Of a stretch of 64,000 bases of DNA, positions 1 to 64,000 are shown in pieces. The stretch is from a virus. Lineage: Duplodnaviria > Caudoviricetes. Both the position numbers and the translations under genes were made by a program. The stretch lies in IMG/VR virus record IMGVR_UViG_3300036802_000027, positions 918 to 64,917 of that record; one strand, written 5' to 3'. The first letter of the stretch is position 1. The number at the start of each line of letters is the position of its first letter. A model generated the notes under the pieces. That model was given only the letters and a program-made list of their open reading frames with translations. It had not been told where the DNA came from and did no database searches.

Positions 1-259
1 CATATATAGCAGTAAGAACACGCTCACGTACCATCTGCGTAGTTATTTTACTAGCAGACTCAAATGCGACGGTTTGCGCTATTTCCCGCGTCAGTTGCGC
101 TTCGGACTCTGTTAACACTTCGAATGTTACTGTCAATGGGAAATCGAGACTAACGCGCGAAGTGGCGTCAGTTAGCGATTCAAAAGTAACGGAGAAGAAC
201 GTCTCCACCGAGTACGTGCGATTGTAGGCGAGACGGTTAAACGGCGCACGATTGAACAT
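1..259 (-). CDS. tail-associated structural protein, partial (runs off window start)
   Basis: AAGGAGG then ATG at 259; MFNRAPFNRLAYNRTYSVETFF, open to base 1; not in ORF track. Confidence 0.65.
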   Translation of the reverse strand, partial: MFNRAPFNRLAYNRTYSVETFFSVTFESLTDATSRVSLDFPLTVTFEVLTESEAQLTREIAQTVAFESASKITTQMVRERVLTAIY

Positions 260-319
260 TACGCACCTCCTTGAAACTAAAATAACCCCGGATCAGCTCC
301 GTAGGCATAAAAAAACGCC

Positions 320-445
320 TTATTCGGCGCTGTCTAGATCGTTATTAAGCAAAGCTTGCGTGTCAGCTAGCCAATTATTTTTAGTAGGCACATTTTCAAT
401 GGACCACTGTCCTGCCTTAATCAAGTTGTAATATATTTTCGACAT
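320..445 (-). CDS. small 41-aa tail-module protein (CD1375/XkdX-like)
   Basis: MSKIYYNLIKAGQWSIENVP; ATG overlaps stop of upstream gene; typical position after tail-fibre chaperone. Confidence 0.6.
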   Translation of the reverse strand: MSKIYYNLIKAGQWSIENVPTKNNWLADTQALLNNDLDSAE

Positions 446-903
446 TACGCCACGCCTCCCGTTACGATATTTGCCAATTCTGCGATAGCAAGCTGAGTTT
501 CTATTTTGTCGGTTTCATTTACTTTTACTAACTCAGCAACTGCCAGCATTAATTCGGTATTTTGTGCCTTTAATTCCTTTATCTGTTCCGTCAATGGGGT
601 TTGATGCACAGGATCGGGTAGCGCTGGTTCGTTCGGGTCCAAATAGAAGATTATAATTTTCTTTGTTATGGGATCGAACTTATAACCGGATGCTCGTTTA
701 AAGTCTTCTGCGTATTGACCATATTCAAAAGTAGTCATTTCTATTTTGTCTGGATCAAGACCTTTTAATTCTGTATATGTTTCAAAATCTTGCTCTTTGG
801 TCGTTTCAAATACAGGGCCATTCATCTCTTTTCGCTCAAGAATAATATTACCTGTATCCACACGCCAAAACATTCTACGACCTAGTTGATAAACAATTTC
901 CAC
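445..903 (-). CDS. tail fibre-associated protein (XkdW-like)
   Basis: AAGGAGG RBS; follows tail fibre; C-terminal 'IETQLAIAELA' coiled coil typical of this slot. Confidence 0.6.
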   Translation of the reverse strand: MEIVYQLGRRMFWRVDTGNIILERKEMNGPVFETTKEQDFETYTELKGLDPDKIEMTTFEYGQYAEDFKRASGYKFDPITKKIIIFYLDPNEPALPDPVHQTPLTEQIKELKAQNTELMLAVAELVKVNETDKIETQLAIAELANIVTGGVA

Positions 904-917
904 CGTAACCCCTCCTT

Positions 918-1925
918 TTAAGTGCCAAAAATGTAGTATTTCCGCGGAGCTCCAGTACTCGTGTTGACGCCTATGGTTAAAGTATAATTTATTGAATTTA
1001 TCCCAAAGACCACAGAGCTGAATTGCATAATTCCCGATAAGCCCCCTTCTGCGAGTAAATAATCAGGTGCAATGAAAGAAGTGTCATTTTTATAAGCAAT
1101 AACACTACCGCGTGCTAAGGCAGTCCCGCTACTATGGGACTTAGAAGTCACATCGCCAAATAAGACTATAGCAAATGGCTTGATTGCTAAGTTGGAGATT
1201 GTTGCTGATAAATTGGTGGTTGTAGTACCTGTCACGACTTGTATTCCACTACTTAACTGTCCAAGTTTAGCGACCAACGTACTCCAATCATCACTTGTGG
1301 ATGCGGAACCTCCCTTGGCGTTAATGACATCCACGACATCATTTTTCACATTAGCGCCAGATTGAAAAGCCGCATCTGCCCGATCCATTGCGGTTTTAAC
1401 TGCTTTTGGGGTAGCTGCTTCTACCTCGCTTGCGCTAGTAACACTTGAAGATAGCTGAGTATGTCCCTTTGTAGTTAACGTCGCAGTTTCCACCAAATGC
1501 ATAATAAGAGCATCGTCTAATTGCTTGACTGTTTTTGTATTTCCTAATCCTGCAAGAGTGTCTACTTTTGTCTGTGCGCCTGCTGGAGTTTCCGCCGCAC
1601 TTGCCAACGCGTAGACATCCTCGATATTCGTACGAAACGTATTATGGTCGTAAGCCGCAAAGTATCTCGCAGCCTTCGCACCTACCGCCCAAGCCTTCGC
1701 CGTCCCTTCGAATCCGCGCGTACATCCCGTTAAGTCATTTCCGCTAATTCCTTCATATCGCACTGTTTCCGCAGTGTCGTCCGAGCCAATCGTAAGTAAC
1801 CCTGGAGCCGCTGCCAGCTTTGACGTGTCTAGTACGCTAATTGTCGTTATTACTGCGTTGATTTCCGCGGATAACTCCGTCTCGGGCGAGTTAACTACCG
1901 CGCTGTACATTGGTAATTGCGCCAA
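918..1925 (-). CDS. tail fibre / receptor-binding protein
   Basis: tail-fibre repeat 'ATLTTKGHTQLSSSVTSASEVEAATPKAVK'; AT-rich divergent C-terminus. Confidence 0.75.
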   Translation of the reverse strand: MAQLPMYSAVVNSPETELSAEINAVITTISVLDTSKLAAAPGLLTIGSDDTAETVRYEGISGNDLTGCTRGFEGTAKAWAVGAKAARYFAAYDHNTFRTNIEDVYALASAAETPAGAQTKVDTLAGLGNTKTVKQLDDALIMHLVETATLTTKGHTQLSSSVTSASEVEAATPKAVKTAMDRADAAFQSGANVKNDVVDVINAKGGSASTSDDWSTLVAKLGQLSSGIQVVTGTTTTNLSATISNLAIKPFAIVLFGDVTSKSHSSGTALARGSVIAYKNDTSFIAPDYLLAEGGLSGIMQFSSVVFGINSINYTLTIGVNTSTGAPRKYYIFGT

Positions 1926-1938
1926 TTATTCCGCCTCC

Positions 1939-2346
1939 TTATTGTATAAAACTGACTTGAACGCTACTTGCGAGAAACTTCGGTTTGTCTCCGCTTTGGA
2001 TCGTACGTGCGCCACTCGTCGGTGTCGTTGTCCACATTAAATTTCCGCCAGTGAGCGCCGTCCGTATCCCGACGTGTGTTACAAGTCCCCAATCTGCGGT
2101 AGCAATCGGAAATTCAACGTCGGCCATACTCACGACTGTCTGCTTACCGCCCGCCACCGCCGGCGCTCCGAAGGTTACTGCCTTTCTTGCGTAACTACCT
2201 CCGCTAACTTCTGTTCCTGTATCCGCGGCAGTCGGGTCCGACGTATAAAGTGCAAGGAAAACTGTAGTAGGCGGAGTAAACGCCATATTACGTAAAGCCG
2301 CGTTAAGTAACTGCGCAGATAGCCAATTCGATATTTGTAGCGCCAT
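1939..2346 (-). CDS. virion tail/baseplate protein
   Basis: 'ALYTSDPTAADTGTEVSGGSYARKAVTF' motif common in phage tail genes; RBS. Confidence 0.7.
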   Translation of the reverse strand: MALQISNWLSAQLLNAALRNMAFTPPTTVFLALYTSDPTAADTGTEVSGGSYARKAVTFGAPAVAGGKQTVVSMADVEFPIATADWGLVTHVGIRTALTGGNLMWTTTPTSGARTIQSGDKPKFLASSVQVSFIQ

Positions 2347-2409
2347 TCGTATTCCTCCTTAAATTTGCGCACGAAAAAGCCCGCCAGTTAAGGCGAGCCA
2401 TGTGCGTAT

Positions 2410-2958
2410 TTATTCGATAATGTACTCGTTTGTAATCGTAAACCCGTTGATAACGTTAGCCCCTGTATTAGTCAGAACAATAATCGGTTTAGCCGGTACA
2501 TCCGCATCCGACGCAATCTCAATAGTTTGTGGCGATGCTGTTATCGTGACTTCGGTTACCTGTTCTTTACCGCTAGGCCACGGATCGTTCATACGCAACG
2601 TGACGTCATATAGTCGGCTTCCTGTCGACCCATTTAATGCGAGCGTACCTGCATATGTGGCGCGATAATACTTACCGGGCATGTCCGAGAACTCTAACGT
2701 TATGTCGCCGCGTTTAGCGTTGAATATACGGGCGACTTTCGCTAGAGTTGCGTGATATTGTTCGGGTCTCGTATTAATCTCAAGCGTTAGCCCGATCATG
2801 CGTGTTGTGTACGTGCTGCCGAAATCAACAACGCCGTCTGAGCCTGCAATCTTAACCGTATGTTCCTCAGCTTCCGGCAACACGGGAAGGCGCCGTTCAA
2901 ACAGCGATACGCCTAACGTTGTGATCGATACTCCATTTACCGTTACGTCGTAGATCAT
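2410..2958 (-). CDS. distal tail protein (Dit)
   Basis: immediately after tape measure; Sipho-tail-like sequence (PVLPEAEEHTVKIAGSDG). Confidence 0.8.
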   Translation of the reverse strand: MIYDVTVNGVSITTLGVSLFERRLPVLPEAEEHTVKIAGSDGVVDFGSTYTTRMIGLTLEINTRPEQYHATLAKVARIFNAKRGDITLEFSDMPGKYYRATYAGTLALNGSTGSRLYDVTLRMNDPWPSGKEQVTEVTITASPQTIEIASDADVPAKPIIVLTNTGANVINGFTITNEYIIE

Positions 2959-5900
2959 AACCCCTTCACTCCCAACGTCTGCGCTCGTGTGGCTACGCGT
3001 GCACGCTCGTCATATAGCGTTGTGATATCTGCTTTATCCGTCAGCTCAACGTCATTAACGCTCATGTCGATGTGATTCGTAATAGACGTTGTATTACTTA
3101 CACCACTGACTGACGGAGTTGCTAACGCATTACCGTTGAGCAATCCGAATAACGTCGCCTGTTGCGCGCTGTTTAGAATCATTTCACCAGCATGCGCAAT
3201 TACTGGAACAGCCGATCCGCTCGGCCCTTCGACTACGCCGCCTACTTTAAACGCCTGCAATTTACCGGTATCCTTCGTAATTCCGTACTGCTTACGAAGC
3301 TCCTCGTTACGAGCTGCTAATCGCGCCGCCTCCGACGTGTTTCCGCTAGCCTTCGCCGCTGTCCACGCGTCCTTGTTTGCGTTATACTCCGCAAGGTCAG
3401 AATCGCCTTGTGCCGCTGCTTTCACGGTGGTCAGCGTTGCCATTTTCGCATTGTATTCGGACACAAATGAGTCAAGCTGCGTAAGGATAGTCGCGTTAGC
3501 TGTAGCGCTTTGGTCAACGCGAAATGCGGAAACTGCTGCCTCTATCGTTTTAATGTCGCCACTATACTCGTCAAAGGCGGATTTCAACGCGTCATACTGC
3601 TTAGTTGTCGCATCCTTCTCCGCGTCGAACGCGTGAGTCTGCGTATCCTTCTCTTCTTGCAGCGCCGTCTTCTGCGCAGTCAACTCCGCTTTACGTAACT
3701 CGCGTTCGTGGTCAAGAATCATTTTATCGCGGTCTATAATCGCCTGTTCTCGTTCAGCAATACCGCCCGGTCCGACTGCGGATGCGAGTTCGTCGATGCG
3801 GGCGTTCTTCTCGCGTAGTTGCGTCTCGTAATCGATCTCCGAGTTCTGCTCCGCTTCTTTAGCGATGAGGTCGTCGATTGCCTTAATCTTCGCATCCTGT
3901 GCGGACACAAACGCGACTTTACGTTCTTCAATCGCGGCAAGGTCGGCTTTCTTCGCGTCGTCAATTGCGGCTTTCTGTTTCTTAACGAGCGCTTCCGCTA
4001 GTTTCTCCGTTTTCTCAACGAGTCCTTTTCGCGCTTGGTAAATCTCTTCGTCTGCCTTCTCGTAGTACTCCGAATCCATCTTGTATTTATCACGCAGCTT
4101 CGTCCAGGCTTCGAGTTTATACTTTGCAACTTCCGCTTCGGTAGCGCCGCTATCTTCGAGTCTACGCACTTCTTTAGCTATTAACTTTGTACGCTCACCG
4201 TAAAGCTCACGCTCCTGCGTCGCCGTTTCCTGCGCAACCTTTTTACGTGATTGGCGCACTTGGTCATCGGCAGATTTATACTCATCTGAATCCTTTTTAT
4301 AACGGTCACGTATGCGAGTCCATGCGGTTAATTTCGTCTGCGCAATCTGTAGCTCTGTCTTACCACTGTCCTCCATACGCTTCTCCTCTGCATCAATCCA
4401 TGTAGCTGAAAAGTCATAGCGTGCCTTAACGGTGTCTTCGTTCAACCGCTTAAGCTGTAGATTCAACGTTCGCGCGTCGTCTACGGATTCCTTCAAGAAT
4501 ACGGCGTGCTTCTTCTGCAGCGCCTCGTATTTCTTCATCTGATCCTCTGCAGATAGGTCGTAGATGTCTGATTGATAGCGAGTGGTTGCAAGGTCCGCGT
4601 CGTATGCTTTTTTACGTAGGTCGGCGGCTATCTCCGCAGGAGATTTCTCTTTCTTTGCCTTTTTTTCCTTCGCTGGCTTTTTACCCTTCGAAGTTTTAGC
4701 CTTTTTTTCCTTCGCTGGCTTCGAAAAGTCAACGCCGGAACCTGACGTTATTTTCCCCGTCGGAATTTCTCCGTTGCTTAACTTCGCGAGCGAGTCGTCC
4801 ATTTTACGCTGAGTAGCAGCGTATTCCTCCAAGCTTTTAGAAGCTTCCGATATTTTAGCGTCATTCTCGGCTTGCATCCGTTTGACACCTAAATCATAGA
4901 CACCTTGCGCGGGATTGTATATTCCAGTAGTCTGCGTCTTAACTGGACCTTCTGGGCCTATCTTTTTCGTGCCTCCGAGTGCAGCTTGCATGGCGCTAGA
5001 TAGTGCCTTGTAGTTCTTAATCTGTGCTTCAACCGAAGCACGCTGCGCTTCCGTCGTCACCTTTAAGTTGTTTATATATGTTTTAGACGAGCTAACATTT
5101 TGTGTTATAAAGTCGCGGTCTGCCTGTATCTGAGACGCCACCACATCAAGGTTGTCAATTCGAATACGGTTGTTATCATCCATAGTCGCGTTCAACTGCG
5201 GATACTCACCACGTAGTGCCTTAGTCAGCGCAATTAACTCTTGCTTCTGAGCTTCGTCAAGGCTCTGCGCGGACTGTAATTCGTTATAACGCTTGAGTGT
5301 TGTCTCCATCGCAGTGATCTTCTGATTCTTCGCTGCTAAGTCTGCTAACTCCGCTTCCTTTTCAGCAAACAACGCAGGTACGGAATTCTCAATAGCTGCG
5401 TTCATCTCATTGAGCTTTGCAGTCGCATCCTCTACGCCGTCATAGCCCATCCCACGTAGATTATCATCCATTTCTTCGAGTTGATCGTTGATATCCACCA
5501 TCTCGGCTATAAGTTGTGGAGTACCTTCGCCTATTTCCCCCAACGCTTCAATCTCGTTAATACGTTCCTGTAGTGCTGCGCGTTCGTCGAGCGCAGCCGA
5601 TAACTCTTCCGTCTTAACTCGTAACTCCTCTAATTCCGAAACAGTACGTGATGTAGGCGATTGATTCAGCGTTTCGTTAAGCGACTTCTGTGCTTCGTCA
5701 TGTTTCTTTACTGCATCGGATGCGGCGCTAGAGCTTGATACAAGTGCCGTAATACCCGCAACAACTAGCCCAACTGCCACAGAGACTGCGATCAAGACGG
5801 GAAAGGATATCTCAAGCGCCTTAATTGCAATTGTCACAGCACCTATTGTTGCGGCTAGTCCTAAAATTAATGGTACCGCCGCAGCAAACGCGATAATGGC

Positions 5901-7547
5901 GCTTTGTAGTATCGGATTTAGATTCGTAAATCCCGACAACATTCCGGTAATCATCTCAGTGACTCCGCGTATAGCCGGCGCAAATTTATCACCCACTACG
6001 ATTCCGACGCCTTCTAGTGCCGACTTCATCTCGGTGATAGCGCCCTTCAACGTGTCCATTTGCGTACCAGCTACGCGTTCAGCCGTTCCCCCTGCGTTCT
6101 CAAGCGATGCAGTATAGTTATCAAACGTAGACTGCCCGTTACTAATCAGTGTCAGTAGTCCAGCGGTGGCTTCGCGTCCGACTAGCGTTGCAGCTACATC
6201 TGCCTGTTGCACCTCTGTTAGTCGAGCAAATGCTCCCTGTAAATCGCCGATGATACTGGATAGTGGCTTAATATTACCAGCAGTGTCTGAGATACTTATG
6301 CCGAGCGTATCCATATACCCTGCGGCTTCTTTCGATGGTGACGCTAATGCAAGTAAGATCGCGCGCATTTGAGTTCCGGCCATCTCGCCCTTGATACCGG
6401 CGTTACTTAACTCACCTACGGCTGCGGTAGCCTCTTCTATACTGACGCCCATAGACGCAGCCACTGGCGCTAAATACTTCATAGCGAATCCTAAGTCCGT
6501 TACATCTGCGTTTGTATCGATACTAGACTTTGCTAATACGTCAACCAGTCGCCCCGTCTCTTCGGCAGCTAGTCCAAATCCGTTCAATACGGACGCGGTA
6601 ATATCCGCAGTCGTGGCGAGGTCGATCTGTCCAGCCGCCGCGAGCGAGAGAACGCCAGGCATTGCGGCGAGTATCTGATTGGTCTTCATTCCAGCTTGTG
6701 CTAGTAGAGCCTGCGCGTCCGCACTTTCAGCCGCGGTAAACTTCGTTGTCGCACCAAGCTTAAGCGCCTGATTACGTAAGCTTTCAAATTCGGCACCAGT
6801 AGCTTGCGAGATTGCTTTGACGTTAGCCATCGATTGCTCAAACTCCGCAGCAGCCGCTACCGACTTTGAGATAACCGCAGTCGTGGCGACAGCCAGTCCG
6901 ATATACGCAACGCCTAGCGCTTTTAGCTCTTTTTGTGCGGATGAGGCGCCGGTCGCACTACGCTCAATCGATTTTGTTACTTTATCGATATCTGCGTCAG
7001 TAGCGCCGAGCTCCTTCATTTCTGCGGTAACTTCCGCAATCTGACTCCGCAGTAATTCAGGATTAGCCTTTTTTAGCGACTTCTCTAGTGCGTCGATATC
7101 TGACGTGCGCACTCCGAGTTCCCTCAGATTGTCGCTGACACTTTTGAAACTAACCGCAGCTTTTCCGGCTCCATCTTCTAACGCCCATATCTTTTTTGCG
7201 GTGGAATCTGATGTTTGGGTCAGCCGCATCAAGGATGCTTCGGTGCTAGTAATCTGCTCCTGTAGTTTAGATTTCTGCGTGTCATTAAAGGTATTGTTGT
7301 AGGATTCTTTTAACTTTCCTAACTTCTGACGCTGCTGTTCTATCTTGATATTAGTGATTTCCAGCGTAGCTGCTAGAGGCGCAATCTTCTCCTTAACCGC
7401 ACCTAATCGCGCAAAGTCCGCCGCTGCCTGTTTCCCCTGCACACCTAACTCTTTAGCTTTCGCTTTCGCCTTATCGATACCTTCGTTAAACCCCGACACA
7501 TCAGCCGTAATTCGTGCAGATATCACGCCAACACTTGTAGATTCCAT
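2955..7547 (-). CDS. tail tape measure protein (TP901 family)
   Basis: ~1530 aa helical protein, TP901 core 'FEQSMANVKAIS...ALKLGATTKFTA'; start moved to ATG 7547 after GAGGTGAGG. Confidence 0.95.
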   Translation of the reverse strand: MESTSVGVISARITADVSGFNEGIDKAKAKAKELGVQGKQAAADFARLGAVKEKIAPLAATLEITNIKIEQQRQKLGKLKESYNNTFNDTQKSKLQEQITSTEASLMRLTQTSDSTAKKIWALEDGAGKAAVSFKSVSDNLRELGVRTSDIDALEKSLKKANPELLRSQIAEVTAEMKELGATDADIDKVTKSIERSATGASSAQKELKALGVAYIGLAVATTAVISKSVAAAAEFEQSMANVKAISQATGAEFESLRNQALKLGATTKFTAAESADAQALLAQAGMKTNQILAAMPGVLSLAAAGQIDLATTADITASVLNGFGLAAEETGRLVDVLAKSSIDTNADVTDLGFAMKYLAPVAASMGVSIEEATAAVGELSNAGIKGEMAGTQMRAILLALASPSKEAAGYMDTLGISISDTAGNIKPLSSIIGDLQGAFARLTEVQQADVAATLVGREATAGLLTLISNGQSTFDNYTASLENAGGTAERVAGTQMDTLKGAITEMKSALEGVGIVVGDKFAPAIRGVTEMITGMLSGFTNLNPILQSAIIAFAAAVPLILGLAATIGAVTIAIKALEISFPVLIAVSVAVGLVVAGITALVSSSSAASDAVKKHDEAQKSLNETLNQSPTSRTVSELEELRVKTEELSAALDERAALQERINEIEALGEIGEGTPQLIAEMVDINDQLEEMDDNLRGMGYDGVEDATAKLNEMNAAIENSVPALFAEKEAELADLAAKNQKITAMETTLKRYNELQSAQSLDEAQKQELIALTKALRGEYPQLNATMDDNNRIRIDNLDVVASQIQADRDFITQNVSSSKTYINNLKVTTEAQRASVEAQIKNYKALSSAMQAALGGTKKIGPEGPVKTQTTGIYNPAQGVYDLGVKRMQAENDAKISEASKSLEEYAATQRKMDDSLAKLSNGEIPTGKITSGSGVDFSKPAKEKKAKTSKGKKPAKEKKAKKEKSPAEIAADLRKKAYDADLATTRYQSDIYDLSAEDQMKKYEALQKKHAVFLKESVDDARTLNLQLKRLNEDTVKARYDFSATWIDAEEKRMEDSGKTELQIAQTKLTAWTRIRDRYKKDSDEYKSADDQVRQSRKKVAQETATQERELYGERTKLIAKEVRRLEDSGATEAEVAKYKLEAWTKLRDKYKMDSEYYEKADEEIYQARKGLVEKTEKLAEALVKKQKAAIDDAKKADLAAIEERKVAFVSAQDAKIKAIDDLIAKEAEQNSEIDYETQLREKNARIDELASAVGPGGIAEREQAIIDRDKMILDHERELRKAELTAQKTALQEEKDTQTHAFDAEKDATTKQYDALKSAFDEYSGDIKTIEAAVSAFRVDQSATANATILTQLDSFVSEYNAKMATLTTVKAAAQGDSDLAEYNANKDAWTAAKASGNTSEAARLAARNEELRKQYGITKDTGKLQAFKVGGVVEGPSGSAVPVIAHAGEMILNSAQQATLFGLLNGNALATPSVSGVSNTTSITNHIDMSVNDVELTDKADITTLYDERARVATRAQTLGVKGL

Positions 7548-7596
7548 AATTTTCCTCACCTCTTTCGTAGCAAAATAAAAACGCCCGATTAGGGCG

Positions 7597-7968
7597 TTAG
7601 ATTCCGGATTGCAATCGCATCCGCATATGTTCAAATCCTGACTCGTCAAACTCCGGCTTGTCCGCGACAGTTGCGCCAGCTATCCGTTGCAGTCCGTTGG
7701 TATATTTCGTAAATGCGTCGACATCCGTTGTATGTGACATGACGAGCGTTGTTAGTGTCTCAAGCGTTTGCTCTGCGTTGAATTTGCGGCTGGATTCGAG
7801 TACGTCAAATAAGTCCATAACGTAGTATCCATGTTCAAACTCAACCTGCGTTTTACCAAGCCGCGTTGCACAATCTATAAAGAACTGTGTAAACGTTAGT
7901 CTGCGTTCTGTTCCTCCACTGCTTTCGGCTGAATCCCTGATAGGTTCAGAACGCCTTGCACGTTTTTT
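7597..7968 (-). CDS. tail assembly chaperone C-terminal extension (G-T), reached by -1 frameshift
   Basis: -1 frame open from slippery A AAA AAC (7968-7962) to stop at 7597; lies between chaperone and tape measure. Confidence 0.65.
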   Translation of the reverse strand, partial: KKRARRSEPIRDSAESSGGTERRLTFTQFFIDCATRLGKTQVEFEHGYYVMDLFDVLESSRKFNAEQTLETLTTLVMSHTTDVDAFTKYTNGLQRIAGATVADKPEFDESGFEHMRMRLQSGI

Positions 7969-8318
7969 ATAAGTTCACCAAAGTTGTTTATCTTCGCGGT
8001 TTCTACGAAGAAGGTAAAAAGTTCATCGGCAGACGCGTTTTGCTTAATCCACTCCACGTCTAGTTCCGTGAGTAATGCGACGACTTGCGTAATGTCTTCA
8101 ACTGATTCACTTAAGGCTACGATTAAGTACCCTGCGCGTTCGGAAGGTGGCGCAGTAACTACGCTCATAAGCATCTGCGGCAGCGAATTTATAACGCCGA
8201 ATAGCTCTTGCCATTGTGAAATCGTAATCTTACGAATTGCTACAGACTTGGGGTTATCACGGCCTTCTCCGAATGATACTGATCCTATTGTGCTTTTATT
8301 TGAACGCATAAATCGCAT
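7896..8318 (-). CDS. tail assembly chaperone (G)
   Basis: between tail tube and tape measure; RBS AAGGAG. Confidence 0.75.
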   Translation of the reverse strand: MRFMRSNKSTIGSVSFGEGRDNPKSVAIRKITISQWQELFGVINSLPQMLMSVVTAPPSERAGYLIVALSESVEDITQVVALLTELDVEWIKQNASADELFTFFVETAKINNFGELIKNVQGVLNLSGIQPKAVEEQNAD

Positions 8319-8379
8319 TATATTCGCTCCTTATAAAGAAAATAGGCGACCCTAGTAGAGCCGCCTTATTGCGTAAAGT

Positions 8380-8910
8380 TTAAGGGGTTTGTGTAATTTT
8401 TTCATCGCCCAAGATGGCAATAATGTCGTCCTCATCCGGAGTCGAACGCAATACAATACTCGTGATTCTTTCATTTTCGTTGTTGTAATTGTACTGTAAG
8501 TCTGTTTCTGGATACGCGAGAGGCATCGTTACCCAATAATTAGGATCGTTGAGTTTCGCAACTGGCTTGATTATTACGGTTTTTGCGAGGTCAACAAGAT
8601 TTAATCCTACTCCCGTTTTGATGTTAACCTTTGAATCAGTCCCGGAAGTGACGATTTCCGTTCCGCCCATAATCTTCGGGATAATGGAAAGTTGATACTC
8701 GGCAAACGGCACCTCAACGCTAGCATTACGACCTGTGATCCGCTTTGATACAATAGTTTCGCCTTTTTGGTCAATCTTCTGCTCGCGATACGTCGTCTCA
8801 ACTGTGAAGTTAACTCCACCAATTGTTGTCTCAAATGACACCTTGTCTACGCCCGTACCATACTCTACGATTGCAGGACCTAACTCTATCTTGTTGACGT
8901 TAGAAGCCAT
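8380..8910 (-). CDS. major tail (tube) protein
   Basis: position, 176 aa beta-rich, 'IELGPAIVEYG...TIGGVNF'. Confidence 0.8.
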   Translation of the reverse strand: MASNVNKIELGPAIVEYGTGVDKVSFETTIGGVNFTVETTYREQKIDQKGETIVSKRITGRNASVEVPFAEYQLSIIPKIMGGTEIVTSGTDSKVNIKTGVGLNLVDLAKTVIIKPVAKLNDPNYWVTMPLAYPETDLQYNYNNENERITSIVLRSTPDEDDIIAILGDEKITQTP

Positions 8911-8956
8911 GTATTAATTCCCCCTTAGAAGATAAAAAGACGCCCAATTTGGACGC

Positions 8957-9325
8957 CTAGATTGTTGTTAATGTGAAGTTGAGTGAGTATTCTGTCCGGT
9001 TACTGCTGTCCTTACCGAGCCACCACGGAGCAGATTGATTCGCCGTGCATTTAACCACGCGTGTTGAACCGAAGTTAAACTCCACCTTGCCGTGTAAGTA
9101 CGTAAATAATGCGTTAGCTGTTGTCTCACTTACCGCCGGTAACTTCGAACGTACAACTATTTGGAACCCCGGATTCGCCTTCGACGTCCACTCGCTTGGT
9201 GCATACCCTCCGCTGATCCTCACGAGTGCGCAATCATCTGGACTAGTCGTTGTGAACTCGTTACCGACGTAGGTGTATGCGACTGCTGATCGCAAATGAG
9301 CGTTTATTTCCGCAACTGTTAACAC
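8957..9325 (-). CDS. tail terminator / minor capsid-type neck protein
   Basis: position; 'PGFQIVVRS' motif. Confidence 0.65.
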   Translation of the reverse strand: MLTVAEINAHLRSAVAYTYVGNEFTTTSPDDCALVRISGGYAPSEWTSKANPGFQIVVRSKLPAVSETTANALFTYLHGKVEFNFGSTRVVKCTANQSAPWWLGKDSSNRTEYSLNFTLTTI

Positions 9326-9732
9326 TACGATAGCCCCTCTCTGACTGCGTCCGTAATCATACGATGGTACCGCGTAGCGTTTAGCTTCAATGGACGCTCA
9401 AGGAATTTCGGACGCGTTCCAGGAGTGGTTGGGTCCTTGTATCTCCCCATCTCGTGCATGATTAACGCGTAGTTGTACCGACCCTTCCCATCTTCCTCCG
9501 TTGCTGAATAGACAACCTCGCCTGTGAGTGTACTACCATCGAAGCTAACGTTAGTAAACGCGGTGGTGCGTAGTGTCCCTTTATCTAACGGAGCTTCTTC
9601 GCGTGACACCGCAAGTAAATGGTCCATTGCGTCATGCACTCCGATAACAGCACTCGCCTTTACCTCTGCCTTTGTGTGGTCTGCAAACTTGAAGAAGCTT
9701 TCGAAATTAACCTCGAATGTATCGCCACTCAT
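9325..9732 (-). CDS. HK97 gp10-like tail completion protein
   Basis: 'APLDKGTLR...YALIMHE...KFLERP' motif. Confidence 0.75.
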   Translation of the reverse strand: MSGDTFEVNFESFFKFADHTKAEVKASAVIGVHDAMDHLLAVSREEAPLDKGTLRTTAFTNVSFDGSTLTGEVVYSATEEDGKGRYNYALIMHEMGRYKDPTTPGTRPKFLERPLKLNATRYHRMITDAVREGLS

Positions 9733-10064
9733 ACATGAACCTCCGTTAACAGAGGCTTACCGCCGATATCCCTGCGGACGCTAATGGATAACAGGCTGTA
9801 AGTTGTCTCCGCGCCTAGTTCGTTAGTGTGCGTGAGTAAATCGTTAATTGATATCGCTGCTAATCGATCGAAAAAGAATATCCCAATGCTTACTACCTCA
9901 TTGCCGTGTTGGTTGCGGACGAGTTTTACGGACTCCTGGAATCGGCACTTAACATCGTAGTTTTCACCGTACGCTGGAGTACCGTAGTCCTCATCTACTC
10001 CCGTAAAGGGTGAGATTGTGACGTTTTGTTTCATCGGAATTATCGCCATTACATCGTCACCCAC
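9729..10064 (-). CDS. head closure / neck protein
   Basis: position between adaptor and gp10-like gene. Confidence 0.6.
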   Translation of the reverse strand: MGDDVMAIIPMKQNVTISPFTGVDEDYGTPAYGENYDVKCRFQESVKLVRNQHGNEVVSIGIFFFDRLAAISINDLLTHTNELGAETTYSLLSISVRRDIGGKPLLTEVHV

Positions 10065-10435
10065 TTAGTTACTTTTTTACCTATCCGCACACCGTTCGCG
10101 TCGCCAATGATGTCGAGAGTTACTTCCGGTATCAACGCCTCTAGCCCCGTTTTCGCCCAATCCTTAAACGTAAAAGAAGCAACACCGGTAACGCCAAATG
10201 ACGCTATCCCTTGTTGCTGTAATTTGTTTGTATCATTGAATGCGATTGCCAATTCGTTAGCATACTCGTATACTGCTGCATCTGGTATCGTGTACTGAGC
10301 ATATTTGTGCGTAAGCGTACGTCCTGCGACCGTTACTATTCGTAGTTTTTTCGCGTCGTCTGCTTCCATCCAATCCTCGACACTTATACAATTTGCGTTA
10401 ATATACGATGATGCTTTCTCTACCGTTAGCGCCAT
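10049..10435 (-). CDS. head-tail adaptor
   Basis: position after capsid; helical, 'ASSYINANCISVEDW'. Confidence 0.6.
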   Translation of the reverse strand: MALTVEKASSYINANCISVEDWMEADDAKKLRIVTVAGRTLTHKYAQYTIPDAAVYEYANELAIAFNDTNKLQQQGIASFGVTGVASFTFKDWAKTGLEALIPEVTLDIIGDANGVRIGKKVTKWVTM

Positions 10436-10449
10436 GCAAACACCTCCGT

Positions 10450-10653
10450 TTATTTAGCGGAGGTAGATGCGCTAGGCTTGCGCGGTTTAGGCGCTACTTG
10501 CGACTCCTCCGATTTGTCTGTGCGCTTAAGCCATTTGGGGGCTAATGCATCCAATATCGTGATTTCTTCGGGTATATCCGTTTCATAAACGCCGAACGTA
10601 TCAAACGTTATATGACGGACTACATAACTAGGGCTAGCCTCGTACTTAGCCAA
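10450..10653 (-). CDS. small head-module protein
   Basis: GGAGG RBS; 67 aa after major capsid. Confidence 0.55.
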   Translation of the reverse strand: MAKYEASPSYVVRHITFDTFGVYETDIPEEITILDALAPKWLKRTDKSEESQVAPKPRKPSASTSAK

Positions 10654-10705
10654 TATTCGTTCACCTCCGCTATATTAAAAGAGGAGCCGAAGCTCCCCAC
10701 GTCAC

Positions 10706-11827
10706 TTAGCTTACTGATGTTTTGATGTTCTCCAAGATTGCGATCTTTTCAGCCGCATTCTTGATTGTAACTCCGTACTCACCGCGAATCTGACGAGCTA
10801 CGAAATCGGCACCCGGAACGGAAGCATCGACGTCATACAAGCTACGTCCACTCAACGCGTTGATAGACAGAATATCACGGTCAAACAGCGCGATCTTGTT
10901 CTTAGGGAAGTTCGGGTCGACGATGACTGTCGCAACAGAACCGCCTACGATATCAGAAACGAACGTTTGGATTTTGTGGCCTGTTGCCGTGTCTGTGCGC
11001 TCTGTGCGAATCGTATCCGAAGCAAACTTTGTAATTTGACGCGCGCCAGCGGTGTTTGTCAAGATCGTGTTGACGGAACCTCCACGTAGGTATACTTTTT
11101 CCGCCAAGTCATTCAGTAACTTCGGTGTGATTTCTCCAGCTTCGGCGTTAAGCTTTGCAGATCCTTTCTTATCTGCAAAGTACAAAAGACCGCCAGTTGT
11201 ACGCGGTGTACCTGGAGTGCCTTCGATACGACGGCCATAGATTAACCAGTCGTTTTGCTCGCGCGCTAATTCCTTCAAACGAAGTTGGACTTGGTAGTCT
11301 AGCTCATTAGACACGTTATACGTACGAACATTTTGCTGAGTACCGGAAACGGCTGCATAACGCTCGATGATCTGGGTAACGTTGTAATCTACGTAACGGT
11401 CGTGTCCCTCATCGATTCCAGGCATAGCGCCTTCTAATTGCGGACGCGCAACGATTCGAATGTCGTCCCCACCTGCGATTTCTGCAGCGGTAGTCCCATC
11501 AAATCCGCGTACGACAGTAATTACATCGTCTGCAACTGCTGTAACTTTTAAATACTCTTCACCTACAACTACCACTGCGTTGATGCGAAATTTAAGTCCG
11601 TCACCTGCAGCTACGGTAATAGAAGTTGCGTCCACAACTGCCGGCTTTGCTGCTGTTGCGCGGTTAGAATTAAGGTTGTCAGACATCCACTCGAATTTAG
11701 ACTGATATAATGATTCCCCACCCAAACCAATCAAACCGAGTAACGTTGGGGAATCGTTGATGATAAGGGAAATACCGTCTTGTAATTGTCTTACTTGATC
11801 CTGAAAATCATAAGTTTTTAATGCCAT
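10706..11827 (-). CDS. major capsid protein (SU10/DUF5309-like)
   Basis: 373 aa after scaffold; 'NVTQIIERYAAVSGT', 'GEYGVTIKN' motifs. Confidence 0.85.
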   Translation of the reverse strand: MALKTYDFQDQVRQLQDGISLIINDSPTLLGLIGLGGESLYQSKFEWMSDNLNSNRATAAKPAVVDATSITVAAGDGLKFRINAVVVVGEEYLKVTAVADDVITVVRGFDGTTAAEIAGGDDIRIVARPQLEGAMPGIDEGHDRYVDYNVTQIIERYAAVSGTQQNVRTYNVSNELDYQVQLRLKELAREQNDWLIYGRRIEGTPGTPRTTGGLLYFADKKGSAKLNAEAGEITPKLLNDLAEKVYLRGGSVNTILTNTAGARQITKFASDTIRTERTDTATGHKIQTFVSDIVGGSVATVIVDPNFPKNKIALFDRDILSINALSGRSLYDVDASVPGADFVARQIRGEYGVTIKNAAEKIAILENIKTSVS

Positions 11828-11888
11828 TGTTTATTTCCTCCTCTATTTTGGAAAACAAAAAAAGCTTCGGAGATTCCGAAACTCTTGG

Positions 11889-12572
11889 TTACTTGCGTGG
11901 ATTTAGTTTGTTTGACAGTTCAATGACCTTCGAAAAGTTCTTTGCCTTCTTTGCCTCTTCGAGCTGTTGCTCAAGTGTTCTTCGTTCTTCATCGCCAGGG
12001 TTCGGTTTAGTATCGCCGATCGTTCTTGGCTGTGTCTTCGCAGGCTCAATAAGATATGGCTTATTTGTTAACAAGGCTTCCACGACGTCTTTTACGCCGC
12101 TCACATTGCCTTCGTCATCTACGTCGATTGTCGTCAAGTTAGCAAGTGCAAGCGCATCATCTAACGCATCCGCACGTACGTTCAACTCTCGCGCAATCGC
12201 TCGAAACTCTGCCTTGACTAGCCGCTGGTTTGCGGCAGATATCCGCGCATTACCACGTTCTTCCGATTCCTGTGCCTTCTTTACTGCTTCCGCCTTCTCC
12301 GCCTCTAGTCGCTCTGTTGCAGTCATTTCTGCAGTCTGTCGTTCTGTCTCCGCTTGTTCTAACGTAGCCAATTTCGTTTTAAGATCGTCGTAATCTGCGA
12401 ACTTCTCTGCCTTCTTGCGTTCCCTCGCGATTCTTTCCGCTACTACCCGATCAAGTTCCTCTTGCGTAAATGTCTTCTCCGGTGCTGGCTCGGGGTTAAA
12501 TTCCGGTTCCGGTTCAGGCTCTGCGAACATTTGTAAATTAAGCGGATACTTGCGGGTTTCTCTATTTTTCAT
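11889..12572 (-). CDS. capsid scaffold protein with N-terminal Prp-type cleavage motif
   Basis: 'YPLNLQMFAE' then 'FTQEELDRVVAERIARE'; start ATG 12572 after GGAGG. Confidence 0.85.
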   Translation of the reverse strand: MKNRETRKYPLNLQMFAEPEPEPEFNPEPAPEKTFTQEELDRVVAERIARERKKAEKFADYDDLKTKLATLEQAETERQTAEMTATERLEAEKAEAVKKAQESEERGNARISAANQRLVKAEFRAIARELNVRADALDDALALANLTTIDVDDEGNVSGVKDVVEALLTNKPYLIEPAKTQPRTIGDTKPNPGDEERRTLEQQLEEAKKAKNFSKVIELSNKLNPRK

Positions 12573-12653
12573 ATTTATATCCTCCGGATTTAAGCGCTCC
12601 GTGCGCATAGTATCCGTAAAGTTTATAACGTCGTTCACGTCTGGACGCGCAGT

Positions 12654-13493
12654 CTATTCCGCTAGTAATTCCGGTGTTCTTGCTGGTGATATTGAATGTC
12701 GACAATTCGGGTGGAATATTTCACGCCGCGGAAGATCCCCGATGAACGGACAGTCTCCGGGAGCATCACGTATCAACTTGACTATCCGACCTTCCCACTT
12801 TGCACATGCATCTGATGCGCCATGACGAGATATTCTCCCGTAATAAGCCTTACGTCCGATAGCTTCGTTAATGGTCGCGTCCATATGTGTTCGTGACATC
12901 TTCGTACGTGATACCATTTCAACGTAGTTCTCTGGCTTCCAGCGACGTCCAGCCGCATCAATAATGCCGGTATCGACTGCGCTTCCTAACGTTGTTCTCA
13001 TCTGCACAAGGATCTCGCGACTTAACGTCTTTTGACCGTTAACTCCACGTGTCATATTCGCGCGAAACGAATCTGCCGTAGCCTGGCGAACTGCTTGTTT
13101 AACCCGGCGATCAACGTTTTGAGTTACAGCTAGTAAATCCGCATGAGTGTCTGCGACTGCTGCTGCTACGAATTCGTGATTGATTCGGCTGAACTTCGCA
13201 ATCTTACGCGCTTCTTCTATTGTGGGCACAACGCCGAGATCGACGATTGCGCGGATAACTCCATCTGTGGCCGCCTTCGTAACGTGTACTTCGACCCATT
13301 GCGCAGAGTCAGCGTTTAAACTTCGGAGTATCTTCGCCACCTCTGCGAGTGCGGCGTTAGCATTAGCGCGTGACATATCTGATAAATCCAAGCGTTGCAA
13401 CTCAGCAGATATCGCGATAATAGCAGATTTATACGCGTTGACGAAAAGTGATATGTCGCGGTTATAGCTCGGGTCGGTTAACGCTACTACCAT
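12654..13493 (-). CDS. minor capsid / head morphogenesis protein
   Basis: 'DAAGRRWKPENYVEMVSRT', 'IFHPNCRH' motifs; between portal and scaffold. Confidence 0.85.
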   Translation of the reverse strand: MVVALTDPSYNRDISLFVNAYKSAIIAISAELQRLDLSDMSRANANAALAEVAKILRSLNADSAQWVEVHVTKAATDGVIRAIVDLGVVPTIEEARKIAKFSRINHEFVAAAVADTHADLLAVTQNVDRRVKQAVRQATADSFRANMTRGVNGQKTLSREILVQMRTTLGSAVDTGIIDAAGRRWKPENYVEMVSRTKMSRTHMDATINEAIGRKAYYGRISRHGASDACAKWEGRIVKLIRDAPGDCPFIGDLPRREIFHPNCRHSISPARTPELLAE

Positions 13494-15052
13494 TACTCAA
13501 TTACCTCGTTAAATACCGTCGAATCCACAGTACCGTTCACGCGCTTCTCGTCAGCATCAATTCGTAAGATTATTTCACTAGCAATTGCGTCATTAACGCC
13601 GTCAAGCGTCTTAATTGCGTCCTGTACGGAAGACGTTGGCTTACCACCGGTTCGTATCTGCGCCACTTCTGCAGCTTCCTTCTCGTCAATCGGAACACCG
13701 TCACGCCAATTAATCCGTGGATAAACGGGATCATATGGAACGAATCCAGCCACACCTTGATTAGCGTAGTTTTCAAGTTGCATTGCCGTCCATATTGCAT
13801 CGCGTAAAGCACGGTCAACATGAGAACGGATTCGATTAACCTTCGCCAGTATCGGCATGAATCGCGCCTTGATTGCGCCGGAATCCGTATGTGATGTACC
13901 AGTACCGCCTTTATCTGATGCAAGCGTTGTACCGAATAACCACTGGGGCGTTTCTGACATTTGATATACAAGGCCGAGGAGTATATCGAGCTCCATAAAC
14001 GCAGAAGTTAACTGCCCTTCCCACGTCATATAGCCGGGGGTGACATCGGTTTTGTCTAGCGGAATGTATTTACCCCCGAACTTAACACTACCTTCGCCTT
14101 CTTCGTCAACGTCCGGACCGAATGCAGTTGGGTCGCTGTGCTTCCAAAGGATATAGTCGATCTGTGCTAACCGCTCGTTAATCGCGCTCAATACGCTCTC
14201 AATCTTTTCAACTCCGTTGATGCCTTCCCACCGATCATCAACGCTTTTATAAGGGATATGGTGAATAAGCAATCGGTCTGTACCCGTTTCGATGACGTCC
14301 TCATCGCGCCCAGTATCTACTTTGTCCCCAATCGTAAACGTCGGAATAGGCACGCCCCAATCAGTATCGACTCCGCGTTCAGCTAACCTATATTTCTCAT
14401 AGACAATGTATCCGGGGATATGGCGTTCAACGACTAGGTACGGCTCATAGTTGACCGTCTCACTAGAGAGCCACCGTATTACTCTTCCGTTAGGCTCCTC
14501 TACCCAGTCAACCCACGCGATACTAATTGCCTTAAACTTCTTACGCGATCCAGTCGATAACTCCGGAAATACTATATTCGCGGGTACTGACTCGATAATT
14601 GGCTCAAATGTCGTCTCGGGGGCTTCTAATCCGAGTGCTAACGTCTCACTAACATCAGCTCGCGCACCATAATACGTCTTAAGAAATGAGTCACCCCGGA
14701 ATCCGCCACCTATAACTGACTCATGCGTCATCTGCGTCAAATCGTTTTCCTCAACAATTGAGTCCAACCGTTCTTGTTCGCGTGAGCCAGCGCCGGTTCC
14801 AGCTTCATACGTCGGTGGTTCTCCTGTAAGTAAATCCGCCGGCTTCGTAAGCAAGATGTCCATTAGGTTAACCGCGATAAACAACGTTTTAAGTTGCTCC
14901 GCATGTGGCGTATTTTTTAGTAGAGACGATGCTCGATCATATATTTCTGGATGGCGCCCGTCAAATATGATTTGTCCGCGTTTGTAGCGTGCTAGGCGCG
15001 GAATATGAGAGGGCGGTGGATAGATGGCGCCTGTTTCGAATAACTTCGTCAA
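13493..15052 (-). CDS. portal protein (SPP1 gp6-like)
   Basis: 519 aa directly after terminase large subunit; TTG start with AAGGAGG. Confidence 0.9.
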   Translation of the reverse strand: MTKLFETGAIYPPPSHIPRLARYKRGQIIFDGRHPEIYDRASSLLKNTPHAEQLKTLFIAVNLMDILLTKPADLLTGEPPTYEAGTGAGSREQERLDSIVEENDLTQMTHESVIGGGFRGDSFLKTYYGARADVSETLALGLEAPETTFEPIIESVPANIVFPELSTGSRKKFKAISIAWVDWVEEPNGRVIRWLSSETVNYEPYLVVERHIPGYIVYEKYRLAERGVDTDWGVPIPTFTIGDKVDTGRDEDVIETGTDRLLIHHIPYKSVDDRWEGINGVEKIESVLSAINERLAQIDYILWKHSDPTAFGPDVDEEGEGSVKFGGKYIPLDKTDVTPGYMTWEGQLTSAFMELDILLGLVYQMSETPQWLFGTTLASDKGGTGTSHTDSGAIKARFMPILAKVNRIRSHVDRALRDAIWTAMQLENYANQGVAGFVPYDPVYPRINWRDGVPIDEKEAAEVAQIRTGGKPTSSVQDAIKTLDGVNDAIASEIILRIDADEKRVNGTVDSTVFNEVIE

Positions 15053-15074
15053 GTTGCGTCCTCCTTTCGTTGTT

Positions 15075-16856
15075 TTACATCCAATTCGGCTTATTGCGGA
15101 GTTGTCTGCGCGATTTCTTCGATATGCTTACTGCCATTTCCAGGGCATCCGGTAAGTCGTCGTGTGCGCCACTCCCGTAAAGTTCAAACTGTTCAAGTAA
15201 TAGCGCGTGTTTACGTGAAAATTGAATAACGCCGCTTTCGGTATCCGGTAGCAGCGCTTCTATCCGCAGGTCTTTACGTGACCGTTGGTGTATTTCCTTA
15301 ACACGAGTCTGTGACGGGTAGCCTGCCGCCCTTAACGCATCTTTTAGTTTCATTACAAAGAACTCCTGAGCCGCTTGCGCCTCTGCCGCGATACCTGCAG
15401 GTTGAAAGCGTAGCGTCTTCTCAACTATGACGCGTAAAAACTCGTCAGGCTTAACGCGTTCCCCATACGCATCGATAACATAGAGTGTTCCGCTTTGTTT
15501 ATGTCGTGCCACCGTAACAACCGCCGAGTAATCTCCGCGTGTCTTACCCATTGCGAAATCAACGCCCATGTATACGTCATACTCGGAAACTGAACGCGGG
15601 TACTGCGAGAATACTTCGCTTAGTTTTGCATCCCAATACGTGAATGTTTCGGGGTTGAATATCATCGACTCTTCATCGACCGGATTGTTCATATACTCCG
15701 TGTTAAAAGCCTTACTTCCGTTATCCCATTTCCATGTCATCAATTTCCATAACGGCTGTACTTCGGGCCATAGTACAACGGAACCGGCATCCATTTCTCC
15801 GCGGTGCAATTCGTAATACTCTTTCGCGTCTGCAGCTCGGTTAGGGTTATCGCGGTCAACGTAGATAAGTCGGCAGGTTTCCCATATGTCCATTCGTGTT
15901 GGCCATTCGATAACTGCGCGGTATACTCGCGTTTTGAAGTCGGAACGCTTCGTTAAAACATTGACGAGAAGCGCTTCGTGATGTACCGTTGTTCCCATAT
16001 ATACGAGTGCGGTACGCTTTCCTTTCGGATCTCCTAGCGGTACAACTGTCTGCGCAAACCAATCGCGCATTTTCTTACGTAACTCCGGAGTCGCTGCGTT
16101 AGACTTAACATCCTCTAAGTCATCGCAAACGAGAATATCCGGACGCACACCGTTCCAGTTACGTCCACGGAGCGCCTGATTAGCGGACGCTGCTTCAAAC
16201 TTAGCTAGTAACCGCTGAGTCCCGTCTTCGTTACGTTCCCACGCGATAAACTCCGACGAATTATCTTTTGGATTCTCTTGCTGTTTTGGTGATAATAACT
16301 GTCCGAAGTCGCGGCGCAGTTTAGCGTTATGCTTTAGTTGTAGCGATATCCAATCGAGGTTACCACTGGATACTGCCGGAGTTTCCGATATAATAATTCC
16401 GTATTTTCGTTTGCGATAAAGTAATTCCCTCAACGGAAAGGCCTTCGATAAATACGTTGACTTTGCGTGCGAACGAGGCGCGGCAACTGCAACCTTGTCG
16501 TTTATATTAACGTTGGACACATCGTCCATTACGTCGCAAATATCACGGTGAAATGTAGGTGCTTCGGATATATGCGCGATATCGAATCCGTCCCAATTAC
16601 CTGCGTTACCTGGATTGCAAGCTTCAGAAAAGTACTCGATGGAAAACTCTAGTAAATCCGTTTCTCCGTCGTGAATGCGTTGGAGGCGTTCAAGCTCCGC
16701 TAATTGTTCGTCAATCTCACACTGATCGTCCAATGATAGGGAAACGATATCCACACCGTCTAATACGTCGATTAACGCTGATATTTCGTTAATGCGTGAT
16801 TCGCGTTCATCACGCCCAATCCACTTTCCGCCATCTCCGTTTATTACCCACGCGAT
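15075..16856 (-). CDS. terL: terminase large subunit (probable ATC start)
   Basis: 'APRSHAKST' Walker A, 'LVCDDLED' Walker B, nuclease 'GVDFA...DYSA', 'HDDLPDAL'; GGGAGG 8 nt before ATC 16856. Confidence 0.95.
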   Translation of the reverse strand: MAWVINGDGGKWIGRDERESRINEISALIDVLDGVDIVSLSLDDQCEIDEQLAELERLQRIHDGETDLLEFSIEYFSEACNPGNAGNWDGFDIAHISEAPTFHRDICDVMDDVSNVNINDKVAVAAPRSHAKSTYLSKAFPLRELLYRKRKYGIIISETPAVSSGNLDWISLQLKHNAKLRRDFGQLLSPKQQENPKDNSSEFIAWERNEDGTQRLLAKFEAASANQALRGRNWNGVRPDILVCDDLEDVKSNAATPELRKKMRDWFAQTVVPLGDPKGKRTALVYMGTTVHHEALLVNVLTKRSDFKTRVYRAVIEWPTRMDIWETCRLIYVDRDNPNRAADAKEYYELHRGEMDAGSVVLWPEVQPLWKLMTWKWDNGSKAFNTEYMNNPVDEESMIFNPETFTYWDAKLSEVFSQYPRSVSEYDVYMGVDFAMGKTRGDYSAVVTVARHKQSGTLYVIDAYGERVKPDEFLRVIVEKTLRFQPAGIAAEAQAAQEFFVMKLKDALRAAGYPSQTRVKEIHQRSRKDLRIEALLPDTESGVIQFSRKHALLLEQFELYGSGAHDDLPDALEMAVSISKKSRRQLRNKPNWM

Positions 16857-16916
16857 AGATACCGCCTCCCTTCTGTAAATTGCCGTGTTTTCAGCGTGCA
16901 CAAGCGATTCTGTGCG

Positions 16917-17216
16917 TTAATTGGTATTAGCGTTAGGTACCGTTGATAAAAGCGCTAGAATGTGGTCAGATTCTACGGTTACTGTTTTAGCGCGGATTGC
17001 GCAAGGTCTTACACATTCGTTGTACCACCGATCGAACGATAACCCCGCCCGGTCTCCTAACGTGTCAATAACTAACGTAGGGCGAAGACCGAGCAATATA
17101 CGCATTTTTTCATAAGCTACTAGGCGGAAATTAGGCGTAGTGGAATTGCGGAACATATCGTTAATCTCACACGCTGTATCCGAATCATCTACGAGAACGA
17201 CTATAAAATCGTACAA
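16917..17216 (-). CDS. hypothetical protein between terS and terL
   Basis: AAGGAGG RBS, TTG start, 99 aa. Confidence 0.55.
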   Translation of the reverse strand: MYDFIVVLVDDSDTACEINDMFRNSTTPNFRLVAYEKMRILLGLRPTLVIDTLGDRAGLSFDRWYNECVRPCAIRAKTVTVESDHILALLSTVPNANTN

Positions 17217-17888
17217 TTACGTAGCCTCCTTCGTTATCCTTGAATCTGGGCGTGATATAGGCGTTTTACTTCGCGACCTTACGATTACCGTCCGAAAGTG
17301 TTAACGCGTTGATATCACGGTGAGATTACGGTAATATACAGGTGATCACGTCGTGGCTCCCGAAAAAGTCAAACGTTAATTTTGATACGCGGATTGTTTC
17401 TGCACCTGATTGCGGCCCATAACAAAGGTGGCTTGGGGTAATGCATCACCGCGTTAAAGTAACTGCCCATTTATACAACTACCATTATATTTCATTTATG
17501 CATCATATATGCAAGACATGTTCACAAAATACGTGTTTTACACACAAGTAGTAGTCCAGAAACCGCGCCACATCAACGTTTGTAGGCACCGTGTAATTGC
17601 GCCATATTCATTGCATATACATTTACCAGTACATTACGTGTATAAACCGCGCCAATACGCCATTCTCACGAAATATAGCTGGTAATTTATACATTGGTGT
17701 ATCTGTCCCTACATATACGAATATGCATCGAGTATGCAACGGGTACTTACGCCAAATTCAACGTACCTTCTCAGTAAATTGAAAAGTTTCGAGAGGGTCA
17801 CGCGTCAGGAGTTGCTTGTAGGTAAATCACAGTTTTACGAAAGAACACGAAGTCTACGCAATCGTATCTCTTCCTATTATACGTGTTA

Positions 17889-18290
17889 TTATTCTACTGT
17901 TTCGGATTCACCGTTCTTGCGTTGCTTAAACGTCTCTATCCGTGCCCTCAACGCACCGACGTCCGTTCCTCCACTATCCTTCGTCTCTACTTCGATCTTA
18001 TCTGTGAGTAGTCCACTGATTTGTAGCGCCAGTTTTGCCATAGCCGCGTTACCATCACGCATAGCAATCGTAGACAGTGAATCAACCAGTTCCGGCAACT
18101 TAGCGCTATTATCCCGTACAATAGCACGCTTAAACTCCGCATCAAACGTAGCGTCTTTCCGCCAGTTTTCAAGCGTTCGAGCAGTTACTCCGCATATCCC
18201 CGCAATCTCTTCGTAAGTCTTTCCGCCTTTGCGTGGCTTCGCTAACCATTCGATAGCAATCGTCTGTTCCGATGTTAATGCCTTTGCCAT
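17889..18290 (-). CDS. terS: terminase small subunit (phBC6A51-like HTH)
   Basis: 'TYEEIAGICGVTARTLENWRK' HTH; upstream of terL. Confidence 0.8.
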   Translation of the reverse strand: MAKALTSEQTIAIEWLAKPRKGGKTYEEIAGICGVTARTLENWRKDATFDAEFKRAIVRDNSAKLPELVDSLSTIAMRDGNAAMAKLALQISGLLTDKIEVETKDSGGTDVGALRARIETFKQRKNGESETVE

Positions 18291-18377
18291 TTAATCATCT
18301 CCTTTACGTTGTATTAGCACTCGGCTACGCTACCCTTACGTTTACATCTCTGCGCAACTAGAACGCCTATATCACGC

Positions 18378-18752
18378 TCAATCTACGTTAATAATCACCG
18401 TTACTGGTCCGTTGTCATTGATAATAACGCCATCGTTACCACAGATATAAACGCTGTCTTCCGGACCATATACGATGGTCCTTACGCCTTCCCTGCGTGA
18501 TAACTCCGCTGATAGTTCTTTCGTAGACACCGTAGTTAAGTCCGGAGTAAACTCGACTCTATCACGTATTAACCGCGCATAAGCTTCGTCATCCGTTTCG
18601 TAGGTAGCTACATAGAATACGAGTTCCTTACGTACAACCGCGGCTTCTTTACCTAACCGCAGTAGAACGTAATACCTACCATAGTTTTCACGTATATTCT
18701 CCGTGTCCGTTCCGAGTATCTGCGCTATAGTTTCCCGTATCCTAACGCTCAT
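18378..18752 (-). CDS. hypothetical protein
   Basis: GGAGG RBS; C-terminal 'STKELSAELSRREGV' motif frequent in phages. Confidence 0.6.
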   Translation of the reverse strand: MSVRIRETIAQILGTDTENIRENYGRYYVLLRLGKEAAVVRKELVFYVATYETDDEAYARLIRDRVEFTPDLTTVSTKELSAELSRREGVRTIVYGPEDSVYICGNDGVIINDNGPVTVIINVD

Positions 18753-18924
18753 TACGTGAGCACCTCCCGTTTATACATGCGCCATACCTATCGAGAAACT
18801 CCGTAACCACCTTTAACTCTTGCGAGGTACGACTGGCGATGCAATCTTCCGCAATAGGTCCGTCTAAGCCCAGCGATACAAGTGTTTCGTATGCGCTTAT
18901 CTCTTCCTCCGTGTAATTTGCCAT
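18742..18924 (-). CDS. hypothetical protein (60 aa)
   Basis: GGAGG RBS, overlaps next gene. Confidence 0.55.
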   Translation of the reverse strand: MANYTEEEISAYETLVSLGLDGPIAEDCIASRTSQELKVVTEFLDRYGACINGRCSRNER

Positions 18925-19307
18925 TAGCGTAATCCCTCCGTTTATATTAGCGTTAACCCTACGCGTTTAATCGTAGTTTATAGGGCTTTGGTTTTGGTGT
19001 TCTACATGAGGTACTTCTTCGAGTATGCTTCATGTACTTACACATAAGGTCTAAAGCCTTCTGCAAAGTTCGCATTCATCTGTGCCGGTTCCCGTCCCAG
19101 GACAGTTTAATTTCTAACGCGTAAATCACTTAAAAAACTTATCGCGGTTCAGATATTAACATGTACACAAGGACGATCTTTGTCCGAAGTGTCGGGCGCT
19201 CTCCCCGATTATCTTTGCCTCGCTTATTACGTAGTATATAAGATAAGAGTTGCTCAGAGCCTAAAACGGCTGTAACCGTTGGTGCTCTAAGGCGGAGGTC
19301 ACTTTTG

Positions 19308-19359
19308 AACTCCGCAGTATATGGAACGAAATCGCTCTAACTCCGCAGTATATGGAACG
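19308..19359 (+). repeat. two 21-bp direct repeats AACTCCGCAGTATATGGAACG (candidate iterons)
   Basis: copies at 19308-19328 and 19339-19359, 31-bp period, 3 bp beyond stop of RepL-like gene. Confidence 0.85.
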
Positions 19360-19362
19360 TTT

Positions 19363-20238
19363 TTAAAACGGAAGCTCATCGTCAGCCCCGTCATAAGCGG
19401 CTGCCATACGTTTATTTTGCGTAAACTCATACCGTACGCTTTGCGTGTATTCATCGTCATCGCGTCTTTTACGATACATTACGTCTGGATTCATCTTTAT
19501 CACGATCGCTCCGTATGCTTCCGATCTCATCACGAAACCGTGGCGGCTTAATTCTTTCATACCGCGAGTCACCGTTTGTTCCTCCGTACCAATACAACGC
19601 GCTAAATCCGCCTGTCTCATGTGATTCAATGCGTCAAGATTGCGCTCATCCGGATTGTGGCACAAGTAAAGACGCTCGTAATGAATGTGCGGAATCATAC
19701 AATGTAAAAGACCAGCCGCTTGAACTGATAGATTTTTAACGTCCGATCTCGTTCTAGTCTGATAAACTTTCGTAAAGCGCCCGTCACGCAACGTTTCACC
19801 AATCGTGTGATATTCCTTATTTATCGCGTAGACCTTGCGTCGTCCGTCCTTACTCTCCGTTAGTACTCCACATGTGACTAGCGTCTTTATAACAGTTTCA
19901 GTCCAACGTTGTGCTTTACCGATTGCCTTTGCTACCTCAACGATTCCCATACGCTTGCCTTCGTAATAAAGGTCACCGTACTTGTCTAACCGCATATATG
20001 GAAGCAACTTCATGACCGCGCCAAGCTCGTTAATCTTAAGTAGCGTATTCAAGCGCTGAACCGGCTCGTGATACGATGTAACATAATGCTTCGTATTCCG
20101 TGATGCCGCGTCTGCACGCTGTGCATAGTCACGCTTGCGCTCGATGTCCTCTTCGGATTCAATACGGTAACCGTCGAGTGGAACCGCCTGCATCCAGCGC
20201 CCATCCTCATCCACAAACGTTCTGATTGCACTAGTCAT
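19363..20238 (-). CDS. RepL-like replication/DNA-binding protein with two winged HTH domains
   Basis: two HTH segments (IVEVAKAIGKAQRWTETVIKTL; QADLARCIGTEEQTVTRGMKEL) and 'MNPDVMYR' RepL-type motif. Confidence 0.6.
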   Translation of the reverse strand: MTSAIRTFVDEDGRWMQAVPLDGYRIESEEDIERKRDYAQRADAASRNTKHYVTSYHEPVQRLNTLLKINELGAVMKLLPYMRLDKYGDLYYEGKRMGIVEVAKAIGKAQRWTETVIKTLVTCGVLTESKDGRRKVYAINKEYHTIGETLRDGRFTKVYQTRTRSDVKNLSVQAAGLLHCMIPHIHYERLYLCHNPDERNLDALNHMRQADLARCIGTEEQTVTRGMKELSRHGFVMRSEAYGAIVIKMNPDVMYRKRRDDDEYTQSVRYEFTQNKRMAAAYDGADDELPF

Positions 20239-20479
20239 TAGCGACCACCTCCAGGTTCAATGCGTGTAGGAATGCCCTCGCAACTAACGGTGTTTCTACT
20301 ATTTCACGGAAGTTAGCGAACCATTCTTTTACCTCTGGTATCACGCAGATAGCGAAGTCAAAACGCTCGCCCTCCGTCATATTACGAAGATCATTGAAGT
20401 TGTAACCAAGCTGCTCCGTGATTACTTGTACAGAATAATTCGTGTCAGGTCCGAGCCTATACGTTTTATTCATACACAC
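20231..20479 (-). CDS. hypothetical protein
   Basis: 82 aa, AAGGTG RBS, overlaps RepL-like start. Confidence 0.5.
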   Translation of the reverse strand: MCMNKTYRLGPDTNYSVQVITEQLGYNFNDLRNMTEGERFDFAICVIPEVKEWFANFREIVETPLVARAFLHALNLEVVAND

Positions 20480-20586
20480 TCACCTTCGCTTGCAACATCT
20501 ATATGTTCGCGCTGTTGTTGCGCCATTTATAACGTCCCCTTTCGTTAGTAAACTTTAAATTGTTGTTAAATCAAGGGTTTACTAGG

Positions 20587-20615
20587 TTTACTCGGTAAAC
20601 TACATGTGTTATAAT
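20587..20615 (+). promoter_or_regulatory. sigma-A promoter of coiled-coil gene
   Basis: TTTACT-17-TATAAT with TG extension; flanked by GTTTAC/GTAAAC repeats. Confidence 0.65.
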
Positions 20616-20648
20616 AACCTAAAGAATCCCAAATAGGAGGCGTAACAA

Positions 20649-21497
20649 GTGAGTGAAAATGAAAAACGACAACCGAAATCTTACAAGATATTCGGACAGC
20701 AACGAGAAAAAGTAGAGGACTTGTTCAAGCAGTCCGGAATCGAGTTTGAGGGTGATTTTCTTGATCATATGGCATCCGTCTACGAAATGAATCAACTAAA
20801 GACAGGTATTGGTGCAGGTTACCAGAAGCAAATCACCACACTTGAATACCACACAAAAAGTATAGTTGACTCTTTTTTGTCAATGGTCCAAACTGAAACT
20901 GCAGACCGCCTTCAAGTATCCGAAGATTATGAAGGAAAGCTCGAAGTTCGCGCTAATGAAGTCTTTGCACAGCAACAGGAAATCCGTTCCTTAATAAATG
21001 AACTGGACGAAAAGGCAACGGAGAGTAGCGATTTAAAGTTAAAAATGAAAGAACAGACGCAACTCATTGAGGCGCTACAGAAATCATCCGCTAAAGACGA
21101 CCTTATCCTCATTGAGAACCGCGACCGAATTGAACGTTTATCAAAAATGCTTACCGATAGTACCGACGCGGTAGACCACGCGAAGTTGTTAGAACAACGG
21201 TTTACCGAGTTGACCAAGATTACCGAGGATCAAGCGAAGCAACTTACCGAAGCACAGACGCAGCGTGAACTACTGGAACGTCAACATGAAGATGTTATCG
21301 AAGCACTTACGTCTAAGCACGCTGACGAGTTAGCACGTGGCGTAGAGCGCGCAGAAATCTCACAAGAGAAAGCCGTTTTAGCTGCTCGACGCGACCTCAT
21401 GGAACAGGTCGAAAAGGAACGCGGGGAGAATAACGCAGATATCCGCCGTCTGTATGAAGAATTGGACAAACTTCGTCAACAATTAAGTGAAAAGTAA
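20649..21497 (+). CDS. long coiled-coil protein (KfrA-like plasmid accessory protein)
   Basis: 282 aa, heptad-rich C-terminal two thirds, own promoter and terminator, opposite strand. Confidence 0.6.
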   Translation: MSENEKRQPKSYKIFGQQREKVEDLFKQSGIEFEGDFLDHMASVYEMNQLKTGIGAGYQKQITTLEYHTKSIVDSFLSMVQTETADRLQVSEDYEGKLEVRANEVFAQQQEIRSLINELDEKATESSDLKLKMKEQTQLIEALQKSSAKDDLILIENRDRIERLSKMLTDSTDAVDHAKLLEQRFTELTKITEDQAKQLTEAQTQRELLERQHEDVIEALTSKHADELARGVERAEISQEKAVLAARRDLMEQVEKERGENNADIRRLYEELDKLRQQLSEK

Positions 21498-21664
21498 TAA
21501 ATAACGTGGAAAAGACGCCATCTCCGTAAAGGGTGGCGTAATGTTGTCATTGTCTATAACGTATAGCCTTGAGAATGCGTAAAATATACGGGTGACGCGT
21601 TATATTTCGGGGAATTAACATAAAAAGAACTCCTTTCGAAGTCCTCTTTGTTGGCTATATTGAC

Positions 21665-21895
21665 TTATACGGAGTGCTTACTCGCTTGTGTTGTAACATA
21701 CTTGTAGCTGTCTTGGTCGAAATCATCCGTGGTTATCTCATACAAATGCACTCGATTCGCGTTTTGCTTGTAGGCTTCTTCGTGGATTTCTTCCTCTGTC
21801 CCTTCAACTAAATCAAAGTGTAAGTCGTCGTCTTCACTAATACTAGATCCCGGAGCGCTTGTATTGTTATTTAAGATTGCGTAGTATTTTGTCAT
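21665..21895 (-). CDS. small acidic protein (76 aa)
   Basis: GGAG RBS before ATG 21895; D/E-rich; followed by hairpin near 21620-21650. Confidence 0.6.
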   Translation of the reverse strand: MTKYYAILNNNTSAPGSSISEDDDLHFDLVEGTEEEIHEEAYKQNANRVHLYEITTDDFDQDSYKYVTTQASKHSV

Positions 21896-22069
21896 TTTAA
21901 TAGTCTCCTTCGCCCTCATCCGATCTATTCGGCTTATTGGTCTTTTGTTACTCTCTCGGTGTCCTTCTTATGTACCAAATATACCATATCTAGTGAAATT
22001 TGACGCAGGATTCCGTCCTTACCCCGTCGAATTACTTTCGTAATCCCTTACGAAAGGACTACGTTTATC

Positions 22070-22258
22070 ATGAAAATTACGCTTGTTACTGATACTCAAT
22101 TATTCGCCGCAGCCTTATCGCAAACACGCGTCACTATTTACGATACTGACGGGCGTATTGCGGACTACGGCGGTGTCATTGAGCGTTACTCTTTGTACTC
22201 TATACGGATCGGTGGCGCTTATTATATGCGGAGTAATTTTGTGTTCTGCGCCGGCTAA
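22070..22258 (+). CDS. hypothetical protein (62 aa)
   Basis: AAAGGA RBS; 'DYGGVIERYS' motif. Confidence 0.55.
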   Translation: MKITLVTDTQLFAAALSQTRVTIYDTDGRIADYGGVIERYSLYSIRIGGAYYMRSNFVFCAG

Positions 22259-22341
22259 GGTCTGTTACGGATTGCGCGATATAGTGCCAAAAGTGATATC
22301 GCAAGCGCGGCTATTGTAATCGTCCACCATAACGTTTCCAT
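22255..22341 (-). CDS. 28-aa membrane micro-peptide METLWWTITIAALAISLLALYRAIRNRP
   Basis: AGGAGG 8 nt before ATG 22341; single hydrophobic helix with basic tail; below ORF-track cutoff. Confidence 0.7.
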   Translation of the reverse strand: METLWWTITIAALAISLLALYRAIRNRP

Positions 22342-22445
22342 TGTACAGCCCTCCTGTTTGTTGAGTGAGGAAGCAAGTTGTGATAAAGTGGTTGGAAAGG
22401 GTCAGGGTCTTTCGACCCCTCGCCTTCGGTACTTAACGCATCCGC

Positions 22446-22571
22446 CTAGCCGCGATTTCGTTTAGTGCCTTTTTTCTTTTTACGGCTCTTTTTACCTTTA
22501 GTAGTTCGCAATACGATGATTGCTACTATTAGGTTTATCGTTGCCGTAGCGATGTCCAACCAATCTACCAT
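22446..22571 (-). CDS. 41-aa membrane micro-peptide MVDWLDIATATINLIVAIIVLRTTKGKKSRKKKKGTKRNRG
   Basis: AGGAGGTGAGG before ATG 22571; hydrophobic helix plus very basic tail. Confidence 0.75.
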   Translation of the reverse strand: MVDWLDIATATINLIVAIIVLRTTKGKKSRKKKKGTKRNRG

Positions 22572-22589
22572 TCCCTCACCTCCTACATA

Positions 22590-22656
22590 TAATATACCAT
22601 GACTCGTTTACCGTGTCAACAATTATTTGACACTCAATCCGTGTCAGTGTATATTT
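22590..22656. promoter_or_regulatory. back-to-back sigma-A promoters with TGACAC-N7-G(T/A)GTCA operators
   Basis: plus TTGACA-17-TATATT and minus TTGACA-17-TATATT; inverted repeats overlap both -35 boxes. Confidence 0.75.
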
Positions 22657-22677
22657 AGTTTATCGGAGGTACTTACG

Positions 22678-22881
22678 ATGACTATACATTCAAACTTACG
22701 AACCCTAACGGACGCTCGCGGCATCTCAATACGTGAGTTAGCGCGTGATATCGACTACCGTTTCGAAAGTGTACGGATGATGTACAATGACGAAATGGAG
22801 CGTTACCCGCGCGACCTTCTCGCTAAACTATGTGTTTATTTCAACGTTACGGCGGCGGAACTTCTCGTTTTACACGATTAA
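22678..22881 (+). CDS. XRE/Cro-C1 family HTH regulator
   Basis: 'SIRELARDIDYRFESVRMMYN...LAKLCVYFNV'; GGAGG before ATG 22678. Confidence 0.85.
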   Translation: MTIHSNLRTLTDARGISIRELARDIDYRFESVRMMYNDEMERYPRDLLAKLCVYFNVTAAELLVLHD

Positions 22882-22901
22882 AAAGAAAAGGATGTGTTGA
22901 G

Positions 22902-23027
22902 ATGAAAGCACGGGAAGAGTGGAAGAAAGCAAGCAGATTAAAACGGATCGATATACTGCTTTACGGATTACTTGCGCTGGGATTATGGGTCCATATTGTG
23001 CTCCTTATTTGTGGAGTTGAGTACTAA
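22902..23027 (+). CDS. 41-aa membrane peptide
   Basis: AAAGGA RBS; MKAREEWKKASRLKRIDILLYGLLALGLWVHIVLLICGVEY. Confidence 0.55.
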   Translation: MKAREEWKKASRLKRIDILLYGLLALGLWVHIVLLICGVEY

Positions 23028-23655
23028 CCCCTCGGCACTGCACGAATGGTTCCGTCAACTCTCCGCCGTTTTCTCGCAGATTATACGTAACAACTTTCCC
23101 AGGCGCTATATCACGTTCATACCGCGCCGCCCTTTCCTCATTACGAATCTTAGCGCCAGCATCTACGCGCCAGTTTTCGTAATTTGTCCGACGTCTGCGC
23201 TTTGGTACGCGGTAGTCACGTCCGTCAGTGCCGACTTCCTCCGCAGCCTTAAGACTCGTTTCACGGTCGCGTCGGAGGTCTAATTGGCGTTGGCTAAAGA
23301 ACGGGTACTCGTTATGCTGTACCTTGTACGGATTTGGATCTGTTATTTCCTCGTCTAATACCGCGTCAGCCAATCGGTCAATCAGCGCCGTATTCAACGT
23401 TAATGATACCGGACGCTCACCAGTGCCACCTCGCTCAACCCACGCATCTATATTGCGTTGATTAACGTCAGCATGCGCCTTTACATAGTCGTCTGATATG
23501 CGTTGGATTAACGCCATACGCTCGGTGCGGTCAGCTATATCGTATTCGATACCGCCGTAACCAAAACGGATATTCGCGTCATTCTTGCGTCGTTTAATCG
23601 TGACTTCTAAATCCGATACCAATACCGCGAATAGTTCCGTATATGTTAACGTCAT
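23005..23655 (-). CDS. conserved phage hypothetical protein
   Basis: GGAGG RBS, translationally coupled to methyltransferase. Confidence 0.7.
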   Translation of the reverse strand: MTLTYTELFAVLVSDLEVTIKRRKNDANIRFGYGGIEYDIADRTERMALIQRISDDYVKAHADVNQRNIDAWVERGGTGERPVSLTLNTALIDRLADAVLDEEITDPNPYKVQHNEYPFFSQRQLDLRRDRETSLKAAEEVGTDGRDYRVPKRRRRTNYENWRVDAGAKIRNEERAARYERDIAPGKVVTYNLRENGGELTEPFVQCRGVSTQLHK

Positions 23656-25193
23656 TAAACCGCCTCCTTTGTGCGTGCAATCGCAATATCAACGTATTCC
23701 TGTTCACGTTCAATCCCAACGTACCCAAATCCCTCACGTTTTGCAGCTACGGGAGTTGTCCCACTGCCTGCAAACGGATCGAGAACAACTCCGCCCGGAG
23801 GCGTTACTAAGCGTATGAGCCACGCCATAAGCGCGATGGGCTTAACTGTTGGGTGATTGTTCTTTTGCGGTATTTGCGCTGGTTCTCCGCGTTCAATGCG
23901 TGCTCGTTCTCCTGCACCCATCGCGTTTCGTGGATTCGTCATGTCGCGCCCGACGCTGTTATGCGTTCCTGATGTCTTTACCTCACCCTCGACCTCGTTT
24001 CCCATCCAATTCGCGTTACGATCCGCCTTACTCGCTTTCTTACAGACTTCGCGCGGCGTTACGTTGAAATACGGGGAGTAAAACGCGTTTTCGTCCAGCG
24101 TGATGCAATTCGCGGGAAACCGTCCGGCTGTTCCGTCATATACCGTATTGGTGTTTTTGTGTTCGTTCCATCCCGACGACTGCCCAAACTCACTAGAAGC
24201 TTTTCGCTCACGAATTACGCCCAGGCCCTCACCAATCCGACATCCGTCAATATTAATCGCGCCTGTACCGAACTTCTCGACCGTTTCGGCTACTGTACCC
24301 CCGAGCGGTTTCCTAGCGACGATAATCGGTTCGTGTGCGGGCTTGAGTGTGGTTCCCCAGCCGTCCCATTTACGGGCGAGTTCGGGGGCTGGAGCTGTTA
24401 AGTCAAATTCTTTTTTATACAGACCACCACTCGCATCTATTCCGTCATTAGCGTAGCCGACTTGACCAAGGCCTGTCGATTTGTGTTCAATAAACTCACG
24501 ATCTGCCCACGAGTCACCCGGCTTTCCTTTGCGTCCGTTCAATCGCCACACTTCCGCATCCATCTCGTCAGATAGCGAAAGTATTTCTTTAAGCTCCGCC
24601 CATTGATCTAATTTAGGTACGCGTGGCTTAACGGCCCCATCCGTCCAGTACGTAGTCCATTGCTGTGCGATATTCTCGGCATTAAAGTGCGCACAAATAT
24701 CCGAACGAGTCTTACCTTCGCGTTCCATAGCATCCACTATAAATCGCGCAACTTTTGCGTTAGCGCCTAAATCCTCTGTCCGTCTGCGGTCAAACGCCTT
24801 CCCGACGTCCATACTCTTCGGAAATCCGCTAAAATAAAGCCACTCGATAACGTCGCGAATCTCGAATCCACCGAGCCGCAGCGCAATCGTCATTAAGTCC
24901 TGCGTACGAGTTCCGGCGAACACTAACGCATGTCCTCCCGGTTTCAGTACGCGGAATACTTCGCGCCATAAATCCGGATGCGGAACGAAAGAATCCCACG
25001 CCTTCCCCATAAATCCGCCGTGACCGTGGTCATATGTTTCTCCGGCGACCCATTTCGTTAATACTTCCGCTATATTCGGCTCCTTCGATAACCCGTAAGG
25101 CGGGTCGCAAACCACACTATCGAAAAACGCGTCCGGATACCCTCGTAATACTTCCGCACTATCGCCGCACAACACTACGTTAATTTCACCCAC
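23655..25193 (-). CDS. orphan N4-cytosine/N6-adenine DNA methyltransferase (beta class)
   Basis: catalytic DPPY near N-terminus, 'HPTVKP' and SAM motif 'DPFAGSGTT' at C-terminus; no cognate restriction enzyme seen. Confidence 0.92.
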   Translation of the reverse strand: MGEINVVLCGDSAEVLRGYPDAFFDSVVCDPPYGLSKEPNIAEVLTKWVAGETYDHGHGGFMGKAWDSFVPHPDLWREVFRVLKPGGHALVFAGTRTQDLMTIALRLGGFEIRDVIEWLYFSGFPKSMDVGKAFDRRRTEDLGANAKVARFIVDAMEREGKTRSDICAHFNAENIAQQWTTYWTDGAVKPRVPKLDQWAELKEILSLSDEMDAEVWRLNGRKGKPGDSWADREFIEHKSTGLGQVGYANDGIDASGGLYKKEFDLTAPAPELARKWDGWGTTLKPAHEPIIVARKPLGGTVAETVEKFGTGAINIDGCRIGEGLGVIRERKASSEFGQSSGWNEHKNTNTVYDGTAGRFPANCITLDENAFYSPYFNVTPREVCKKASKADRNANWMGNEVEGEVKTSGTHNSVGRDMTNPRNAMGAGERARIERGEPAQIPQKNNHPTVKPIALMAWLIRLVTPPGGVVLDPFAGSGTTPVAAKREGFGYVGIEREQEYVDIAIARTKEAV

Positions 25194-25594
25194 GCAAACG
25201 CCTCCTCTTCGTTGTCTTCCGCTAACATCTCCACACTAACCTCTCCGTAATCCCACGCCTGATATACCGCTGCGATCCGTTGTACCGCGATATCTACGTA
25301 TTCACTAACGTTCTTTTGCGATATCTTCATCAACTTTGCCGCCTCTGATTGCGTAATATCAGCGCCATATACCCACGCGATTGCTTCCGCCTGCCGCGGC
25401 GTCAGATTCGCGGTATTCATAGCGGTGTGTAGATCGATGAGCAAGCACGATGCGTCCATGTCTCCGCCAAATCTCCGTGATGCGATGCGGTGGCGGTCGC
25501 GCAGTAGTGCTTTAACCCCTTCTGCGTCATTTAGCGCATATTTAACGCTGTATTGGCGTTCCATTTTCTCCGTATCTATTTTGACTGCGCCCAA
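25175..25594 (-). CDS. sigma-70 region 4-like transcription factor
   Basis: 'LTPRQAEAIAWVYGADITQSEAAKLMKISQKNVSEY' HTH. Confidence 0.75.
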   Translation of the reverse strand: MGAVKIDTEKMERQYSVKYALNDAEGVKALLRDRHRIASRRFGGDMDASCLLIDLHTAMNTANLTPRQAEAIAWVYGADITQSEAAKLMKISQKNVSEYVDIAVQRIAAVYQAWDYGEVSVEMLAEDNEEEAFAWVKLT

Positions 25595-25725
25595 TTATAC
25601 CGCCTCCAATTCGCTGGAACTCATGCTTGTCTGTTGCACAAGTTCCGCGTTTATATTACGTTTACTTTCCGCACATTTAGCGTATAATAAGCGTATAACC
25701 TATTATTGAACGGAGGATTCCGCCC

Positions 25726-26094
25726 ATGACGACTGAACAACCCGAAGCCAAGCGCTTCAAAATCGAAGAAGTACCGCTAGTCAACCTCTTTCTCGCAACA
25801 GATAAACACCGCCGTATACGCTTCTCAGCGGATATTATCGAGCTGTATCATCTACGCGACGATAGGAACGGAGTAACTCCGCGCGTCTCATTTGGCTACG
25901 ATCATGTAGCGAAAGCAATTGCGATTAAACTTGCGGCATCGTCTACGGACCCAACCGCCGCCAACATTGATAAACGCGGTTACACGTCTGCAGCGCATTT
26001 CTACCGTAAGACTCAACTTGCGGAGGTTTCGCGCCGTTTTGTGTTCGCCGCTGAACAAGACGGATGGCTCATATTTATTGCGGCGGAGGAATAA
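25726..26094 (+). CDS. hypothetical protein, possibly AbrB/MraZ-like swapped hairpin
   Basis: GGAGG RBS, own TATAAT promoter; 'TDKHRRIRFSA...VSFGYD'. Confidence 0.55.
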   Translation: MTTEQPEAKRFKIEEVPLVNLFLATDKHRRIRFSADIIELYHLRDDRNGVTPRVSFGYDHVAKAIAIKLAASSTDPTAANIDKRGYTSAAHFYRKTQLAEVSRRFVFAAEQDGWLIFIAAEE

Positions 26095-26241
26095 CGCCCG
26101 TTTCTTTCGCGACCTCTACGCTATCCTCGTCAGCAACGCGTTTGCCCGGCGTACGGCTATCGGGAACATTACCGCGAACACCGTCGATGAATCCGTACAT
26201 GTAGCCGGTTTCGTACGCTTTGCGATAATCGTCATAGGCGC

Positions 26242-26787
26242 TCATTCTGCTAACTCTCGCATGATGGCGTCAACTTTCGCATACAACTCCGCTAGCGTCC
26301 CGTCATTCACTATTTCGTAATCCACCGTGAATGAATCAACGTGCGACTCCGTATCGTGCGTTAAGTCACGCAGATTAAACGTATCAGCGGATTGGATGGC
26401 GCGGCCAATGCGGAGTGTTTCCGGTGCTTTGATACGGATAATAACGTAGGATTCCGCGCGGCAGCGGTCGTATTCGTTCGGCTGGCGTAGGTCCGTGATT
26501 ACAGCGCGGAATGGGATATGAGCGTAGTAAACTCGCTTTATCTCTGCAAAACACTTCCATACCCATATGTCCTCATCAATTAATCTGCGCATAAGTTGAC
26601 CGTGCGTTTGATAACCTATGCGCGGTTTAGGATCGCGTGGAATCTCCGGATAGCGGCGGTGAAAATCGTTCTTCAATTCGTCGCCGAACGCGAATTGCGT
26701 GTATCCGTAGTTTTGCGAAATGTAATCGCCGACCGTATCCTTACCGCTGCGAAGACCACCGCATATGCCGATATTGGGTAACGTCAT
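26242..26787 (-). CDS. deoxynucleoside monophosphate kinase
   Basis: P-loop 'GGLRSGKDTV', 'VITDLRQPNE', 'HDTESHVD'. Confidence 0.85.
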   Translation of the reverse strand: MTLPNIGICGGLRSGKDTVGDYISQNYGYTQFAFGDELKNDFHRRYPEIPRDPKPRIGYQTHGQLMRRLIDEDIWVWKCFAEIKRVYYAHIPFRAVITDLRQPNEYDRCRAESYVIIRIKAPETLRIGRAIQSADTFNLRDLTHDTESHVDSFTVDYEIVNDGTLAELYAKVDAIMRELAE

Positions 26788-28223
26788 TATGCGGACACCT
26801 CCTCGCGGGAATCATCGACAATGCGTACTTCATCGATATAAGCCCATCCGCCTCCAACGAATGTGAGCCCTCTATCTGCTTCGAAATAATCGCTTGGTTT
26901 AACGGCTTCGACTACGCGGTGCTTACGCTTATATCTGTATTCCTCATTAACGATATCCCCTACGCGAACCTCCGTAGGACTCGGCACGCTCACATACTCC
27001 GCAGGCACATCGAGTTCTAGCGCACGGAACAACGCAATCACCTTTCCGATATGAACGTTGAAGACTTCGCCAGGCGTGGCTTTAGCGCGTCCAACTACGG
27101 CTACCTCGTCGGTAATGTGTTTATAGCGACAAATTGCGGTTACCTTTCGTTTATCACGATTAACTACGAAATCAATCACTAAAGGTCCGTGTTCGGTATG
27201 CGCTGGAATACCGATTTTACCGTAAGCACCCGTTTTTACCTTATCTACCAACCACATAACGTCAGCCTTCGCACGCTCAACGATCTCATCGCGGATTTGT
27301 TGCGGAGACTTAGCTTCCATAACCTTCGATATACTGCGCATCTGCTCATCAAACGACATCAGAGTAGTTGTAGACTCCAACGTTGCCACGCGCTTTTCTA
27401 ACTCCGCAACTTTCAGCGTCAACGCTACGATGTTCGCTACCGATTGTTCCTGCGCGGGGCGCTCAGATAGTGGTGCGGATACTTTAGCGGTTGATAGCGG
27501 TTCGAGTACGCGGTATTCTACGCGTTCCGTATTAAGAAATCCGGTATCATCGTGCGTTAGCGTCGTGTCTATCGCTCCCTCGGCGAGGAAATCGCATAAC
27601 TCCGTACATACTCCGATCTGTCCAACGGCAAGCGTTTCGGTCTCGCGGTATTTTTCGCGAATAGCGGTAACAATAACGCGCTCGCCCACCGCTGCCTTCC
27701 GATCGACCATGTGGAATCGTTCGTTGTTGATGCGGATAATATTGGATGGTTCGAGGACTACGTAAGTAGCACGTTCTACATCGATAAAACCATCTTCATC
27801 GTGTGTGAGTGTTGTATCAATCGAACCATCATGAAATTGTCTGGTTCGAGTACATACGCCTATGCTGCCAATAATCGCCTCGCCATCACTAAGTGACGCG
27901 GTAACTTTAATCCGTTCCCCTACGCGCGCCTTACGGTTAACCTCGATATACTCATGTTCGATTACGCCGAGTGATTCGTCCTTCAATACCATGATATTTT
28001 CGATACTGTCCGCCTCCTCGATTTTTAATTCGTCAAATTCTAACGTGAACCAGTCGCGGTAACTTTCGCCTTCATGGTCAATTTCGATAGGCCACCATGA
28101 TTTATCCCCAACGTCGTCTACGATCACATAATCCCTAGCATACGTAGCTACAACCTTATACCGTTTACCTACCGTGATATCGCGTCCTTCATCGTTCTTA
28201 AAACAACGTAAGTACTTCGTCAT
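26787..28223 (-). CDS. multi-domain protein with tandem SH3/KOW-like repeats
   Basis: duplicated ~65-aa unit 'RKA(R/A)VGER...IDTTLTHD..GF...ER..Y.VLEP'. Confidence 0.7.
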   Translation of the reverse strand: MTKYLRCFKNDEGRDITVGKRYKVVATYARDYVIVDDVGDKSWWPIEIDHEGESYRDWFTLEFDELKIEEADSIENIMVLKDESLGVIEHEYIEVNRKARVGERIKVTASLSDGEAIIGSIGVCTRTRQFHDGSIDTTLTHDEDGFIDVERATYVVLEPSNIIRINNERFHMVDRKAAVGERVIVTAIREKYRETETLAVGQIGVCTELCDFLAEGAIDTTLTHDDTGFLNTERVEYRVLEPLSTAKVSAPLSERPAQEQSVANIVALTLKVAELEKRVATLESTTTLMSFDEQMRSISKVMEAKSPQQIRDEIVERAKADVMWLVDKVKTGAYGKIGIPAHTEHGPLVIDFVVNRDKRKVTAICRYKHITDEVAVVGRAKATPGEVFNVHIGKVIALFRALELDVPAEYVSVPSPTEVRVGDIVNEEYRYKRKHRVVEAVKPSDYFEADRGLTFVGGGWAYIDEVRIVDDSREEVSA

Positions 28224-28711
28224 CTAATCGTCTCCTCATTGTCAATTAGTTGCACCTTTACTCCCTGCCTTCCGAAATCCCACGCATCCTTTTCACGCGC
28301 CACCAACACGTCAATCTTACGCCCCTTAATCAATCCACCAGTATCGACGGCAATCGCCTTAAACATTGTGCCGTCAGCCAAGCGAATTTCCAGCGTTGAC
28401 CATAACGGGATTACTTTCGGATCAACCGCCACGACGCGGAGTTCACGGTGATATATCGTGTGCCTAACGTCAATCTCCGTTTTGGTAAAACCGGTACACC
28501 CCGTGTCGCACATCGCAACGTACGCCGAAGCGTCGAATGTTCGCCAAGTTTCTGAAGCTACAGGAGTTGTCTCCGTCGGATAATTGCCTGAGTTATCCGT
28601 CGTTGACTCCGTGATATTAGAAGTTAGCACTTCTAAATTCGGAGGGACACCGTTTATTCCGAACACTACCGTAATGACTACGATTGCTATTTCGATGATA
28701 CTTCGCGAGAT
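28220..28711 (-). CDS. 3D-domain cell-wall protein with N-terminal membrane anchor (probable ATC start)
   Basis: 'VVAVDPKVIPL', 'AVDTGGLIKGRKIDVLV' 3D motif; TAAGGAGG 7 nt before ATC 28711. Confidence 0.85.
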   Translation of the reverse strand: MSRSIIEIAIVVITVVFGINGVPPNLEVLTSNITESTTDNSGNYPTETTPVASETWRTFDASAYVAMCDTGCTGFTKTEIDVRHTIYHRELRVVAVDPKVIPLWSTLEIRLADGTMFKAIAVDTGGLIKGRKIDVLVAREKDAWDFGRQGVKVQLIDNEETIR

Positions 28712-28723
28712 TCGTCCGCCTCC

Positions 28724-28873
28724 TTATTTGCGCTTTACGTCTATGGCGATAAGCATTCCGATAATAAACCCACCAGTATATGCAATAAACCCCTCCGCAG
28801 GTGTTGCACCGCGTAATTCAACCGCGAGCATCTGCCACGCTAAACCTACGGTAAGCCCGAGTAGTGCCGCCAT
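28724..28873 (-). CDS. 49-aa membrane protein
   Basis: GAGG RBS; two hydrophobic segments; not in ORF track. Confidence 0.55.
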   Translation of the reverse strand: MAALLGLTVGLAWQMLAVELRGATPAEGFIAYTGGFIIGMLIAIDVKRK

Positions 28874-29399
28874 TTACTTCGCCTCTCTTTCGCTAAAATA
28901 CGGAGTTAACCACGCGTCAACTTTAACAATTTCATCGCGGATGCTTAACGCTAGTTCGGATATCTCCGCCTGCGCACCGTTACCTGGACGTCTCTTCGCG
29001 TAGAAATCGAGCAGCGTCCGTAGGTTACCGGTCATAACGAGGTTACACGTAGCTGCGTTCGGGAGGACCATGCGTGCGTCTTCCGCAGGGACTCCGGCTT
29101 TACGGAGATCGTCATAGGTACGCTGAGCGGATTCCATTGCGTAAGTGAATATTTCCTCCTTCGCCATCTGACGCGACATTACCGAAGTACTTTGCGCCTT
29201 CCTTTTCGACGATTTCCGTCGGCTTGAGCGGAGAGTAACACGTTCGGATTGCGGTAAGGGCGACTGCTGCGCGGTGGTTGAGTCCGTCGACTACGTAAGG
29301 ATTACGCATTTGACGAGTGACTCCGACGTCCTTTTCGTAATCAAACTGCGAGATAAATTCGTTCGCTAACGCTGAGTGTGCAATTAATTTAACGTTCAA
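28874..29399 (-). pseudogene. thyX: flavin-dependent thymidylate synthase with internal deletion and frameshift
   Basis: N-terminus 'AVALTAIRTCYS' and C-terminus 'GVPAEDARMVLPNA...GNLRTLLDF...AQAEI' in different frames joined at ~29155; RHRx7SxR motif absent. Confidence 0.85.
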
Positions 29400-29412
29400 T
29401 TTTCGTCCTCCT

Positions 29413-30066
29413 TTATGCGGATAATTTGTTAGGCTGTATGAGGTGACTAGATGCAAGTTTATATTTCATGCACTCTACTTGACTAACGACCGGCTGTATT
29501 AACTTTTCTATGTTCCAAGTGTCGTATCTTCTAAAGTAGAGAGCCCATGCGTTTGACCTTTTAATATACTGTAGTCGTGGGGTTAGACCGAACTTCGTTT
29601 TTAGGTACTCAGATATCATCTCATTCTCTTCTAAGCTAAAAGCGTTAGTAGATAAGCTATATGACAAAGAGTCTGGGTGTTTATCGTAGTAGCCGTCGTC
29701 CATAAACCATACAGCTAATGTTATTTCGTCGACTTGATGTAAAAACTCCTCCGATATCTTTTTTCGCTTATCCCTATAAATTAAACTGTGAATATCCGAG
29801 AGTGTGGGGGAACTTATTGACTGGAAATATACATAATCGTTTGGAGACTTTTTGTAAACTCCACCATCGATCAAATTAAAGTTACGCACCTCAACTAGCT
29901 TTTTAATGTGTTTATACTTCCAGAAGAGATACTCCGCCTTATTTATTGAGTGTCCCACACGTATGTTAGCCTGTTGATTTATGCTCCTCCTTCGAATTGT
30001 TGCGTCTGCTATAGCGGTTCCGAGAAGAACTTTTTTAGCGTATGCTTGTGCTTCCAAATCCCCCAC
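29413..30066 (-). mobile_element. free-standing LAGLIDADG homing endonuclease gene
   Basis: two LAGLIDADG-type motifs (VLLGTAIADAT; LAVWFMDDG); AT-rich relative to flanks; overlaps dut 3' end. Confidence 0.85.
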
Positions 30067-30622
30067 TTCCTCTCTCAGTCTCCGTCAACTCTTCGACAAC
30101 TTCAAATGTGGCGCGGATGATTGGCGTGATAATACCTTGTGCGATGCGGTCACCTTTGCGGATGATGTACGTTCCCACCGGAACCTCTCGCGGATACATA
30201 TCATAGTGGTTATCATCTGCGTAGGCATTACGATAATGGCGGGTGTCTTCCGTAACAACGCTACCGCCGTCCAGCGTCTTGTAATTACGGCATGTATCGA
30301 CGCGTACACTAATGGTCCCAGAATAACGTAACTGCGCAATGTTATCGATAATAACTTTAACTTCTCCGCGGAAATCCGCATCACATGTTCCAGGTGCGTT
30401 GCCGACTCGCAGCTTCGTATTCTTCGTGATACCCGATCGCGGACGAATCTGCATTTCGTGTCCTTCCGGAATTTCGAACGCGAGTCCCGTCGGGATTAAC
30501 GCGGTTTCACCTGGCGCGATGATAACGTCCTCGGTGGCGACTAAATCGAAGCCGGCGGATAATTGCGTCGCGTATTCCGGTACCGCGGCGTATTCGTGTA
30601 ACTTGCGTATTTTCACGTTCAT
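30035..30622 (-). CDS. dut: trimeric dUTPase
   Basis: motifs 'SAGFDL', 'QIRPRSG', 'GTCDADFRGE', 'RIAQG', 'RGSGGFGST'. Confidence 0.95.
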   Translation of the reverse strand: MNVKIRKLHEYAAVPEYATQLSAGFDLVATEDVIIAPGETALIPTGLAFEIPEGHEMQIRPRSGITKNTKLRVGNAPGTCDADFRGEVKVIIDNIAQLRYSGTISVRVDTCRNYKTLDGGSVVTEDTRHYRNAYADDNHYDMYPREVPVGTYIIRKGDRIAQGIITPIIRATFEVVEELTETERGSGGFGSTSIR

Positions 30623-30852
30623 ACTGCGTCCTCCTCTGCAAGAATCTTCGCAACGTAGCGCGCGAATATCGACTTTACTATTGCAGTCTCGTTCTCTTCG
30701 TCGCCGATCGCCTCGCTCACGGCGTTGATTATCGGTATTAAGCGGTCTATCTGCGATTCTGTTAATACATCGCTGAAATCTATATCCTCCGCATCTAACG
30801 CAACAATTAATGCGGTGACGACCATTACGTCTTCGATATGCTTCTTTGTCAT
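30619..30852 (-). CDS. hypothetical protein
   Basis: GGAGGTGA RBS; coupled to dut. Confidence 0.6.
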   Translation of the reverse strand: MTKKHIEDVMVVTALIVALDAEDIDFSDVLTESQIDRLIPIINAVSEAIGDEENETAIVKSIFARYVAKILAEEDAV

Positions 30853-30894
30853 ACTTCGATCACCTCCGTTTAGTTAATGGCGCTTCGTTTGCGT

Positions 30895-30996
30895 GTTACA
30901 AGGTATTAACGTTCGCCAATCGCCATTATCGCGATTCTGCGTAATTTTATTTCGTCTTACATATACATCAACGACGTTCAACCAATTTAGGCACAC
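30895..30996 (-). promoter_or_regulatory. two phage-specific promoter-like motifs (class A and class B)
   Basis: minus strand CGCGAT-N16-CGTTAATAC..TGTAA and GTGTGC-N17-CGTT...TGTAAG; same motifs at 43.1 and 54.5-54.7 kb. Confidence 0.6.
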
Positions 30997-31039
30997 CTAG
31001 ACGCAAAAAAGAGACGGAGTATTTCTCCGTCTCTCCGTT

Positions 31040-32071
31040 TTATAAATCGTCAAATCCGTTATCCTCGCCTACCTTACCGTAGTTACGCGATTTCCCTTCG
31101 AAGAAATCTGTCTTAGTCGTATTTAATGCGTCATCCGAGAACGGTTTAATCCACGGCATACAGTTGACGTCTACACCTTCATACGCGTTCTCAAGTCCCA
31201 TCATCCGTAGCCTGCGATTCGCAATGTACCGAATGTAATCGGACAGCTCATGCAAGTCTACGCCGCGAACGTTGGTCAGTGTATACTGCGCCCAGTTAAT
31301 TTCGAGTTCAACTGCGCTGTCGATCGTCGCGTAGGCGTAATCACGGTTAGCTTGCGTATCAAGTTCGGGATAATCCACTAGTAGTTGCTTAAATACTTCC
31401 GCGAAGAAATAACAGTGCTGGTTCTCATCGCGTTGTATATAGCTGACCATCTGCGACGTTCCCATCATCTTTTGGTCGCGTGCTAAGTTGTAGAAGAACG
31501 CGAATGTACTGTAGAAGAAAATACCTTCGAGTATTAAATCGGCGACCAGCGCTTCATAAAACGTTTGCGGCGTCTGCTCCTCACGGAAATTCTGGTAGAT
31601 GTCGGATATAAATTGATTACGCGCCAGCAATACGGGATCATTCTTCCAGTATTCGAATATCTCACGCTGTTCTTGCTCGGAGACTATCGACGATAACACG
31701 TAGGAATACGACTGATTATGGACAACTTCTTGCTGTCCGATGATCGCACATATTGCTTCTAGTGAGCTATCCGTAAAGTAACGCCGCACGTCGCCTACGA
31801 ACATCGTTTGCATCGAGTCCAATACGGCGAGCAATGATATATTCACCTTGAATGTGCGTTGCTCCTCCGGATCGAGACGCGTAAACTGCTGCGCGTCCTT
31901 TGCCATCGGAATTTCATCCGCGATCCAGTGGTTGAGCAATAACACCTTGTACAGCTTGTACATATGCGGCATCCGGATGTCATTCCAGTTGACTATCCCA
32001 GAGCATTCCCCGTTAATAATCCGCGTAGATTTATTCGGTGCTGTCGTGTTGAATATCGTTTGTTGGCGCAA
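31040..32071 (-). CDS. nrdF: class I ribonucleotide reductase beta subunit
   Basis: metal ligands and radical Tyr intact (LDSMQ; EVVHNQSY; LEGIFFY; RDENQH); TTG start 32071. Confidence 0.92.
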   Translation of the reverse strand: MRQQTIFNTTAPNKSTRIINGECSGIVNWNDIRMPHMYKLYKVLLLNHWIADEIPMAKDAQQFTRLDPEEQRTFKVNISLLAVLDSMQTMFVGDVRRYFTDSSLEAICAIIGQQEVVHNQSYSYVLSSIVSEQEQREIFEYWKNDPVLLARNQFISDIYQNFREEQTPQTFYEALVADLILEGIFFYSTFAFFYNLARDQKMMGTSQMVSYIQRDENQHCYFFAEVFKQLLVDYPELDTQANRDYAYATIDSAVELEINWAQYTLTNVRGVDLHELSDYIRYIANRRLRMMGLENAYEGVDVNCMPWIKPFSDDALNTTKTDFFEGKSRNYGKVGEDNGFDDL

Positions 32072-32094
32072 ATAATCGCATCCTTTTCGTTTTA

Positions 32095-34413
32095 TTATGA
32101 CGCACAGCTTTCGCACTCTTCGATCGTCAACGCGCGACTCCTCACATAGTACGTACTCTTAAGTCCCGATTTCCACGCGTCAATATGCAGTGCTAGGAAA
32201 TCCAACGCTTTAATATCCGGAGTCACATAAAGGTTGAATGACTGCGCTTGGTCAACGTGGCGCTGGCGAACGGCTGCGGCTTTAATCGACCAATGTTGGT
32301 CAATCGTAAACGCGGTCTTGTAATACCATATCGTTGCCGGCGATAAGTCCGGCGCAGGGTTAGCAATCTTATACGTTGTCTTCTCTTCGTACGAAAGCAA
32401 ATCGTATAGCGGATCGATACTCGCGGTTGATCCTGCGATAATCGACGTTGACCCGTTCGGAGCTATCGCCATTAGGTAACCGTTGCGGATTCCGTTGATA
32501 CCCACGTCAAACGCTAAATCATTCCATACACCCTCAACATACATTTCATTCGCGTCTACATACCCTCGCTTAACGAAGTACTCGCCCGTTGCCCAATCGC
32601 TACCTGCAAACGCAGGATACGCGCCTTTCTCCTTCGCTAAGTCTGCGCTCGCCTTAATCGTGAGATAGTTAATCTCTTCGTAAAGCGAATCGTTATACGC
32701 TACGGCTTCGTCCGATTCCCAACGTATTCCCTTTAGCGCGAGTAAATGATGAAGTCCGAATGTGCCGAGTCCGATAGCTCGGTATTGCTCGTTTGTATAC
32801 TGCGCCTGCAGAACATCGATGTTGTTGATATCAATTACGTTGTCTAACATGCGGACTTGTATCGGAATCAACCGTTCGAGGACATCGTTCGGGATGGCAC
32901 GCGCTAAATTAATCGATGATAAGTTGCAGACAACGAAATCACCGGGAATCTTCGTAATGATAATGCGCGTCTTTCCGTCTTTTGTAACGAGTTCTTCCGA
33001 TTCCGTAACAGTCGGCGATTGGTTCTGCATAATTTCTGTGCATAAGTTTGAAGAGTATACCATTCCGCGATGACTATTCGGATTAGCACGGTTAACCGTA
33101 TCGCGATAAAACATGTACGGAGTTCCCGTTTCAAGCTGCGATTTCATAATCCGTTTCATAATATCGATGGCCGGTACGGTGATTCGCGGTAACAGCGGAT
33201 GCGCTACGGCTTCGGCGTATTTATCGCGGAATGAACCTACGCCGATTTCCTCATCGTAGAAGTCTTCGAGTCCCCATCCGAATGTTTTACGGACTTCATG
33301 TGGACAGAATAATGTCCAATCTCCGCGTGACTCGACCGCCTCCATAAACAAATCCGGAATACATACGCCGTGGAATATGTCATGCGCCCGCATCCGCTCG
33401 TCACCGTTGTTTAATTTGAGGTCGAGGAACGATAATATGTCTTTATGAAATACGTCGAGGTATACTGCGATGGCGCCTTTACGCGTTCCAAGTTGGTTCA
33501 CGCTGACCGCCGTATTGTTAAGCTGACGAATCCATGGAATCACTCCGCTGCTAGTGTTCTTGTGTCCGCGGATATCGGAACCACGTGCCCTCACTTTTCC
33601 GAGATAAACGCCAACACCACCGCCAGTTTTACTCAATCTCGCCGCATCCGTATTGGAATCGAATATCCCCTCCAGCGAATCGTCAACGGTATCGATGAAG
33701 CATGACGACAACTGTCCGCCAGTTGCTTTTCCTGCGTTGCTTAACGTTGGCGTCGCGGTAGTCATATATAAATTACTCATCGCCCAATACGCTTCCTTAA
33801 CGAGATCAAGACGCTTCTCCGCCGGTTCCTTATGCATCAAGTACATCGCGATTACCATGTAACGTTCTTGCGGTAATTCCATCACACGGGCATCGAAATC
33901 AGTCGCCAAGTAACGCTCCGTCAACGTTAAGAGCCCGATGTAATCGAATAGTAAATCGCGTTTGTAATCGATACATGCCGAGAGCTCGTCGATCTGCGCT
34001 TTCGTATAACACTCCGTTAATTCCGTACGATAGATTCCACGTGTTACCATTTCGCTAATTAACGGATACAGCGCTCCGTATGGCTTATCGCGGTACGACT
34101 TGTATCGGCGGCTATTCGCAGCTTTCTTGTATAGTTGCGTAAGTAAGCTCCGCGCAGCAACGAATTTCCAATCCGGGGATTCCTTTGTTACGAGTTCGAG
34201 CGCTGACATCGTAAACGCGGAGCTAATCTCGTCACCACTTACGGAGTCCTGGCGGTTTAGTTTAGCGTTGACACCACGTAGCAGTTGCGTCTTATCTACG
34301 CCGCCAAGACCGCTAATTACACGGTCGGCATATGCGGAGATTCTCGAAGGATCAAACGTTAATTGTCGATTATTCGGTTTAGTTACGTATTTGATAGCGT
34401 TAATATACGTCAT
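32095..34413 (-). CDS. nrdA: class I ribonucleotide reductase alpha subunit with N-terminal ATP-cone-like region
   Basis: 'ATPTLSNAG', 'LSSCF', 'SNLCTEI', 'VCNLSSINL', 'APNGSTS', C-terminal CESC; start ATG 34413 or ATT 34404. Confidence 0.95.
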   Translation of the reverse strand: MTYINAIKYVTKPNNRQLTFDPSRISAYADRVISGLGGVDKTQLLRGVNAKLNRQDSVSGDEISSAFTMSALELVTKESPDWKFVAARSLLTQLYKKAANSRRYKSYRDKPYGALYPLISEMVTRGIYRTELTECYTKAQIDELSACIDYKRDLLFDYIGLLTLTERYLATDFDARVMELPQERYMVIAMYLMHKEPAEKRLDLVKEAYWAMSNLYMTTATPTLSNAGKATGGQLSSCFIDTVDDSLEGIFDSNTDAARLSKTGGGVGVYLGKVRARGSDIRGHKNTSSGVIPWIRQLNNTAVSVNQLGTRKGAIAVYLDVFHKDILSFLDLKLNNGDERMRAHDIFHGVCIPDLFMEAVESRGDWTLFCPHEVRKTFGWGLEDFYDEEIGVGSFRDKYAEAVAHPLLPRITVPAIDIMKRIMKSQLETGTPYMFYRDTVNRANPNSHRGMVYSSNLCTEIMQNQSPTVTESEELVTKDGKTRIIITKIPGDFVVCNLSSINLARAIPNDVLERLIPIQVRMLDNVIDINNIDVLQAQYTNEQYRAIGLGTFGLHHLLALKGIRWESDEAVAYNDSLYEEINYLTIKASADLAKEKGAYPAFAGSDWATGEYFVKRGYVDANEMYVEGVWNDLAFDVGINGIRNGYLMAIAPNGSTSIIAGSTASIDPLYDLLSYEEKTTYKIANPAPDLSPATIWYYKTAFTIDQHWSIKAAAVRQRHVDQAQSFNLYVTPDIKALDFLALHIDAWKSGLKSTYYVRSRALTIEECESCAS

Positions 34414-34582
34414 CTCCTTCGGCTCTATATTCAAGTGCCTTCGCTAACTCACGGGCATTCTCGGCTTTACGTAACTCTAACCGCGTTATATCTTCGTGAT
34501 TTCGGCGTATTACGTTAGCGATCGTTTCCGCCTCCGATTCTAGCCAGCGTATCCAGCGTTCGTTGTGTTCCGTTAGATTCAC
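34400..34582 (-). CDS. small coiled-coil hypothetical protein
   Basis: GAGGAG RBS; overlaps neighbours. Confidence 0.55.
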   Translation of the reverse strand: MNLTEHNERWIRWLESEAETIANVIRRNHEDITRLELRKAENARELAKALEYRAEGDDVY

Positions 34583-35103
34583 GCGTCAATCAACTCCTCG
34601 CGGATTAAGTATGTCAGTACCACCGTAATTGCGTCCGCCTCGTCGCCGTCCTTATTCAGCGCTAATTCCGGCAATCCGAAGTATATCCGTACAGCTTCCG
34701 ATATCATCGCCTTATCATTACGCTTACCTGGCGAAATCGTAACTCGCCGCGCCCATGCCTTTACCGTTTGGATATTGATATCGTATATTTCGTAATCTGC
34801 GAGGGCGAACTCGGTAACTCCGTGGCTCTTGAATATTTGCTTCGTCGGAATGTTAAACCGGACAATGCCGGCTTCCCTCGGGATCACGCGTTCTATCGTC
34901 GGATATTTGCCTATTATATCCGTGATGCCTGCGTGGATCTGACGCAACCGCTCGCCATCTGACAGTTTAGCGGTGGATTTGATGAGTCCGTAATCTACCA
35001 GCGTTGGCTTGCGATTAGTGACAGATATGATTGCGTAGCCGGATTTCGTGAGTGACGTATCGAGTCCAAGGTGGAGCGTTGTGCGTGCGCTAGTTTTCGG
35101 GAT
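34579..35103 (-). CDS. ruvC: RuvC-like Holliday junction resolvase (probable ATC start)
   Basis: extension upstream of track ORF gives 'LHLGLDTSLTKSGYA' (catalytic Asp) plus 'DEADAI'; GGAGG 9 nt before ATC 35103. Confidence 0.85.
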   Translation of the reverse strand: MPKTSARTTLHLGLDTSLTKSGYAIISVTNRKPTLVDYGLIKSTAKLSDGERLRQIHAGITDIIGKYPTIERVIPREAGIVRFNIPTKQIFKSHGVTEFALADYEIYDINIQTVKAWARRVTISPGKRNDKAMISEAVRIYFGLPELALNKDGDEADAITVVLTYLIREELIDA

Positions 35104-35299
35104 GTTTCGCCACCTCCGTTTCTTTGTGGACGTATCCGGAAATAAGCGAAAGTACCATTAAGATTCCGAATACGGTCCGAGTAGACAGCGAACTATCCGC
35201 ACTAAATACCATTGAGACAAAGAAAAAGAATCCGATAAATAACGCACCTATGACTCCTATATACAGGACACCATTAACTATTTTATTTATCACTTTCAT
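35090..35299 (-). CDS. small two-helix membrane protein
   Basis: two hydrophobic segments; AAGGAGG RBS. Confidence 0.65.
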   Translation of the reverse strand: MKVINKIVNGVLYIGVIGALFIGFFFFVSMVFSADSSLSTRTVFGILMVLSLISGYVHKETEVAKHPEN

Positions 35300-36327
35300 A
35301 CCGCCACCTCCTTCGTACTGTCCGCCCTAATTCGCTCAATCTCCGCTAATGCTTCCGCCGGTCCTTTCTTCTTAAACTCCGGTAAACTAGAACGTTGCAG
35401 CGCGCTGACTTGGCGTTTAATCTCCGCAAGTTCTTCGTCAGATAGTGACAACGAAACTGTCCGCTTAAAGTCCAGGAAAAGCCATTTGTCGATATCTAGT
35501 TTCGGGGGATTGCCTGTTTCCGCCGATTCCACGATGTCCGCAAAATGGTCAAGCACTTCATTGCGCATGTCTTTCGTAATGTGTAAACCGAACGCAGCAA
35601 TATCCGGATTCTTCGCAAACTCTTCCGCAGTCATATTCCACGATTTCTTCGACGCATTAACGTAGAGGATAACGTAATAATCAACGTCGTACATTTTCGA
35701 GTAGCAGACGCATTGTTTAACGTGGTCATCCTTTGGACCGTTACGCGTTGAATAGCTGGACGTCATCGCCGACGTAGTCTGCTTACTTTTGACTTCGAGT
35801 CCAACGCGGAGAATCTCGCCATCTTCCGATACGTAGCGCATAACTCCGTCGCCAGTTCCGAAGAGTGCGAAGGACTTGCCGTTATGTTTAATGACTGCGT
35901 TCATCTTCGCGAAGTCTTCGAACATCGGCTCACCATGCTGATTCCGTTCAAACGTAAACGGTGGCACAACCCCAATTGACTTTTCGTAATGTTTCTCCGC
36001 AAATAGGATATCGCGCTGGATGACGTCACCAATTGCCGTACCGATACGGACCCAACGTCCTTGATGCGGCGGCCGATCTGATGATTCCCGTTTAGCGCCG
36101 CGCATCTTTTCGTAGAGTCCCCGTGAATCGGAATTAGCGGATGATGGCGAGAAGTACGGAATACCTCGCGCCGGCCATACTTTACGTGATTTATCCGTGA
36201 GGATGTCCGAATACCAATGGTGAATTTGCGCGTCGAGTGCGTCGTCGTATACTTCTGGTGCGGAGTGCCACGAATTTAAGAATACCGTAAAGTCCTGTGC
36301 GATTTTGTCTGCGAATTGTTGTGTAAT
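35296..36327 (-). CDS. PD-(D/E)XK exonuclease (probable ATT start)
   Basis: 'GTGDG...GLEVKSK...QCVCY'; frame open to ATT 36327, 8 nt after GGAGG. Confidence 0.8.
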   Translation of the reverse strand: MTQQFADKIAQDFTVFLNSWHSAPEVYDDALDAQIHHWYSDILTDKSRKVWPARGIPYFSPSSANSDSRGLYEKMRGAKRESSDRPPHQGRWVRIGTAIGDVIQRDILFAEKHYEKSIGVVPPFTFERNQHGEPMFEDFAKMNAVIKHNGKSFALFGTGDGVMRYVSEDGEILRVGLEVKSKQTTSAMTSSYSTRNGPKDDHVKQCVCYSKMYDVDYYVILYVNASKKSWNMTAEEFAKNPDIAAFGLHITKDMRNEVLDHFADIVESAETGNPPKLDIDKWLFLDFKRTVSLSLSDEELAEIKRQVSALQRSSLPEFKKKGPAEALAEIERIRADSTKEVAV

Positions 36328-36576
36328 TTATACCGCCTCCGTTTCGTTAATAAATTCGTATTCGTACGTTTCCCCACGCTGCCCAGCTTCGTACGCTAAC
36401 GTTAGTAATCTGTGAATGCTTAGCGCACTATTTAAGTCGCGATGGAACGTATTATCTTCCGGAGAATCTACGTAAGCGCAGAAGTCTACGCTGCCACTAT
36501 CGTCGGATGTCTTAACAGATATATCCATTGAACCATACCCATCTCCATCAATATTACGTCTCTCCGTGATCTTCAT
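36328..36576 (-). CDS. hypothetical acidic protein
   Basis: AAGGAG RBS; 82 aa. Confidence 0.6.
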   Translation of the reverse strand: MKITERRNIDGDGYGSMDISVKTSDDSGSVDFCAYVDSPEDNTFHRDLNSALSIHRLLTLAYEAGQRGETYEYEFINETEAV

Positions 36577-36722
36577 TCTGCATCATCTCCTTCACTGATT
36601 TCGTTACCATCTTCCGGTCCCCATCCGCAATTTGAACACGGTTGATCGCCGTATTCGTCCGCTAAAACTCGAATTGTTTTAAGACAGTTGGGGCAACGGT
36701 AACTTGCGGTGTCGTGCGTCAT
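36573..36722 (-). CDS. 49-aa zinc-ribbon protein
   Basis: CPNC...CSNC; GAGGAGG RBS; coupled to polymerase stop; not in ORF track. Confidence 0.65.
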   Translation of the reverse strand: MTHDTASYRCPNCLKTIRVLADEYGDQPCSNCGWGPEDGNEISEGDDAE

Positions 36723-38902
36723 ATGGCGTCCTCCTCTTCGTCAAACCACGCGTCTACATCAACTTTTTTAAGCCATCTATCCGGATTTATCTCGACGTCG
36801 CATCGTATGGGACATAGTAGTTTAACCGCGTTCTCCATCGTCTGCCTAATGCGATCCAACGCATCATGCGTAATATCTCGCGGACAGTCGATAACAAGCT
36901 CATCATGTACCTGCAAGAGAATATGCGCATCATACTTCGGTAACACGGATTCGAGGTTAACGATAGCTATTTTAAGTATCGTTCCTGCGCCTTCTTGAAT
37001 CGGAAAGTTTCCCGCCATTCTCTGCGCGCTAAATATTTTCCAACGTTCCTTCGCTTTAATCTCCGCATGGAGTCTACGCTTACGTCCGAACATTCCTGTT
37101 ATATACCCGTCACGCATAACCTTCGCTTGCTGCTCGTCCATATAACGTTTGATTCCGGGATATCCACGGAAATAGTTATCGATGATTTCCTGCGCAGCTT
37201 TCTTCGTAATCTCCAACGTATCCGCGAGTTTGCCGGCGCCCATTCCGTATACAATTCCGAAGTTAACAATCTTCGCTTGCTTACGGTACTTGGCGCATTC
37301 ATGTCCTGGTGTATCCTTGAACTGCTCAACGTCCTCATACGTAAATTTACCGTTTGATATGAGTGCCGCTGTTGTCGAGTGGATATCGCGCCCCATTTCG
37401 AATGCCTTGATTAGCACCGTTTCATTTGCCATATGCGCCAATACACGTAGTTCAATCTGCGAATAGTCAATAGATACGAGAATACGGTCGATATCCGTTG
37501 CCATAAATAGATGGCGGATCTCTGGACGTTTCGCTGGTATCTGTTGCGTATTCGGGTTTTTACACGTAAATCTTCCGGTCGCTGCGCCCCATGTGTTGTG
37601 CCACGGATGAATCTTACCGTCCGACTTAACACTCTTCGGAAGCTTCGATGTAAATGCCTGGCGCAATTTATCGACGCCGCGGTATTCGAGGATCATCGGA
37701 ATAACTGGGTGTTCCTTCGCGATTCGTTTAAGCGCTCGCACACCTGTGGAACCCTTATCGTTATCTGTCAACTTCAAATCCGCGTAGAGTTTGCGCGATA
37801 ATTGAACTGGCGAATTAAGATTTATCTCCTCGCCGAGTAGTTCAAATATCTTATGTCGCATCTCCGTTTCCTCTACCGCGAATTTAGCGTCCAAATCCCA
37901 CGACATGTCCGTATCGAATCGAATACCTCGTATATCTGATTTAATGAATGCGCGACATACCGGCATCTCAACATCAAATACGAGACGCTCAATTAAACGT
38001 AAATCTTCGCGTTTCTTATACCATTGCGTAATCCAATCGTATAGCTTAAGCGTCTTCTCTGTATCGCCACCTGCGTAGACTAGCGCAATATCGAGGCTGA
38101 CTTCGAAAAACGGTGTCTTTCCGAATAGTGCGTCGAAGTTGTCACCGGGTAATTTCAGCCAATCCGCACACAAGTCTTTAAGTCGGTGGTTACGGTTCTC
38201 GTCAAAGGCCATCGCAAGAATACGTGTGTCAGCGTGTAATGCGTCGATTAAGTTGATTCCGTATTTAACCGCGAACCATTTACAATCAAACGGTGCGTTA
38301 TGCATGACGTTAGGCTTCGTTTCCAATAAACTGCGTAACACTTCGAATATACGTTCCGTAGTTAACTCCGTCTTCTCAACGTGATTTAACGGAATGTAGA
38401 ACGTTTCCTCTCGCGTTGATACGCTGAATCCCGCCATTTCACCACGCCATGGATCGAGCGCTCCGTCATCTTCTCCGAATGTTTCGCAGTCAATCGCGAT
38501 TAAGTCAGCCGCATTAATGGCAGCGTACGCTTTAGCGAGCGTAGCTTCATTCGTTACTAGCGTATAATGTGACGGAGTATTTTCGACCATTGTACGCAAC
38601 GTCTCCGCCTTATTACTCGCCTGCAAATCCGTATAAATACGCATAGCTTCCGCTTTGCTAAATCGCTTGCCAACGCAGGACGGGTGTCTGCCTGTTGCAC
38701 CCGTCTCCATCGCGTTCTTTACGACAAGTAATCGCTCGCGGTCGATATCGCTATTCTTCATTGCTAGTATACGTACCCACGCTTCCTCCACCGTTTCCGA
38801 CGCGTCCTTCTTTCGCTGAACCGCCGCCTTGACTGCTACCCGCGAAGCTGATCGCGCCGCGTCATCATCATCCGGACGATTGAGCGAAAGTTTTATTTCG
38901 AT
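36719..38902 (-). CDS. polA: family A DNA polymerase with 3'-5' exonuclease (probable ATC start)
   Basis: exo 'AIDCET', motifs 'DYSQIELR', 'KQAKIVNFGIVYG', 'QVHDELV'; AAGGAGG 9 nt before ATC 38902. Confidence 0.95.
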   Translation of the reverse strand: MEIKLSLNRPDDDDAARSASRVAVKAAVQRKKDASETVEEAWVRILAMKNSDIDRERLLVVKNAMETGATGRHPSCVGKRFSKAEAMRIYTDLQASNKAETLRTMVENTPSHYTLVTNEATLAKAYAAINAADLIAIDCETFGEDDGALDPWRGEMAGFSVSTREETFYIPLNHVEKTELTTERIFEVLRSLLETKPNVMHNAPFDCKWFAVKYGINLIDALHADTRILAMAFDENRNHRLKDLCADWLKLPGDNFDALFGKTPFFEVSLDIALVYAGGDTEKTLKLYDWITQWYKKREDLRLIERLVFDVEMPVCRAFIKSDIRGIRFDTDMSWDLDAKFAVEETEMRHKIFELLGEEINLNSPVQLSRKLYADLKLTDNDKGSTGVRALKRIAKEHPVIPMILEYRGVDKLRQAFTSKLPKSVKSDGKIHPWHNTWGAATGRFTCKNPNTQQIPAKRPEIRHLFMATDIDRILVSIDYSQIELRVLAHMANETVLIKAFEMGRDIHSTTAALISNGKFTYEDVEQFKDTPGHECAKYRKQAKIVNFGIVYGMGAGKLADTLEITKKAAQEIIDNYFRGYPGIKRYMDEQQAKVMRDGYITGMFGRKRRLHAEIKAKERWKIFSAQRMAGNFPIQEGAGTILKIAIVNLESVLPKYDAHILLQVHDELVIDCPRDITHDALDRIRQTMENAVKLLCPIRCDVEINPDRWLKKVDVDAWFDEEEDAI

Positions 38903-40074
38903 GGGGATGCGCCTCCTTGCGAAAGGTCGAAACGCTGTTCGACCGGAGTTACGAGTTTAACCCACGAAGTATCCCCGAGATAACTGTCTCCAAAATCAAA
39001 ATCATTACCGTGCAAGTTTCGGATAATTGCGATTGATCCTTTCGGATAATCCAATGCTCCCGTATTTTTCGTAAATTCTACGACGTCACCGTCTTTAAGC
39101 TCGCCGACCTTACGCCCGATTGTAGCCCACTTCGCCTCCTCAGCGGGCACTTTTTCGATATCCTTCGCGTTAATATATCCATAAGTATTTTTACCGACGC
39201 GATCTACTTTGAAATCGAATATAGTACCAATAAGTCCGGTCGAATTATCGGATGTAATCTTGACCACGTCCCCCGTACGGTATTCCATTACGTCGCGAAC
39301 TACCTTAGCGTGATCACCTACGTTAAACTCCGGTTTTGGCTTCGTAGCTTCTTCGTATTCTTCACGTGTAATCTTACGGAGTGCGTCAGCGTTGCAGAAT
39401 CCTCCCGATCCCTTCGCGTCTTTTATAGTTAGCGCGCTTCTGCCTCCGTCAAGTAAGGATTTCGGCGTTACGACTACGTAATCTCCGTTACTAAACCCGT
39501 GCATACAATAAGGATTTTTACGGATAATCACCGCGTAGCCACCATCCGCAAACTCTCCGATAGCTTTCGTACGTTCAACGGACTTCTTAGCAGCGGCTAC
39601 TTCTGCGTCGGTTGCGCGGACTAGGCGTTCTGCCTTAGATACCGATATTTCTCCGTCAGTAACTCTAGTCATCCAGTACGGTGTTTTACTTCCGTCATCA
39701 TCCGTTATCTTGTGAATACTGCCGAGGATTACTGCCCTACAAGGGCTTGACCCATCGATTGGATCCTCGCTGATCACTTTCGCATACTCTCCGACTTTCA
39801 AACGCTCAGGCTGTGGTGCTGGCGATGGTTCCGCCACCTTTTCGTAGACTTTGAAGTCTTCTGGGTATTTTTCGAAAGGTTTGCAGAGGTCATTGACATC
39901 ATCTACAACGCCCGGACCCTCCACCACTGGATAGAACCCGCCATACTGTAGGTCGTAATCACTCGAAATTACTTTAACGATATCGCCCGCCTGTGCCTTA
40001 CGCTCAACTTTACGATACTTGATACCATCTACCTCTACGTCCATTACCGGAGTTACCCCGTTTAATTTTGCCAT
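38893..40074 (-). CDS. protein of ~5 tandem SH3/KOW-like beta-barrel domains
   Basis: repeated '(F/L)xVG(D/E)xAKV' units. Confidence 0.7.
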   Translation of the reverse strand: MAKLNGVTPVMDVEVDGIKYRKVERKAQAGDIVKVISSDYDLQYGGFYPVVEGPGVVDDVNDLCKPFEKYPEDFKVYEKVAEPSPAPQPERLKVGEYAKVISEDPIDGSSPCRAVILGSIHKITDDDGSKTPYWMTRVTDGEISVSKAERLVRATDAEVAAAKKSVERTKAIGEFADGGYAVIIRKNPYCMHGFSNGDYVVVTPKSLLDGGRSALTIKDAKGSGGFCNADALRKITREEYEEATKPKPEFNVGDHAKVVRDVMEYRTGDVVKITSDNSTGLIGTIFDFKVDRVGKNTYGYINAKDIEKVPAEEAKWATIGRKVGELKDGDVVEFTKNTGALDYPKGSIAIIRNLHGNDFDFGDSYLGDTSWVKLVTPVEQRFDLSQGGASPSK

Positions 40075-40107
40075 CTATACATCGCTCCCTATTCGTTTAA
40101 TTTGCGT

Positions 40108-40329
40108 TTAATTAACGTATCGTTCCCGATCAATAACTCCGCTTGCGTCGTACACTCGTTCCTCTGCGTATCTCGTTGCACAGTCACGTTCGAATCCGTT
40201 ATGCACAAATCCGCCTGCGTCGTCAATCCGTTTAACTTCGTCACCTGCGTATATTTCTCCGCCGCAACTCTCGCACTCTGCGACGCATATCGGATCAACC
40301 GGCAATTTAAATCGGTCTAGTCCGCCCAT
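40108..40329 (-). CDS. small zinc-finger protein
   Basis: CESC...HNGFERDC. Confidence 0.6.
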   Translation of the reverse strand: MGGLDRFKLPVDPICVAECESCGGEIYAGDEVKRIDDAGGFVHNGFERDCATRYAEERVYDASGVIDRERYVN

Positions 40330-40757
40330 TACGCCACTTCCGTCGTATATAGTGCTCTATTCAACGCAATAGATAACTCGACCCAACGCTCAGATGCGCG
40401 TTCTTCTGACGCCCAATACTCGGAGAGTAATCGGTTTTCGAACATATAAACGCGTGGTATCTCACCCTCCGCTGCCCATACGCCAACGAAGTAATCAGCG
40501 TCGGATAAATCGTAGTTTGTTCCGTTACCTTTCTTCGCGTAGACAACGAGGTCGCCGCCACGGTCTGTACGCTGGCGAATCGTCTTAACTTGAATCTTCG
40601 CGTGATTACCGGTCATCGGATCGGTTGCGAGAATATCGTATGCTTCCGCCGTGCGGCTTTCGTGGATGCGCCAACCGTTCGCGAGCAACGCAACTTGTGC
40701 GATCAACTCCGAATAGGCGCCTGTAATTTCAGAAACGTGTGCCGTAAGAATCACCAC
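40329..40757 (-). CDS. PD-(D/E)XK endonuclease
   Basis: 'YDILA...KIQVKT' motif. Confidence 0.75.
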   Translation of the reverse strand: MVILTAHVSEITGAYSELIAQVALLANGWRIHESRTAEAYDILATDPMTGNHAKIQVKTIRQRTDRGGDLVVYAKKGNGTNYDLSDADYFVGVWAAEGEIPRVYMFENRLLSEYWASEERASERWVELSIALNRALYTTEVA

Positions 40758-40799
40758 CCCTTTTTCGTAATTTTATCCGTGGAGACGAAACCGCCGCTA

Positions 40800-41603
40800 T
40801 TAAAACGGCAGGTCTGCGTCTGTGATTGTGAATGGCGCGTCATCAACGGGGACAGCTTCGTCTGCAGGTGGCGGAGTTGCTGCGCTCGATCCGATGGATA
40901 AGCCAAGACGTCCAATATCAAAGCCTGCGATAACGAGATTCTTCGTTTGTTCCTCCTCATCCGCCTCAAACAAGAACCCTTCGAAGTTTTCGAAATCAAA
41001 CGGCGTTTCTCCAGTCTTAGCGAAATTCTTGCGTTCAGCTTCCGTCAGGTCTTCGTCCATATCGAGAATCGGAGATAGCGTAACGACCGTATCCGTAGAT
41101 TTACCTGACTTCGTTAGTTCAAACGCGAGTTTTTCAAGCTTCTTCTCGTATTTCGTAATCGTTGCGAAAACTCCCGCAGCTTGTTTCGGAGTTAAATCCA
41201 CAAATCCGTCTTCGCCAGTTTCGATATTTCCAAATCCTACAAGGTAACGCGGCTTTCCTTTTAATAGGTAAGCTTCGTTGCGGATCTTCTCCGCTTTGGC
41301 TTCGTCGCCAGCGTCTTTTGCGACTTTAGCGTCAGCGTACAACGAGTCTGCAGCGCGATCCCATACGGATGGATTCGCCGTAACGTACCCTTTCGCATTT
41401 CTTTCAGTAGATTGACTCGGTACAAACGTATTCACCTTTCCGTATACTCCGTAAGCGTAATACTCCGCGCTGTCGTCCTTCGACTTGATACGGATCTTAA
41501 TCGTCGTACCACTTGGAAACGCCACGTGTGCGCTCACCTTCGTATCTTTTTCCGCCTGTGCTGATTCGACTGCTGCTGCTCCGCGCTTTGTGAAAACTGA
41601 CAT
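40800..41603 (-). CDS. single-stranded DNA binding protein (T4 gp32-like architecture)
   Basis: acidic C-terminal tail ending 'DADLPF'; replication module; ATG 41603 after GAGGAG. Confidence 0.7.
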   Translation of the reverse strand: MSVFTKRGAAAVESAQAEKDTKVSAHVAFPSGTTIKIRIKSKDDSAEYYAYGVYGKVNTFVPSQSTERNAKGYVTANPSVWDRAADSLYADAKVAKDAGDEAKAEKIRNEAYLLKGKPRYLVGFGNIETGEDGFVDLTPKQAAGVFATITKYEKKLEKLAFELTKSGKSTDTVVTLSPILDMDEDLTEAERKNFAKTGETPFDFENFEGFLFEADEEEQTKNLVIAGFDIGRLGLSIGSSAATPPPADEAVPVDDAPFTITDADLPF

Positions 41604-41636
41604 CCGCAACACTCCTCGATTATATTTTCGGACAAC

Positions 41637-41760
41637 TCATACGTCCGTGACGCGGTAGTAACGGTGAGTCGGCGTATCTCACATCTGTGGTAACTACGCT
41701 AATGTCGTAGCCTGGCGGGAACCTTTCCGCCCTCGTTACTACCGCGTAACCGACGTATGA
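41637..41760 (-). ncRNA. candidate structured RNA (four-way junction) in SSB leader
   Basis: 9-bp plus 14-bp perfect closing stems enclosing three hairpins. Confidence 0.6.
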
Positions 41761-41777
41761 TATACGAAGGCTTTTCT

Positions 41778-42146
41778 CTATCCAATAACGTCCTCTGTAG
41801 TAATTGAAGTGTTAAGTCTTGTGCGTAACTCTTCGTATTTATTACCTGCCTTTTCGTAGGCGTCTCGTGTTTTATCAAAATTATTCAAGAACATATGATA
41901 AATTGGTTGGATTAAGGCAAACTCGCCCTTTAGTACGCGGCGTCGTTGAAGCACGGCTTGCAGTTTTTTAGCAAATTTATACCCGCGGACCACATCAAAT
42001 TTTGAGGATTCGATCTCGTGGTACACGACGGATAGCTCGCGGTCAATCTCGGATATCATCAGCCTTAATTGATCGTAAGAACGCGTTACTTCATTCTTAA
42101 GCGAAGTGACCTCGTTAAATATTGCAGTTGGCGCTTGGATACTCAT
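41778..42146 (-). CDS. conserved helical hypothetical protein
   Basis: 'KFDVVRGYKFAKKLQAVLQRRRVLKGE'; ATG 42146. Confidence 0.65.
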   Translation of the reverse strand: MSIQAPTAIFNEVTSLKNEVTRSYDQLRLMISEIDRELSVVYHEIESSKFDVVRGYKFAKKLQAVLQRRRVLKGEFALIQPIYHMFLNNFDKTRDAYEKAGNKYEELRTRLNTSITTEDVIG

Positions 42147-42346
42147 GCGATGCGCACCGCCTTTACTAGCGCATAGGAATCGCGATAAAAGTCTGCGGAA
42201 TCTTCGTATTCTCTGTGACATCCGTTGTAAGTTATGTCTATTTCGTTAACAAGCGTTGAATTCCGTTGTAATTTCGGAACCTTTGCGTTAGACTTGCGTA
42301 TAGTATCGTATGGCATCACGTAATAAACCCCCGTTAGTTAGAATGT

Positions 42347-42450
42347 TTGACAATGGAGAGGTCAGTGGCATATAATGTAAATGGTTAAGATTCCCTTACA
42401 TAAGTTACACCATTGGTATTATTTAGCGCCCTGCCTGAGCGCTAAATTTG
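42347..42450 (+). ncRNA. candidate counter-transcribed small RNA with promoter and terminator
   Basis: TTGACA-18-TATAAT (42347-42376), hairpin ATTTAGCGC/GCGCTAAAT (42421-42447), no ORF. Confidence 0.5.
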
Positions 42451-42485
42451 GTTGAAGTTTAAGAATAAGTGTTATAATGTTAGTG

Positions 42486-43103
42486 TTAGACTGCAATAAT
42501 ATCGCGGATGTCCCCGAAACGGTTAGCGTCGTATCGGCGACTCAAAGCAAGTAACTTTTGTTGTACAGTTGTGGGATGGATTCCAACCTTATCCGCAATT
42601 GATTTTTTAGTAGCGTCGCTCGGCGCATTGAGGTAGGCATTGATGATTGACGTCATCTTTGCATCGGTCTTGACGGACCACTTAAGGTATCCGATCAGTT
42701 GACGCTGGTCGGATTCTTTATTACTAAAGTAATCATCTTCTAAATTGTAATCACTCTGTACTACTTTCGGAGTTGACGCTCCGTAGTCGTCCCAGGTAAT
42801 CATGGCATCTAACGAGCTTAAGCGTGTTCGTTCTCGTTGTTTCTTTCGGAAGAAGTCTATTCGAGCATTATTTAAGCTGCGTTGAAAGAATTTTCCAAAT
42901 TCAACCTCTTTATCTAGTACTCGACTCAGCGTATCATCGAATATTATCAACGCGTCTGAGGTATCTCCTAGTCGTGAAGAGATTACTAATTTTCGGTTAA
43001 TCTCTCTTATATCAGACAGCTCACCATATAGGATATGAAAAGCATCATTTGTCTTATTAGTCCTGTATATGTTTGCTAGTTTATTCAGTTTTTCTAAGTT
43101 CAT
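42486..43103 (-). CDS. ECF/sigma-70-like transcription factor
   Basis: region-2-like 'SLNNARIDFFRKKQR' and C-terminal HTH 'KKSIADKVGIHPTTVQQKL'. Confidence 0.7.
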   Translation of the reverse strand: MNLEKLNKLANIYRTNKTNDAFHILYGELSDIREINRKLVISSRLGDTSDALIIFDDTLSRVLDKEVEFGKFFQRSLNNARIDFFRKKQRERTRLSSLDAMITWDDYGASTPKVVQSDYNLEDDYFSNKESDQRQLIGYLKWSVKTDAKMTSIINAYLNAPSDATKKSIADKVGIHPTTVQQKLLALSRRYDANRFGDIRDIIAV

Positions 43104-43130
43104 CTAACGTCCTCCTTGTCCTCTTTTCGC

Positions 43131-43169
43131 TTTACACAGTATTAACGATGCCCAAACTTCATTATCGCG
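43131..43169 (-). promoter_or_regulatory. class A phage promoter-like motif upstream of sigma-like gene
   Basis: CGCGAT-N16-CGTTAATACTGTGTAA. Confidence 0.6.
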
Positions 43170-43220
43170 TTTTTTCTAAAATATATTTTAAAACTTCATA
43201 CATAGAGGAGTTCACCACCG

Positions 43221-43436
43221 ATGCGCGTTTCCGTCGGTCGGTGCTTAATTCCGAACCTACTCGCATCGCGCGGCTGGACACAGCGGCAGCTCGCAGAACA
43301 CTCCGGTATAGATGAGCGCGTCATATCGTTTTACTCAACTGGTCGACGCAAGAAGATGTCGTTACTTATCGCAGTTGCGTTATCTGACGCGTTAGGCGTT
43401 AGTCCTCGTGACTTGTACGAGTGGGATTTGGACTAA
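43221..43436 (+). CDS. XRE/Cro-C1 HTH regulator
   Basis: 'WTQRQLAEHSGIDERVISFY...LSDALGVSPRDLY'; divergent from sigma-like gene. Confidence 0.85.
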   Translation: MRVSVGRCLIPNLLASRGWTQRQLAEHSGIDERVISFYSTGRRKKMSLLIAVALSDALGVSPRDLYEWDLD

Positions 43437-43514
43437 GCGCTCGGCCGGTCGGAAATTCTACGGATTGTAAGAACCAGTTGGGCATATTTACCGCTGTTCG
43501 CTCATTGTATACCG

Positions 43515-44522
43515 TTACATAAAGCTTACACAACCTATATTAATCGCTATATTTCGACAATTAGTGCTATCTGCATATGCGCTACGTATGTCTTCATATC
43601 CACCTGTACCGCTATGCCACTCGTTCACATCCTTAAACAACGGAGGAACGTTCGCCGTCCGTAAATCGATCTTACGACATAATTCGTCAATTACGATTTC
43701 TTCCCATCTGGCACCCGCCGAATCATTGTCACGAAATAGTGTCAGCTCCTCAATTGGCGACCGTAATATCAAATCTCGCTTAGCTGAATTGAACGCGGTC
43801 CCTCCGGTAGCAATCGCAGGTATTCCAGCAGACATTAATGTCATCGCGTCTATCTCCGCCTCTACGATTGCCACACGCGCTATCCTTCGTTGATAGACTA
43901 CGTTAATCCCGTATATCATTTCGCGGATCGGACGCGCACCCTTTTTGTACCAAAACGCCTTGGAATCAGTCCTGCGGTACTTAACGTTACCAAGCGTCCC
44001 GTCCGGATTAAACCACGGAATTGTTACTGCGCGGTGCTGGCGGTCGTACCCTACGCCCATTAATCGCTGTATGACTTCACTAATTCCGCGCCCTCCGAGA
44101 TACGGCGATCGGAATTTATACCCGGCGAGTATGGCGCTATTTATCGAGGTCACACGCGGCTTGTCCGCTTTTAGTAACTGCGGAATCTTAAGCGTGAACT
44201 CGGCACTCTCCTCGCCAACGTCATTACTGTATACTTGCGCCAGGTAATCGCATGTCTCGTCATATGTCTCATCGCGTAGAAACGATAGTAGTCTAACGAA
44301 GCCGCCACGCTGATACTCCGGATCATCTGCGCCACTATCGCCCCAACATCCGTAAGCTTCGTTGTCTACGTCTAGAATGACGTAGAATGCCGGATTGCGG
44401 TCGTAATAAAACGGCGAGGATGCGATTAACCTTGTATCGGACCACGTCGCGTTAACCCACGGGAAGTCTTCAAGTTCGGCGCGGACATCGATATCTAGCG
44501 GTTCCCCGCGTACTTTAATCAT
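43515..44522 (-). CDS. DNA primase (Toprim)
   Basis: 'IVEAEIDAMTL', 'FRDNDSAG' Toprim motifs. Confidence 0.88.
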   Translation of the reverse strand: MIKVRGEPLDIDVRAELEDFPWVNATWSDTRLIASSPFYYDRNPAFYVILDVDNEAYGCWGDSGADDPEYQRGGFVRLLSFLRDETYDETCDYLAQVYSNDVGEESAEFTLKIPQLLKADKPRVTSINSAILAGYKFRSPYLGGRGISEVIQRLMGVGYDRQHRAVTIPWFNPDGTLGNVKYRRTDSKAFWYKKGARPIREMIYGINVVYQRRIARVAIVEAEIDAMTLMSAGIPAIATGGTAFNSAKRDLILRSPIEELTLFRDNDSAGARWEEIVIDELCRKIDLRTANVPPLFKDVNEWHSGTGGYEDIRSAYADSTNCRNIAINIGCVSFM

Positions 44523-44537
44523 AAGCGCCCACCTCTG

Positions 44538-45905
44538 TTAGAATACTCCGACGAACTGGTCTGCGATGGTTACTACGTCCGGCTCGCGTACGATTCCGTA
44601 GTTCGGTAGGTATACGATTTCGATCCGCGTATCTTCACCACCTCCTCGTCCTTTGGAAATTCCGAGGCAACCACGGCCTTCACTCGCCAATGTATCTACC
44701 CCGATAAGCCCTGCGCAATCCTCTAGTAATGCACTAGTCTTCTTTACCTTCGAACGCTCCGGTAGTCTTATTTCGCGGACACCTGCGTCATCTACTGTAG
44801 GCGTCTCTACATCTGCCTGTGTAATCGCGATTGTCATTACGCCGAGACTACCAGTCATTAGTCGTAACTTCTTCGAGGTAGCTGCCGCGTCACCACCAGT
44901 GGTTTTCGAAGTATTCTTTTCGTAGTCAAGGTAGTAGAACGGGTCCACAATAACTACGTCGGCTTTCGTTGCTAGGATATCCGCTTTCAGTCCACTAAGA
45001 CTTCGGTCGGTGAACTCTTCGTCATCTGTCGCGCGTAAGATAATTCGTCCTGGTAGTGTATCGTTTAGCTCTGCGATGAACTTACGGAATGCTGTTTCAT
45101 ATTCATCCGACAACTTAGCAGACTGTAATGCGCGATTATCGAATCCTCCAGCGTAATCAATGCCATCTATCTTAACGTTTACAACGCCATTTCTTCCACT
45201 AATGGACGTAAAGATCCGCGCCATATACTCAAACCAACCCATCTCCAAACTCCACACAAGAACAGTTGCTCCTTGAGATGCGAACTCAATCGCCTCTTCT
45301 AGCGTGATTATTGATTTACCGCGTCCAGGCTCCGCAAATACTACATACATATTGGATGCGTAATATCCTCCTATTGCCGCGTTTACTGACGGGAACTTTG
45401 ATAACCAAATACGGTTAGATAAACCCTCTGCTCGCGACTCAAACTCTTTCAGGAACTTTTCACCACTCCCAGTGATGTCAATCCCTGTAGATGTGCGAAC
45501 TGATGTTCCCATTGTAATAGTTTCCAGTCGGTTTGTATATAGCGAAATCACGTCGTCGAGAGAGGTTCCTTTGCCAATATCGTTATACATAGACGTAACT
45601 TTACCGTCTCTGTCACTCAACAATTCGCCTAACATCCGCTTACCATATGTTTCCTTAAGGTTACGCGTCATGTACTCGTAACTATCGGAAATTTCCGGCA
45701 TATAAGTGAAATCTGGACAATTTGTGACCATAGTTACATAGCTCGGCGCATTACCTTTGTTCTCCTGCGCGTACCTCCGCAAGTAGTCGTAGAATCCGCG
45801 TTCCGAATCCGTCAAAAGGAGTTCACGCGTAACGCCGTGTATGTCGAGCGCATCTACGTTGTTGTCATCGATCACCTTCGATAGTAACTGTTCAACTACG
45901 GACAT
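44538..45905 (-). CDS. dnaB: DnaB-like replicative helicase
   Basis: 'AEPGRGKS' Walker A, 'WSLEM', 'VIVDPFY'; ATG 45905. Confidence 0.9.
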   Translation of the reverse strand: MSVVEQLLSKVIDDNNVDALDIHGVTRELLLTDSERGFYDYLRRYAQENKGNAPSYVTMVTNCPDFTYMPEISDSYEYMTRNLKETYGKRMLGELLSDRDGKVTSMYNDIGKGTSLDDVISLYTNRLETITMGTSVRTSTGIDITGSGEKFLKEFESRAEGLSNRIWLSKFPSVNAAIGGYYASNMYVVFAEPGRGKSIITLEEAIEFASQGATVLVWSLEMGWFEYMARIFTSISGRNGVVNVKIDGIDYAGGFDNRALQSAKLSDEYETAFRKFIAELNDTLPGRIILRATDDEEFTDRSLSGLKADILATKADVVIVDPFYYLDYEKNTSKTTGGDAAATSKKLRLMTGSLGVMTIAITQADVETPTVDDAGVREIRLPERSKVKKTSALLEDCAGLIGVDTLASEGRGCLGISKGRGGGEDTRIEIVYLPNYGIVREPDVVTIADQFVGVF

Positions 45906-46659
45906 TACGTTTCCCCCTTTTTGATTCCCCACGGAACTCCAACAACGCGCATTGATCGCGTACCCTATCCGCCAACCTACGGTCAAATAACTTATCTAAC
46001 GCGGCCATCTCGATATTAGACGTGTACACCGTCGGCAACTCTGCACTCACCCGCGTATTGATAATCGTATGCAGATCATCCCGGAATGGTTGCGTAGCGT
46101 CACGCGTACCAATGTCGTCCATTACGAGAAACGGCGCTCGTATCGCCGCGTGTTGTGCGTTGTAATACCGTACTGACGCAGGGCCTGCGATTTCCTCCGG
46201 TACTCTCGACCGGTTAAACGCGTTGTATTCGCCTTGCCACGCGTTAATATCAAGAAAATACGCTGGCCGTTCCTGCGGCTGTATTCCGCGCTTAACCGAC
46301 CCAATATAATGCGCAGTTATCCACTCTGCGACTAATGCGGCAGCCGTCGTAGTCTTACCGGTTCCTGGTTCCGCGGAGTAAAGATACAGCGATTTAATCC
46401 GCGTATCTCCGTCAAACTGATGCGTAAACGTCTTAACGTAGTGTTCAAGTAAATCGTATATATCCGCTTGTCCTTCGCGTGCTGGCGACGTTGCGAGCGT
46501 TAGCAACCTATAAGCGTCTGGCACGTTAGCCGCCGTGACTCTTCCGCCATTGCCAGCCATTCCGTGAAGGGCGATATAGGATGCGCAGAGCTTCGTACAC
46601 GACGCGCCGTCAGCGAGGTTACACGGTTCGCGGAGTATACACTTGTTAGCGTGAGACAT
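45892..46659 (-). CDS. DnaC/IstB-like helicase loader ATPase
   Basis: 'PGTGKTT', 'LVMDDIG', 'TVYTSN'. Confidence 0.88.
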   Translation of the reverse strand: MSHANKCILREPCNLADGASCTKLCASYIALHGMAGNGGRVTAANVPDAYRLLTLATSPAREGQADIYDLLEHYVKTFTHQFDGDTRIKSLYLYSAEPGTGKTTTAAALVAEWITAHYIGSVKRGIQPQERPAYFLDINAWQGEYNAFNRSRVPEEIAGPASVRYYNAQHAAIRAPFLVMDDIGTRDATQPFRDDLHTIINTRVSAELPTVYTSNIEMAALDKLFDRRLADRVRDQCALLEFRGESKRGKRNVRS

Positions 46660-46740
46660 GCGCGTTACCTCCTTTCTTGATATATCCTTCGGTCTATTGT
46701 GTCATATCTTCGAACTGTGCAAAAAGGCATTGAAGATTTA

Positions 46741-47058
46741 CTACCAACTTCCAAGTCTGACGGTAAATACATATTGAGTCCCTCTATCCCATTCTTCGCT
46801 GTCTCGAACTCGTTTGAACTCACGTAGTGAATCTAACGCCTTATTTAAGTTTTCCCTGTAGTCTTCTTTTTCCCAATCTTCTTTCGCTATGGATAGTTGG
46901 AATAAACAGAATAATGCGGAATGTGTTAGGTGAGTTTGTTCCATAAGATCATATCGCTGACTCGAAGCAGCCCCTGCATCCATTTGATTCTTTATTCCCG
47001 GCACAATGTTAGAGTGCTGCTGTATTTCCCAGAGTATCTCTCGTTCAGCCTTATTGAT
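46741..47058 (-). CDS. hypothetical protein (probable ATC start)
   Basis: GGGGAG 6 nt before in-frame ATC 47058. Confidence 0.55.
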   Translation of the reverse strand: MNKAEREILWEIQQHSNIVPGIKNQMDAGAASSQRYDLMEQTHLTHSALFCLFQLSIAKEDWEKEDYRENLNKALDSLREFKRVRDSEEWDRGTQYVFTVRLGSW

Positions 47059-47339
47059 AAGAATCTCCCCTTCCCTATTTTCAAATTACGTGCCTACTGC
47101 AATTTTAGAGTTTAAACCATCTTCTGACCACTTCTGTACCTCTTCGGCGATGCTCCTTAAGATTACCTCCGTTCGTTAGCGTAGATTGTGCGTTCATAGT
47201 TCCGTAGCCAGATACGTTCAAGCGTCGGATTGCCCACAGATAGCTCTCGTAATTGAAGAAACATGCGCGGCTTATCATTAGCGTAGTCTTTTACATGTAA
47301 TTGCGTTGACATTTCGTCACTCCTTCATTAATATTTGTA

Positions 47340-47927
47340 CTAGACTGCACGTATACTTAACTGACGTAGTTTACGGTTAACGCACGTAACAAGTAAATGC
47401 CCTTTATTGTCTGTAATTAACGTATTCAACAGAGACGGTTGATAAATACCAAGTGCACGAAGAGTAGTTCTCGCTGAAGGTGCATACCCTGACTCTTTAA
47501 ATATCTCACTATAAAAGTCGGTATAACTACTGCTATATAGCTTTTTATCTCTCCTTCCAGATATTTGAAATACGTACTCCATTACTAGCTCCCTTATCTG
47601 TAGAAGTTCGTCGTACCATTTTCTTTCCATCGCAGACATTCTATTATACTTTTTTTCTTCTGCCTTCTTCTTAGCCTTTAGTACGTCTACTTCCTCTTCC
47701 TTACGTGGACGTCCTCTTTTCTTTGTACGTGCTTCTGTCGTTTCACTACGTTGATTCGATGGTTCTAGTAGTACAGGCTTGAATAGTCCATTTGGTAGCT
47801 CCGCACCCACAGATAGCGAGAAAAGGTATTCCATTACAGGCCGCGTTATGTCCATCGCTTCTGGTGTTTTTGAGAAAGTTACCTGCATACGCCCGTCTGT
47901 CGTCTTTCCAATAGTGAATAAGTTCAT
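47340..47927 (-). CDS. hypothetical DNA-binding protein (AT-hook-like KKRGRPRK)
   Basis: ATG 47927 after AAGGGG; ORF6C-like C-terminus. Confidence 0.6.
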   Translation of the reverse strand: MNLFTIGKTTDGRMQVTFSKTPEAMDITRPVMEYLFSLSVGAELPNGLFKPVLLEPSNQRSETTEARTKKRGRPRKEEEVDVLKAKKKAEEKKYNRMSAMERKWYDELLQIRELVMEYVFQISGRRDKKLYSSSYTDFYSEIFKESGYAPSARTTLRALGIYQPSLLNTLITDNKGHLLVTCVNRKLRQLSIRAV

Positions 47928-47946
47928 TATCTCCATCCCCTTTAGT

Positions 47947-48807
47947 TTAGTTTGCGCGATACTCCGTAATATCGATAACTTCTGCTTTCCCTTTAGGAGT
48001 TCCGTCCATGACTCGTTGCATTCCGTTAACAAACTCTTTTAGCGCGTCTAGGCTAGTTTTATATTCGTCATAAGCCCCGTCTGACACTCCCATAAATGAC
48101 GATTTAAACGTCGTGAGGTGCGCGTAATCCATGAGTAACGTTTGTATATCATCCGCAAACTGTGCCGCGGCCCCGTCGACTTCCGTATGATTCGAGATGC
48201 GTTCCGTTACTACCCCGTCGATATCGCCAAACTGCGACTCGTAACGCTTAAGCCTAGCACTCATCATCGGATCGGGGGCATATTCCGTCTGTATTTCGAC
48301 TTTTGGTGGAGTAGACGCAAGTGCTTCGACTGTACCGCGTAACACCTCATTCTCGCCCGTCACTTGGTCCGCTAACTTCTCCGCGGCTTCTAACTTGGCA
48401 ACAACTTCGCGGTACTCCTTTAGCGTCTTAACTTCTCCATCGAGTACGGCAGCTTTAGCTTGGCGTTTAGGTTCGGTGGATTCGGCGGATGGTGCCGCAA
48501 TTGCGTACGATAGAGATACGGGAAGGTCTTCGAGTAGCTCTCGTTCACCGAAATTTTCGGTAATCAATTTATGTCGGTGAATCAGCTTCTCCGCTTTATC
48601 CTCACTAAACCCCATTGACCTAACCCACTCTTGAAAGCATCCATAACCAGTTTTAGCAAGTTCGTCTTGCGCTTCTTTTAGTTCGCGCCCTAACTCCGTA
48701 TAAGCCTTTCCAACGATTTCCCGCATGTTACGCTCTTTCGTACGTAGAAATTCCGCTATTGGTGCGTCTATTTGTCCGTAATCAAACGTTGTAATTTCTG
48801 TTGTCAT
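47947..48807 (-). CDS. DUF3102-like phage protein
   Basis: 'GRELKEAQDELAKTGYGCFQEWV' motif. Confidence 0.7.
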   Translation of the reverse strand: MTTEITTFDYGQIDAPIAEFLRTKERNMREIVGKAYTELGRELKEAQDELAKTGYGCFQEWVRSMGFSEDKAEKLIHRHKLITENFGERELLEDLPVSLSYAIAAPSAESTEPKRQAKAAVLDGEVKTLKEYREVVAKLEAAEKLADQVTGENEVLRGTVEALASTPPKVEIQTEYAPDPMMSARLKRYESQFGDIDGVVTERISNHTEVDGAAAQFADDIQTLLMDYAHLTTFKSSFMGVSDGAYDEYKTSLDALKEFVNGMQRVMDGTPKGKAEVIDITEYRAN

Positions 48808-49194
48808 ACCACTTCCTCCTTATAGTTAACGTAATCTAACACAAGATAACCTTGCGCTGCTTGCCGAAGGGTTCGGCGTAGCTGTATTCGGATAGTCGCA
48901 TGAGGTACGACTGTATTCCGTAACATTTTAAGCGGAGGTTTTCTTGCGCGGTGCTTTGGACGTTGGTTTCGACGGGCACCTATACCAGTGTTCGCGGTAT
49001 GTATTACGAGGTGGGTCGAGTGTTTCGAGGTATATCGGGTGTTGCGTGTATGTGTTCGTTTAACCTTATGACCCTATATTATATCCATATGCTTACAATG
49101 TCAATCATTAGGTTCAAATATATAATCAATTAGTATACTTTATAGGTTAAAGTGATATAATATTTAGGCAGACATTAATGAAGGAAGTGATATT

Positions 49195-49407
49195 GTGCCA
49201 CTTAGACCAAGTTACAAACGCCTTAGACATATTTTAGTTGAGCGTGATATAAAGCCCGTTGACCTTCGTAGAGCAACTGATTTAGGGCGCAATACCATGA
49301 CTAGTATAAATGCGGACAGGTCTGTGTCCCTCGAAACGTTAGCCGTCATATGCGAGTTCTTAAACTGCCGCATCGAAGACGTAGTTGAATTTATCCCTGA
49401 AGACTAG
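49195..49407 (+). CDS. XRE/Cro-C1 HTH regulator
   Basis: 'SYKRLRHILVERDI...VSLETLAVICEFLNCRIEDVVEF'. Confidence 0.88.
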   Translation: MPLRPSYKRLRHILVERDIKPVDLRRATDLGRNTMTSINADRSVSLETLAVICEFLNCRIEDVVEFIPED

Positions 49408-49449
49408 CGCGCCATCAAACGGTTGCCTGTTCCGTTCGATCCGTTGCCA

Positions 49450-49872
49450 CTACAGCCACGCCTTCATTGCGTCGTAATCCGTACTCCCCATCTCCACACG
49501 CTCTTTCTCCGCCACCAACCGCTGCGCCTCCGCCTGTTCCGCCTCCGCCTGTTCCGCCTTAAGCTTTGGTATGATTCCGTTAACGCGGTAACTTAAGCAG
49601 AATCCCGCGGTCAGTATCGGATAATCACGCGTCGGCGTATATGTCCGGAAGCACTCGTCGAATGCTGCGTGGAGGATTTCCGCACCGTGGTCCGCTAATG
49701 CACGTTTAATGGCGCCTTGTTCGAACCCCCAGTTACGCATCGGAAAGTACTCTGCAGCTCCGAATAGGTCGTTATTAGTATCCGCAAAGTATGCGTGGGT
49801 TGTAGCAGTATTCCAATCATCATACGGGAGATTCCGCCAGTCCTTCCGTTGCGCTGCGGTTAGTTTAGCCAT
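49450..49872 (-). CDS. conserved phage protein (putative replication-initiation partner)
   Basis: GGAGG before ATG 49872; 'DWRNLPYDDWN' motif. Confidence 0.6.
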   Translation of the reverse strand: MAKLTAAQRKDWRNLPYDDWNTATTHAYFADTNNDLFGAAEYFPMRNWGFEQGAIKRALADHGAEILHAAFDECFRTYTPTRDYPILTAGFCLSYRVNGIIPKLKAEQAEAEQAEAQRLVAEKERVEMGSTDYDAMKAWL

Positions 49873-50101
49873 TCGTGGACACCTCCGGTCTGATATTGTT
49901 CCACGTGGACTCACCGCGGTTATATGCATATATTGGACCTACCGCCCCGCCTTCGTTAACTTCCGCAACCGCGACAGCATCCGTGCTAAAGTGATTATTA
50001 CGTACAGCTAGTTTCGCGCGGCCGATCGTATTAAACGGTAACATCCAGATAAGTCGTCCATTTTCCGGAGAAACGATTCCGTACTTCTTCTCGCTACTCA
50101 T
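49865..50101 (-). CDS. hypothetical protein
   Basis: AGGAGG before ATG 50101. Confidence 0.55.
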   Translation of the reverse strand: MSSEKKYGIVSPENGRLIWMLPFNTIGRAKLAVRNNHFSTDAVAVAEVNEGGAVGPIYAYNRGESTWNNIRPEVSTNG

Positions 50102-50486
50102 GAACGAGCACCTCCTGTAATCCGTCATCGATAGTTTGACTCGCTGGGATCACCGCATCACGCTCAACGTAGTATTTAGCACGCTCAAGCACGTTACCTA
50201 ATCGTCTCGTTAGCGTTTCTAGCTCGTCCTTTCTTTCGCGTAACCGTCCAACCTCCGCCTCTGCCGCTAATGCCCGACGGATCGCGTGCGGCCATCCCTC
50301 GCGTGCCTCGATAATGAACTCCGTATCAGATTTTGTTATCTGCTCGCCTTCCTCCGTCAATACCGCAGTTTCAGCGTACATTCCATGCGGACCTTCAAAG
50401 GCGCTGGTACTTATATAGAACCCACCACTTGCCGCAGCACACAGCGCCATGTCTGCAAGTAAATCACGCTTAGTTTCCGTTGTCAT
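50094..50486 (-). CDS. hypothetical protein ('FIIEAREGWPHAI' ead/Ea22-like motif)
   Basis: RBS and overlap coupling. Confidence 0.6.
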   Translation of the reverse strand: MTTETKRDLLADMALCAAASGGFYISTSAFEGPHGMYAETAVLTEEGEQITKSDTEFIIEAREGWPHAIRRALAAEAEVGRLRERKDELETLTRRLGNVLERAKYYVERDAVIPASQTIDDGLQEVLVHE

Positions 50487-50794
50487 TTGCGTACCCCTTT
50501 CCTCGCATCAATCGTTTTTGTGGCTTCGCTTCCGTATACGGCGGTACCGTCCGGGAACTGCACGTATGCGTCACACTCTTGTCCGTGACCGCAACACGCG
50601 TTCATTACGTCTGCAAGCTCGCCTAAGCATCCGTCATGACCTTCCGAAGTCTGTGGGATAGCGCAATGTCCGCACGTTCTTTCCGCATATACTCCGTTAA
50701 CGACTGTTGGCTCTTTTGTGTCGCTATATACCCACACATTTCTTAACCTTTCTATCTCATGTCCGCGTAGATACGATTTAGTTTCCGCTGTCAT
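50483..50794 (-). CDS. Cys/His-rich hypothetical protein
   Basis: 'CGHC...GHDGCLGEL..VMNACCGHG'. Confidence 0.7.
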   Translation of the reverse strand: MTAETKSYLRGHEIERLRNVWVYSDTKEPTVVNGVYAERTCGHCAIPQTSEGHDGCLGELADVMNACCGHGQECDAYVQFPDGTAVYGSEATKTIDARKGVRK

Positions 50795-51074
50795 TCGCCT
50801 GTCCTCCTTTGCTTGATTCCGATTGTATATTGATTGGCGTAGATTGGTAAAACGTCATATTCGGCGATTATCTTAAAAACGAGCACATTCGCGTACGACC
50901 GCCTAAGTTTGTAACGAGCAGCATCTTTTTGTATTTTTTTCTCTTTTCGTTCATCTGTATTCGTATACGACCATAATCACTTGTATTCTTTAGCGGTATC
51001 CATAGACGATAAAACCCGACGATCTCGCTCATTCTCCGATAATCTCCGTTATTCTTAGATTTACATTTTCAAAG

Positions 51075-51272
51075 TTATGGGGATGGATGCCACCCCATTC
51101 CTACTATTAGTGCGATGCACACTATAAGTATGACGACCGCCGTAATGAGGACGCTCATCCACACCTTGACTGCGCGAGTATCCATGAGTACGCAAACTGC
51201 GATAAGTCCCGTAATACAAGACACAACCATTAGCGCCCACACAACCGCCGCGAAGAATAATTCCCAATTCAT
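51075..51272 (-). CDS. small two-helix membrane protein
   Basis: two hydrophobic segments, GAGGGAG RBS. Confidence 0.6.
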   Translation of the reverse strand: MNWELFFAAVVWALMVVSCITGLIAVCVLMDTRAVKVWMSVLITAVVILIVCIALIVGMGWHPSP

Positions 51273-51361
51273 TCCGCATCTCCCTCTTCGTCTTGTTTTC
51301 GGTAATGCTCGATAATATCGTTGACTGTTTCGATTTTCATATTGCGTAATTCCCTCCGTTA

Positions 51362-51817
51362 TTAGTTATATGGATGCCCTGCACCGAACTGCGCGGCGTC
51401 ATCGTAGTTTATTTCTGCCAGTTCCTCAAACGCACGCTTCTGCATGTACGTTCGGTACGCCTTTTGAGCGCTACTCACTTTAGATATAGACGCACCTACT
51501 CGTAAGCACTCCGCAATAAACTCATCGTCTGTGTCCAATGAAGGAACGCCTTGTTCGCGTAAACGCCAATGCACGAGTTCATGTAAAAGCGTCATCTCGA
51601 CTTCCTCCGGTGTCCTCTCCGCATTCCTGTACGTGTCCATCCGGATTTCTCGCAAGTCCTTCGCTTTGTTGAAAACGTACATTCCGTTATATTGCCGCCA
51701 TCTCCGATTACCTAGCGCAAATGTCCCCGTATAGTCAACGCCCCAATGCTTGCGCGACAATTCGTTAGCAAGCGCCAGAAGTCGCGACTGTTCCGCAAGT
51801 AATTCCGCTTTTTTCAT
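51362..51817 (-). CDS. SprT-like zinc metalloprotease
   Basis: 'TLLHELVHW' HExxH motif. Confidence 0.8.
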   Translation of the reverse strand: MKKAELLAEQSRLLALANELSRKHWGVDYTGTFALGNRRWRQYNGMYVFNKAKDLREIRMDTYRNAERTPEEVEMTLLHELVHWRLREQGVPSLDTDDEFIAECLRVGASISKVSSAQKAYRTYMQKRAFEELAEINYDDAAQFGAGHPYN

Positions 51818-52173
51818 TCAGCGTTCACCTCCGCCACCTTTCCGTCCCATGCCGCGAATTGTTCCAGCGCTTGGGCTCTGCGGAGTTCTTTCTCCGCTTG
51901 CTTACGCTGATACTGCGCTGACCATTCAATATCCGCGTAATAATCGTGAATGGCGCGGTTGACTATCGCAATAAAGTCCGGATTATTCTTATTGTACACG
52001 TTATCTTTACTACCACTTTCATACCACTCGTGGCTTACCTTACGAAATCCGAATCGCTTACGTTTAACGTACAGACTAACAACCGCGCTCGTTTCGCATA
52101 ACCCTTCGCGTTCCTTAATTCTAACGCGATACTCCGTTCCATCCGGAGCCGTTACCGGAAACTTCGTTAACAT
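51814..52173 (-). CDS. hypothetical protein
   Basis: GGAGG RBS; 119 aa. Confidence 0.6.
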   Translation of the reverse strand: MLTKFPVTAPDGTEYRVRIKEREGLCETSAVVSLYVKRKRFGFRKVSHEWYESGSKDNVYNKNNPDFIAIVNRAIHDYYADIEWSAQYQRKQAEKELRRAQALEQFAAWDGKVAEVNAE

Positions 52174-52246
52174 TTGTCCACCTCCGTTAATTTAGCGTCA
52201 TTTCAGCGCTTTCCCTCCGCACCCTACCGTTAACACTCCCGTCAGC

Positions 52247-52603
52247 CTACGACGCCACGACCACGCTCACACTCGGTAATTTCACGCCACTATTAATCGC
52301 GTCAACGATGTGCTCCGTCTCCGCCTGGATTAGCGCCACCAATTCACCTAAATCCGTTACACCTGACGATGCGACAGTGCGGATTCGGACGTAGTCGAGA
52401 GCTGACGTGAGGCCTGCGCTGGTCAACGAATAGTATGCGATAGTCTTCCAGACTTCGCGCAGCTCCGTTGATCCACCTTTTGTCGCGTCATATCCGGGCG
52501 CTTTCGTAGGGTCAACGACTGTGCGCGCCAGGATTACGAAGTTATTTGAGTCGGCGGATAGAGCGTAGTCGGGCGTGAGTTTAACGTTGATTTGTGTTGT
52601 CAT
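52247..52603 (-). CDS. hypothetical protein
   Basis: GGAGG RBS; 'YALSADSNNFVI' motif. Confidence 0.6.
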   Translation of the reverse strand: MTTQINVKLTPDYALSADSNNFVILARTVVDPTKAPGYDATKGGSTELREVWKTIAYYSLTSAGLTSALDYVRIRTVASSGVTDLGELVALIQAETEHIVDAINSGVKLPSVSVVVAS

Positions 52604-53145
52604 TATGCGTTCACCTCCGTGATTTTGATGCCGAGTGTGTTGATAGCAAATAGGATTCCATTACCGTAAGCACCGACGCCTTCCCTTTGCGTAAATTGAT
52701 CACGAATCTTATCGTGCGCCAGTTCCTTCGCGGATCTCTCGATGACATAGCCGTTGACTAATACGGAAAGTAGCGTGTCGAACGGGATTGATCGGAGGAT
52801 CTCGTAATATGCCCTAACTCCGCCATCTTGCGTTGCACATCGAATGATTTCGTCGGATGTGTACTCCGCCGTGCGCATACTTCCAATCAACTCTGCAACC
52901 TCCTTCGGAATTGTGACTAACGTGATTGTACGTTGATTAAGCGTAGCTGATTCGTTCATATTAACGTCGCCTCCTTCGATTATTAGCGTTCCTGTGTAAT
53001 TACGTGCAAATCCGGTTACGTATTCGCGAGTGTACGTATGTCCGACAGTTGCGTGAATATTCGGATACCCCTTCGTGTAGCGGTAAGTACCGTCGGGCTG
53101 GCGTTCAAATACGTGACTCGCGGATTCTTTGGTCAATTCGTGCAT
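52603..53145 (-). CDS. hypothetical protein (DUF1642-like C-terminal part)
   Basis: 'VTIPKEVAELI...VLVNGYVIE'. Confidence 0.6.
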   Translation of the reverse strand: MHELTKESASHVFERQPDGTYRYTKGYPNIHATVGHTYTREYVTGFARNYTGTLIIEGGDVNMNESATLNQRTITLVTIPKEVAELIGSMRTAEYTSDEIIRCATQDGGVRAYYEILRSIPFDTLLSVLVNGYVIERSAKELAHDKIRDQFTQREGVGAYGNGILFAINTLGIKITEVNA

Positions 53146-53776
53146 ATTGCGTCCTCCTTTGAGTAATGAAATATGTAATATAGTGCAAACGATTTGGCGT
53201 AATTATAACGGATGAGTCTACGCGATAAAATTAATAGTTGACACTTTCGGTATCGTGTGTTATTTTATTAAATCTTTAAAGAACTATAAGATCTTAAGTA
53301 CTTAAGTTCTAAGAACTAATATATTAATCACTATCGTTCTTAATATATTCCGCATCGGATACAGTACAATCCGCTACGGGACTAGTAATACATATAGGAA
53401 TACGCGTAGAACTTAAGATAAAAGGCAAAAGATAAGCCCGACCCGCCGCGTTTCGTCCGCCCTCACCATCGACTTGCCCCGCATCCCTGTATTTCTTCCG
53501 TAAATCACCGTTGATTTAGCCGTTTTGATAGCGAAGGGGTATAAATGTTACCCTCCGATATCAAAACGTCCGTAGCACGCTGAGATTACGGAAGGATTAC
53601 ATATGTTACGTTTACGTAAACACTGACGATGATGATTTCGTATACGGAAACGTAAACGAATACAAATGTATTAAAAATCTCATCCGCTATACTTCAGTAA
53701 GTGTAAAATAGTGCAAACGATTAGTAGGCGTAGTTAGGCCGCATCCATTACGTTAGCGCCAACTAAATGGTCCTAA

Positions 53777-54493
53777 CTATGACACTAGCTTACGCTGCAG
53801 GTACGCAATTCCTTTCGGAGTCACTCTCATTACTGGAATCGCGGTCATCTTGCCGAGTACACGTCTCATTGCTTCGACGACTTCAAAGTAGCCACCATCG
53901 AGATAGCGCTGATATGGAAGGTTCTCCTGCGTTAGCATTTTTTCTTCGCGTAGTCGCTTGTACAGCGTGTTGCGTCCGATGCCAAGTGCCTTTGATGCTT
54001 CCGCCATAGATTGCGTACCGTCTGCAGCAATGAACGTATCGTATGCTGCTACCTTCGGGGCCTGAACGGTTAACTGCGCTTCTGCTGCGAGCCTGGCGTT
54101 ACGTTCGTCACGAAGGCGCGTTACCGTTTTGATTAGGAAGTCTGGATCGTCGAGCAACGTATCAGTGGCGTACATCCCGTTTTGGCGGATTGACGGAATA
54201 ACATCATGCGTAATCCAACGTTTAAATGCGCGGGCTTCCGGTTTACGACTACCGAGGATTAACTGGTATAGACCGGATTCGTTTACTAACGTTGTATTTG
54301 GGTTACGGCTTAAAGTGTCCGTTAAGCGGATAGTTTGTTTCTCGTCCTCATCAAGACGTGCTACTGCGTTTCCTTGGTTCGTGATACTTAGCGCGTCACA
54401 AACATCCTTCGCTACAAACCACGGCTCGCCACCGACCGTTACCGTTCTAACTTGCGCATTTCCATACTCGAATACCTTCGTTAACTGTTCCAT
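53777..54493 (-). CDS. ant: phage antirepressor (BRO-N plus KilAC/ANT C-terminal domain)
   Basis: 'GEPWFVAKDVCDAL', 'VNESGLYQLILGSRKPEARAFKRWI', 'APKVAAYD'. Confidence 0.92.
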   Translation of the reverse strand: MEQLTKVFEYGNAQVRTVTVGGEPWFVAKDVCDALSITNQGNAVARLDEDEKQTIRLTDTLSRNPNTTLVNESGLYQLILGSRKPEARAFKRWITHDVIPSIRQNGMYATDTLLDDPDFLIKTVTRLRDERNARLAAEAQLTVQAPKVAAYDTFIAADGTQSMAEASKALGIGRNTLYKRLREEKMLTQENLPYQRYLDGGYFEVVEAMRRVLGKMTAIPVMRVTPKGIAYLQRKLVS

Positions 54494-54523
54494 TTCGCCC
54501 CGCTCCGTTTCTTCGATTATTTT

Positions 54524-54744
54524 GCTTACAGTGTATTATTCGGATTCAACGACCTACTCTGCACACTTCCGCGAAAATAATTTCGCTTACATATTAGTAA
54601 CGAACGCCGATTCCGTTTCGCACACCTCCGTGTTATTTCGCCTTACATGGTAATAACGTTGGCCGACTGTATTAATCGCGTTTTGGCGAATAATTATTTT
54701 CAGCTTATACTAATACCAACGACGCTCGCGTGGGATCGGCACAC
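54524..54744 (-). promoter_or_regulatory. tandem array of four ~60-bp promoter-like units upstream of ant
   Basis: CTTA(C/T)A at 54525, 54586, 54642, 54704 on plus; three units with GCACAC (class B), one with ATCGCG (class A). Confidence 0.65.
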
Positions 54745-54904
54745 TTTTCCCTAAAATAAACGAAAAAAAATAACGCCACCTCCGAAGAGATGACGCTGTA
54801 ATATCATTATTAATAGGAAACGATGCGTATTTGACGAGAAATAAAATGTAATACGTTTACGTAATCATCAACATATTTGTATACGTAATTGTCTGCGTGG
54901 ATGA

Positions 54905-55168
54905 TTACGTTTCTTTAAAATACTCGTCGAGCAACTCGTTTATGATAACGGTCATCGCGCCACGTTCTGCGCTGATTTCTTCGTCAATCTTAAGCATCAA
55001 GTCCTTACGTATCCAGAACGTACGGCGTCCGTGTGTTTCCTCAAACTTCGGCTTTGGCGTGCGTTTGCGCTTGGGCGATGGCTCTGCGTTGATAAGCTGC
55101 GTGTGCACTGCGGACTTTGGACCGTTTTTTATTTTATTCTTAAGCTCATCCATTTTATTTTGAGACAC
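54905..55168 (-). CDS. small centromere-binding partner of ParA (ribbon-helix-helix type)
   Basis: 87 aa coupled to parA; 'RRTFWIRKDLMLKID...IINELLDEYF'. Confidence 0.75.
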   Translation of the reverse strand: MSQNKMDELKNKIKNGPKSAVHTQLINAEPSPKRKRTPKPKFEETHGRRTFWIRKDLMLKIDEEISAERGAMTVIINELLDEYFKET

Positions 55169-55922
55169 GTTCGATCAACTCCTTAACAAATTCTCGATAT
55201 TGTGTAACCGCGCTGTTTAATTCGGGGTTATCAATAAATCCGTTTATACTGATTCGTCCGGCGGAAGCTGTACGTGTTAGAACAGTATTAAAGCACAGGT
55301 CTCCGTACTCATCGCCAACTAGCTGCAGCAATACCTTATTATCCGTACGTCTTGCGTCAATCATTCCGCGTAGTATCCCAGCGACTTCCATTTTTACGCC
55401 GTCTACCTCTTGTACGTGAATACACGTCTCCAAGAATCGCGATAACGCCGTATAACAGAATTTACTCGCTTCGAACATAGCGATAACATAGTCGGATGCA
55501 GCTAACGCGTTTATCGTCTGCTCTCCGAGCGCTGGCGGCGTATCAATAATGATATAATCGTAATCGTCCCGAATTGGTTTAAGTGTATCTGCTAATACTA
55601 ACGACATGTTTCCACGATAAGGCTCGCTGTAGAGCCATCGCGAAAAACTAGCAAGGATGTCGTTTGCGGTTAGGATGTGCAGAGAGTCTGAAATCCTATG
55701 TATATAATTCCGCGCATCCTGGGCCTTTAACGCCTCGAAAATAGTGTTATCCTGGAAATCATATATATCCTGTTGCGTTAACAATTCAGTAAGATTCCCC
55801 TGTGAATCCATATCTACTGCTAAAACCTTGTATTTCTCGCTCAATAGGTATGCTACTACACCGGATGTTGTTGTCTTTGAGCTACCACCCTTCTGTATCC
55901 CAAACGTTATAATTTTAGCCAA
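55155..55922 (-). CDS. parA: ParA/Soj family partition ATPase (type Ib)
   Basis: deviant Walker A 'QKGGSSKTTT', 'VDMDSQGN', 'IIDTPP'. Confidence 0.95.
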   Translation of the reverse strand: MAKIITFGIQKGGSSKTTTSGVVAYLLSEKYKVLAVDMDSQGNLTELLTQQDIYDFQDNTIFEALKAQDARNYIHRISDSLHILTANDILASFSRWLYSEPYRGNMSLVLADTLKPIRDDYDYIIIDTPPALGEQTINALAASDYVIAMFEASKFCYTALSRFLETCIHVQEVDGVKMEVAGILRGMIDARRTDNKVLLQLVGDEYGDLCFNTVLTRTASAGRISINGFIDNPELNSAVTQYREFVKELIERVSK

Positions 55923-55974
55923 CCTAACTCCCCCTTATAGTAGAAGCGTTTAATCTAGTAACTAGTATATAATA

Positions 55975-56030
55975 CGTTTATGTACATGTAAACATTTCCG
56001 TAGACGTAAACGTAGTTGTTTACGTTTCTT
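55975..56030. promoter_or_regulatory. parA promoter with parS-like GTTTACGT repeats
   Basis: minus TTTACA-17-TATACT; ACGTAAAC 56004-56011 and GTTTACGT 56018-56025. Confidence 0.6.
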
Positions 56031-56109
56031 CGATTTCTGAGACATGTCGCGATAAGATATATGAGTTAACTATATTATTGTGAATTATTCAAACGGTGTA
56101 AATTTCACA

Positions 56110-56860
56110 ATAATCACTGCTGTATTGTATCTAGTTACTCCTTGTTGCTCGCTCCTATCTCCTGTACCTTGTCCTGTTTCACCACGGTTTAAAGATGCCG
56201 GCCTTTGTCCGGTTCCTCATCGTTCACGTCACGGAATGGATAACGAAATTCACGTTAACCACACCGTTCGGTTCACGCTGCGGCTGCTCTTACTACCTAC
56301 TACACATCGCCTTCAACGTTTTTAGGTTGTGGAATTTTTCTGTTGACTTTAAGGGTTTAATCGGCACGCTGGAATGGCTTGGCTTAGGAAACGGCTACAG
56401 ATAACCAACCCGCGCCTACACGAGTAAAAAGTATAGGCGCAAAGGTCGGGATATCGTACGTGACTCGCCGTATAAGGCAGGATGAGTGTTCCGTGTACCC
56501 ATGCTCGATATACGGTCACTACGACCGTTAGCGTCTTTTTACTCGTAAAGCTGATCCTACGAGCTGTGTTGCTTGTTATGACGCTACCTCCTCGCTTACG
56601 CGACTCAGACTACCACCAGACCGTTTATGGGCGTCCTCCCCTAGTCGTACTCGGCGTGAGCATGGTTACGCCTTGGTGAGTACACGCTGTCCGTCATGTT
56701 TCAACGATTTATGGCATCGGCTACAGCTAAACCTTTAGCATTTTTAACGTGTTCTCGCTGCTCTCCACGTTGGCGCGTCCTACTTTAGACAATAGGAAAC
56801 TAGACCCTCGGTACCTCGTTTTTTCGCGAGATCCGGAGTGGCGCCGTTTATTTAGTTTTA
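56110..56860 (-). ncRNA. candidate large (~750 nt) structured non-coding RNA
   Basis: no credible ORF; many helices, GNRA loop and G-U pairs consistent with minus-strand RNA; two long-range loop complementarities (12 bp and 8 bp); ends approximate. Confidence 0.6.
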
Positions 56861-56876
56861 GGTATGTAATTAAACG

Positions 56877-56925
56877 AAAAGGAGCCCCAATCCCATCCGC
56901 ATATTAACGAAGGAATCGAGGCTCC
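56877..56925 (-). terminator. intrinsic terminator
   Basis: 14-bp stem with three G-U pairs on minus strand followed by UUUUCGUUU. Confidence 0.75.
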
Positions 56926-57110
56926 ACATATATCATGACAATTCCCCATATAGCCTTGCCCTCTTGTGGCAAAAATGGTATGATGGGTACATCAAAGTCA
57001 TTGTTTAAGTGTCGCCTGTTTCTGTCCGTTCGTGCGGATAGTAAGCAGCATCGGGTTGGTAGCCCGAGTCGCCTTGAAACAGTGACTATTTTGTTTTCCA
57101 TTTAATTCTA
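56926..57110 (-). ncRNA. candidate ~240-nt structured RNA ending at the 56877 terminator
   Basis: multibranch CUGUUUC/GAAACAG helix enclosing two hairpins; sigma-A promoter TTGACG-18-TATATT at 57222-57193. Confidence 0.45.
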
Positions 57111-57332
57111 TGAATCTAGCATAACACAATCTACTGGTTCGTGGAAGTACGACATTTAACAACGTAATTCAAGGACGATTCCTTCCGATATTAATATACA
57201 TCAACGTATACGTGTACGTCAATACAATCGTAAATGTTTACGTAAATATCTACGCAGGAAAACCATTAATATTGTAGTATTCTTCGTAATTAGACGTAGC
57301 ATCTGACGGTTAATTTGTTTATAACTAAACGC

Positions 57333-57385
57333 AAAAAAGGCGCAGACTCAAACGGAATCACTTTCCGCGAGAACTGCGCTTTTTA
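57333..57385. terminator. bidirectional terminator
   Basis: GCGCAG...CTGCGC stem with A- and T-tracts on both sides. Confidence 0.7.
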
Positions 57386-57405
57386 TTTCATTATTTTTCA
57401 CTTGT

Positions 57406-58074
57406 CTACAGATTATTCTCCATTGGGATAGACGGTTCTGGTAATCTTTCATAGATATCGCGAGGTATGTAATATTTACGCGCCAAAGCGTAAGGGATTG
57501 TATAATCTCCAAACATATTGTCTAACGCCTTATCGTAGTCTATTCCTTCTGTTTGTTCCCTCCTCCAAGAAATATATACGCCATCATTCTCGCCCCCACC
57601 AACGTTATCCATTTTAGTACTAATACTCACCTCATAAACTTCTGGATTTTCAAACAGTATTTTTGAGTATGCTAAAAGGGAACCGCCCGACTTCCTAACA
57701 AAATCTTTTACATCTCCAAACATCCCTGGATTGACAGTTATATCAATGTACTTTCCTTTATCGTCCTCACTATATACGAATTTCCTAAAAGTAGTATCTG
57801 TTAACATAATTGACACTGCCGCATGTCCCGTGTCTTTTAGTGCTTCTCTAACGTTTTTCTCGTTAACCTCAGCTTTACTCCAATCAAATACAGGAGCATC
57901 TTCTTCTTTTGTCTCTTTTAGTCTTACAACACTCTCGACTACCGGTACAGTTACCTCCTCCTTAGTTATCTCTGGTTGGTCCTTGTTTACACTGTTAGAC
58001 GTTATAGTAGCCGCTTCCCCGCATCCCGAAGCCAGAACTGCGATTAGTATTAGTACAAAGCCTAATTTCCGCAT
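57406..58074 (-). CDS. lipoprotein (moron)
   Basis: lipobox 'LASGC' after signal peptide; own terminator. Confidence 0.8.
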   Translation of the reverse strand: MRKLGFVLILIAVLASGCGEAATITSNSVNKDQPEITKEEVTVPVVESVVRLKETKEEDAPVFDWSKAEVNEKNVREALKDTGHAAVSIMLTDTTFRKFVYSEDDKGKYIDITVNPGMFGDVKDFVRKSGGSLLAYSKILFENPEVYEVSISTKMDNVGGGENDGVYISWRREQTEGIDYDKALDNMFGDYTIPYALARKYYIPRDIYERLPEPSIPMENNL

Positions 58075-58244
58075 ATATGCATCCCCTATCGTTTTCCCTA
58101 AATTTTATCACTCTACTATATTACGCGTCTAGACGAAGAAAAGCGCCCGCTGACGAATCCCCACGTTTTATATACGTAGAAACTCGCCAACGGGCGCAGT
58201 TTTATTTCCGAATATCGTCTTTTAAACCTCACATAACATAATAC

Positions 58245-58273
58245 TTGCGTATTATATAATACCGCGGTATACT
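58245..58273 (+). promoter_or_regulatory. strong sigma-A promoter with two 12-bp palindromes
   Basis: TTGCGT-17-TATACT; TATTATATAATA (58250-58261) and ATACCGCGGTAT (58259-58270) between and over the boxes. Confidence 0.8.
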
Positions 58274-58317
58274 AAGTTTAGTTAAGAAATACCAACCAAA
58301 ACGAGGAGGAACAAACA

Positions 58318-58887
58318 ATGACAAACGTTATGAAAAGTGCTTGGGAAATCGCCTATGAAGGAGTTAAAAAATTCGGTGGGCAAGTTAAAGAGTACTTCGC
58401 AGATGCGTTGAGAATTGCTTGGTCCCTCTTCAAGAAAGGAGGAAAAGCATTGGAAACTAAAAAAGAAATTTTTGCAGCTAAAGTAAACCAGTACGTATCT
58501 GCCGCAAAGGGAATAAAGAAATACAAAAATGACACAAAGGAAGTTAATGCCGCTAATCTAATCGCGATGTTTAACGAAGAAAAAGCGGATGGATTAATAA
58601 AATTGATGAGCAAAAAAGCAGACGAGTTAGAATTGCGTGTGAAGCAACTACAAGCAACGGTCATTCGCACAAAACGCTTCGAAAAAATGTATCACCTCAT
58701 CACGCTTAAAAAAGATCAAAAAGTTGAAAGTCTAGTTAAAAAAGATGCAGAAGGATATCACGTAATATTCGGTTCTGGATTCTACCGCGTTATCGAAAAT
58801 GGAGTAGAGAAGTACATCCAAACAGTTCCAGGCAACACATCAATGAGAGAATTGGATAAAGAAACAGTTATTCGTTTCAAAAGATAA
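58318..58887 (+). CDS. hypothetical protein, candidate anti-defence protein
   Basis: GAGGAGG RBS; N-terminal 'VMKSAWEIAYEGVKKFGG..KEYFADALRIAW' helical module; AT-rich. Confidence 0.75.
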   Translation: MTNVMKSAWEIAYEGVKKFGGQVKEYFADALRIAWSLFKKGGKALETKKEIFAAKVNQYVSAAKGIKKYKNDTKEVNAANLIAMFNEEKADGLIKLMSKKADELELRVKQLQATVIRTKRFEKMYHLITLKKDQKVESLVKKDAEGYHVIFGSGFYRVIENGVEKYIQTVPGNTSMRELDKETVIRFKR

Positions 58888-58939
58888 TTAAACTTCCCGG
58901 GAGGGTTCGCCCTCCTATCATTTAAAGGATGTGAACAGT

Positions 58940-59470
58940 ATGAATAATGCCTTTGAACAAATGCGAGAAGGTGTGCAATGGGTACTGGACAATTGCACAT
59001 CCTATCAGGTTGCAAAAGATTTAAGGATCAACAACAGAACTATAAATCGTTATCAAAACGGAACAACCGAAACGTCAAAAATGGCGTTAGAAACCGCTGA
59101 GAAGTTGTATAGCTATTACTTAGAGGAGCTGAATAAGATGGATCGAGAAGAACTCTTTAGTAGGGCGTTAGCCGCCCTAAATAAAATAAGTGTAAGGCAT
59201 TTTGAAAAAGGAAAACCGAGTATAGAGGTAAAGTATATGAAGGACTTTAGCTTAAAGCCGATGACAATCTACGCTAGAGCGATCAAGGATGTCAGTCTTT
59301 ATGCCGATAAATTTGATGGTTATGATTTAACTTTGTGGGACCGCGCAACTAATTACATTGGATCTATGGACACTACTACTTTCAACGACGATCCACTAAG
59401 TCCTAAGTGTCTGATTTATTTCAGTAAAGAGATGACTTCTCTAAATACGTTTAAGGAGGATAACAAATGA
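58940..59470 (+). CDS. HTH (Aca-like) fused to Cas11c/Cas8c-C-terminus-like domain
   Basis: HTH 'SYQVAKDLRINNRTINRYQNG...LETAEKLY'; C-terminal 'LFSRALAALNK..SIEVKYMKDFSLKP'; internal GAGGAG-9nt-ATG at 59138. Confidence 0.6.
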   Translation: MNNAFEQMREGVQWVLDNCTSYQVAKDLRINNRTINRYQNGTTETSKMALETAEKLYSYYLEELNKMDREELFSRALAALNKISVRHFEKGKPSIEVKYMKDFSLKPMTIYARAIKDVSLYADKFDGYDLTLWDRATNYIGSMDTTTFNDDPLSPKCLIYFSKEMTSLNTFKEDNK

Positions 59471-59513
59471 ATAAAGGAACACCGTCAGCGTAAAGCTGAC
59501 GGTGTTCCTTTAT
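59471..59513. terminator. bidirectional terminator, perfect 19-bp inverted repeat
   Basis: ATAAAGGAACACCGTCAGC / GCTGACGGTGTTCCTTTAT with 5-nt loop. Confidence 0.9.
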
Positions 59514-59533
59514 CTATAAGAGACTTTAAGTTT

Positions 59534-59565
59534 ATTGTAATCCGCGCTGGAGCATGTCCAGCGAA
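59534..59565 (-). CRISPR. solitary type I-C-like CRISPR repeat unit (not an array)
   Basis: 32 nt TTCGCTGGACATGCTCCAGCGCGGATTACAAT: 2 nt + 7-bp CGC..GCG stem + 5-nt loop + 11-nt tail, same layout as I-C repeats (GTCGC...GCGTGGATTGAAAT). Confidence 0.6.
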
Positions 59566-59588
59566 TTGCGATACTAGCCAGCATAATT

Positions 59589-59617
59589 AATATACACTTT
59601 TAAGGTAAGATTGTAAA
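59589..59617 (-). promoter_or_regulatory. sigma-A promoter driving the repeat-containing small RNA
   Basis: TTTACA-17-TATATT; start expected near 59582. Confidence 0.7.
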
Positions 59618-59637
59618 TACAACAAGCGAACTCAGTT

Positions 59638-59871
59638 TTATTTCTTCGCTCCAACCGCCGATTTCCCGACGTCATACAATTTACACGCGGCTAGTCCCGT
59701 TATAATCCCCGTCATGATTCCGTCGGCCACTGTCGTATGCGGAATATATAGTAGCCCTGCAGCGAGCCCGATTACCATTGATATTAGCGGAAGATACTTC
59801 GCGGGCACGTATAACTTGAAGAACTCACCTAACGCGATAATCACCGCAACCACTACGCCTATTTCGTACAT
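59638..59871 (-). CDS. holin
   Basis: 77 aa, three hydrophobic segments, 'GIITGLAACKLYD', after endolysin. Confidence 0.8.
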   Translation of the reverse strand: MYEIGVVVAVIIALGEFFKLYVPAKYLPLISMVIGLAAGLLYIPHTTVADGIMTGIITGLAACKLYDVGKSAVGAKK

Positions 59872-59872
59872 A

Positions 59873-60571
59873 TTACTTCGCCCCCGTTTCGATATTTACC
59901 GTTTTAGTCTTCGCGTCCCACGTTACTTTCGCGCCGAGTGCTTCCGCCACTGCTCGCGCCGGTGTATACGTAGTCCCTGCGTCCAGCACTCCGTCCGCTA
60001 TCTTTTTACCATTAACGACTATGCATACTTTTACGTCTTTGTTCACGTCATTGACCGCCTTCTCCGCGTTATTTAACTTTGCTTGGACGGACGCCTTAAA
60101 CGCGATCCATCCCGTCCATTTACCGCCGTCATACATTAGTCGCGGACATATTTTACCGGACCAGTCGAAGTGTCTGCGCAGTCTATCCACGCCCCATCCG
60201 CGTTCCTTCAGCATTGATGCAACGAGAGTGGCCGCGTTATCCAGCGTCTTTGCGTAATTCCCACTTTCGCAGATTTCAATGCCAATTGACGTACGGTTAC
60301 CTGATTTCGCGGAGCTACCGTCGCCAGCGTGCCACGCGTTCTCATTCAGCGGAATACATTCGACTGCTTCGCGTTCATCTACTGCGATGTGGAACGATGC
60401 CTGGCGTAAGTTAGTCGGATTAGTTAACCACGTGCGTTCGTTAGCCGCGGTAGAGCTCGGATTTCCCGTATTGTGTATCGTAATTGTAGTCGCGGTCATC
60501 GCGTTAGCAGATCGTCTATTGCACGCTGTATTTCGTGGAATATAATCTTTACGGTAATTCATTCGCGCCAC
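59873..60571 (-). CDS. endolysin, N-acetylmuramoyl-L-alanine amidase (Amidase_2) with C-terminal copper-amine-oxidase-N-like domain
   Basis: 'ITIHNTGN', 'ASFHIAVD', 'AWHAGDG', 'SIGIEICE', 'HFDWSGKICP'. Confidence 0.95.
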   Translation of the reverse strand: MARMNYRKDYIPRNTACNRRSANAMTATTITIHNTGNPSSTAANERTWLTNPTNLRQASFHIAVDEREAVECIPLNENAWHAGDGSSAKSGNRTSIGIEICESGNYAKTLDNAATLVASMLKERGWGVDRLRRHFDWSGKICPRLMYDGGKWTGWIAFKASVQAKLNNAEKAVNDVNKDVKVCIVVNGKKIADGVLDAGTTYTPARAVAEALGAKVTWDAKTKTVNIETGAK

Positions 60572-60576
60572 CTCCG

Positions 60577-60882
60577 TTAGTTTCGTGTAACCTTCGTTTT
60601 AATTTCGTGTACATCAAGCGATAACAACTCGTACTGACCCGCCAACATCTCGAAGCGCCCCGTTAAGTCTTCTGCAAGCGACATCAAGCGGTCTTCCCGC
60701 GCATTAGCTTCGGCGTGCATCCGGTCGCGCTCCGTCTTAGCTTCGGAGCTAATGCGCTCCTCACGCGCACGCGCTTCGTCCGACATCCTCCGCATTTCTT
60801 TCCACAATATATACGCGACGGTCACCGCGAGGATGGCGAATATACCGTTCTTGGCCGCCGTTTCCCATAGCGTCTGCTCCAT
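60577..60882 (-). CDS. BhlA/UviB-like holin-associated membrane protein
   Basis: N-terminal TM 'NGIFAILAVTVAYILW' plus coiled coil. Confidence 0.65.
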   Translation of the reverse strand: MEQTLWETAAKNGIFAILAVTVAYILWKEMRRMSDEARAREERISSEAKTERDRMHAEANAREDRLMSLAEDLTGRFEMLAGQYELLSLDVHEIKTKVTRN

Positions 60883-61082
60883 TATGACGCGACCTCCTCC
60901 GGTTTTTCTGCGTCATCTAACGCGAGTAACGCCGCTACGATTTCGTCATCGAGTCGGCGGAGTATTTCTGCGCGTTGCTCAACGTTAGGGACTGCGGAAA
61001 GGACTGTGCTTATTACTGCGGACAGCTCCGGTAACGGCTGCGCGATGTCGATTGTACATTCGAACAATTGGCGTAGTTTCAT
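60882..61082 (-). CDS. small hypothetical protein
   Basis: GAAGGGGG RBS; coupled to next gene. Confidence 0.55.
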   Translation of the reverse strand: MKLRQLFECTIDIAQPLPELSAVISTVLSAVPNVEQRAEILRRLDDEIVAALLALDDAEKPEEVAS

Positions 61083-61183
61083 TTAGTGACCCCCCTTCAT
61101 TCTGTAATTGCGACAACTATCGACTATTATTAACATTTCCCATATACTGGGGTAGACAAATAATACATACAGGAGTGAACCTT

Positions 61184-61735
61184 TTGAAGAAAATCGTAAT
61201 ATCCGTTCTTTTACTTTTCGCGATAACCGCATGTTCGAACGCTAAGCTCGTTGAGCAGGCAGAAACACATTTTAACAACGCTGAGTATAACGCCGCGCTT
61301 GATGCTTACGCGAAAGCACTCGATAAGAAAGAAGATGCTGCGACTCGAAATGCTTATACAGCGCTTAAAACGGAGGTTGACCGTATCCATGTTGTGAATA
61401 AATTACGTAAAGACCTTAAGCTTGCAGTTAGTAGTTACGAATCCACGCTGAGCCCACGTGACCTATTAGATATGTGCGACAGAGTAACCGAAGTGACTGC
61501 GCAAATTGATGCGTTTGATACGACTGTTAAAGACAGTGTTTCTACTTACGTAAATAAACTACGCGAATCCTTCGGCTATACAATGAGTAGTGCGCGTATT
61601 GGGCTTATTCGAGTTAACTTAGCTATTGGGTCAACCGATGTCCCGTGGGTTACTGATGCGACCAAATTGAATGAGTACGCTGACTCTGCACTCACTGACC
61701 CGCCGCTACCTTACGGATACGCAGATGTTAATTAG
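61184..61735 (+). CDS. TPR-containing lipoprotein (moron)
   Basis: TTG 61184 after AGGAG; lipobox 'ITAC'; TPR-like 'AETHFNNAEYNAALDAYAKAL'. Confidence 0.75.
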   Translation: MKKIVISVLLLFAITACSNAKLVEQAETHFNNAEYNAALDAYAKALDKKEDAATRNAYTALKTEVDRIHVVNKLRKDLKLAVSSYESTLSPRDLLDMCDRVTEVTAQIDAFDTTVKDSVSTYVNKLRESFGYTMSSARIGLIRVNLAIGSTDVPWVTDATKLNEYADSALTDPPLPYGYADVN

Positions 61736-61802
61736 TTCCCCTTTCAACTGCATACGAATAAACCTCACCAATACTGGTGAGGTTTATTTTCGTTTGTTTA
61801 TG

Positions 61803-62357
61803 CTATTTAAGCTGTGATTCTAGTTGCGCAATCTCCGCGTTAGCTGCGATAATTTTCGCCTGTAGCTCTGCTACATAAGCGTGTTCCCCAGCTAGTTTAC
61901 CCTCTAATATTTTAACGCTACCCTCATGTATTGCTACATCCGTTGTAAAAGCCTTTTGTTCTGCGATTTTCTTTTCTAATTCCATTATTGATGTACTTTT
62001 TGTAATGTGGATGTTCTCAGCGGTACTCTCAATCTCATTTTTCAAGAATTGAATACGTTGCAATGCGGCTGCATTTATCGTCGGGTCATGTTGCATTGTC
62101 GCTACCTCGCTTGTCATCGAGACTTTTCCCCCTTTAATAGACAGCTTATATCCAGATACATCCGCCAGGCTACGGACCGGCGCATATGTAACGCCATCTA
62201 CGACGATAGCATCTTTAATCGTCTTACCATTCAGTTCGACTGACATTGTACTTTGAACTTTCTTTCCTACTAAGCTAGTTGTTGCGGCTGTTGCAATTGC
62301 TGCCAAAGACAAGAGGAATACAAGTGCGATTAGTGAGGAATAGATAGTTTTCTTCAT
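61803..62357 (-). CDS. secreted protein with copper-amine-oxidase-N-like domain and coiled coil
   Basis: signal peptide; 'DGVTYAPVRSLAD' motif; ATG 62357 after AGGAGG. Confidence 0.75.
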   Translation of the reverse strand: MKKTIYSSLIALVFLLSLAAIATAATTSLVGKKVQSTMSVELNGKTIKDAIVVDGVTYAPVRSLADVSGYKLSIKGGKVSMTSEVATMQHDPTINAAALQRIQFLKNEIESTAENIHITKSTSIMELEKKIAEQKAFTTDVAIHEGSVKILEGKLAGEHAYVAELQAKIIAANAEIAQLESQLK

Positions 62358-62407
62358 AATTTTACCTCCTACGTGGTTTGACAACATTATACACCAACCG
62401 CGACAAT

Positions 62408-64000
62408 TTACTTAGGAATATTAACCATTGCCAATGTACCACCACTTACACTAAAAAGTTTAAGATTCCGTGTATTAGAATCGAAAGACATATTTGTAGC
62501 CGTTTGGCTCGAACTCGGCTTAGTATTAATGGATGAGTCGATTGAGTTTAACTTTATCTGTAACCCTTCTACAGCATTAATATTGATTCCGGAAACCTGA
62601 CTTTGGGAAAAATCAACATTACCTTGAGTGTAAATCGTCCCCATAGCTGCTAGAAACATGTTGCCAAGTGACTGAATATGGAATAACGAGTCCCCACCGT
62701 TAATAGAACCACCTCCGCCACTAGCCCCATTAAAGCTAATTGCGTTCATTCCCGCGGAGTCTGATTGGTTTATCGAAATCCGCTGGCGGTTGCTCCCGTC
62801 ATATGTTCGCCATCCATTCGAATCTATTTCAACTCTCGCACCACTTGCCGAAGTCCGTAGCAACGCGCCTGTTATCGTTCCCCCATTAACATACGATGAG
62901 TTCATCGTCGTGCCGTTAATCGTCCCCGCATTAATCACCGACGACTCCATAACAGACTGCTCGATACGTCCCGTCAGCGTAATAGACCGCGCAATAACAT
63001 CTCCGTTCATCATTACGCGAAACGGCGCACTACTAAAATTCGCATGTCCTGCCGCAATCCCGTTCGTATTAATCTGCGTGACGTTATTTCCGCTCCCAAT
63101 AAGCAGCGACACGAAACTACCGAGCTGTCCTGTAATAGCCGGCGCTGCTATCCCGTTAGCATTAATCGCAGTCATTGCGGTAGCTCCGCCGTCTTTCGTA
63201 AATATGATGCCGTCGGCGGTCATGATGACCTGATTACTCGAGATTGCTTTACTCTGCAGGATGATACCGCGAATGTCGTATTTAACTTCCGTCTTGGACG
63301 CATTAACGTCGATAACCGCAAGCCGTGCGAACTCTTCGAATGCCTCCGCACGAACACGACCACCACTAAATACGTTCTCAACAGCGCGTCTACTCACCTC
63401 TAATCCGGCGATGATCTGCGTATAGTCTCTCGTCATTACGTTAGCAACAGTAAGCTGCGTTTGGTTGTCTGCAGAGTACGGATACTCCGTTAGCTCCGTG
63501 ATTCTAGCGCTAATATCCGCTAACCCGAGTTCGGGGTCAACGCAGACTACGGAGTCGCCGAGTCCTGGCTTCGGTTCATCGCCATCTACTTTGTACAGAT
63601 CCGCAGTCGATACGGTTACCTCTAGCGCAGGCACCTCACGTTCGCGGAGTCGTTTACGTGTGGCTACGAGTAACTTCGTTACATCAGTCACGCTTTGTTC
63701 GCGGACGATATCGTCAAAGTACGGCACGCTGTCGCTACTCCAATACGCAGCATACGGAGATACGAGGTAGTTAACCGCGAGGTTCCCGTTGACAATCGCA
63801 CCTGGTATTTGCGCCAATAATGCACGCTCATCTGCCGTCAGTATTGACGCAGGCTGCCCGATCCATGTCCGCGAATCTTTCATCTCTGCATACATACGAG
63901 TACACAGCGATGCGCCATCGTCTTTGAATGACGCAGTAATAAGGTTCTTTCCGACTTGAACGCGATAATCTGACGTAGCGTTCCCGATCTTTTTCCGCAA
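62408..64000 (-). CDS. tail spike / prophage endopeptidase-type tail protein, partial (5' end beyond window)
   Basis: 'LCTRMYA', 'PGLGDSVVCVDPELG..ARITELTEYPY' motifs; frame open to window end. Confidence 0.8.
   Translation of the reverse strand: MRKKIGNATSDYRVQVGKNLITASFKDDGASLCTRMYAEMKDSRTWIGQPASILTADERALLAQIPGAIVNGNLAVNYLVSPYAAYWSSDSVPYFDDIVREQSVTDVTKLLVATRKRLREREVPALEVTVSTADLYKVDGDEPKPGLGDSVVCVDPELGLADISARITELTEYPYSADNQTQLTVANVMTRDYTQIIAGLEVSRRAVENVFSGGRVRAEAFEEFARLAVIDVNASKTEVKYDIRGIILQSKAISSNQVIMTADGIIFTKDGGATAMTAINANGIAAPAITGQLGSFVSLLIGSGNNVTQINTNGIAAGHANFSSAPFRVMMNGDVIARSITLTGRIEQSVMESSVINAGTINGTTMNSSYVNGGTITGALLRTSASGARVEIDSNGWRTYDGSNRQRISINQSDSAGMNAISFNGASGGGGSINGGDSLFHIQSLGNMFLAAMGTIYTQGNVDFSQSQVSGININAVEGLQIKLNSIDSSINTKPSSSQTATNMSFDSNTRNLKLFSVSGGTLAMVNIPK

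Follow-up and report, generated by a model that had tools for sequence, protein, structure and literature searches.

A putative RNA mimic of type I-C crRNAs encoded convergently to a Cas11c-like gene in a Paenibacillus phage

The soil phage analysed here carries, on the minus strand between its holin gene and a convergent gene for an HTH-Cas11c-like protein, a small stand-alone RNA gene whose sequence and surroundings make it probable that it is a functional mimic of a type I-C crRNA with an anti-CRISPR role. The original prediction of such a gene, acting as a decoy or as a CreR-like guide, is strongly supported: the mimic reading is backed by the Cas11c homologue next to it, by analogous units in four prophages, by the frequency of type I-C systems in the host clade and by spacer matches to the phage. 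We propose that the RNA is one half of a two-part module, of which the convergent HTH-Cas11c-like gene would be the other half.

The viral record is complete (64.9 kb with terminal repeats), and the window, that is, the whole stretch of 64,000 nucleotides analysed in this work, covers almost all of it. The RNA gene lies in the 167-nt spacer between the stop of the holin gene (59638) and that of the convergent plus-strand gene (59470), and all of its elements were found on the minus strand at their predicted positions (Table 1). The promoter TTTACA-17-TATATT (59617-59589) is present as foreseen and agrees with the sigma-A consensus at 10/12 positions, a figure that describes a consensus match only; its -10 box ends 23 nt upstream of the 32-nt repeat-like unit, psiR. 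This unit (59565-59534) has the exact I-C repeat geometry that had been claimed for it: a perfect 7-bp stem (59563-59557 / 59551-59545), a 5-nt loop (59556-59552) and an 11-nt handle (59544-59534). By analogy with Cas5d biochemistry (PMC5965381), Cas5c would be expected to cut between 59545 and 59544.

Table 1. Coordinates of the features discussed (window positions, except where a locus is named)
Feature	Position	Strand	Remarks
First gene of the convergent two-gene unit, N-terminal Gp111-like module	58318..58887	+	PF07410, 57.5 bits
HTH + Cas11c-like gene (179 aa), candidate subunit-mimic anti-CRISPR	58931..59470	+	convergent to the RNA gene
Bidirectional intrinsic terminator	59470..59514	.	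20-bp stem, TTTAC loop; common to the RNA gene and the convergent plus-strand operon
psiS, free spacer-like segment, 19 nt	59515..59533	-	AAACTTAAAGTCTCTTATA; from sequence and fold
psiR, type I-C repeat-like unit, 32 nt	59534..59565	-	TTCGCTGGA-CATGC-TCCAGCG-CGGATTACAAT
Putative leader, about 17 nt	59566..59582	-	from promoter position and sequence; predicted start near 59582
Sigma-A-like promoter	59589..59617	-	-35 TTTACA 59617-59612, 17-nt spacer, -10 TATATT 59594-59589
Protospacer-like matches to DS2015 spacers	41034-41065, 12940-12974, 48854-48890, 59788-59820		5-8 mismatches
Protospacer-like matches to DS2015 spacers, continued	23506-23538, 23396-23429, 40534-40568, 29217-29252		5-8 mismatches
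AAACTnAA site at cas5c start	L075, about 1527	-	
AAACTnAA site at cas5c start	L088, about 1533	-	
AAACTnAA site at cas5c start	L060, about 9411	-	
AAACTnAA site at cas5c start	L071, about 1603	+	

The part downstream of the repeat-like unit was only partly as anticipated. The GTCAGC-TTTAC-GCTGAC hairpin is present, not as an independent element but as the tip of the 20-bp terminator stem (59514-59470), which folds with -47 kcal/mol (z -7.35). Thus, the 33 nt that were counted as a segment do extend to the inner hairpin, but only the 19 nt of psiS are free; the end of the segment is paired in the terminator stem, as had been noticed, with 14 nt instead of 13. The idea that 33 nt and a small hairpin stand for a spacer and its 3' handle is therefore not supported, the hairpin being that of an ordinary terminator. 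A second repeat hidden in the terminator was considered and ruled out, the hairpin tail matching at 4/11 positions and the covariance model R2 (see below) finding nothing there. Neither this model nor the array-only model detected a second I-C unit within the 64-kb phage, so that the locus lacks the two or more repeats flanking a spacer that make a CRISPR array or mini-array. An Rfam scan of the region returned sub-threshold noise only. The sequencing runs listed as containing the region comprise one DNA run, probably that of the source soil metagenome, and no RNA run. The 4-kb stretch at 56001-60000, within which both plus-strand genes and the RNA gene lie, has a G+C content of 41.5%, compared with 45-50% elsewhere in the phage, as expected for an accessory island. 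On the plus strand (59453-59493), an AAGGAGG motif is followed, after 7 nt, by an ATG that shares bases with the TGA which ends the Cas11c-like gene; from this ATG, an 8-codon frame, MNKGTPSA, runs into the terminator stem. Most of this is probably incidental to the coding sequence, although a coupling between translation and the folding of the terminator would be conceivable.

[quoted passage not shown] Its start, TTCGC, and the start of its handle, CGGATT, are those of two host CreR repeats (L084:2361-2388 and L062:8630-8653). The change at handle positions 7-8 (GA to AC) is unlike every array repeat, CreR and sister unit examined, with the exception of a G-to-T change at position 7 in two CreRs, and it could mean weaker Cas binding or decay.

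Units that combine a Watson-Crick stem of 7 bp with a loop of 5 nt and a tail matching at 8/11 positions or more, the features on which the prediction had been based, arose four times in 300 first-order Markov windows (0.013 per window). When the CGC/GCG stem base was asked for in addition, none of the 300 simulated windows had such a unit, and the chance rate within the 167-nt spacer alone is about 3e-5. The array-only covariance model, built from the 12 array repeats, gave psiR 9.4 bits (E=6.5). Model R2, which combines eight array repeats, three host CreR-type repeats and four prophage units and from which the window unit was left out, gave it 19.5 bits (E=0.0056), the top match in the window and 10 bits ahead of the next, and in comparable prophage DNA (50 kb) no score with this model exceeded 9.2 bits. 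A reversed control of about 750 Mb contained a single match to the generalised pattern TCGC-N13-GCG-N-GGATT-NN-AAT. By itself, the likeness to a repeat is thus beyond chance only moderately, and it is the context that settles the matter. We consider it very improbable that a hairpin in an AT-rich intergenic spacer resembles an I-C repeat by chance: the simulated rate per window, the score of the array-only model and the fact that promoter-like hexamers are no commoner here than in shuffles would be compatible with this, but the rate within the spacer, the stem base and the R2 score speak against it, as do the Cas11c homologue adjoining the unit and the clear I-C repeat-like units at the same position in sister loci.

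psiR is a singleton in every collection scanned. Its stem variant, searched with a stem-fixed pattern, occurs nowhere else in IMG/VR, in 185,579 species genomes or in the JGI metagenomes; its handle variant, searched with a handle-fixed pattern in IMG/VR and 93 genomes, has no other occurrence in IMG/VR. Exact and degenerate scans for the unit gave either no match or two chance matches inside genes, and the four IMG/VR viral contigs with the most similar holins (74-95% identity) have no unit and a different sequence downstream of the holin. The unit might be looked upon as a decaying relic, a once-functional psiR and psiS of the sister-prophage kind that has drifted, with three handle changes and loss of its target, and now provides mere spacing and a terminator between convergent operons. 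The unique handle substitutions, the failure to find either target or relatives and the existence of three Cas11c-like loci that do without an RNA unit would all agree with decay. Drift should however lose base pairs, whereas here 7/7 are perfect with three wholly different inner pairs, and the promoter still matches at 10 of 12 consensus positions; a relic is therefore decidedly unlikely. Since all seven pairs are kept though three inner ones differ from every array repeat seen, the stem argues for selection on structure.

The neighbouring 179-aa protein is part of this context. Its N-terminal part is HTH-like (phrog_1529), all alignment partners over that part carrying HTH domains, while residues from about 65 to 178 match the C-termini of Paenibacillaceae ORFs of 590-630 aa that are Cas8c/Csd1 according to Pfam and NCBIfam. 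BLASTP gave E=1e-8 to 1e-6 against three Cas8c ORFs whose identity was confirmed by TIGR01863. The relatives L040, L041 and L043 pass the PF09709 cut-off at model positions 452-558, and the family profile matches Cas11c of D. vulgaris (7kha_K, residues 8-122 of 124, E=3.5e-4) as well as the Cas8c C-terminus. Judged by these matches, the C-terminal part of the protein is a Cas11c homologue, with the homology to the C-terminal small-subunit region of Cas8c/Csd1 that characterizes Cas11c. Its closest homologues, P0002-P0004, are 58-64% identical, and no homologue was found in IMG/VR with either single-protein or alignment queries. The order of domains is swapped within the family: the HTH is N-terminal and the Cas11c-like part C-terminal in the window protein and in P0002-P0004, and the Cas11c-like part comes first and an HTH_17/excisionase-type HTH last in L040, L041, L042, L043 and L046.

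A sample of 401 Paenibacillaceae genomes yielded seven more Cas11c-like genes that stand alone, and in these the HTH is at the opposite end. Four of these loci carry I-C repeat-like units with promoter and terminator, always convergent to the Cas11c-like gene (one unit in G249, three in G407, one in G408 and two in G162), and none was seen at the other three (G439, G386 and G373); with the window, five of eight such loci thus have an RNA unit, and the orientation is convergent throughout. By sequence, a promoter of the form TTGAC(A/G)-17/18-TAnnnT closely precedes the first unit at every sister locus. In the G249 prophage, the full order of the window recurs: tail gene, lysin, RNA unit, then the convergent Cas11c-like and Gp111-like genes, the last of which (L050 9304-9876, 57% identity over 47 aa) also lies upstream of the Cas11c-like gene. 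The free segment is 18-27 nt long in the sister units and 17-23 nt in host CreR RNAs, compared with 19 nt in the window. Two of the sister units can be read from their segments. That of the G249 prophage is identical to the segment of the host CreR (17/17) and also matches, at 16/17 positions, a TTC-flanked site just upstream of cas5c; for G407, the segment of the prophage unit has 18/22 positions in common with that of the host CreR. Because their segments copy the CreR of their own host, the G249 and G407 units are Cracr-type mimics.

Several further features of these and other genomes were observed. The multi-unit mimic arrays of the G407 and G162 prophages lie at L051:10143-10277 (-) and L053:10414-10516 (-), one 'repeat' of G407 is shortened to 15 nt and lacks the hairpin, and one segment is nearly identical in the two prophages (TATGAGTTAGATATTTT / TACGAATTAGATATTTT) despite their different hosts. 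Genome G020 has an I-C repeat that is solitary yet canonical throughout and is provided with a terminator and a TTGACA promoter, at L057:8276-8307 (+), which corresponds to G020:C11:249276-249307; it is flanked by genes for small acidic proteins and an AP2-domain gene, and neither cas8c nor cas5c was found in that genome. The segment after this repeat (ATTCTTATAGTATTT) has TCTTATAG in common with the window RNA, and the terminator loop is TTTAC in both.

The holin of the phage matches Paenibacillus phages only, and its closest relatives lie in the genomes of Paenibacillus sp. DS2015 (95% identity), P. urinalis, P. tundrae and P. amylolyticus; on this evidence, the host clade is taken to be Paenibacillus. 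I-C repeats occur in 57/116 species genomes of the genus of DS2015 and cas5c in 35/116, figures that hold at the level of the genus. The I-C array of DS2015 (131 repeats) has 8/130 spacers that match the phage with 5-8 mismatches, compared with none in five shuffles, and a TTC PAM stands beside 6/8 of these protospacer-like matches. Type I-C immunity thus genuinely targets relatives of this phage. One of the matches lies inside the holin gene that adjoins the RNA unit.

Many Paenibacillus I-C loci also possess a CreR-like gene divergent from cas5c, in which a degenerate repeat with a short stem is followed by a segment of 17-23 nt and, in place of the second repeat, by a terminator. The segments begin with (A/G/T)TATA and match a TTC-flanked site over the cas5c promoter. 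Examples are L061:9047-9072 (-), with its target at L061:9148-9170, and L059:7116-7147 (-), and 13 more are present in L065-L089. The (A/G/T)TATA start is found in 18/19 solitary CreR-type units listed from the I-C loci of these genera; the lone unit lacking it (L062) may be an array remnant. psiS has no TATA-type start.

Targets of the segment next to a TTC PAM, cas promoters included, had been suggested as a check of the prediction, and the search brought no PAM-flanked target beyond chance. Among 38 I-C loci, psiS had no PAM-flanked 12-nt match with up to two mismatches beyond chance, and as TTC plus 20 nt with up to three mismatches it had none in 116 + 401 Paenibacillaceae genomes, a sample in which the true host may be missing. 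No PAM-flanked target of the segment was present in 610 Paenibacillaceae genomes, nor was one found elsewhere in the phage itself; 18-mer matches in the JGI metagenomes were at chance level, and IMG/VR gave one chance 18-mer without PAM. The first 8 nt of psiS (AAACTnAA) match TTC- or TTT-flanked sites on the antisense strand of the first cas5c codons in several loci (Table 1), and the motif also occurs twice in the leader of the DS2015 array (L021:10179-10256). There are seven such seed matches compared with a mean of 2.1 in composition-matched shuffles, 3% of which reach seven, so that they give a weak lead towards a guide function.

These searches bear on two alternatives. The RNA may be a viral copy of CreR that works in the manner of Cracr, its 19-nt segment, once Cas5c has processed the RNA, guiding the host Cascade by partial pairing to the promoter or 5' end of cas5c or to another defence promoter, so that cas expression would be shut off without recruitment of Cas3. 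The order psiR, 17-23 nt and terminator is exactly the architecture of the host CreR-like genes divergent from cas5c, the signature TTCGC...GCG-CGGATT is common to psiR and some CreR repeats, a V-A Cracr with the same architecture has been published, and Cracr arrays of type I-C are known as well (bioRxiv 10.1101/2024.10.29.618823). The segment matches of the G249 and G407 units and the weak 8-nt seed, with its sites in the leader of the DS2015 array and at the start codon of cas5c, point in the same direction. A Cracr segment should however have at least 9 PAM-proximal nt that match a host CreR/CreA segment or a PAM-flanked cas or toxin promoter; such a match was seen in the sister units of G249 and G407 but not in the window unit, whose own host may lie outside the sample, so that the genome searches are not decisive. 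The chance-level 18-mers and the missing TATA start also count against it, and we hold the Cracr mode to be possible rather than likely. The second alternative, an orphan guide or one-repeat mini-array targeting a competing phage or plasmid, has only a faint prospect of being correct. Viral mini-arrays in such a role are known (review PMC11656645), and the 33 nt to the inner hairpin are the commonest spacer length in DS2015, but 14/33 of these are locked in the 20-bp terminator stem and no target was seen in IMG/VR beyond the single 18-mer, in the metagenomes beyond chance or in the phage.

The decoy (Racr) mode is ranked first because no target appeared in anything searched and because the segment is without the (A/G/T)TATA start; as an assignment it is tentative and falls just short of an even call. 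Its own promoter and strong terminator support it, while both testable sister units are of the guide type (Cracr) and not plain decoys, and the array-only model score of psiR is not significant. As a decoy, the RNA might work as follows. The sigma-A-type promoter would drive an RNA of about 110 nt ending at the shared terminator. The Cas5c of the host would recognize the stem base (UCGC...GCG, the same as in real repeats) and the partly conserved 3' overhang, would bind and, by what is known of Cas5d, probably cut after the stem. Handle, 19-nt segment and terminator hairpin could then nucleate Cas5c, Cas7 and Cas8c into complexes that have no phage-targeting guide and compete with those on real crRNAs. 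Transcription, cleavage by Cas5c, loading of Cas proteins and the effect on immunity are all inferred here. It is also conceivable, but in our opinion unlikely, that RNA and HTH-Cas11c-like protein form one device that poisons type I-C Cascade with a crRNA look-alike and an altered small subunit. The phage RNA would in that case serve host Cas5c, Cas7 and Cas8c as the scaffold of a Cascade-like particle unable to lock the R-loop or to call Cas3, and perhaps tethered or regulated through the HTH. Support for such a device is genomic only: the convergent RNA at 5/8 Cas11c-like loci and the single terminator shared in the window.

The locus may be instructive in several respects. RNA anti-CRISPRs of the Racr and Cracr kinds and protein anti-CRISPRs derived from Cas proteins are each recent discoveries; in the window and four sister loci, the two types recur together against one CRISPR subtype, in a fixed arrangement, convergent and beside the lysis genes. 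The unit would also illustrate the extent to which mimics may diverge from the repeats of the host: with its different inner stem pairs and three handle changes, it could easily escape searches based on similarity, be it SRUFinder or BLAST with CreR queries. Moreover, the Paenibacillus I-C CreR-like self-regulators, with their psiR, psiS and terminator, offer a natural test system for decoy and guide modes.

Compared with known systems, the closest counterpart of the preferred decoy mode is RacrIC1, an inhibitor of I-C interference that is encoded next to AcrIC5 (Camara-Wilpert et al. 2023, PMC10651486). As in Racr, the window has a single phage-borne CRISPR-repeat look-alike outside any array, with a promoter just upstream (within 250 bp), a subtype that matches the host clade (I-C, at genus level) and, as with AcrIC5 and RacrIC1, an adjoining gene of anti-CRISPR type. 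The repeat-like unit is however far more diverged from host repeats than that of RacrIC1 (21/32 to the nearest repeat, with three changes in an otherwise invariant handle), the RNA gene forms a separate transcription unit that runs towards the protein gene rather than being bicistronic with it, the partner is a Cas11c homologue and not AcrIC5, and its inhibitory activity is a prediction. Cas5d reads the stem base and the 3' overhang (PMC5965381, PMC3973291).

Cracr RNAs are viral copies of CreR/CreA (Liu et al., bioRxiv 10.1101/2024.10.29.618823; host CreR: bioRxiv 10.1101/2023.03.10.532045). The window unit shares with the Paenibacillus I-C CreR-like genes and the published V-A Cracr the layout of psiR, short psiS and rho-independent terminator, located outside a CRISPR-Cas locus, and differs in that no defining match to a host CreR or cas promoter was found for its segment, which also lacks the TATA-type start of the local CreRs. 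The partner gene, for its part, recalls AcrIB4, an anti-CRISPR of Listeria elements similar to the Cas8b C-terminus and Cas11 (Katz et al., bioRxiv 10.1101/2023.06.24.545427), for which replacement of Cas11 has been proposed (bioRxiv 10.1101/2025.06.06.658234). Both are proteins of mobile elements and have homology to that part of Cascade's large subunit which represents the small subunit, but the window protein is of type I-C and not I-B, is fused to an HTH and belongs to a family repeatedly paired with a crRNA-mimic RNA, a pairing unmentioned in the paper of Katz et al. and in the Cracr paper. Thus, the RNA is most likely an anti-CRISPR of an already described kind, and what would be new is that RNA and protein recur together.
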